Positions 1 through 35,719 of a DNA stretch of 35,719 nt are shown here, in pieces. The translations under genes were made by a program, and so were the position numbers. The stretch lies in assembly GCA_021432655.1 (NCBI GenBank), contig MU271648.1, positions 1-35,719 on the forward strand, written 5' to 3'. This stretch comes from Atractiella rhizophila (lineage: Eukaryota). The stretch's first letter is position 1. Every line of letters starts with the position of its first letter. The notes under the pieces are model-generated. The model worked only from the letters and a program-made list of their open reading frames with translations. It was not told the origin of the DNA and ran no database searches.

Positions 1-1526
1 GGGAACGAAGAGGTGGAATGTTTGCCCGATTCAGACAACAGATGACGGTCATCGTATTCAACCGATATCCAACATTTATCATCATGATTACGGTTCTTAA
101 ATGACAACACCGTTCTTGCTATCTCAGTAAAAACAGTTTCATTCTAGGATCTTCTGTAGCTTGCAGCGCGACCAATAATCTAAACTATGACAACAGCAGT
201 CGTTTGAGCTGTTCGCGAGAGTGATGAGAATACTGAGTTAAATATTTAGTGTATGTATACCTATACTAACAAGGAGAAGGACTCCTGCTTGCTCCGACTT
301 TTGTTTGACGAGTTTTCAGAGACGCCATCTTCTCGTCTAGAAGTGGCACAATAATGAAGGCAACGAGCGTCAAAGGAAACATAGCTTATACCGCTTGAGC
401 GAATTTGATGCGTTGAGGGGAAGTAATGTGACTGTTGGCTGAGTATCATTCATGGACCTGATCGAAACCGAGTGGTTCTGGCTTCGTCTGATCAAGCTTC
501 ACGTGGTATGTTATGAATGTGATTGTCGTGTCTCGGAGGTGGGCTGACTGTGTTCAAACGGGGCAACTTATCAATCGTAGCCCTGCAGAACATCGGAGTG
601 ACTAAGGTATTACAAAATTGAGTGATAGAGTAATGACAGCGAATTCTTAGACATGCTATTCAGGATAACAGCTCTTCCGTTGTCCACTAATTCAAAAAGG
701 AGCGAACGGCTTCCTGTGTGCGAACGGAAAGGAAGAAGGCATAGAAGACAATTATGCACAAATATTTAGCTGAAACTAGCTGCGTTTGCAGTCGTGATTC
801 AATACAGGAAAATTACGACAAGCTGAACGGTTAGAAACATGATGGACGCAAAACAAATCATTTACACAAACGCCGGGAACGCACAAGGGTTGACTTGAAC
901 TAGCTTGAAGGGTTCAGACCATTACTACATCGACTGTTGGTTTGCCAGCCTTGCTTGACAGTAATTATATAGCCCTGACGAACCGTGATGAGCGTTACAA
1001 TGTTCCAAGATGTCAGTGAGGGAAAGGTCCAGTTACAAGGTTACGTAATGCTATCATGAACAGCATTAACGTCGTTAACACGTTACAAGGTTCACACAAG
1101 GTTTGATGGTCGCAGTTTTCAGGTGGAAGAAAATAGTTCCGAAATGAACTATAACCAGAACTCGAAGCACAGCCGTTACATGAAACGTTGCTAAAACCGT
1201 TTAAAACAGCAACCCACTTTTCTTGTCCTTACTTCGGACTTCTTTCTCTTCTTTTCTTCTTGCCATCTCTCTTCTTCAAGGACTTCGGAGTGATATCGTC
1301 CTTAACGTCTTCAAGTAACATCGTATCTCAAGAACAGCTGAGGAGCAAGCAAGGTTCAAACAAGGAAACAATCGACAACGCGTTTTTCGTCATCAATTCA
1401 AACTGTTTCCATAAATCTCTAATAATCCTAACGTCGGTCCTGCTTTCTTCCCCTCTTTCTCTGCTGTCCTCAGTCTTCTCTTCCCCTTCCCCTTTACATT
1501 CTCAAACAGCTCATACAGACTCGAAT

Positions 1527-3730
1527 ATGTCCGCCTCCCCTGTTCAAGAGTATCCTCAAGAGTACCCTCTAGAGGATCACCCTCATGAGCACTTTCACGA
1601 CAACGTCAAGCAGGGATCTGAGTCGCACTCTCCTCCAGCTCACCAACATCAGTCCACGCAACCAAGCGTATTGTTGTCCATCCCAGCACCCGGCCTTGTC
1701 GGCGCAGGAGAGGCTGGAGGAGAGTTGGAGGAAAAGCCAAAGGTCAAGCGCGCTTATCGTTCAAGGCCTGGCGCCGTCGCATCTGGACCAGGCACTGGGA
1801 GGAGAGGAAGAAGATGGGGAGATCCGCAGGTAGTCAGTGCGTGATCCGCATTCATCAATCAAGAAAGACTGAGATATATCATGCCCTCCTTAGATCCAGA
1901 GGGAACTCTCACTAAGGCTGACGCCGCAGCTGTCACCAAAGAGACGCTGTGGGACATCATGCCCTCCCAGTGGACGGCGTCGGAGAAAGAGGGCTCACAC
2001 AAAGCTCTACGGGTGAGTTCTATTTTCACTGGCAGACAGCTAAAATACTGATATGCAATGGGACAGAAACGAATCCAAGATCTGGTGAGGGAGAAAGATA
2101 TCCAAGTCGCTTGGGCTGCCATCGAGAATGGCAAGTGGACGATCAAGAAGACGAGTTGGAGCGCGATCAAGAGGTCTTCTGCCGGTCAGGCAGTTATGAA
2201 GGAGGTTCGTCTTCTCCCCTCTCGTCGTCCCGCCTTGTCCTTCCCACGCTGACGCATTCGGGTGCGGGTCGGTGGGAACAGGTCACAGAACAGTTCCCGT
2301 ACCTTAGGAAATATAAAGATGGATGGGCTGCTGAGGAGGCTTTCTCCAAAGTCGTCCTGTCAATGAGTGCGAGTATGAGTGCCAAACTTGGACGAAGGGG
2401 TGAAAAGGGAGATATTGACGGTTTGTCTACCCATCTTCCTTTCGCAATTCGACGGCGGCCTGATGGTGATCATGCAGAGGACCTTGTCAAAGAGGTCATG
2501 GGCGAGTTCTACACCACAACTCCACCGACTGCAGCTGGCCAATATGTCACACCACAGAATCTCAGCCACAGCAGCATGGATGGCCCCGGGCGGCGGCAAC
2601 AGAAGAGGGTCTTTGCTCAAGGACACGCACATGGAGGACGGAGCGAGAGTGGTTCTGAATCTGGAGGGGACGAAGATTTCAGGAGGTGGAGGGAGTCCAT
2701 GATGGGTTCGCCATTTCTCTCCCTCTGAAACAAAGTGATTTGCTTAGACCTCTTGAACAGGTGATTCGTCCCTCGACGAGCCTGAGCGTCGCTCTGTGGA
2801 GCCGCGAATTCCAAGCGGTTTGTCCTCCGTTCTCCTTATTCGTGCGGCAGAACTGAGGCGACAGATGATGAAGGTGGCCTAACCTTCAAACCGCGCGCTC
2901 CCGCATCAGGTCCCACTTATCCCTCCCACTCAACCCGACCACGTCCTCAGCCTTATCCGACTGCCTCTGCTCGTCGCTCAAAACATCAAGCCGTATCACG
3001 TATTTCAGAAGGTGAAGATGAAGACGAAGAGATGGAAGTGGATGAGCTCGCAGAGGACTACGAGGACGAAGAAGACTTTTATTCTAGTCCTCATGTCCAC
3101 GCCAGTTCCAGGAACTCGCGTCATGGGAATGGACATATGCAAGGGGAAGGCTATCGCAATGGAGTTCGAGAAGAGGTGGCTGTCACCGCTAGGGGTCATC
3201 CCTTCCATCAATTTCTACCAGAGCCTTTCCCAGCTCCACTTCCCTCAAAAGAAATTGAAGACGACTCCCCTCGAGCTGTGCCATCGCTTCCTCCAGCGGC
3301 TGCTCAAACAACAGTTCGACGATCAGCTTCAGTCTCCACCTCGCGACCAGGAACCGCCGGTGACACCGCGAACGGACCCCGCCCTCGTCCCTCGATCTCT
3401 ACCTCTTCCTCAGCATCTGCCCAGCCAGCGTCTGCTCCCCCGCGCTCCGTGCCTCTGCTCCCTCCCCACTTGCCGTCCATGCATCTCCCACCGTCAATGA
3501 TGAACTCATCCATTCCTCCCGCTCTCCTCCCCCCTTCTCTTCCCTCCCCACCGCCAGGACCGCCTCTTCAACAGAAGGTAATGCAGGATGGCCGTCATTA
3601 CGGTGCTCTCAGACCCCCCGGTGATTCCCCTCTTGGATATTTCAAGACGCCGGATGGGAGGGAGTTCTACTTCGCGGAGGGAGTGAGAATGGATAGGGAG
3701 AGCTTTTGGCAGTATTTTGGATATAACTGA
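1527..3730 (+). CDS. Hypothetical protein, 6 exons; small folded core (..QFPYLRKYKDGWAAEEAF..) within long acidic/Pro/Ser-rich disordered regions
   Basis: ATG at 1527. Five GT-AG introns (1837-1893, 2013-2066, 2205-2281, 2706-2760, 2818-2864) join the ORF-track pieces 1188-1844, 2058-2252, 1949-2728 and 3032-3730 into one continuous frame ending at TGA 3728-3730. Confidence 0.75.
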
Positions 3731-3979
3731 ACTGACGCTTGTGGAATTACTAGGCGACGAGCGAGAGAGACGTTTGTTTCAATGCATAGCTGTGTTTATG
3801 GTTTATTGGTTTATTCGTTTCGGTATCGACCGTGATAGCTCAATATGATCTTACATCTTACTTCATAAATGGCCCATTTCAGGACTTGTACTGCGCAGAC
3901 ATGCACATAAGTCAGCTGACCACGAATTTCGGCAACAATGAATGACTGTTACGACCTACTGGCCCTTTAATAATTCTTC

Positions 3980-5060
3980 ATGGCATTGACCCGACCATGG
4001 CTTCCAGAGGGGTTGGGAGTATTCCCAAACTCCCCACCTCCCTCAAGGCCTCAATCCGCTGCTGATAGTGCCATCTCCAGTGGCTGTCACTCACTTCTCG
4101 AAGCCTACCGCCGTTGGATGGAGTTTCACTACGGCGGGAAGATATACATTTCACTCGAGCGGATCACGACGATATTGGCTGGTGCCATGTACTGGAGGTG
4201 AAAACACTTCTTTGGTATGTCACCTTTTTGATCAATTTTGGGTAATACTGATTGTATGAGCGGGATGAAAGCAGCAAACTCAACCTGTTGCCAGTAGATT
4301 TCCGAACACAAGGATACCAGAATATGTTCCCGTCGCAATACAACAGCTCATTTCGGGGAAGCTGGGCTTTCTGCCGAACATCCACCTTTTGGAATATTTA
4401 TTTTGGTCGAGGAAGGACGCCTACGATTTCGGGAGGACTCCATCGCGAACGGGAATGGAGATCCCGGCAGATTACCATATTCAGAGTTTTATGGAAGGTT
4501 CGATGCGAGTGGTGTACACTACGATGCATACTTCGATAACAACGTTCAAAGCTTTCAGCGTATCTATCGACACGGCGACGAGAAATCGTACTATATAGAC
4601 TCCGAAGCACCTCCGCCAGGTCACGATCCGTTTCCGTGACTCAAGTTGTACCTTTCTTTAACTGTCACGATTTGGGCCAAGTCGACCGTGTGAGCACCCT
4701 CAAAACTGCGACTGCTAATCCGTTTGTGCGTTTTCTTTTGGCGCCGTGCTTGAAGCTGAACCCATATCTAGATCAACGTTGCACTAGCTGCTTATTTGAA
4801 GCAGTTGTGGGTGGCTTCGCCTCAAGCCCGCGGCGCGTTAGATTTGATGCGACCACGGACTCTCCCTCTTTCAGGAGTATGGCCATATGCTGGAAATTTA
4901 CCGCCTGCGTTTACTTTATTCTCGAACACCAAGTTCACAGATCTCGATCCTCCAGGCTTGTCACCCTACCAATCATTTAATCTGGCTTGGTGTTTGCCTG
5001 AATTTGACATCAAGAGAAGCCAGAAGAGGAACCAAGGGGCCCCAAATTCGCGGGAATGAC
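3980..5060 (+). pseudogene. Possible degenerate gene remnant of unknown family
   Basis: Several overlapping protein-like ORF fragments in different frames and a GTATGT..CTGAT intron-like stretch near 4215-4260. No single spliced frame could be built. Confidence 0.2.
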
Positions 5061-6272
5061 GACAGAAGAGGCTGTGTCACATGAGCTAGTGGCCAGGAAG
5101 CTGGTGGTCGGGTCGTAGATGAGAACGGCTGACATCAGGGTGCAAACAGCCTTAGATTCTCAAGCAAATATCAAGTAACAATTTTCTCAATTCGTTGTAG
5201 ATGGTACTCAATCTTACTCTTCTAATGTATTTCAATTTGCGCTCTGCAAGGCTTGTGATGAATCTTTACAGTCTCCCTACCTTGCCTCTGCTTCGCACAG
5301 TGGCATTACCTCCTCTTCCACCGTCTCCTCTCCAATATGCTCTCATTATTAACCAGCTTCAATTGAAACCTGATGCCTTTGATGGATGCTAGGTCAGATC
5401 AGATGATCAGGATGGCACTGTTTGGGGAGCCAAGAAAGATGAGGACTGAGTAGAGGGGTTTTGGCATGAGTCAACGCCCTTTTGAGTGTTCATACCTCCT
5501 CGCCAGGCACATTAAAATGAAATAAAATACACCATCTTACTGCATATGTTGTGCTGCAACAAAATTTGATTGTGAACTTAGGAAAAATGTGCTTTTGTAA
5601 ATAGACTTGAACCCACTATGAGTCAGGGTAGGATTTGGGCTGCAGAGGAAGGCCACTTACAGTAAGTAAAGAAGAACGGAGACAGGAGATAAAAACGTTT
5701 TGGTGTGTGTGATGCACCTCCAATTATGCGCAGATTCCCCGCTCGTTGGCGTAGAGGGTGAAGAAATGTGATTGTAAAATGCAGAAAACCTGATGTATGA
5801 AGCTGGAGGCAAGCAAGAGAGGAGAGAGGGCAAGAGTGGTTGCATACATGGGCCGGAAGCTACAAGCCTCTTCGGTTCGGCAGGGAAAGAGGCGACGGAG
5901 GAATACACTTGAATTTTGTGGTGTAAAGAGGAGCTGCGACTTTGCAAAACGTTGGGACAACTGTGCGGCGAACAAAGAGCTTGGAATGGGGCGGTTCTCG
6001 ATAGTAGTTAGACGAGAGTCGGACGGGAGTAAAATTTAAATCAACATTCCTACGGCACAACATTAGCTCTAAAGCATATGCATCAGACTTGATAAGCTGG
6101 AATAGGACTCACCACGCTAAACTATTTCGAAACCTCGACGAATATCCATCATCAACGGCCAGACAAACACTGGATCGAGACAAAGAACGATTCACTCTCG
6201 AAACTTGAATCAAAACACGATAAATGATAAAACGTAGGTGATGTCGAATAACACGCATTTTTAAAGGTTGGA

Positions 6273-6791
6273 TCACTGCCCTCCTATTTGCTCTTGTACG
6301 AGCTATCAAAGCAATAATGTTAGTATTCGCTGCAGAATATAACACTGGAGCCGGTGACCTACATCGACCTGGTCCTCGCTCTCCATTCCTAACTTCACAA
6401 TATCGTTCAATGAACTATAACTATACCCACGTAACGAGAAAGAGCATACAGATTCTGGTGTGTCGGAGTCTAATATCCGCCTCCCATCGTAGAGAAGGTG
6501 AAAAGACTTCTTTTCTACACCTTTCTTGGTCACAAGTGCGGCGTGGACCTTTCCTAACTGCTCGATATGAACTAAGTCTCAAAGTACTGCCAGAGGAGAG
6601 AAGACGCGCAGTAGACGTTGCCTTGAGTTGAAATGAGTGTTCTTCTCCATTCACCTCTTTCACAGTGATTGTGACCTTTCTAACAATTGGTCTCTCGTTC
6701 TCAAGCCAGAGGAAGTGAGGCGGCACACCTTATTCACTTCCGGCTTCACGTCTGGTTTTTTCTCCTTGCTAGTGCTCCCCTCATGCGACAT
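6273..6791 (-). CDS. Divergent SUMO paralog (SUMO-like ubiquitin-fold modifier), 98 aa, 5 exons
   Basis: Exons 6791-6729, 6675-6610, 6557-6450, 6392-6363, 6302-6273 give MSHEGSTSKEKKPDVKPEVNK-VTITVKEVNGEEHSFQLKATST-LGKVHAALVTKKGVEKKSFHLLYDGRRILDSDTPES-LGMESEDQVD-LVQEQIGGQ*. SUMO hallmarks LYDGxR, DTPxxLxME and EQIGG are present. Introns are 52-60 nt, and intron 2 needs a GC donor. Confidence 0.88.
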
Positions 6792-7027
6792 TTCTCAACC
6801 CAAATAATGTGCCAACACCTCCTCAATGTGTGATCTTCAGCCCAAATGGACCTTCCAGTGGAACGATGGATATTGGATATAATCCCAGAAACGTCCACAA
6901 CAACGGTTGGATTAAATAGGGTTAGGGACGAATCGCGCAAGAGAAAAGCAACCACGACGTTCGACGTTCGACTCGCGAAACGCGCGTTTAGCTAAGACCT
7001 TAACGATATTTAAGAGGAAAGTGCAAG
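6792..7027. promoter_or_regulatory. Putative bidirectional promoter shared by the two SUMO genes
   Basis: 236 bp between divergent ATGs. Contains tandem ACGTTCG repeats (~6956-6970), CGCGAAA (6974-6980) and the perfect palindrome AAACGCGCGTTT (6978-6989). Confidence 0.55.
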
Positions 7028-7666
7028 ATGTCGGACGCTGAACAAGCTGCCCCTGCTACCCAGGCGAAGCCAGAGACCGAACATATCAATGTGTGTTGTT
7101 TCCCAAGCTATTGTGAATCAGTCTCTCCTGGGATTGAGGCGTGATTTTGCTGTTGGCCATTCGTCCCACTCTGTTAGCACATGAGTGCAGCTTTATTCAT
7201 ATCTGAATTGCCAGAGAGGGACTGCAGCGCTGATTACATAGAGCATTAGATTAAAGTAACAGACCAGTCTGGAGCAGAAGTTTTTTTCAAGATCAAGACG
7301 ACTACGAAGCTCGGCAAGCTAATGGATGCATATGCTGATCGGTGCGCCGTCCTGTTTTGCTTCTTATGGGCGGGAGGCTGATTGGTTTGGCCGCGTCAGG
7401 CAAGGAAAACAAAGGGAGCACGTCAGATTCTTGTACGATGGACAGAGGGTAGGAGCGGAGGATACTCCGGCAAAGGTACGAATTCCATTCATTTCTAGAT
7501 GCAGCGGCTGAGAGTGTTGGATAGTTGGAGATGGAAGATAACGACCAAATTGAAGTACAGATCGAACAGGTTCGGCTTCCTTCCCATCTTGCTATCCTCC
7601 CAGTCCTTCCTTTGAGAGATTTCAACATTGATGTGCTCTAATTGGATACAGGTTGGAGGTCGCTGA
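7028..7666 (+). CDS. SMT3: Small ubiquitin-like modifier SUMO (Smt3), 96 aa, 5 exons
   Basis: Exons 7028-7090, 7250-7341, 7400-7475, 7525-7569, 7652-7666 give [96 protein letters not shown]. Canonical AKPE..HINIKV, EVFFKIK, RFLYDG and GG+tail motifs. Confidence 0.96.
7119..7224 (+). other. Long-range inverted repeat (RNA stem) inside SMT3 intron 1
   Basis: CAGTCTCTCCTGG (7119-7131) pairs with CCAGAGAGGGACTG (7211-7224): 13 bp with one G-U pair and one bulged A, ending just upstream of the GCTGAT branch-point-like motif. Confidence 0.6.
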
Positions 7667-9643
7667 CTGCCCCTTGCGGCTCCCACCTCTCCTGTCACCA
7701 CGTGCCGTATTCTCCTGCTCTTAGTGATTCGATCTTGTGTTGTGAATGATAAGATAAATAAAGTGTCGTTAATCATTTCATATCATTGTACTAACCCGAA
7801 CTCCACTTAAGGAGGCCGACTGGTTAAATTTTGGCATAGATTAAGACCCCCTGGTATAAAAGCTCGAACGGGCTTCATATTCCTTTGCATGTAAGCCCCT
7901 AATGGCGAATCATGCACATCCTGTGTACCAGAGAGTGTCTGTATCTCGCCGTTTTAAATCACCGTCTCCAAATCACTCATGACTGCATCATTCATCCCAT
8001 TTGATTCTTCAGTGGATCCGTTATTCCATACCAAATCTTTTTTCTCGCAGTGTATGAAAATATAAATCAAGTTCTTACCCATAGATCAATTATCAAATTC
8101 TATGGCTCCTGATTGCCAAACGGGACCACTGCAGTTATCAATTGTCAATGCCTTATTTGGTCCACGTCCCCTAGTGTCTCCTCGATCTGAATGGAATTTC
8201 AGAATATGCTTATCACAGCTGCATTGGTGTGATGAATTGGTGTGATGGGTTTCGATTATTACTTAGATTCGACTCCTGGTTTCACGCATTTAACTCTCTT
8301 CAAATCCTACTTTGTTGCCATCGTGTCCTGGAAGGAAAAAGGCTCTCTGGGCTTTATACTAGTACTGACCAGGTCTTCTTGCTCTATGAGGGATGGATGG
8401 CAAATAGTTGGAAGAACAATTGCTCTGTGGCAAACCGTGACGGTCTGGATGGACCAAGTGTGAGGGTGGAAAGTGAGCGCCGTGAACGTGAAAACTTTCA
8501 ACATTGAAAATTCTTCAACATCTTGAACTAGATTGACGAATCTGACTCGCAGTTGAGCTCTAACGTTGAGCTTATTTGTTCTTCTTGAAAGTACAGGGCG
8601 CAGCAGCCCAGTCTGACATAAAATGGATAAGGCAAAATTCTAACGCGACTTCTCCATTTGGATGGGACTTAGAGAGGGCAATAGTGGAGCGCTTACAACT
8701 AGGGGATTGGTGGAATTACCTTTGCTCTGTCAGCTTGAGAAAGAAATGATTGAAGAAGCGAGTTCGTGTCAACATGTAAAATGATGCAGTTGCTTCAAAA
8801 CAAATGAAGAGTTGAAGTGAAGAGGAATCACATCGACTCATCATGCTGAAACAGCGCTCTTCAATATTAGCCTTTGGCATTATATAGTATTATGAAATGT
8901 TTGATTATCGATAATTGATGTTAGATAATAAATGCATTTTAGGCTAAAAGTACCCATCATATAAAATTTGATTCGAAACATGTTAGGAGTGGCGGTCGGA
9001 TAAATGTAAGGTTTAGCGCCTTCGCCGGATCGGTTCTTTGTCGACGTTCCACCAACCTCACAACATTTCGCACAGCTCCACCTGCCAGAAAGCCTTTCCT
9101 CGATGTCCAACACGCCCTCAGGGACCCCAGGTCCAGCTGTCGAGCCGCCGTTTGCGTACGTGACGAGGAATGGACCCACATTTTTGGCGCAGAAGGGGAT
9201 CACTGTTAAGAATAATGACAGGCTGAGGAGACTGAGGAGGGATGTCAGAATGTCAGCTATCAGCCAATGGTGTCACTTCTTTGGGGACTTTATTGGTCTA
9301 CCAGAGTTCGATGTAGAGGTATGTAGCATTCTGAGACCTGGCGAAGGCGGGAGAGGGTGTTGTTTTGGTGTTGCATTTAGAACGAAAAACCTATCTTCCA
9401 TGCTATCGGAGGGATTCCGCTCCTTTTATTTCGTTATTATGTGGATACGCGTAAAGGTTGCGCGAAGAAATGAGTAACCGAAAGGAGATGGCAGAGTTCC
9501 GAAATTTCGGGTGGAGGAGAAGGTGGTGGTATGGTTGACCTCGAACTCGGCAATCGATTCGGATTTTACGTACCTCGCCCGTTCCCTCACACCCTCAAAT
9601 TTATTTTTCCGGTTTTCTTTCGCGTTCCTACTACTCTGATTGA

Positions 9644-12600
9644 ATGGTGGACCTGCGAGAATGCTGGCGTACGTTAGGAAGAGTTCTGCATTGCACTTCT
9701 ACCCTTTATTCCTCCGCTGTCCTGACATAGCTATCCTTAGTGTTACTTCAATGGCAGTCTTTACACTTTCTGAAATTCTTCCCCTATTGTTACAACGGCA
9801 AATGTTATGCTTCCCCATTCCCTAGTCCGCATTTTTCTTGAACGCGTCCACCCGACAACGCGTACAGTTTCGCCGGGAATCGGGGCTTCCGCTGCCTCCA
9901 TCATCAGTCTGCTGATTCCCCTGCATTTGCTTCGAAAGGTTTTGGTACTTACACGTTCTATTTCCGCGTGTCTGGTAAAGATAGCTGTTTGCATGCGTAA
10001 CATTGTGAAGTGGCAGTGGCAATATTTGCACATTTCTCTTTGAATAGAAGTTTGTCATTATCGGCGTGTTGTTATCTCGCCAATGAGCGTTCTCGACCTA
10101 TAAGTTTACTAACTGTCGCCATTCCAGAAACTTGAATACGACCTTTGTATCTCTGTTCCGCAGGAGCAATCGACAGTGAAGGATTCATCTCCTGAGAAAG
10201 AAGGCATAGCGAACGAGTCGAGGGCAGCGGATGGAAAGCCGTCTAACATCGGTCACCCCACGCCTCCCAGCTCGGATGATGCTCAACAAGACAAAGAAGG
10301 CAGGGCAGTCCAATTAGCTCCCAAGGCTTCCGCTCTTACGACCAGCGTTTCCTCAGCTCCCATGAGCATCGCCGTCGCTGGATTTACGGCGTTCCAGTCT
10401 CCTTCGATGAACCTGCTCACGGAGCCAAACCCTGCTCTTCCAACTCCGACACCTACCAATCCTCTACGCGGGGGCTCAGATCCGAAGGAAGAAGACGATG
10501 AGGAAGACGGTGAAGAAGACGATGAGGACAAAAGAGTCCCCCCTCCTCTCATTTATATCCCTACGATAGTTTCTCGACTTTTGGTCGCTGTGAGCACAGA
10601 TCGTACCGTCAAGTTCGTTTCCTCATACATTGCCTCCGAAAACTTGTACTTACGAGGTTTCAGGGAAAACAACTGGGAGGTCAAACTTCGCCGGCAATTC
10701 TGGAAAAAGTCTGAGTACCTCAGGTTACGCCAGAGTCCATTGGGCCAAGAACCAAACCTTAAGTATCCGAACGAGCCAGTCCTCCCTCGAGTGCATTGGG
10801 AAGATATGGATCTGGACGACCAAGTCTACGTCTTGCATACAATCTGCGAATGGCAGTTCCTCTGGAGCGCTGACAGATGGAGGAGTCAGTTGATGAAGAA
10901 CGCAGATGAAGGTGCTGCTTGGGTTTGTCTGCATTTCCCACCGTAAAATAGCAAGTTGACACAATTTCTTCGGCACAGCGTTTGGAATTCATTGGTCTCG
11001 ATGGCAGCGATAACAAATATTGGTTTTTTGACGATAACCGGCTCTGGATTCAACGAAATACTCCTGCGGAGGCCATAAAAGCGCGCGCTCGATGGGCCAA
11101 AGAACTTTCAAAGGCTCCAACTGAAAAGGGAACTCGATCTCGCCCTTCGCGTGCTATCGCAGCACTAGAGCAAGACAGCCCTGGACCGGCTATCAACGGA
11201 AGGGGGAAGAAGAGGAAGAGAATAGAAGAAGAGCCTCCTAGTGATCATTCCGATACGGAAAATGGTATCGAAACTGAGGATGGTGGAAGAGCTTCGAGAT
11301 CCAAATCTAAAGGTGGGAGGGGGAGAGGGAGGGGAAAAGGCGGCGTGGGAAGGAGGAGCTCACTGAGGGGTAAGCCTGCTGAAGAAACACCCGAGGTGGA
11401 GGATGAAGATGTTGAAGATGGCGCGGAAGGGACCTCCAAACCGACGACCAAGCCCCGAGCCCGCGGAAAGGGAAGTCGAAGGGGAAAAGGCAAGGGTAAA
11501 GGACGTGCCAAAGGTCGCGCGTCCAAGGTTCAAAAAGTAGAGGACGACAAGAGCCAGGAGGAAGAGGAGGCTGAGGAGCTGGAAGCTGAGGTTGAAGAAG
11601 AAGCGGAGGTGGAAGACCTCCTCGCTAGTCCCAAGACAAAGGTCGACGGAAGCGATGAGCCAGAAAAGGTCGATGACCAGTTTTCGAAAGGACGAAGAAC
11701 GCGATCTTCTAACAGGCTGAGTACCCTCGTGACTACGGCTGACAAAGTATGTGGCGGTTATTTCTTAGAGCCAAGTTCAGCGGGAAACGCGGCGTCGCTG
11801 ACCCTTTTATGTTTGAACAGAAACCGGGATCCGAACGCAAGGCCGGACGTAAAGGCGCACGGCCGCAATCGCCCGAAAACTCTCTTTCCCCTCTCAGTTC
11901 TGTTGATAACGATCGCGATGGAGGATTGGACAAGGATCAAGATGGAGATATCGACATGGGGGATCGACAGAATAAAGACATCAAGGAAGAGGAGATTGAG
12001 GTCGACATCCCACCTCTTGACATGGATAATGTGGCGTGGACGGAGTGGGAATGCGTTCGTGGATTGTTACTCCCTCACTTCGATACTCAGAGCATTTGTG
12101 GATAGATTTGCACCATCATACCGGAATGGAGAGCTTTTGCTGACGCCTTTTCGACATCCAACAACCCGGAGGAACTTAAACTTAGCCATTACATCCATGA
12201 CGAAGTCATTCCAGCTTTGATGAGGGAGTATAAAGTATGCGAGAGCCCCCTGGTTCCCACTCTGTTTGATATGCTGACATGCGTGAAATAGGAAAAGGAG
12301 CAAAAGAGGATGAAAGAAGAGGCCAAAATCGAGGCTCAAAATGCGGCTCGTAAACGGTCCACTCGGCTAGCGACGCGAGAGGCGGAGAAGGAGGAGGCAG
12401 CGCGTGCCAAAGCATTGCAGGACGACGATTCCCGCGCTAGTCGACTCGAGAAACGCAAAGCCGCAGAGGAAGCCAAACTTGCGGCTGAGGAAGAACGAAA
12501 GGCTAGACTTGCCGATCGGGAAGCAAGATTCCGTGCCCGTGAAGAAGCAGCTAGACTCCGCGCTGAGGGTCTTGATCCATCCGAGGCTCTCAAGGTATTG

Positions 12601-15405
12601 GAAGGAAATCCGGATTTGTCGCCGCAGAAACGAAAGAGGACAAGATATGCAGAAACCGATGCGATGACTGATGACGAAGAGAAAAGTGACGGCCCAAAAA
12701 GGAAGAAAAAGAAGGCAGAATCGAGCGATGAGGAATATGATCCTGATGAGGACAGTGAAGCTTCGACGGAGAAAGATGAGCCGGACTCGTGGTACTTGAA
12801 CTGCGAGGTGAGCATGTGCTCGATTGATTGTGCATTACTTATCGAGGTGCCACAGCATTGCGGGAAATCTGGCTTGGACGTGGTATGTCAAGTTGTTGAA
12901 AACTCACTCTGTTCTCAGCCTTACCTACGAATTAGGATGACGGCCATAAACTGGTGTGCTGCGATCAATGCGAGGAATGGTTAGTCCGAATTCAGAACCA
13001 ACATTACAAATTGTCATTGACGATGTTGTTGCAGGGTACATCTCAAGTGCCTAGCCAAAGCCGATAGGGAAGCTGGCCGGCCTGAGAAGGACTATCAAGA
13101 AGAAGACTTTCTTTGCGGACGTTGTCAGCGTGATCCTTCCCGAAGGAAACAAGAGCACACCTCCGGCAACTGGTCAGACGATGAATATGACGGTGGGGAT
13201 GGGACCACGAAGCGAAGACGAAACCGATCGCCACCGAAAGCTGCAAACGCCCGTTCTCGGGCTCCAGTAAAACATACTCAGAGCTCCCCTGCAATTCCTT
13301 CTGGTTCTTCCTTGACCCCCAAAGCCAAAGCTCCAACAGGGTTCTCGTCTCTTCATACTACTCCAAACCGTGCTCCTGCCCAGTCACCCGCTTATCGCTC
13401 GCAGACCATTGCTGGGATGCCCCCGAGCCCAGTGCAGGCTGGGACTCCGTTCCGCTCTGGCCCTCTTCGACCCCCTGGAACGCCAGCGCAACATTCTCTT
13501 TGGGGAGGCCCCGATCACAACACCGATCCTTACCCATACATCACTGTTTGGCACCAGCTTGTAAACGATCCGTCTTTGATGCACCGACTTCCTCCTGTTT
13601 TCCAAAACCACTTCGGTCAGCTTCTAGGCAAGATAGCCCCTCCACCCATCGATATTTATTGTAACATTGCCAACATGATCCGCAACGATATGACTGGAAC
13701 ACGCGTCGAACATCTCCCTCAACAGTTCCAGCCCTTTTTCCGGCCGTATGTTGTTCCTCTTCATGTCCGACAGGCTGCCACTCGTCAGGCGATGCTCGGC
13801 GGTTCTGGGGCTGCGACGACGCCGGAACAACAGCAGAAGTTGGCTCTTCTGATGCGACAGCAGCAGAATTTTACGCCAAACCGTCCATCTCCTTTGGGAC
13901 TAGGTGCCCAATCGTCGCCAAACTTCAGCGCTATGTTGGGCGGTCTAGGATTGGCGCTAGGAGGGAACGGTAGTAGCACCGCTCCTTCCGCTGGTATGCT
14001 GAGCAGTGTCCCACCCACAACCAACACGGTTCCTCCTGTCTCATCCCTCACCGGGACGGCATCATCATTCATCTCCTCTTTGGGCTCACCTCCGTCTATA
14101 ACCTCAATGATGGGAGCGGGAAATCCGGCTGTTTTCTCGCCGATGTCCCCGAGCATGTCCGTGACACCAGATTCCGCTGCCCTACTTTCGTCAATACCCA
14201 ACACGTCACCCGCCGTTGGAAGCCATACCACTCAGTCAGCTCCTACACTTCCTATTCTAGGAGTCACGTCTTCAGAGACTCCTGCGTCCATCACTACGGC
14301 AGGCGGCTCCAATGTAATTGTTCCGACGATGGGGACTGTTGCTCCCACAATCAATCCTCCAGTCGCTCACGGCTTTCCCAATGTCACACCTCTTCCCTCA
14401 GTTTCTGGCATGATCAATACCTCGAATGCTTTCCAATTCGCCCCAACGAACGGTACAATCACTACGGGAAGTCCTGCCCAAGGAATTCCTGCTTCCAATC
14501 CGTTGCAGAACATGATCGGTGGGATCGGCGGAGGGTCCCTGAACGGATATGGTAGCTTTGGAGCTGTCGGCGGATTTCCCGGTGTAGGAATGGGTGGGAT
14601 AGGAAGCATGGGAAATTTGAACACCATACCTGGCCTGGGGAGTGTACCTATGGCTGGATCTGTGAACAGCATGCATGGATGGGTAGGTATGGGTGGATTC
14701 AATGGAATGGGAGCAGTTGGAGGAATGGGAATGACAGGAAGCGTGAGCGGATTCGGTGGCATGGGGGGTGGCTTCAATTTCTTTCAGTCCACTGGCACTT
14801 CCACACCGGCTATAACCCTCGGAGCAACCGTTCCTCAAGCTTCTACATCCCCCTCGCTTCTGGGCCTTCACACTGCCCCAGTTCCAGCCATTGTCACAAC
14901 TCCACCGTCACCCCATGACATTCCACCTGCCGCCAGCGCACTACCGAGCGTGGCCAACATCCCTCAAGGTTTGGCCACGCATGGAAACACCGAACCCACA
15001 GGATCAGCCATAACATCTTCGCTAATGCACACCGCAGGAGTCACAGCTGTTCCTTCGTCGTACCCACCTACATCCGTTCCCACCACCACTGAAGCAACAC
15101 CTAATCTCCCAGCCACGGAAGGTTCAATACCATCCTTTTCTCCCATGCATATCGCGGTTCCAGTCCCTGTTGCCGCTGAATCGACGAAAGAAGTTTTACA
15201 AACGTCCTCCGAAACACCCATGGCGCCACCGTCCATAGCTCACGGCACTGATCAATCACCCCAGGCCCCTGCTCCCCCACAAGAAGTTGCCATAGCCATC
15301 ACAACTTCCTCATCAAATGGCGGAGCCACTGAGATCATCGGCTCCTTTGCTGGGATGGATACTGGAGCTTCAGTGCCAGATCCGACCAGCCTTCAGACGA
15401 CATGA
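9644..15405 (+). CDS. DDT/WHIM1/WSD + PHD-finger protein (RSF1-like putative ISWI chromatin-remodeller accessory subunit), multi-exon
   Basis: WHIM1-like WEDMDLDDQVYVLHTICEWQ, WHIM2-like WRLEFIGLDGSDNKYWFFDDNRLW and WHIM3-like EWECICTIIPEWRAF..LSHYIHDEVIP. The spliced PHD reads CEHCGKSG..LVCCDQCEEWVHLKC..FLCGRC and continues in frame into ORF 13312-15405. The 5' end (MVDLRECW at 9644 .. KLEYDL exon at 10128) is tentative. Confidence 0.8.
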
Positions 15406-15735
15406 AAGCGGCTGGACTTTACATCCCAGGAATGGTGGGGGATGCAACTCGGCTCTTCGATTCGATTTACAACGTAGCTTTCTTCTGTTCTTATTATTTC
15501 GTACTTGCAGTTGTGAAGTTAGTATAATGTCTCCAATGGAAATAAACTTGGTGACAGCCAAAGTCAGCTCTCACACCCAATTTGGCTCAATCTGCCTCCT
15601 AAGTATTCGATTTCAACTTGAATAACATAAATATGTTAATGCTGCGGTTGGGTTGGCGCACGTTCTCACATTTATTCAACACTTAGATACATCTTCCAAG
15701 ATGCATAGGATGCATACAAAGAACTCAGCCCACGT

Positions 15736-17066
15736 TCAGGCACTAAAAGTTTCAATTTCCCTTCGTTTGTTACTACCCGGCTCTTTCTCCGCATCTTCCA
15801 ATTTCCTCTTCCTCTCCAAGAGTATATCTGCCTCTGGCGGTGCTTCCATGGTCGACACTTTCGATCCTTCCTCTCCCTCAGACTCACTGTCATAGCCATA
15901 CCCAACAAGCGCAGGAGCAAGCATCAGCACTTCGGAGCCCTCCTTGTCAGCTTTCGTCTCCTCAGATTGCAGAAATTTTCTCTCCGTCCAATGCGCGGAC
16001 CATTTCCCTCCTTTGTGAAGAAAGCTGAACCGTTCATCAGATGAATGCTTAGCCATGATCTGAATTTCGAGCATGCGAGGATTGGACGATTTTGAGAGGG
16101 AAGTGTGGAGCCGTTTCATTAAATCAATGGTTCCATCTGGTGGCTGGACGAAGGAAATAAGTATTATCGTTCGCTTTAAGCATGATTATGGAATTCCAGC
16201 GTACATCACCTCAACTGGCTATCTCCCATACTGCATGCTGCCCAACGGTCGAGGGAAGAGGAAATAAGGTAGACATCAAGAAACTTACTTCTTCCTCATC
16301 TTCTCCTCTCTCCTCTTTCTCCCGTTCTTTCATCCTCAACTCGCGCTGCTGCTCACGGAGTCGAATTCTTGCTTCTCGTGCGGCGTCAATGTCCGAGCTT
16401 CCAACTTCTTGGTGAGGGCACGTGGAGTGATTGCTCGAGGAACTTTGTGATCTATGGTTCATTGTCAGAATGGAGCAAACTGAGAAATGCGTTTGGCATA
16501 AGGCGACTTGCTACGGAGGGTACACACCAGGCCCATGACCATCTTTAGATCGCCTCTCGGGGATATTCTCTCTCCTCCATGTTCCTTGGAGCATGCCAGT
16601 AAATTTTTTAAGATTGGAACTTGGACAAAGCAAATCACTATGAAAGCGGACTTGGGCCTGGCAGCCAAATGGTCCTGCAACATCACTCAGGTCTCTGGCT
16701 ATCGTTTCCCGGCCCTTAATTTAACAAGTAAACTGCTTTTCAAAGGGGATGGTGTAAGCATCGTCTTTTGGTGCAGCAAAAACGACATCATTATTACTCT
16801 CAAACCTACACAAAAGAGAGGTTGTGAAGTTATTCAAGTGGGAAGCGACACTAGGAGGCGAAGCAAAGAGTATCTCACCTTTGTTCATGTTCATGTTCTC
16901 CGGAGTCAATCGAGTTCTCCGCTACCAGGACTTCCCCTTCCACAACGTTACGCACCACTGCCTTCTCGACTTCCTCTTCATCGTCGTGTATTATGAGAGA
17001 ACGTGCTGTAATTTTCTCCACAGCCATAGCCATGGTCGTCCGTTGGAGTCCACTAACCCGCGCCAT
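15736..17066 (-). CDS. SWAP/SURP-domain splicing-factor-like protein (suppressor of white-apricot-like)
   Basis: Last exon (from 16143) PPDGTIDLMKRLHTSLSKSSNPRMLEIQIMAKHSSDERFSFL..KW resembles a SURP module, followed by ALVGYGYDSESE. Productive model uses introns 16878-16452 and 16288-16144. Start ATG is 17066 or 17033. Confidence 0.62.
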
Positions 17067-17164
17067 TTGAAATGCAAGCGACACAAGGAAAGATCAATCG
17101 CGCAGAGGAATAAATGCACGCTTCCCGGTCAAATGACACTAGAGTAATAGAAGTGTATTTTACA

Positions 17165-18017
17165 TCAGCTACATGTCGTAGTCATGCCTGGTTCCAAGAC
17201 CCCCAGCTCCCACGTTTTCCCACTCCAGAACACTCTTCCACCCTTAAAAAGACCTTTATGGTTCATCTCCAATTCCGGTGCTTTTTCAAACCTTCGCATA
17301 ACACATCATTAGTACTATGGAATACGACATAAAACAAACATACTTGTTCATGATCAATCCCCATCGAATGAGTGAGAACTTCCCAAAAGGAGAAGCGGCC
17401 CCTGCTGCTACAGTCGACGGTGGGGCAGGAGAAGGATGATAAACATATCCTGATTCCGGATCCACTTTCAAAGACTCAGGCTGGAAAGGAAGTTTGGATG
17501 ATCCGGAGCCCCAGCGTAATGTTCCTGAGAAAGTGTTCCTCATCTCTTTTCATCATAGAACCTGACGACGTACCATCGTCCTCCAAATCAAGAAACACAA
17601 CCAGCGTATCTGCGCTCCTGACCAAATTTACCTCGCCCATACAAATCGATTTGAACTTATAACCCTCCTCGCGATATTTATCGAACGTTGATCCTTGCAT
17701 TTCGTTCCAAGACATCGAGCGGTAGAATTGGTTGAGAAACACCTTGTCTCGCTGAGCAGTCGTGAAGTTTTTGTGTTTCGTGCTTCCATACAAGTCTTGA
17801 TTAGCAGGTTCACGGTGCTGTGACAAGTGAATGAGTGACTAACGATGAAAGGAAGACCAGGCCATTCATGTCAACCTAGGAGATCGATGCGTCGGAACTA
17901 CGGTTGACAATAAAAGCTTACGTCGTACGTATAAATCCTGGGATTATGTGCTGTTACACCGGTAGACAACACTCTGCAGCTTGGGCGGCGCCATCCAAAG
18001 GAGCTCGGAGGCTTCAT
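17165..18017 (-). CDS. DUF4505 / UPF0598 (C8orf82-like) protein, probably mitochondrial, 5 exons
   Basis: Spliced product MKPPSSFGWRRPSCRVLST..RIYTYDVDMNGLVFLSSTKHKNFTTAQRDKVFLNQFY..YKFKSICMGEVNLVRSADTLVVF..PFQPESLKVDPESGYVYHP matches the family pattern RxYFYxxDxxGxLFL..KNF, PFxP, GxxYHP. N-terminus is basic and lacks acidic residues. Confidence 0.8.
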
Positions 18018-18986
18018 GTGATATTTTTCCTCAGAGCAGATCTCAATAAGAGGGAGATTGAAGAGTTGGCGTTCTGTGATACGCTGTCAGCAATGGGTTT
18101 ACCTTTACTTAGATCTGATTTTCAACATGGATCATGGAAGTTCCTATCAGGGACAAATGAATTAAGAGGAGGATCTGGTCACTTAATTGTGTCATAGGAC
18201 CCCCCGAGTCGCGTAATTGAGAATCAAGTTCCAATGCCTCTGTGAGAGAAAATGAAGTGGGGAGGGAGCACTACTCTTCCTGAGTGTTGAAGTGCCCTCG
18301 TCGTAAAGGAGCGGGGCAGCTATAACGTACTGGACTACGAAATTTAACACTCAAATCCTACTACCGTCACCTGGCAAACTTGAATCAGCCTGGGCCACAG
18401 CAAAGCGAAATGCGCAGAATGATCGTAGCATGACCCAAGGCTGCAGAATAACCATTTCACGGAAGCAAATGTGCACCAAACAGAGGCCATGTTTCGAGAC
18501 CCATATTCACAGACTCTCTCCGGGAGGCCGCTTCATTTCGCCTTGATTTCCTTCGATAAAAGCCCAAGATTTGCTGCAATCTCTCGGCCCTCATATCAAC
18601 AGCGGGGATCACGCCTCTACGACAATAATCGCCTTTTAGTCGTAGACTCTCCACATCATCTGCCTCAACTAGGCGTCTCTCCTGCGACCTCCATCGCGCT
18701 CACTCTGCTTTAAACCATCACACGTTGACAGAGGTTCTCAGTCAGGTCCTCTGTCGCTTTGTTGGCACCTTGGGATCTTTCATCACGCTGGGTCGCATGC
18801 ACTCTCTCGTAGACTGGGTCCTTCTTGTCTCTGACCGAGACATACGATCTCTAGCAATGAAGCGGAGATCCAGTCGAGAACCCTTGGAGTCATTCATTTT
18901 TTATTGTTTGAGCAACACCGCGTTGCAGGGCATTTTCAGACTTTCACGTACACAGCTGGCAAACTTCCTTCAAATTTCATATTGAA

Positions 18987-20741
18987 TTATTCATCATATT
19001 TGATTCTCCGTTCGATTTGGTAACTAAAAAACTCCAATTCTTCAACCACGAATCTTGTCCCAAGTCTCTCTCTCAGGTTTTCATAGGCGGACCATTGCTT
19101 TTGGTTCAAGTTAAGTCTTGGAACTCTGCCAGATCGATACATACGTTGAAACTTGAGTCTCTCCAACTGATCTGTCCAAGCTGAACCAGAAAGGAACGTG
19201 ATTAATGGTGCAAATCCTCCGTTGCTGCCATAATCGAAAAAACAGAAGGGCCCTGACCAACTTGGCGCAAGATGAAGTCGGAAGTCGAGACGTTTGGCGG
19301 CACAGGAACCTTTGGTAAAAGGTAACGAATCAAAGTCGCTGCCTTCGCTACGTGAACGAGAGAAATCGCCTGAAAGGCGCATGTCCTGGATGCCAGGAAT
19401 AGTGTGACCTGAAGTGAGGAGAAAGTGCAACGCTTCAAAGGAACTCTCTAGGAAAATGTCGAGCATTTGAGGTTGCGAGATCTGGAGGAAAGATTTGAGC
19501 TCCGCTACAGAAACGAATGTGGTTAAATTCGTGTCAAGTCGCATGAGCTTGTGAGGATGCAAGACAGGATCGAAAACAGGTTTTATGAACTTGATCGACA
19601 GGTCTTCAGAATCAAAACAGATGCTCAATCTCTGCAGATGCTGAAAGTTGCATAGGAACTCTTGAGCTCGTGCATCGTCTTCGTCCGACATTATTGGAAC
19701 ATCTTTCAGCTTCAATCTCACCAAACGTGATGACAGGCGCAGGTGTGGAAAGGAATCGACCAGGTTTCCTAAGAAGTCTGTGGAGAGTTTAAGCGTTTCC
19801 AAAAGAGGTAGAATCGGAGCGACGAGTTGATGTTCCTCATCATAGCGCACCACAATGCCTCTGCAATAACCATTCATATCTAACTCTCGGAGGGTATCCT
19901 TGACGAAGTGGAGGAGCGGGAAAAATGCAGGCCAGAAACGAGGATATCTTTCGGTGTCAAACCTAACGGACCGGAAGGCTGTAAGAGACGTGAGAGTTCT
20001 TGCTGATGCTGAAAAGAAAGCTGTCTCGGAAGGACGAATGGCACTGATGACAAGGTCGTTGAGTGCAAAAGCAGCCGGAGAGGACTGCGATGCATGAACA
20101 TCTCGCAATTCAAGGTGTTTCAAAGCTTTGCAATCTTCTAACCCAGTAAACCAATCTTGAAGAACTGGGTTGGTCATACCCACGCTCGATCGAATCCAGA
20201 GTATCCTGAGATTTGGAGGTAATCGTAGTCGAGCCTCAGCCGACGGACATTTCCTCGGACCCTTCATCTCCCACAGCAGGATATCCATCGTTTCCAGTTG
20301 ACCGACCAGAGAGTTCAGAACTTCGCCCAAAACATCCCACAGACCCATCCAATTTGCTTCCCTAGCGAGTTCTCGCGATTCTCCGGGATAGTTAACGAAC
20401 AAATGCCTGACGTGAGAACATCGCGTCCTTGACTGGCGCATGAACAAAAGAATCCCCTCCATATTCGTCACAGAAAGTCTGAGTAACTTGTCAACAAAGG
20501 GGAGAGAGTGTGTGCTCCATTGTTTGCAAACTAGCGAGCAAGGTTGGATGTGGGCATTTGACAGCGTCGTAACCCAGATGGATGGCGTATCTTCATCCCC
20601 AGCATAGAGTCGCGGTTCGTCAATCCAATGATCAACAAGAATTTCGAAGATTTGGAGCAGCAATTCAACAGGGAGTGATCGAATGGTCGCCATCAGAGGT
20701 ATTGGTGTTGTCAACAAGTCTGAAGTGGAAGAGAGTGCCAT
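18987..20741 (-). CDS. F-box protein with LRR-like C-terminal region, intronless (~584 aa)
   Basis: IRSLPVELLLQIFEIL..CSLVCKQW F-box motif, followed by repeated LxxLxL segments (LETMDI, LRILWI, LKHLEL, LRELDM, LETLKL, LQRLSI). First ATG is at 20741. Confidence 0.85.
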   Translation of the reverse strand: MALSSTSDLLTTPIPLMATIRSLPVELLLQIFEILVDHWIDEPRLYAGDEDTPSIWVTTLSNAHIQPCSLVCKQWSTHSLPFVDKLLRLSVTNMEGILLFMRQSRTRCSHVRHLFVNYPGESRELAREANWMGLWDVLGEVLNSLVGQLETMDILLWEMKGPRKCPSAEARLRLPPNLRILWIRSSVGMTNPVLQDWFTGLEDCKALKHLELRDVHASQSSPAAFALNDLVISAIRPSETAFFSASARTLTSLTAFRSVRFDTERYPRFWPAFFPLLHFVKDTLRELDMNGYCRGIVVRYDEEHQLVAPILPLLETLKLSTDFLGNLVDSFPHLRLSSRLVRLKLKDVPIMSDEDDARAQEFLCNFQHLQRLSICFDSEDLSIKFIKPVFDPVLHPHKLMRLDTNLTTFVSVAELKSFLQISQPQMLDIFLESSFEALHFLLTSGHTIPGIQDMRLSGDFSRSRSEGSDFDSLPFTKGSCAAKRLDFRLHLAPSWSGPFCFFDYGSNGGFAPLITFLSGSAWTDQLERLKFQRMYRSGRVPRLNLNQKQWSAYENLRERLGTRFVVEELEFFSYQIERRIKYDE

Positions 20742-21085
20742 TAGTTCCGCACAAGTACGAGCACAGAAAAACACTAGTACCGGATGAGGGATGTTTCTAG
20801 CCTGCTCAAAGCTTCGAATGCTGAATTTTTCTTCTGATCCTGACGTGAGATCGTTGGATTCGTCGTCGTTTTAATCAACACTCGAATATAGGGTCACTGG
20901 TATGTTTTGCCGCCGCAACATTCATTTCATTACTCTTCCGTGACCATTTTACTTTTGCGAGAAGGACGACAGGAATCGGAGATGAAAGCGGCACTGTGCT
21001 TGCGGTGGACGTTATGACCAAGGTGGGAATGTTGGTTTTGTGCATTATTCTGACTTTGAGAATTTGGGAAAGCAAGGCGTTCCTG

Positions 21086-22151
21086 AATGTGCTACGACAT
21101 TGCTGTCTTATTTACATCTTGAGGCTATCAAAAGCTCGAAATAAATGGAAAGAGACCGGCGCCTCAAGAAAGGTGACAACTATTGGGGCTAAGAATACAA
21201 GTAGAGCCGGTACTTGCTTTGATATTAGCGGTCTATCTCTGCCGTGTGATACGCAGGTGTCTCAGATTCGAGCGCGCTTGTATTCCTCGTTTATCGCTTC
21301 CTAAATTGTGGCCCATAACTGTGTGTGCCTTCCCCGTGTCTTTTCTGCACTGAATGGCACTGAAACCTCTGCGGTGCTTAAAGATGGCCCCTTGGAACCC
21401 ACTTTTGACTGATGGAGTTGGGATTGGTTGGCAAACCCCTCTTCGATCGCCCACTCTCCTTTATTTCTTTGGAGCGGGGGCATCCTCGCGATCTTTTCTC
21501 GGGGGAGAAATTCGATGAGTCTTTATCAGTCTAATCGACATTCATCTCCTCAGGCTATGAAGGATTCGGATCATCTCTTTCAGCAGAAGTGGAGAACCTT
21601 TGTCGAAGGGGCTTACGAAAATGTGCTACGACATTGCTGTCTTATTTACATCTTGAGGCTATCAAAAGCTCGAAATAAATGGAACGAGACCGGCGCCTCA
21701 AGAAAGGTGACAACGATTGGGCTAAGAATGCAAGTAGATCCGGTACTTGCTTTGATATTCGCGGTCTATCTCTGCCGTGTGATACGCAGGTTTCTCAGAT
21801 TCGAGGCGCTTGTATTCCTCGTTTATCGCTTCCTAAATTGTGGCCCATAACTGTGTGTGCCTTCCCCGTGTCTTTTCTGCACTGAATGGCGCTGAAACCT
21901 CTGCGGTGCTTAAAGATGGCCCCCTTGGAACCCACTTTTGACTGATGGAGTTGGGATTGGTTGGTAAACCCCTCTTCGATCGCCCACTCTCCTTTATTTC
22001 TTTGGAGCGGGGGCATCCTCGCGATCTTTTTTCGGGGGAGAAATTCGATGAGTCTTTATCGGTCTAATCGACATTCATCTGCCCAGGCTATGAAGGATCC
22101 GGATCATCTCTTTCAGCAGAAGTGGAGAACCTTTGTCGAAGGGGCTTACGA
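21086..22151 (+). repeat. Direct tandem duplication, 2 x ~533 bp (21086-21618 and 21620-22151)
   Basis: Both units start AATGTGCTACGACATTGCTGTC and end GTCGAAGGGGCTTACGA. They are near-identical with scattered substitutions and small indels. Confidence 0.95.
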
Positions 22152-22679
22152 GGCCAACGCACTGGTCTCCTGCGAAATGCGCACATGTGCCTTCGATAGT
22201 GCATTTGGCTGCTGCCTGCATCATCTCACGTTGTCAGAGAGCGACAGCCACATCTGATGCACCTACTCCTCACTTTCGGACGCAACAATAACGCGTGGTT
22301 CTGGAATTGAAGCAGATGTCGGGGCAAAGAAGCGAGATGGGCACTGGACTTAGTCCCTCTGCGAAGATTGGTAAAACTTTGGAACAGCTCAGTGGCGATA
22401 AAAACATTGGGGAGGATTGCTCAAGAGTGATCAAACGGCGTCAAGTTGTATATACTTGAAGGCAGGACAGAAAGCTGTTCCATCGCATGTGCGCCGACGA
22501 TTTAGGCAACATTGGCTGGGAGGAATGGATGAGGAAGGAGGAGTTGTTGGTCAAATGAGTCATGGAGTTTGCGCTACATCTCTCAGTTAACGCATGTGCA
22601 TCAGAAACTGTCCCGACTTTTGTACGGATTGACGATTCTTGAATAGCTCACCACGTTCCGGTTGTTGTTTGTCGCAAGC

Positions 22680-23850
22680 AGCCTCTCCTGCCTCCCCACT
22701 TTGCTACGCAAGAACGATGGAAATTAACAAGACGAAGAATGCTATTTTCGAACTCACGCATGTTGCAATTATGGGCGTTGCAGGAAACGGGAGGACTGTG
22801 GCACAAACGAATATATTGAGTCAACGTTCACGGTCTCGGTCTCGAGGAACGTCGCCTTTGGGCTCGCTGCGACTCTTTTCATACTCTCTCTGACTTGTCG
22901 AAATACCTGTGCCACACAATACTTTTTCCATGGTGCCAGAATTTGGAACTAGCGACCTCAGAACAGTTGCCCAATACTCTCAAACCAGAAGTGCCTTCTT
23001 ATCTCTGACAATTTCGAGACGCCAGCAGGGTACGATCTAACCGAATTCGAGGCATTACTTCAGCGTTTGTGCTCAAAAATGCTATGGACTCCGTCTTGGT
23101 TATTGCTCATCGTGGAGATAAATCTCATCTCGTTGGAGGAAATAAGTTGGAATTTATTTCGATCCCTATTTGCCCTCTAGAGAAAACAGATAACAGATAC
23201 TCTGCATCTCTTCGACGCCATCTCGGCCCACAACACGCTTCAGATGATGCCGAAACAATAATTCACGAGCTTTGTCCAAGGTCGACTCTCAGTATCGGAG
23301 ATTCCTGAGGCTCTGACGGCGTTGCAGGGAAGCGAAGGAACAACCGTTAACATTGGGATACGCGCCGGAGTTGCCAAACTGCGTCAGATACATTGGACAA
23401 ATCGACCTAGCTCTGAAGGCGTTTCGCCAGGCTAAAAACATGTTCGTCAAGGTGGGGTCGTGGGCTGGAGTTACCGACTGCTGTGGGCCATAAGTTTCGC
23501 CTCCTTTGACATCGGGAAGCATGATGAGGCTCTGGAATCATTACTGGAGGCAAAGGAGATTTACGTCGAGCTCCGCGACCATTTGGGTATCGCAAACTGC
23601 GTTCAAGGCATAGGAACTATGGGTGCTCTACATGGGAGGATCAGTGAGGCTTTCAATGAAGCGAAAGGCGCTTTACTTAGAGGTGGGATCTTTCGAGGGG
23701 ATGCCACTGTGTCGAGGGCATTGGTGAGATCCACATCGTAAGGGGAGGTACGATGAGGCTCTCCAAGTATTCACGAAGGTAAAAGACACCTTCATCTAGT
23801 TGGGATCTCGCCATCAAGAGGCATTTCGCAGACAAAACTTAGCCAGGGTA
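22680..23850 (+). pseudogene. NB-ARC/STAND-TPR (fungal NLR-like) pseudogene, copy A
   Basis: Degenerate P-loop HVAIMGVAGNGRT (~22760-22797), Walker-B-like LLISDNFETP (~22995-23024) and TPR-like GKHDEALESLLEAKEIYVELRDHLGIANCVQGIG and GRYDEALQVF. Broken by frameshifts and stops. Confidence 0.75.
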
Positions 23851-24369
23851 TAACCTTTCACACTCCGACTTTCTAAATGCGATGGAAGGGATAATCTAAG
23901 CACGCGCGCTTTTCCAAGCGAGAAGCGAAACCTGTGTGCGAGACTGTGATGCTTTGTGACAGAGGTCAAAAATCCTTTACTGTAAGGTCACAATGCAAAG
24001 TGCGATTCATCTACATAGTTTCATGTGCCCGCCGCTAGATGAATTGGTAAAACTTTGGAACAGCTCAGTGGCGATGAAGACATTGTGGAGGATTGCTCAA
24101 GAGTGATCAAGCGGCGTCAAGTTGTATATACTTTTGAAGGCAGGACAGAAAGCTGTTTCCATCGCATGTGCGCCGACGATTTAGGCAACATTGGCTGGGA
24201 GGAATGGATGAGGAAGGAGGAGTTGTTGGTCAAACAAAAGTATGGGTCCTGACGTTTGCGCTACAGCAACGTCTCTCAGTTATCGTATGTGCATCAGAAA
24301 CTGTCCCGACTTTTGTACGGATTGACGATTCTTGAATAGCTCACCACGTTCTGGTTGTTGTTTGTCGCA

Positions 24370-25525
24370 AGCAGCCTCTCCCGCCTCCCCACTCTGCTAC
24401 GGAAGAACGAGGAAATTAACAAGACGAAGAATGCTATTTTCGAAGGCACGCATGTTGCAATTATGGGCGTTGCAGGAAACGGGAGGACTGTGGCACAAAC
24501 GAAGAAATTGAGTCAACCTTCACGGTCTCGAGGAACGTCGCTTTTGCGCTCTCTGCGACTCTCTCTGACTTATCAAATTACCTGTGCTACACAATACTTT
24601 TTCCCTGGTGCCAGAACTTGGAACTAGCGAGCTCAGAACAGTTGCCCAATACTCCCAAACCAGAAGTCCCTTCCAATCTCTGACAATTTCGAGACGCCAG
24701 CATGGTCCGATCTAACCGAATTCGAGGCATTACTTCAGAGTTTGTGTTCAAAAATGCTGTGGACTCTGTCTTGGTTGTTGCTCATCGTGGGGATCAATCT
24801 CATCTCGTTGGAGGAAATACGTTGGAATTTATTTCGATCCCTATTTGCCCTCTAGAGAAAACAGATATTCTGCATCTCTTCGACGCCATCTCAGCCCACA
24901 ACATGCTTCAGATGATGCCGAAACAATAATTCACGAGCTTTGTCGAAGGTCGACTCTCAGTATGGGAGATTTCCTGAGGCTCTGACGGCGTCGCAAGGAA
25001 GCGAAGGAACAACCCTTAACATTGGGATGCGCGCCGGAGTTGCCAAACTGCGGCAGATACATCGGACAAATCGACCTAGCTCTGAAGGCGTTTCGCCAGG
25101 CTAAAAACATCTTCGTCTGGGGTCGTGGGCTAGAGTTACCGACTGCTGTGGGCCATAAGTTTCGCCTCCTTTGACATCGGGAAGCATGATGAGGCTCTGG
25201 AATCATTACTGGAGGCAAAGGAGATTTACGTCGGGCTCCGCGACCATTTGGGTATCGCAAACTGCGTTCAAGGCATAGGAACTATGGGAGCTCTACATTG
25301 GAAGATCAGTGAGGCTTTGCAGGCTTTCAATGAGGCGAAAGGCGCTTACTTAGGTGGGATCTTTCGAGGGGATGCCACTGTGTCGAGGGCATTGGTGAGA
25401 TCCACATCGGTAAGGGGAGGTACGATGAGGCTCTCCAAGTATTCACGAAGGTAAAAGACACCTTCATCTAGTTGGGATCTTGCCATCAAGAGGCATTTCG
25501 CAGACAAAACTTAGCCACGGTATAA
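24370..25525 (+). pseudogene. NB-ARC/STAND-TPR (fungal NLR-like) pseudogene, copy B
   Basis: Same motifs as copy A (GVAGNGRT ~24466-24489, ISDNFETP ~24675-24698, TPR segments ~25000-25520), with frameshifts and stops. Confidence 0.75.
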
Positions 25526-26256
25526 CCTTTCACATCCCGACTTTCTAAAATGGAAGGGATAATCTAAGCACGCGCCATTTTCCAAGCGAGAAGCGAAACC
25601 TGTGTGCGAGACTCTGATGCTTTGTGACAGAGGTCAAAAATCCTTTACTGTAAGGTCACAATGCAAAGTGCGATTCATCTACATAGTTTCATGTGCCCGC
25701 CGCTAGATGACCGCGATGTCAGGGCCAACAGGAGCAGGATTTCTTCTCGCACTGCTTCGAAGGGACTCAGAAGATGGTTACAATCAAGAACTAACGAACC
25801 GACATTGAAGAATGCTCCTGTTTAGCGCACAATTGGACCTTATTAATATCTTCTTCGAGAGCTTTGACGGCTGAGGTTTCTAACATAGTTGATTGATACA
25901 GCGACGTAAACAAGCTGTTTTCAGAAAACAGTCACCTATGGCTCCCAAGACGGAACCTTCCACCATCGGTTCATCTCCCAAATCCTCAGGGTCAACAAAA
26001 GGAATGTTCATGCCTGAATAAAGGGGGGATTTTTTGACGTGATCTAGAAGGATTGTGGTGGGTATGATATGATATTAACTCAAAAATCGTACATCAATCC
26101 TTAATGCTCTTGAGTACATACGTACAAGAAAATGCATCGTAACTCGACTCGTCAGAGTCCTTGATTCCATCGCGAAATAGGGCAAAGTATGAGATGAAAC
26201 ACGAACGATCCAACAATTTTGATAAATATCGTGCTTAGGTGTACCCAAAGAGGTGA

Positions 26257-29200
26257 TTAAAAGAGGAACCGCCAGATGACCATATACCACGGTCGTTTCT
26301 TCTTCTCTTTCTCTTCGTCCTCCACCTGGAACTCAGCGGCCCCTGTATTAACTGTCCATACCGAAAGTTAGGGAGGGTCCGATGAGCCAACGAAATCAGG
26401 AGAGCTTACAGTCCATCTTCCGGTAAGGTATTACTCTTGTGTTGTAAGTAACCTTGTAGCCTATATAAAGAAAGACGAAGACTGGGATCGGAAGGTATGA
26501 TGTAACAAAGGTTGCTTGAGGAAAGGCAACAGACAGTTAGAGCCATTGACGGAGAGGTGCAGGCGACGTACGGGCATCAAATTGGCCTTTGACGAATACG
26601 ACCCATCCATTGAAGAAAGCGATGACGCTGCACCAGACTAGCGCGTACCAAGCAGCCTGAGGAGCCATTATTGACTTTGCGGATAAGGTAAAGGAAGGAG
26701 ACGCACGTAAGGTTGTAGTGGAGCGACGTAAGGGAAAGTGGTCTTCCTATTGATCTTCTGTTTCTTGCATCCGTAATACCACCTATCACAATTATCAGTA
26801 GGTGACGTAATCCAATAACAGAGGAGCTATCTCACCGCAGATAGGTGATGCAAATGCCGATCCAAGTCACGAGCCAACTAACACTGGCAATGTTGCCCAG
26901 GTACCCAAAAGTCTACGTCACACATTCGTCAACTTACCCTTAAGCTCAGAGGAAGAAAGACGCACATCTCCAGCCGCATCCGACCCGCTCCCAATGTACC
27001 CCAACGCTCCAAACGCAACGGCCACAATCAACGCTTTCCAGGGCAGACCGTACTTTGTCGTGTCGGAGAAGAAGCGTGGCGCGCTCCCGTTCAATCCCAT
27101 CCCAAAGAGCGCTCTGGAGGATACGAACATATAAGATGAGCCAGCGGACAGGGCGGAGGTGAGGATAGAGGCATTGATGACTCCTGGCAGCTATTCGTTC
27201 CTCATCAGGAACCCAGTGATACTGCATCAGAGGGAGTGGGGACGAACAGCTTTGATCCCTGCCCGGTCGATGGCAATGACCCAAGGAGAAGCAGCCGCGT
27301 TCCGATTCGCAGGGTCGCTGATGTTGTTCAATGCGGGATCGTTGGAAGCGACCAGGAGGCCGACGACGAACACTCCTCCTACGTAGAAGATGAGGACTCT
27401 CCAAAACACCGTCCTAATGGCTCTCGGTATGCTCTTTCGCGGGTCCTTCGTCTGTCCCCCGAACCCGAACACCGTCACATCAAGGTCAACCCATCTCCTT
27501 TAGGTAGGTAGGCAACAGGAAGGGATTTTGACCGACCTCAGCAGCAGCAATGGCGACGATCTCGGTACCAATGAATGCGAACGCGGCGTTGTTGAACACG
27601 CTATAAAACCCCAAGAAGCGACCAGTCGCTCCATCGATCCCCAGGAATTGAACGAGCGGTCCAGGGTCTCGCCAATATCGGAAGCCGATGGCATCCCCCT
27701 TAGGACCTCCACCTGCGTCGATGACGATGCCCACGATGACTATTCCGTGCGCGTCACTCAGTTGCGTTTTAAGATGGGAGAAGGGAGGACCCACTGAGAC
27801 CGACGATGGTCACGACCTTGATGGAAGCGAACCAGAACTCGACTTCTCCATATCCCTGCACACATTTCGTCACTCTCCGCACTCTCCTCAGGTGGCGAGA
27901 GGAAACTCACCCTTGCGCCGAAGAGGTTGATGCCAGTCAACAGGAAAAGTGTGAGTGTGATCCAAACCGCATTGGACACGCTGCTATTCCAGTACCGGAT
28001 AAGCTATTACCAACGGGCCACATCAGTCATCATTCATCATACAAGCGAAAGGTGTGAAAGAGACTCACGACGGCCGCTGCTGCCAGTTCGGTTGGGAGCA
28101 GAATAGCATATACTGCCCAATAGGCCTGGAAAGCGTCAGTCTTCTGATGCATGGGCAGATTAAAAGGTGAAAGCGCACCCAGCCCATAGCGAACGACAAC
28201 GCAGGATCCACAAATCTGCGACCTGTCCATTCATTCATACCATCAGTATCTCTTCTCCCCTATTACGGTGATCATGCGAAGGGGGACGCACTGAGGGAAA
28301 TGTGTCCGCCAGCAAGGGGCAGATGAGCAACCATTTCTCCGAGCTGTTCATCACACAATTTCACTTTTTGGAGCAGTAAAAGGAGGGAGACGCACGCTGA
28401 TGAGTACTGTCCAAGTGACGCTCCCAAAGATGGAATAGGCGAGGAGGACGCCGAGCGGTCCGCCGTTCTTCACTGTACAACACATCACATCTCAGTTCGT
28501 GTGGCTGGAGAGGAGAAGGAGGGACGAACGTGAGTTTGCGGTTCCTGTGGCGCTCGTCATGAGTTTGCTCTGCAGCCTACTGTAGTAGCAAGGAGGTGAG
28601 ACGTACCAACGAATAAGCCAGTTCCAATTACTCCACCTTCATTCAAGAGGAGTCAGTTTTCGTCGTGTATTGATAGGGAAAGCAGGGAAAGTAAGAGAAA
28701 GAAGAGACACACCAATACTCAACATAGTGACATGACGATTCTTCAATCCCCTCCTCAACCCTGTGCTTGTAGTCTTACTGACTTCCTCCGCATTCCACTC
28801 TTCCCTCCTGACTACTCCCTCGTCCTCGCTCTCCTCACTCTCATCCCCATCGATGGTCTCGCCCTCGGTGTTTCTCCGCGAAATCAACCCTTTCTCCTCC
28901 TCCTCCCTCCCATCCCTGAAAGCCCTAATGAACCCAGCCGCCTTTCCGAGGCCCAACTTCCTCGCCGCCCTCTTCACCGTCTTCCTGTGTCCACTGCCCT
29001 CGATCGCGCCACCCAACTCCCTCGAGCGCATAGCCGGCGTCGCAGCTCGGAGGGAAGGATCGTAAGACGAATACAGCGCCTCTCCCTCACCTCCCACACT
29101 CATCCCACTGCTCCTCCTCCCCACTCCCACCGCACTATCCGTCTCAGCGTAGCTCCGAACCGGTCCGTCGCTCGACGCTCGAAAGACCATGTTTGCGCCG

Positions 29201-29865
29201 GAATGGTCGGGCGAGAGCTCGGAGTACTCCCTCCTGAGCGGCGGCAGTTCGGGATAGCTCGCCTGGACGCGCAGATGGGGGACGTGCTGCTGTGGCGTGT
29301 TGGCGACATTCGACGGATTGTCGTATGTCGACCCGGGCGAGAAGGCGGGAGACGTGGCTGAATTCGGGTCGTAGTACTGGGCAGGGATGGGAGGCACGGG
29401 TGGGACGTCCCTTATGGAGGACTCGTACGAGGGAGTGGAGTAGTTGAACGCTCGTCCCCTCTCTGCGTCTCCGTTTCCCTGGGAGCTCGACGAGGCGGAG
29501 ATCGAAGCGGAGTACGGCGACGAGTCGGCGGAAGGGATGGGCGTGCGAAAAGCGTGCAGGACGGAGCGGGACTCATCCATGTCCTCTTCTATGTACGCCA
29601 AGCCAGGGGAGAAGGAGGAGTAGGCGGAGTGGGGGTTGGGCGAGAGGTGGGAGTGGGCGGAGGCGCTCGAGAGCGAGCCCGAGTGGGCGTGGGAGGGGAC
29701 ATAATGCGTGGGGTGTGGAGGGATCGAGGGAGAGAGCGAGTGCGCGGACGAGAGCGAGGGATGCGCGGAGGAGGGCAGGAAGGAGGGATGGTGCACTCCC
29801 GACGGGAAGGGGTTCGAGTACGACGAGAACTGGGAGCGACGTGACGAGTGGTCGTCGTTGTCCAT
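26257..29865 (-). CDS. Amino-acid permease, AAT/YAT family (APC superfamily), many exons, with long N-terminal extension
   Basis: LRRGLKNRHVTMLSIGGVIGTGLFVG, LGEMVAHLP, RFVDPALSFAMGW, YGEVEFWFASIKV, IGFRYWRDPG, GTEIVAIAAAETKDPRKSIP, SSRALFGMG, TKYGLP; ends YMVIWRFLF* at 26257. Introns are canonical GT-AG. Confidence 0.93.
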
Positions 29866-30449
29866 CTGCTATTACGTCAGAGCGATTCGAGGGAGAGTGG
29901 GAGTGTATGATACGCAGAGGGAGAGGAGGAGGAGAGGAGATGGAAGCGATGGAGAGGAAAAGAGTGAAGAGGGGCGGAAAGAGGAACTGCAAGCGGTGAA
30001 ACTCACAGCCTGCTCTCCGGTCGGCGATCGCCCGAACTCTATTTACCCCGCCCTTTCCAACTCCCCCGAACTCTCTAACTCTCTCGTAATCGTATTCGCC
30101 ACGTATTCGTTCATGGAACCCACAACATCCCCAAACCCTGTCTATTGCGCGCAAACCGAGGACTTGGGCGTATCAGCTCGGCTTCTAGGCGAACATTCGT
30201 CTCCCCATTCATCATACAGTGGGTCACGTTCCTCCTGTCGTGACGTGCAGAGTGATAGCTGTCTCCTGTCTCGAAGGCCGAACAGTATGAGTGTTATCAT
30301 GAAAGCCGTGTCACGCCAACGATTAACGATTAAAGTTGTCTCATCAACTTGCATTAATGACCGACCAATATTTCGTGCAATGTTACAGGAAGAACAAATC
30401 AATATAAACTTGTTCTAAGGAGGTTCATTGGTCCAGTAGACTCGGAATA

Positions 30450-32350
30450 GCATGACATTAAAGGAAAGAGGATGGATCTGGGGATGTGAACCCGTCCATA
30501 AAAGGGTTCATGCCGAGCGCGAGCACGCGCACCATCAGCTTGCAGTTGACATAAACATGGTCTGAAAAACACTTGCTCGAAAAGAACAAACCAGAACTGC
30601 TCCTTCGTTGGGTTCGAGAAGAAAGAGAGATCAAGAGGCGCCACTGCTTGATCTGGCCTGGCAAGCTTGGCATTAGAATTATGTTATTTATGACTTTAGG
30701 TCGTCAGGCATCTCCCTCGTCAAATTCAATCTCGTTGCTGTCGAGTTTCTCTTGTTGATGTATCATGAACATTCCTATACCACCTCGAGAGACAAGACTC
30801 TTCTTCGTGCATTTCAGTGAGGCAATCTTGAATAGAACCATGGGAGACTATTAGGGAAGACAGGCGAAGCAGAGCATTTTGACGTGATCAGTTGTACAAT
30901 TCCAATAACCTTTCTGTTCAAACCCAATCACGCTCAACATCCTGTGTGGTAAGCCAACTAGATTTTTTGTCAGGACTAGACCAGTCTTGGCCCCAACAGG
31001 CTGACGATGGGAAGACCTCCGTTGCCTGCAAAGCCAGTTTCTTTCTTCCAAGGAAGAAGAACACGCCTCCGGTTGGTGAAAAAGCTTAAGCCTCGACATT
31101 GACAACCAAGTGGTCGTCCGGCTTAGCGCTGACGACGAAAGAAAAACCAGCTGTCAATGGTTCGCCTACCATCGTATCAACTTCTGTTGTAGCTCTGTTC
31201 CTACAAGATGGCGAGTGATCTCACCTTTAAGTTCGAGCAACCAGCTTGCCTGGTTGGTATGAATTCCCTCCATTGGCATTGGCAGGGTTGCCCCATTGGG
31301 ACCAGTACGCCATTTTTTGCGATATTCTCCGAACTTGTTGTTGAAGTCCCGAGGATAAGCAATCGTCATATCCGCCCGGTACAAGTTCTTCGACTTGCTC
31401 CTATAGTGTTTGCATTGTTGGTCAAATGAAGCTTGGACAAGGACGATGGAAATCGCACACACCTTGGAGGAGGAAACATGGAATATATGAGTGTTGGACT
31501 TAGTCTGTCCTCAGAATGAAATGCAACCTTGAACAAGAGTTGGGTAATGTCGGGATACTGTGGGTCGGCGAAATCTAGCGAAAGAGAAAACCCTACGGCA
31601 AAGCAGCCCACTTCGCCGATGATGGCTAGATCTTGCTCATACACCTGATTGGAAGCTCAATCAACACCAACACCGGCAACGTTGGCAACAGTGGAGAAGT
31701 TGTTGCTGACTTTGTTTATTTCCAGTCTCACGCCAGAGCTGTAAAAACCGTCACTCAGGTCATTAAAGTCGTTATCGATGATCGCTCACCCTGTTGATTC
31801 TCGCATCTCTCGGGTTTGTTTGGCAATAAGTGGTGGTGTAGCGGGTGTACTGGATCTTTGGTCTTTGGAATTGGCTTTGTGGTTGCAGCTTTGAAGTGAG
31901 CTGGATGGCAGGCACTGTGATGAAGATTTTAGGGAAGGTTGGCCCTAATCCAACTCGAGTCCGTCTATTTATACAACTTTGGCGGGAATGTGAACGTACG
32001 TGAATCGAAAATACGCATTGAGAACATGCCATCAAGCCTCCGCCCACAACATCAGAATATGTTGCAATGAACCAGCCCCAAGCTGTAACATAGTCAAGCC
32101 TGCTCTTCTCAGTGTCTAGCGTCAAAGTCCAAAGGACTGTGCTCTGTCCTCCGTCGCACGATCCCGACGTCGAATGAAGGGAGTAGCTTTCTGACCCACA
32201 CCTAGAATGTCGAAGGGAAGTACTGCCGAAGGTCCTTTGGTTCCGGAATTGGCTTCAGTTCCTCCAATCTCGACACGGCGAGTGATGGGCAAAGCAAGTG
32301 GAGAAAAAGCACGAGAGCGTAGGAGATCGAGAAGCACTGGGGACCTTTCA
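30450..32350 (-). pseudogene. Possible degenerate multi-exon gene of unknown family
   Basis: Chain of protein-like minus-strand fragments (e.g. ORFs 31772-32125, 31366-31644, 31166-31462) with intron-like gaps. No intact frame could be assembled. Confidence 0.25.
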
Positions 32351-32999
32351 TGGGTCCCAGAGTTGGCTTCCCCTCCAATCCTGATATGAGAGGAGTGGGT
32401 AGAGCGGGAGGAGAGACGGCTCTAGAGCCTTGAAGCTCATCCTGCTCGCTTCCCACTCCAAAACCAAGGTCTAAACTCCCTTGGAGGTCGCATGAGAGCA
32501 GGTCGTAGCTGTTAGACAGCAGAAACGGTGGTAGGGAATTGGAGGGATCGAACAGGAAGCCCGCTGGAGCCCAGCTGGGGTCGACTGCTGATGTAAATCG
32601 GTGTGGGATTGATCGATGAATCTTCACTTCCGACGTTTTCCCTCCTCCTCCTGCTCATCCTCCTCTTTCTCATCGCGTACCCTTTCTTTACCGTCCTCTC
32701 CATTATTATCCACCGCTCCTTCTTGCTCGTTAGGCTTCTCCGTGGAGCGGGAGCCAGGGAAGGTTTCTGCGTCCATCGTATTCGGATATGATCTTTTCCT
32801 CTGTCTGTGCTCTCAAGTGGAGGCCATACAGAAGACCGGCCGCCTTGCCTCCTCCTCTGCTTTCTCGTGGAACTCCCTGAAAGTGACATCCCCGGCATCC
32901 AAAGGTCCCAAATCCACTCTCCTTCCTCATCACCTTCTTCCGTTTCATCCACGTCCTCCCTCTTCATCCATGCAGGTGATGGTGAAGGCGAGGCCCCGT

Positions 33000-33300
33000 G
33001 CTCTCCCTCCGCCCTTCCACTTTCACTTCTCAGCTTCTGATAAAGCCCTCCACGACTCCGCGAGTTTGCACAGCTTGAACTGATGCACACGTCTCGTGCA
33101 AGTTAACACCTCGTTCCTTCAGTTTTCAGGACGCCGGACAGACTAGAGCACTTTCTGTAGGTGAAGAAAGGGTTCGGAGCCTTCGCCTTCTTTTCGCCCG
33201 CCTTTGTAGATCCTCCAGCCGCAGTCTGTTTGGCCAGGTCGTATGAGTTGGAGGACAAAACTGGGGAGGAAAAAGAAGCTGTTGTAGTCTTGTAGACTTG
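33000..33300 (-). pseudogene. HMG-box protein pseudogene fragment
   Basis: KKAKAPNPFFTYRK (helix-1 PNxFxxYR motif, ~33150-33195), then in a shifted frame VHQFKLCKLAESWRALSEAEK*KW (WxxLSxxEK motif) with an in-frame TGA at 33023-33025. Further in-frame stops lie upstream. Confidence 0.55.
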
Positions 33301-34055
33301 TAGACCCTGCTATCGCTGGAACTGACGTGAAGCCGAGCAGTTTGGAGTCTCTCAGTGACAAGTTGTAGTCGACTGCAGGTGTGACGTATGGAGACTGAGT
33401 TAACGACACTTTGATGCCTCTTTATGTGAGGTTGTGGTACATTAGGTGGCATGTTTAAAACTGTGAGATAAAATGGTCTCGTCCCTTCAAGAAATTTGAT
33501 GGAAAGAAGGGGACACCCGAGTACTTCCATGTCGACGTCTCTGCCGCACATCCGTCTCCATTCGCGCCGTTGGTAGTCTGTAGAGCGCAAATCTGCTATG
33601 CTTGGGGCTTTATAACAGTATATTATTATAAAGGAATAAGTCCCTTCGAGTTGTGCAAGGGAACTTGAAACTGGTATTTGAAAGCTTTTTGGCTTGTGCG
33701 ATCAAACCATGAATGCATCACCTGAAAGCCGGAGCCCAGTTCTACTACTGCATGTCCTCTCTGCTGCAAACTACGGCGTGAGGAAAGTGAAGTACGGCGG
33801 CTCGATGGAAACCTAAAGGGAGAATAGTGACACACCCTTACTCACCCGCGTGCACGGTCTTCACTTCTCAACCAAGCCTACCAAAGTTCATGCTCTCGCT
33901 CTCTAGCCATTTTCATGCCTACGTCCTCACATCCAAGAAGCAACTCTGCCTCCCAGCACTTCAGAATTGCACCACACCTCGTTCGCTTAACCAAACTGTG
34001 GTCACTACAGTCAGGACTAGAAGATCACGCTGACCAGTGTTGAACGTCACCAACG

Positions 34056-35719
34056 ATGTCTTCATCCAAAGAATCCTATCGCGGGCCACCAACCCCACAG
34101 TCAACACCTCCTTCGAGCATAGGAAGGAAAGGAAAGAAAGGTGGAGCCAAAATCAACCAGGTAAGCACCTTTCTTGAGAATCCTTTTTCGGGATCGTTGT
34201 TGCCTTTCGAACAATTTGTGCAATTCCTGGCGTTTTGGGAGCTATGGCGTTAAGTTCTTTGCATTGCTGCATACGTGTGAAATAGACTCTGGTTGTGACA
34301 CAGAGAAATGGCTACGTCCTAATCCTACGTGGCAGTCTCCTTATCCATAAATATCCACACGACTCGCGAGATTCTGCCGAGGATAAATCTGCACTAGTTA
34401 ACATTTCTACACGTTACGCGACTCCCGTATACCATGGTTCCACAATCAACCTTCCAGTAGAACATTCACCGAGTCTGGAAGGACGGAAAGTGACATGGTT
34501 GCAAGAATTTAGTTATTGTGCAGAAGCTCATGCCCATGATGCTCAATGGAGGTCTAATAACAATATTACAGGCCAACCTACCTTCTCCCGCGAGCACACC
34601 TATGAAGCAATATCATCTCCCAACCATGGTGACGACGCGCCAAATCCGCAAAGAGCCAAGGGCTCCAGTACGACGGAAGCGCTCCTTCTTCGGTTGGATC
34701 AAATTCCTCCTCACCACTCTTGCGTTCTGGACCCTCATCACCTACTTCGCGAGCTGCAAGTTCTCCTCTCCTGCCTCATCCTCCAACCTTTGCGCAAAAG
34801 CCGACCAACTCTCCCACCTCCGAGACCAGTATCTCATTCAACCTGCCCTCTCTTTCGCACGTACTCACCTGGACCCTCACGTCCGGCCGTATTATGAGCC
34901 AGCATCTGAAGTCCTCCGCGAATCCTTCAGCAAGTACTACACCGGTCCCATCAAAAAGTACGGGGACGCTTCTGTCAGCTACGTTTCGTCAAATTGGGAA
35001 AACAATGTCAAACCCGTCCTCGCTACAGTTCCAGCAAAAGCCGTCTACGGAGCACGTCAAACAAAGGCTGTAGTCTTCGAGACCGTGGAGCCTCATGTTC
35101 CTGAGCAGGTGAAGGAATACGCTCAACTGGCACAAAGAGCTTGGGACGATTACGTTCACACTGTCTATCTCCAGATATTGAGAGTGGGCAATGAGCTCTC
35201 CCTCCAAGCGCAGATATACGCCCCGATCGTAAAATCGTATTATCGACGATACGCCATTCCCGCTTTCAAAAGCATTCACAAGACCTCGAGCGTCGTGTAC
35301 AAGAGCTATCTGCTACCAGCTTCCAAGGAGGCGTGGAGGATCGTGACCGACATTATCGTGCCATGGATCAACACCAAGGTGACCCCAGTTGTGCAGCAGG
35401 CGTATGCGAAGTGGGTGGAACCTCACGTGGAGAAGGTCTACAAGCGCAAGGAAGCTCCCGTCGCCGTTCAACCTAGCCCTTCCACTCCTGTCGCAAGCAC
35501 CTCAGCGTCTAATATCCAGCCCACTCTCAGTTCTGCTTCCGTCGAAGAAACAGCTTCGTCATCTGTGATTACCTCAACTTCGAAAACGCAGGAACCGACG
35601 ACGACTGCTTCTCAAGCGTCCAGCTCAACTTTGGCGGAGGTAACTGATGCGACTGCAGCGGCATCTATCGATGAAGAAGAAGACGAGGATGATTTAGAGG
35701 GTCAGTAAGTTTCGTCAAG
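34056..35719 (+). CDS. She10-like single-pass membrane protein, 5' part (continues beyond window)
   Basis: Exon 1 34056-34160 (GTAAGC donor) splices in phase 0 to 34572 (CTAAT..TTACAG). Then RRKRSFFGWIKFLLTTLAFWTLITYFASC..NLC.. (TM plus Cys pair) and repeated 'P..YY..P' amphipathic helices. A GTCAGT donor at 35701 implies continuation. The family call is from recalled motif resemblance. Confidence 0.6.

Follow-up and report, generated by a model that had tools for sequence, protein, structure and literature searches.

The analysed window is a stretch of 35,719 nucleotides of the root-dwelling basidiomycete Atractiella rhizophila (contig MU271648.1, assembly GCA_021432655.1). It contains two five-exon genes of the SUMO fold placed head to head, with an ATG-to-ATG spacer of 236 bp. 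A sequence-only reading of this DNA had described two such genes diverging from a 236-bp spacer, and its coordinates proved exact. The + strand carries the canonical SMT3/SUMO gene, while the - strand encodes a diverged second protein, referred to below as the paralog. The features of the locus are:

6791 down to 6273, - strand: paralog coding sequence (exons 6791-6729, 6675-6610, 6557-6450, 6392-6363 and 6302-6273), 98 aa, ending in EQIGG-Q
6729..6791, - strand: paralog exon 1 (M1-K21), flexible N-terminal tail with the lysine sites KKPD and VKPE
6676..6728, - strand: paralog intron 1, 53 nt, GT-AG, phase 0
6610..6675, - strand: paralog exon 2 (V22-T43), beta1-beta2 according to the model secondary structure, containing EHSFQLK
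6558..6609, - strand: paralog intron 2, 52 nt, non-canonical GC-AG, phase 0, ACT|GCGCGT...CAG
6450..6557, - strand: paralog exon 3 (L44-S79), helix 1, HLLYDGRR and DTPES
6393..6449, - strand: paralog intron 3, 57 nt, GT-AG, phase 0
6363..6392, - strand: paralog exon 4 (L80-D89)
6303..6362, - strand: paralog intron 4, 60 nt, GTAGGT...TACTAAC...TAG
6273..6302, - strand: paralog exon 5 (L90-Q98 and stop), LVQEQIGG-Q
6792..7027, no strand: spacer, 236 bp, with the two 5' UTRs and promoters presumed to be shared or to abut
7028-7666, + strand: canonical SMT3/SUMO coding sequence, 96 aa, ending in EQVGG-R
7028-7090, 7250-7341, 7400-7475, 7525-7569 and 7652-7666, + strand: canonical SMT3 exons, separated by four GT-AG introns

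The spliced translations agree in every letter with P0001 (paralog) and P0151 (canonical). In the GenBank entries for A. rhizophila, the paralog is named 'ubiquitin-like protein' and P0151 'small ubiquitin-like modifier', so that annotation had not overlooked the gene, which the sequence-only reading had described as missed by the ORF track. A tblastn search with both proteins revealed no third SUMO-like gene in the window, the only other match being at 18615-18662 (E 0.31 and 2.9). No tandem repeats were found in the window.

The 98-aa frame of the paralog requires a GC donor at intron 2 (6609-6558), a point missed in the earlier reading. Other splice choices for this intron were considered: (i) a GT donor lying one base inside the codon that follows A44, which with the TTAG acceptor would make the intron 34 nt long and insert 5 residues, (ii) a GT donor within the Thr codon, which lacks an in-frame acceptor, and (iii) the donor AAG|GCAACG, which would delete 4 residues. 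All of these were absent from the transcript contigs.

Splicing was assessed using intron-less contigs from four public runs (X3, X9, X10 and X12), of which X9 is recorded as RNA and the other three were taken as RNA by guess; such contigs carry no strand, ends or level. The intron 1 junction of the paralog (6729>6675) was present in all four runs, with the joint at 6673>6727 (cut +2) and CT..AC on the + strand. The joint of the GC-AG intron 2 (6557>6610, 'CT..GC' on the + strand) was found in three of them (X3, X9 and X12), and the X10 contig stops at 6610, where a loose end of 14 letters matches the start of exon 3. Introns 3 and 4 were spliced in X3 and X9, the contigs of X10 and X12 not reaching the 3' half of the paralog. 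The intron 3 joint was seen directly in X9, and in X3 as a 58-nt skip plus one replaced letter (a synonymous Leu change), while the intron 4 joint (6302>6363) was present in both runs. The X3 contigs represent a close relative, 95-99% alike, with identical junctions; two differences are listed within or next to the paralog coding sequence, a synonymous change at L80 and the tail substitution H3Q.

Transcript contigs span both the start and the stop of the paralog, and one X3 contig extends to 6208, in the 3' UTR. In the spacer, paralog contigs extend to 6847 and canonical contigs begin at 6955, so that at most 107 bp lie between the covered parts. For canonical SMT3, all four junctions were found in all four runs. 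Contig depths were 3.4-7.7 for the paralog and 9-15.6 for the canonical gene, values unsuitable for ranking expression. The paralog was seen in root metatranscriptomes. Every one of the four paralog junctions that had been proposed for checking in RNA was thus found, GC-AG included. On the - strand, A. rhizophila has a true second SUMO-family gene that is expressed. As had been claimed, it is real and intact, and its open frame is transcribed, with splicing at each of the four junctions predicted.

The two proteins align locally without gaps, with 32 of 83 positions identical (38.6%), and in the core 29 of 74 positions are identical and 46 positive. The hand count made earlier had given 29/77 (38%). 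All motifs quoted at that time (LYDGRR, DTPESLGME, EQIGG followed by Q, VKPE, EHSFQLK, KVHAALVTK and HLLYDG) are present. Pfam assigned the paralog to ubiquitin (PF00240, 50.7 bits) and Rad60-SLD (PF11976, 49.6 bits), well beyond the respective cut-offs of 25.4 and 23.8 and far above chance (E-values 1.5e-13 and 3.4e-13). The best single-domain PDB sequence match was yeast Smt3 (56 bits, E 3.8e-14), and by bit scores the paralog is closer to SUMO than to ubiquitin or NEDD8, which places it in the SUMO/Rad60-SLD family. The C-terminus is also of SUMO type: in EQIGG-Q-stop, the di-glycine follows Q-x and precedes a short removable tail.

A model produced by AF2 from the paralog sequence alone was unusable (pLDDT 50.4), and a model based on a 79-sequence alignment was used instead; since this input alignment consists of SUMOs, the model leans to the SUMO fold. 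It reached a pLDDT of 80.4 (52-53 for residues 1-20 and 85-92 for the core), with the element order E-E-H-E-E-H-E, that is, a beta-grasp with a disordered N-terminal extension. The best Foldseek match had a TM of 0.93 by target and an rmsd of 1.1 A. Among the PDB matches listed through rank 50, every one was a SUMO or a SUMO fusion, the top ones (SUMO1, SUMO2, AtSUMO2 and Smt3) having TM values of 0.87-0.96 by target. Feature matches in the ESM Atlas were SUMO clusters (0.93-0.94). Pfam, the Smt3 match, the AF2 model and Foldseek thus all agree with the SUMO-type fold with a GG tail that had been read from the sequence.

Two related groups share parts of this profile. The SUMO-like domains of Rad60, Esc2 and NIP45 belong to the same Pfam family (PF11976), and one structural neighbour cluster in the ESM Atlas is named 'putative NFATC2-interacting protein'. 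These domains are internal or C-terminal in larger proteins and are not known to have a conjugatable GG, whereas the paralog is a stand-alone 98-aa ORF ending in GG and one further residue. Ubiquitin and NEDD8 have a core of ~76 aa, no N-terminal tail and high identity to ubiquitin. The paralog, in contrast, scores only ~12 bits per ubiquitin unit and has a 20-residue N-terminal tail and an EQIGG end.

In a 20-sequence SUMO alignment, the paralog keeps all seven invariant columns (F36, K39, K46, G68, Q94, G96 and G97) and seven of nine near-invariant ones. In the 79-sequence alignment, which is composed mostly of near-identical ascomycete sequences, it differs in 5 of the 12 near-invariant columns (D28E, K37Q, T42S, R63H and F64L); some of these positions may bear on E2 or protease contacts. 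D84S is a further departure from canonical fungal SUMO. At the SIM-groove positions, the paralog retains F36, K39 and K46 and has Q in place of K37 and S at position 35. Exon 3 aligns in register with SUMO1 residues 47-78, and the titles of PDB entries 6uyo and 6uyz identify K37 and K46 of SUMO1 as SIM-interface lysines. The proposed remodelling of the beta2/alpha1 SIM surface consequently holds only in part: K37Q, R63H and F64L are changes, but the family-invariant F36, K39 and K46 are retained.

The N-terminal tail of the paralog carries a psi-K-x-E/D candidate acceptor lysine, as in a chain-forming SUMO (SUMO2/3- or Smt3-like). VKPE at K16 is the only strict psi-K-x-E match in either protein, the canonical one having AKPE only. 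Because of this strict site in the paralog, the role of 'chain terminator' suggested earlier is a poor fit. The predicted mature proteins have a pI of 5.8 (paralog) and 4.8 (canonical).

The paralog is far more diverged than its neighbour. Median identity to 81 other single-domain SUMO-family proteins (up to 140 aa) was 32% for the paralog and 57% for the canonical protein, and its end branch was ~7-fold longer (1.46 vs 0.20). Identity between the two genes at third codon positions was 0.36, and blastn gave only chance matches of 8-14 nt. In 1000 simulations of neutral substitution run to an equal identity, the frame remained open in 34 and the seven invariant residues were kept in none. Judged against this simulation, the paralog is under constraint, as indicated by both its invariant residues and its open frame.

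Relatives of the paralog were sought in several ways. A word search of 5.8 billion proteins, using the whole paralog and a partial 65-aa query (a contiguous window reference reading through intron 3), returned only the paralog itself. In an exhaustive HMMER search, no protein exceeding 51% identity to the paralog was present among the single-domain matches examined. Scanning metagenome contigs gave 465 stretches that fitted the pattern, but tblastn confirmed none of them. The word, HMMER and metagenome searches thus yielded no ortholog of the paralog in a second species, P0048, P0113, P0097, P0100 and P0118 being without species assignment. The suggestion that the paralog is lineage-specific fits these results, as no close relative was found elsewhere.

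The paralog is probably an old local inverted duplicate of SMT3, kept under selection as a conjugatable second SUMO isoform. A local origin is supported by the adjacency of the genes, by the common position and phase of paralog intron 3, and by a clade of paralog and canonical protein that is not rejected. Against it, the free tree separates the two proteins, and only one of the four introns is co-positioned. It is improbable, although these last observations speak for it, that the paralog instead represents an ancient SUMO lineage, or was acquired by transfer, and came to lie beside SMT3 by chance, an alternative that concerns origin only. In the free tree the paralog falls outside the Dikarya SUMO clade (94/92), but it lies in an unresolved comb with long-branch warnings, and long branches are easily misplaced. 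Enforcing a clade of both proteins costs 16 log-likelihood units, and AU tests (p 0.071, near rejection, and 0.0996) do not reject it. Three of the four intron positions differ, and the best identity of the paralog is to P0048 (51% over 86 aa), exceeding the 38% to its neighbour. However, P0048 shares 55% identity with the canonical copy as well and so is simply near the family consensus. Chance placement of two SUMO genes 236 bp apart would moreover be very unlikely.

The divergence of the paralog could also be read as loss of function or of conjugation. A transcribed but functionless duplicate, decaying while still using the promoter region of SMT3, would explain the long branch, the weak non-canonical GC donor and the orthologues not found in the searches. 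This reading is highly unlikely: the frame is intact across five exons, without a single indel relative to SMT3 over 83 positions, all four introns are still spliced, and all seven invariant residues are kept, a set that survived in none of the neutral replicates, few of which even remained open. The third positions are saturated, which argues for long survival of the paralog. A non-conjugated SUMO-like regulator or decoy would act non-covalently, for example by occupying SIM readers, the Ubc9 backside or Ulp proteases, with the GG end a relic or serving binding only. R63H, F64L and K37Q, at positions almost fixed in SUMOs, and a divergence far greater than that of the canonical copy accord with such a role, but we regard it as unlikely. 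The paralog has retained E93-Q94-I95-G96-G97 with a single residue after it, as well as a consensus acceptor lysine, neither end nor lysine being needed by a pure decoy, and the joint retention of the invariant residues was likewise never reproduced by neutral simulation.

Under the preferred reading, that of a duplicated and conjugatable isoform, an old local inverted duplication of SMT3 would have been followed by rapid evolution of one copy, with selection preserving both the SUMO fold and the signals for maturation and conjugation at the C-terminus. A Ulp-type protease would remove Q98 from the 98-aa precursor, and the exposed EQIGG end would be activated by the SUMO E1, handed to Ubc9 and joined to substrates, so that the protein would serve as a second SUMO isoform. 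K16 in VKPE would be a good chain acceptor. The changes on the beta2/helix-1 face (K37Q, S35 and L51), together with H63 and L64, would be expected to alter the choice of SIM-bearing readers and perhaps also E2-backside contacts. It is conceivable, although doubtful, that the pair forms a true two-SUMO system, with an origin separate from the animal and plant systems and driven by one 236-bp bidirectional promoter, in which the conserved SMT3, with its weak AKPE, is mainly a mono-modifier and the VKPE/Q37/H63/L64 neighbour builds chains with different SIM readers. A link of such a system to the root-endophytic habit might be proposed, since the paralog was seen in root material.

The paralog resembles canonical fungal SUMO (S. 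cerevisiae Smt3, P0151) in its ~100-aa precursor, disordered tail with lysine sites, beta-grasp core, EQIGG end with a short tail and Pfam assignment (PF11976/PF00240). It differs in its 38% identity to its neighbour, in K37Q, R63H, F64L and D84S, and in one GC-AG intron. Vertebrates (SUMO1 vs SUMO2/3) and plants (Arabidopsis SUM1/2/3/5) have multiple expressed GG-bearing SUMOs, whose isoforms differ in the chain-acceptor consensus and the SIM-binding face, in line with passages of PMC7691676 and PMC11986368. Compared with these systems, the Atractiella duplication is independent, belongs to Pucciniomycotina and is known here from sequence and transcripts, and it is the diverged copy, not the conserved one, that bears the strict psi-K-x-E.

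That fungi have a single SUMO, which the sequence-only reading stated for model fungi, is a textbook simplification. Reviews of fungal sumoylation still give a single SUMO for fungi, as in a passage of PMC11986368, while the 2020 survey PMC7691676 (Table 1 and section 3.1) counts exceptions without following them up. These are two Smt3 homologues each in Trametes versicolor, Schizophyllum commune, Botrytis cinerea and Thielavia terrestris, and five in Rhizophagus irregularis. Several of these second copies are reported to lack GG, whereas the Atractiella paralog has retained it. Atractiellomycetes are absent from the sampling of the survey, and Puccinia graminis is listed with one copy. No functional characterisation of second fungal Smt3 homologues was found in the literature searched.

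With the paralog, the known SUMO gene families gain one more member but no new kind of system; the gene is already in GenBank, and the picture of the SUMO pathway is unchanged. It provides a clear, expression-supported case of a second SUMO of a fungus in which all sequence hallmarks of conjugation are kept and part of the reader surface is changed. It also documents a GC-AG intron in a very short gene, whose 98-aa frame would be lost by an annotation pipeline accepting only GT-AG introns. The gene would offer a small, tractable system for studying how SUMO isoform specialisation begins.

A second, diverged SUMO gene lies beside canonical SMT3. The two genes are arranged head-to-head, with 236 bp between their divergent starts, and their spliced models are composed of the following exons:

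7028-7090, 7250-7341, 7400-7475, 7525-7569 and 7652-7666, + strand, canonical SMT3
6791-6729, 6675-6610, 6557-6450, 6392-6363 and 6302-6273, - strand, paralog

The canonical gene, with GT-AG boundaries at all four introns, encodes a 96-aa product with the C-terminus EQVGG-R, and the paralog a 98-aa product ending in EQIGG-Q. The two proteins are identical at 32 of 83 positions in a gap-free alignment (folded core: 29/74 identical, 46/74 positive), and all the motifs quoted in the sequence-only reading were found in the sequences. The models are identical to two NCBI proteins of A. rhizophila (Basidiomycota, Pucciniomycotina, Atractiellomycetes), namely P0001 (paralog, 98 aa; 'ubiquitin-like protein [Atractiella rhizophila]') and P0151 (canonical; 'small ubiquitin-like modifier [Atractiella rhizophila]'). 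The gene, GC-AG intron included, is thus already part of the public annotation.

One search identified 24 public sequencing runs containing part of the window. Splicing was checked in Logan contigs, which give neither strand, transcript ends nor level, from four runs of four studies: X9, a root metatranscriptome according to its record, and X3, X10 and X12, which we presume to be RNA. Each of the four predicted paralog junctions was found as a joint in intron-less contigs of at least two of the four runs:

intron 1, - strand, joint in 4/4 runs
intron 2, - strand, joint in 3/4 runs, seen as 'CT..GC' on the + strand
intron 3, - strand, joint in 2/4 runs (exact in X9; one replaced letter, synonymous Leu, in X3)
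intron 4, - strand, joint in 2/4 runs

All four SMT3 junctions were present in every one of the four runs. Since the introns are present in the window and absent from the contigs, the contigs stem from spliced RNA, and the observation of a second SUMO gene, made from sequence, is right and well supported. The paralog contigs span 6208 (3' UTR) to 6847 (5' UTR) and those of SMT3 start at 6955, leaving at most 107 bp between the covered parts. The X3 contigs, with the same splice pattern, are 95-99% alike to the window, which marks their source as another strain or a close relative; the listed differences within the paralog CDS or beside it comprise the tail change H3Q and a synonymous one at L80.

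Intron 2 of the paralog (6609-6558, - strand, 52 nt) is a GC-AG intron with the donor GCGCGT, which the sequence-only reading had overlooked. No GT-AG alternative preserving the frame was found in the sequence, and the GC-AG joint is backed by the spliced contigs of three runs and by a matching loose end in the fourth, where an X10 contig ends at 6610 and its 14-letter overhang exactly matches the beginning of exon 3. A gene finder that accepts GT-AG introns only would return a broken frame for this 98-codon gene.

Two further observations concern SMT3. An X3 contig (155 nt, depth 2.7) covering 7107-7261 runs unspliced from intron 1 into exon 2, and is a retained intron, pre-mRNA or DNA carry-over. 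In the 3' UTR, X3, X10 and X12 (3/4 runs) differ from the window by an extra C behind 7669 and G>T at 7694, a common allele or strain difference.

The paralog exceeded the cut-offs of two Pfam families by a wide margin, ubiquitin with 50.7 bits and Rad60-SLD with 49.6 bits. Its top single-domain sequence match in the PDB was yeast Smt3 (56 bits, E 3.8e-14), with SUMO1 and SUMO2 next; poly-ubiquitin chains lead that ranking only through nine summed units of ~12 bits each. A single-sequence AF2 model was unusable (pLDDT 50.4). With the 79-sequence alignment (pLDDT 80.4), residues 1-20 were predicted to form a disordered tail and the core a beta-grasp fold, and among the Foldseek PDB matches listed through rank 50 all were SUMOs or SUMO fusions (best TM 0.93 by target, rmsd 1.1 A for the model), a result favoured by an input alignment made of SUMOs. 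The ESM Atlas agrees with the SUMO assignment. Exon 3 is in register with SUMO1 residues 47-78, so paralog numbering equals human SUMO1 numbering.

Compared with an alignment of 20 SUMO sequences, the paralog retains all seven invariant columns (F36, K39, K46, G68, Q94, G96, G97) and 7/9 near-invariant ones (departures F64L and D84S; R63 is H). In the 79-sequence alignment, mostly of near-identical ascomycete sequences, it departs at 5/12 near-invariant columns (D28E, K37Q, T42S, R63H, F64L). Neutral substitution, simulated from the canonical CDS until the paralog's level of identity was reached, left an open frame in 34 of 1000 runs, a count that indels, left out here, would push lower still, and no run kept all seven invariant residues.

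Only 36% of third codon positions are identical between the two genes and DNA similarity is gone, which indicates an old split. Identity to other fungal SUMOs ranges from 55 to 63% (median 57%) for the canonical protein; for the paralog the median is 32%, computed on the same set of 81 single-domain proteins. A maximum-likelihood tree was computed for 36 single-domain proteins with a GG end (85-125 aa, chosen from 223 collected). In it the canonical protein joins the Puccinia SUMOs (84/71) within a fungal clade (94/92); the paralog, with an end branch of 1.46 compared to 0.20, falls in an unresolved comb. Constraining it to the canonical protein, or to this plus Puccinia, cost ~16 log-likelihood units, and neither constraint was rejected (AU p 0.071 and 0.0996, respectively). 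Intron 3 alone has a position and phase common to both genes; the two intron 1 positions lie two codons apart when the proteins are aligned gap-free, and those of introns 2 and 4 do not match either. The simplest origin would be an old local inverted duplication, given that the genes are neighbours of one family and have intron 3 in common.

A word-indexed search of 5.8 billion proteins returned no match save the paralog itself. An exhaustive HMMER search of 1.84 billion representatives yielded 1664 matches at E <= 0.001, with multi-SUMO repeat proteins on top; the best single-domain matches (P0048, P0113 and P0097; 46-51% identical) resemble either ordinary SUMOs or ones that diverged independently. 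A metagenome search did not find the locus. The protein and metagenome collections searched thus held no close orthologue, which does not imply uniqueness to the genus. According to a 2020 survey, Puccinia graminis has one Smt3 homologue and R. irregularis five, T. versicolor, S. commune, B. cinerea and T. terrestris have two each, and some of the second copies are missing the di-glycine (PMC7691676). A full-text literature search found no functional characterisation of any second fungal SUMO and, in the text excerpts it returned, no mention of SUMO in Atractiella.

Elsewhere in the window, 21 stop-to-stop ORFs of 130-794 aa (e.g. 13021-15402, 18990-20870, 10952-12217, 28642-29868) gave no Pfam match at E <= 0.001, although short domain exons may escape in such unspliced frames; Pfam-free long ORFs over 35 kb are unusual for a fungal genome. 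The 794-residue frame at 13021-15402 (+) opens with a Cys-rich segment (CCRVHLKC...CGRCQ), which could be a zinc-finger remnant, and continues into long low-complexity Gly/Met/Ser stretches; overall it is very rich in S, T, P and G. GC peaks locally at 0.63 in 29001-30000 (0.41-0.56 elsewhere), where long frames overlap on both strands and the window scan found no tandem repeats.

The functional interpretation in the sequence-only reading was reasonable, but exceeds the data in places. Its proposed 'chain terminator' role is unlikely: the paralog carries a strict acceptor site, VKPE at K16, whereas its canonical neighbour has AKPE only and no strict site, and the N-terminal tail of the Puccinia graminis SUMO is without lysine. 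The three Puccinia SUMOs nearest to the canonical protein (P0152, P0153, P0156) have no lysine in the tail before beta1 and 13-23 residues after GG, which suggests that the rust-fungus SUMO lineage may have unusual chain and maturation properties. The reader surface is remodelled in part: K37 is replaced by Q and position 35 is S, but F36, K39 and K46 are unchanged. PDB entry titles (K37- and K46-acetylated SUMO1 with SIM peptides) identify both lysines as SIM-interface residues, and Q37 may imitate a neutralised lysine. The mature paralog is less acidic than the canonical protein (pI 5.8 compared to 4.8). The near-universal R-F is replaced by H63 and L64, and this region of SUMO1 contacts the Ubc9 backside and the proteases.

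The gene is an apparently lineage-restricted SUMO paralog, new but already annotated. With its core intact, its C-terminal tail retained (E93-Q94-I95-G96-G97 plus one residue) and an acceptor site at K16, the 98-aa precursor would probably be trimmed, activated and conjugated as SUMO is, and could be extended into chains.
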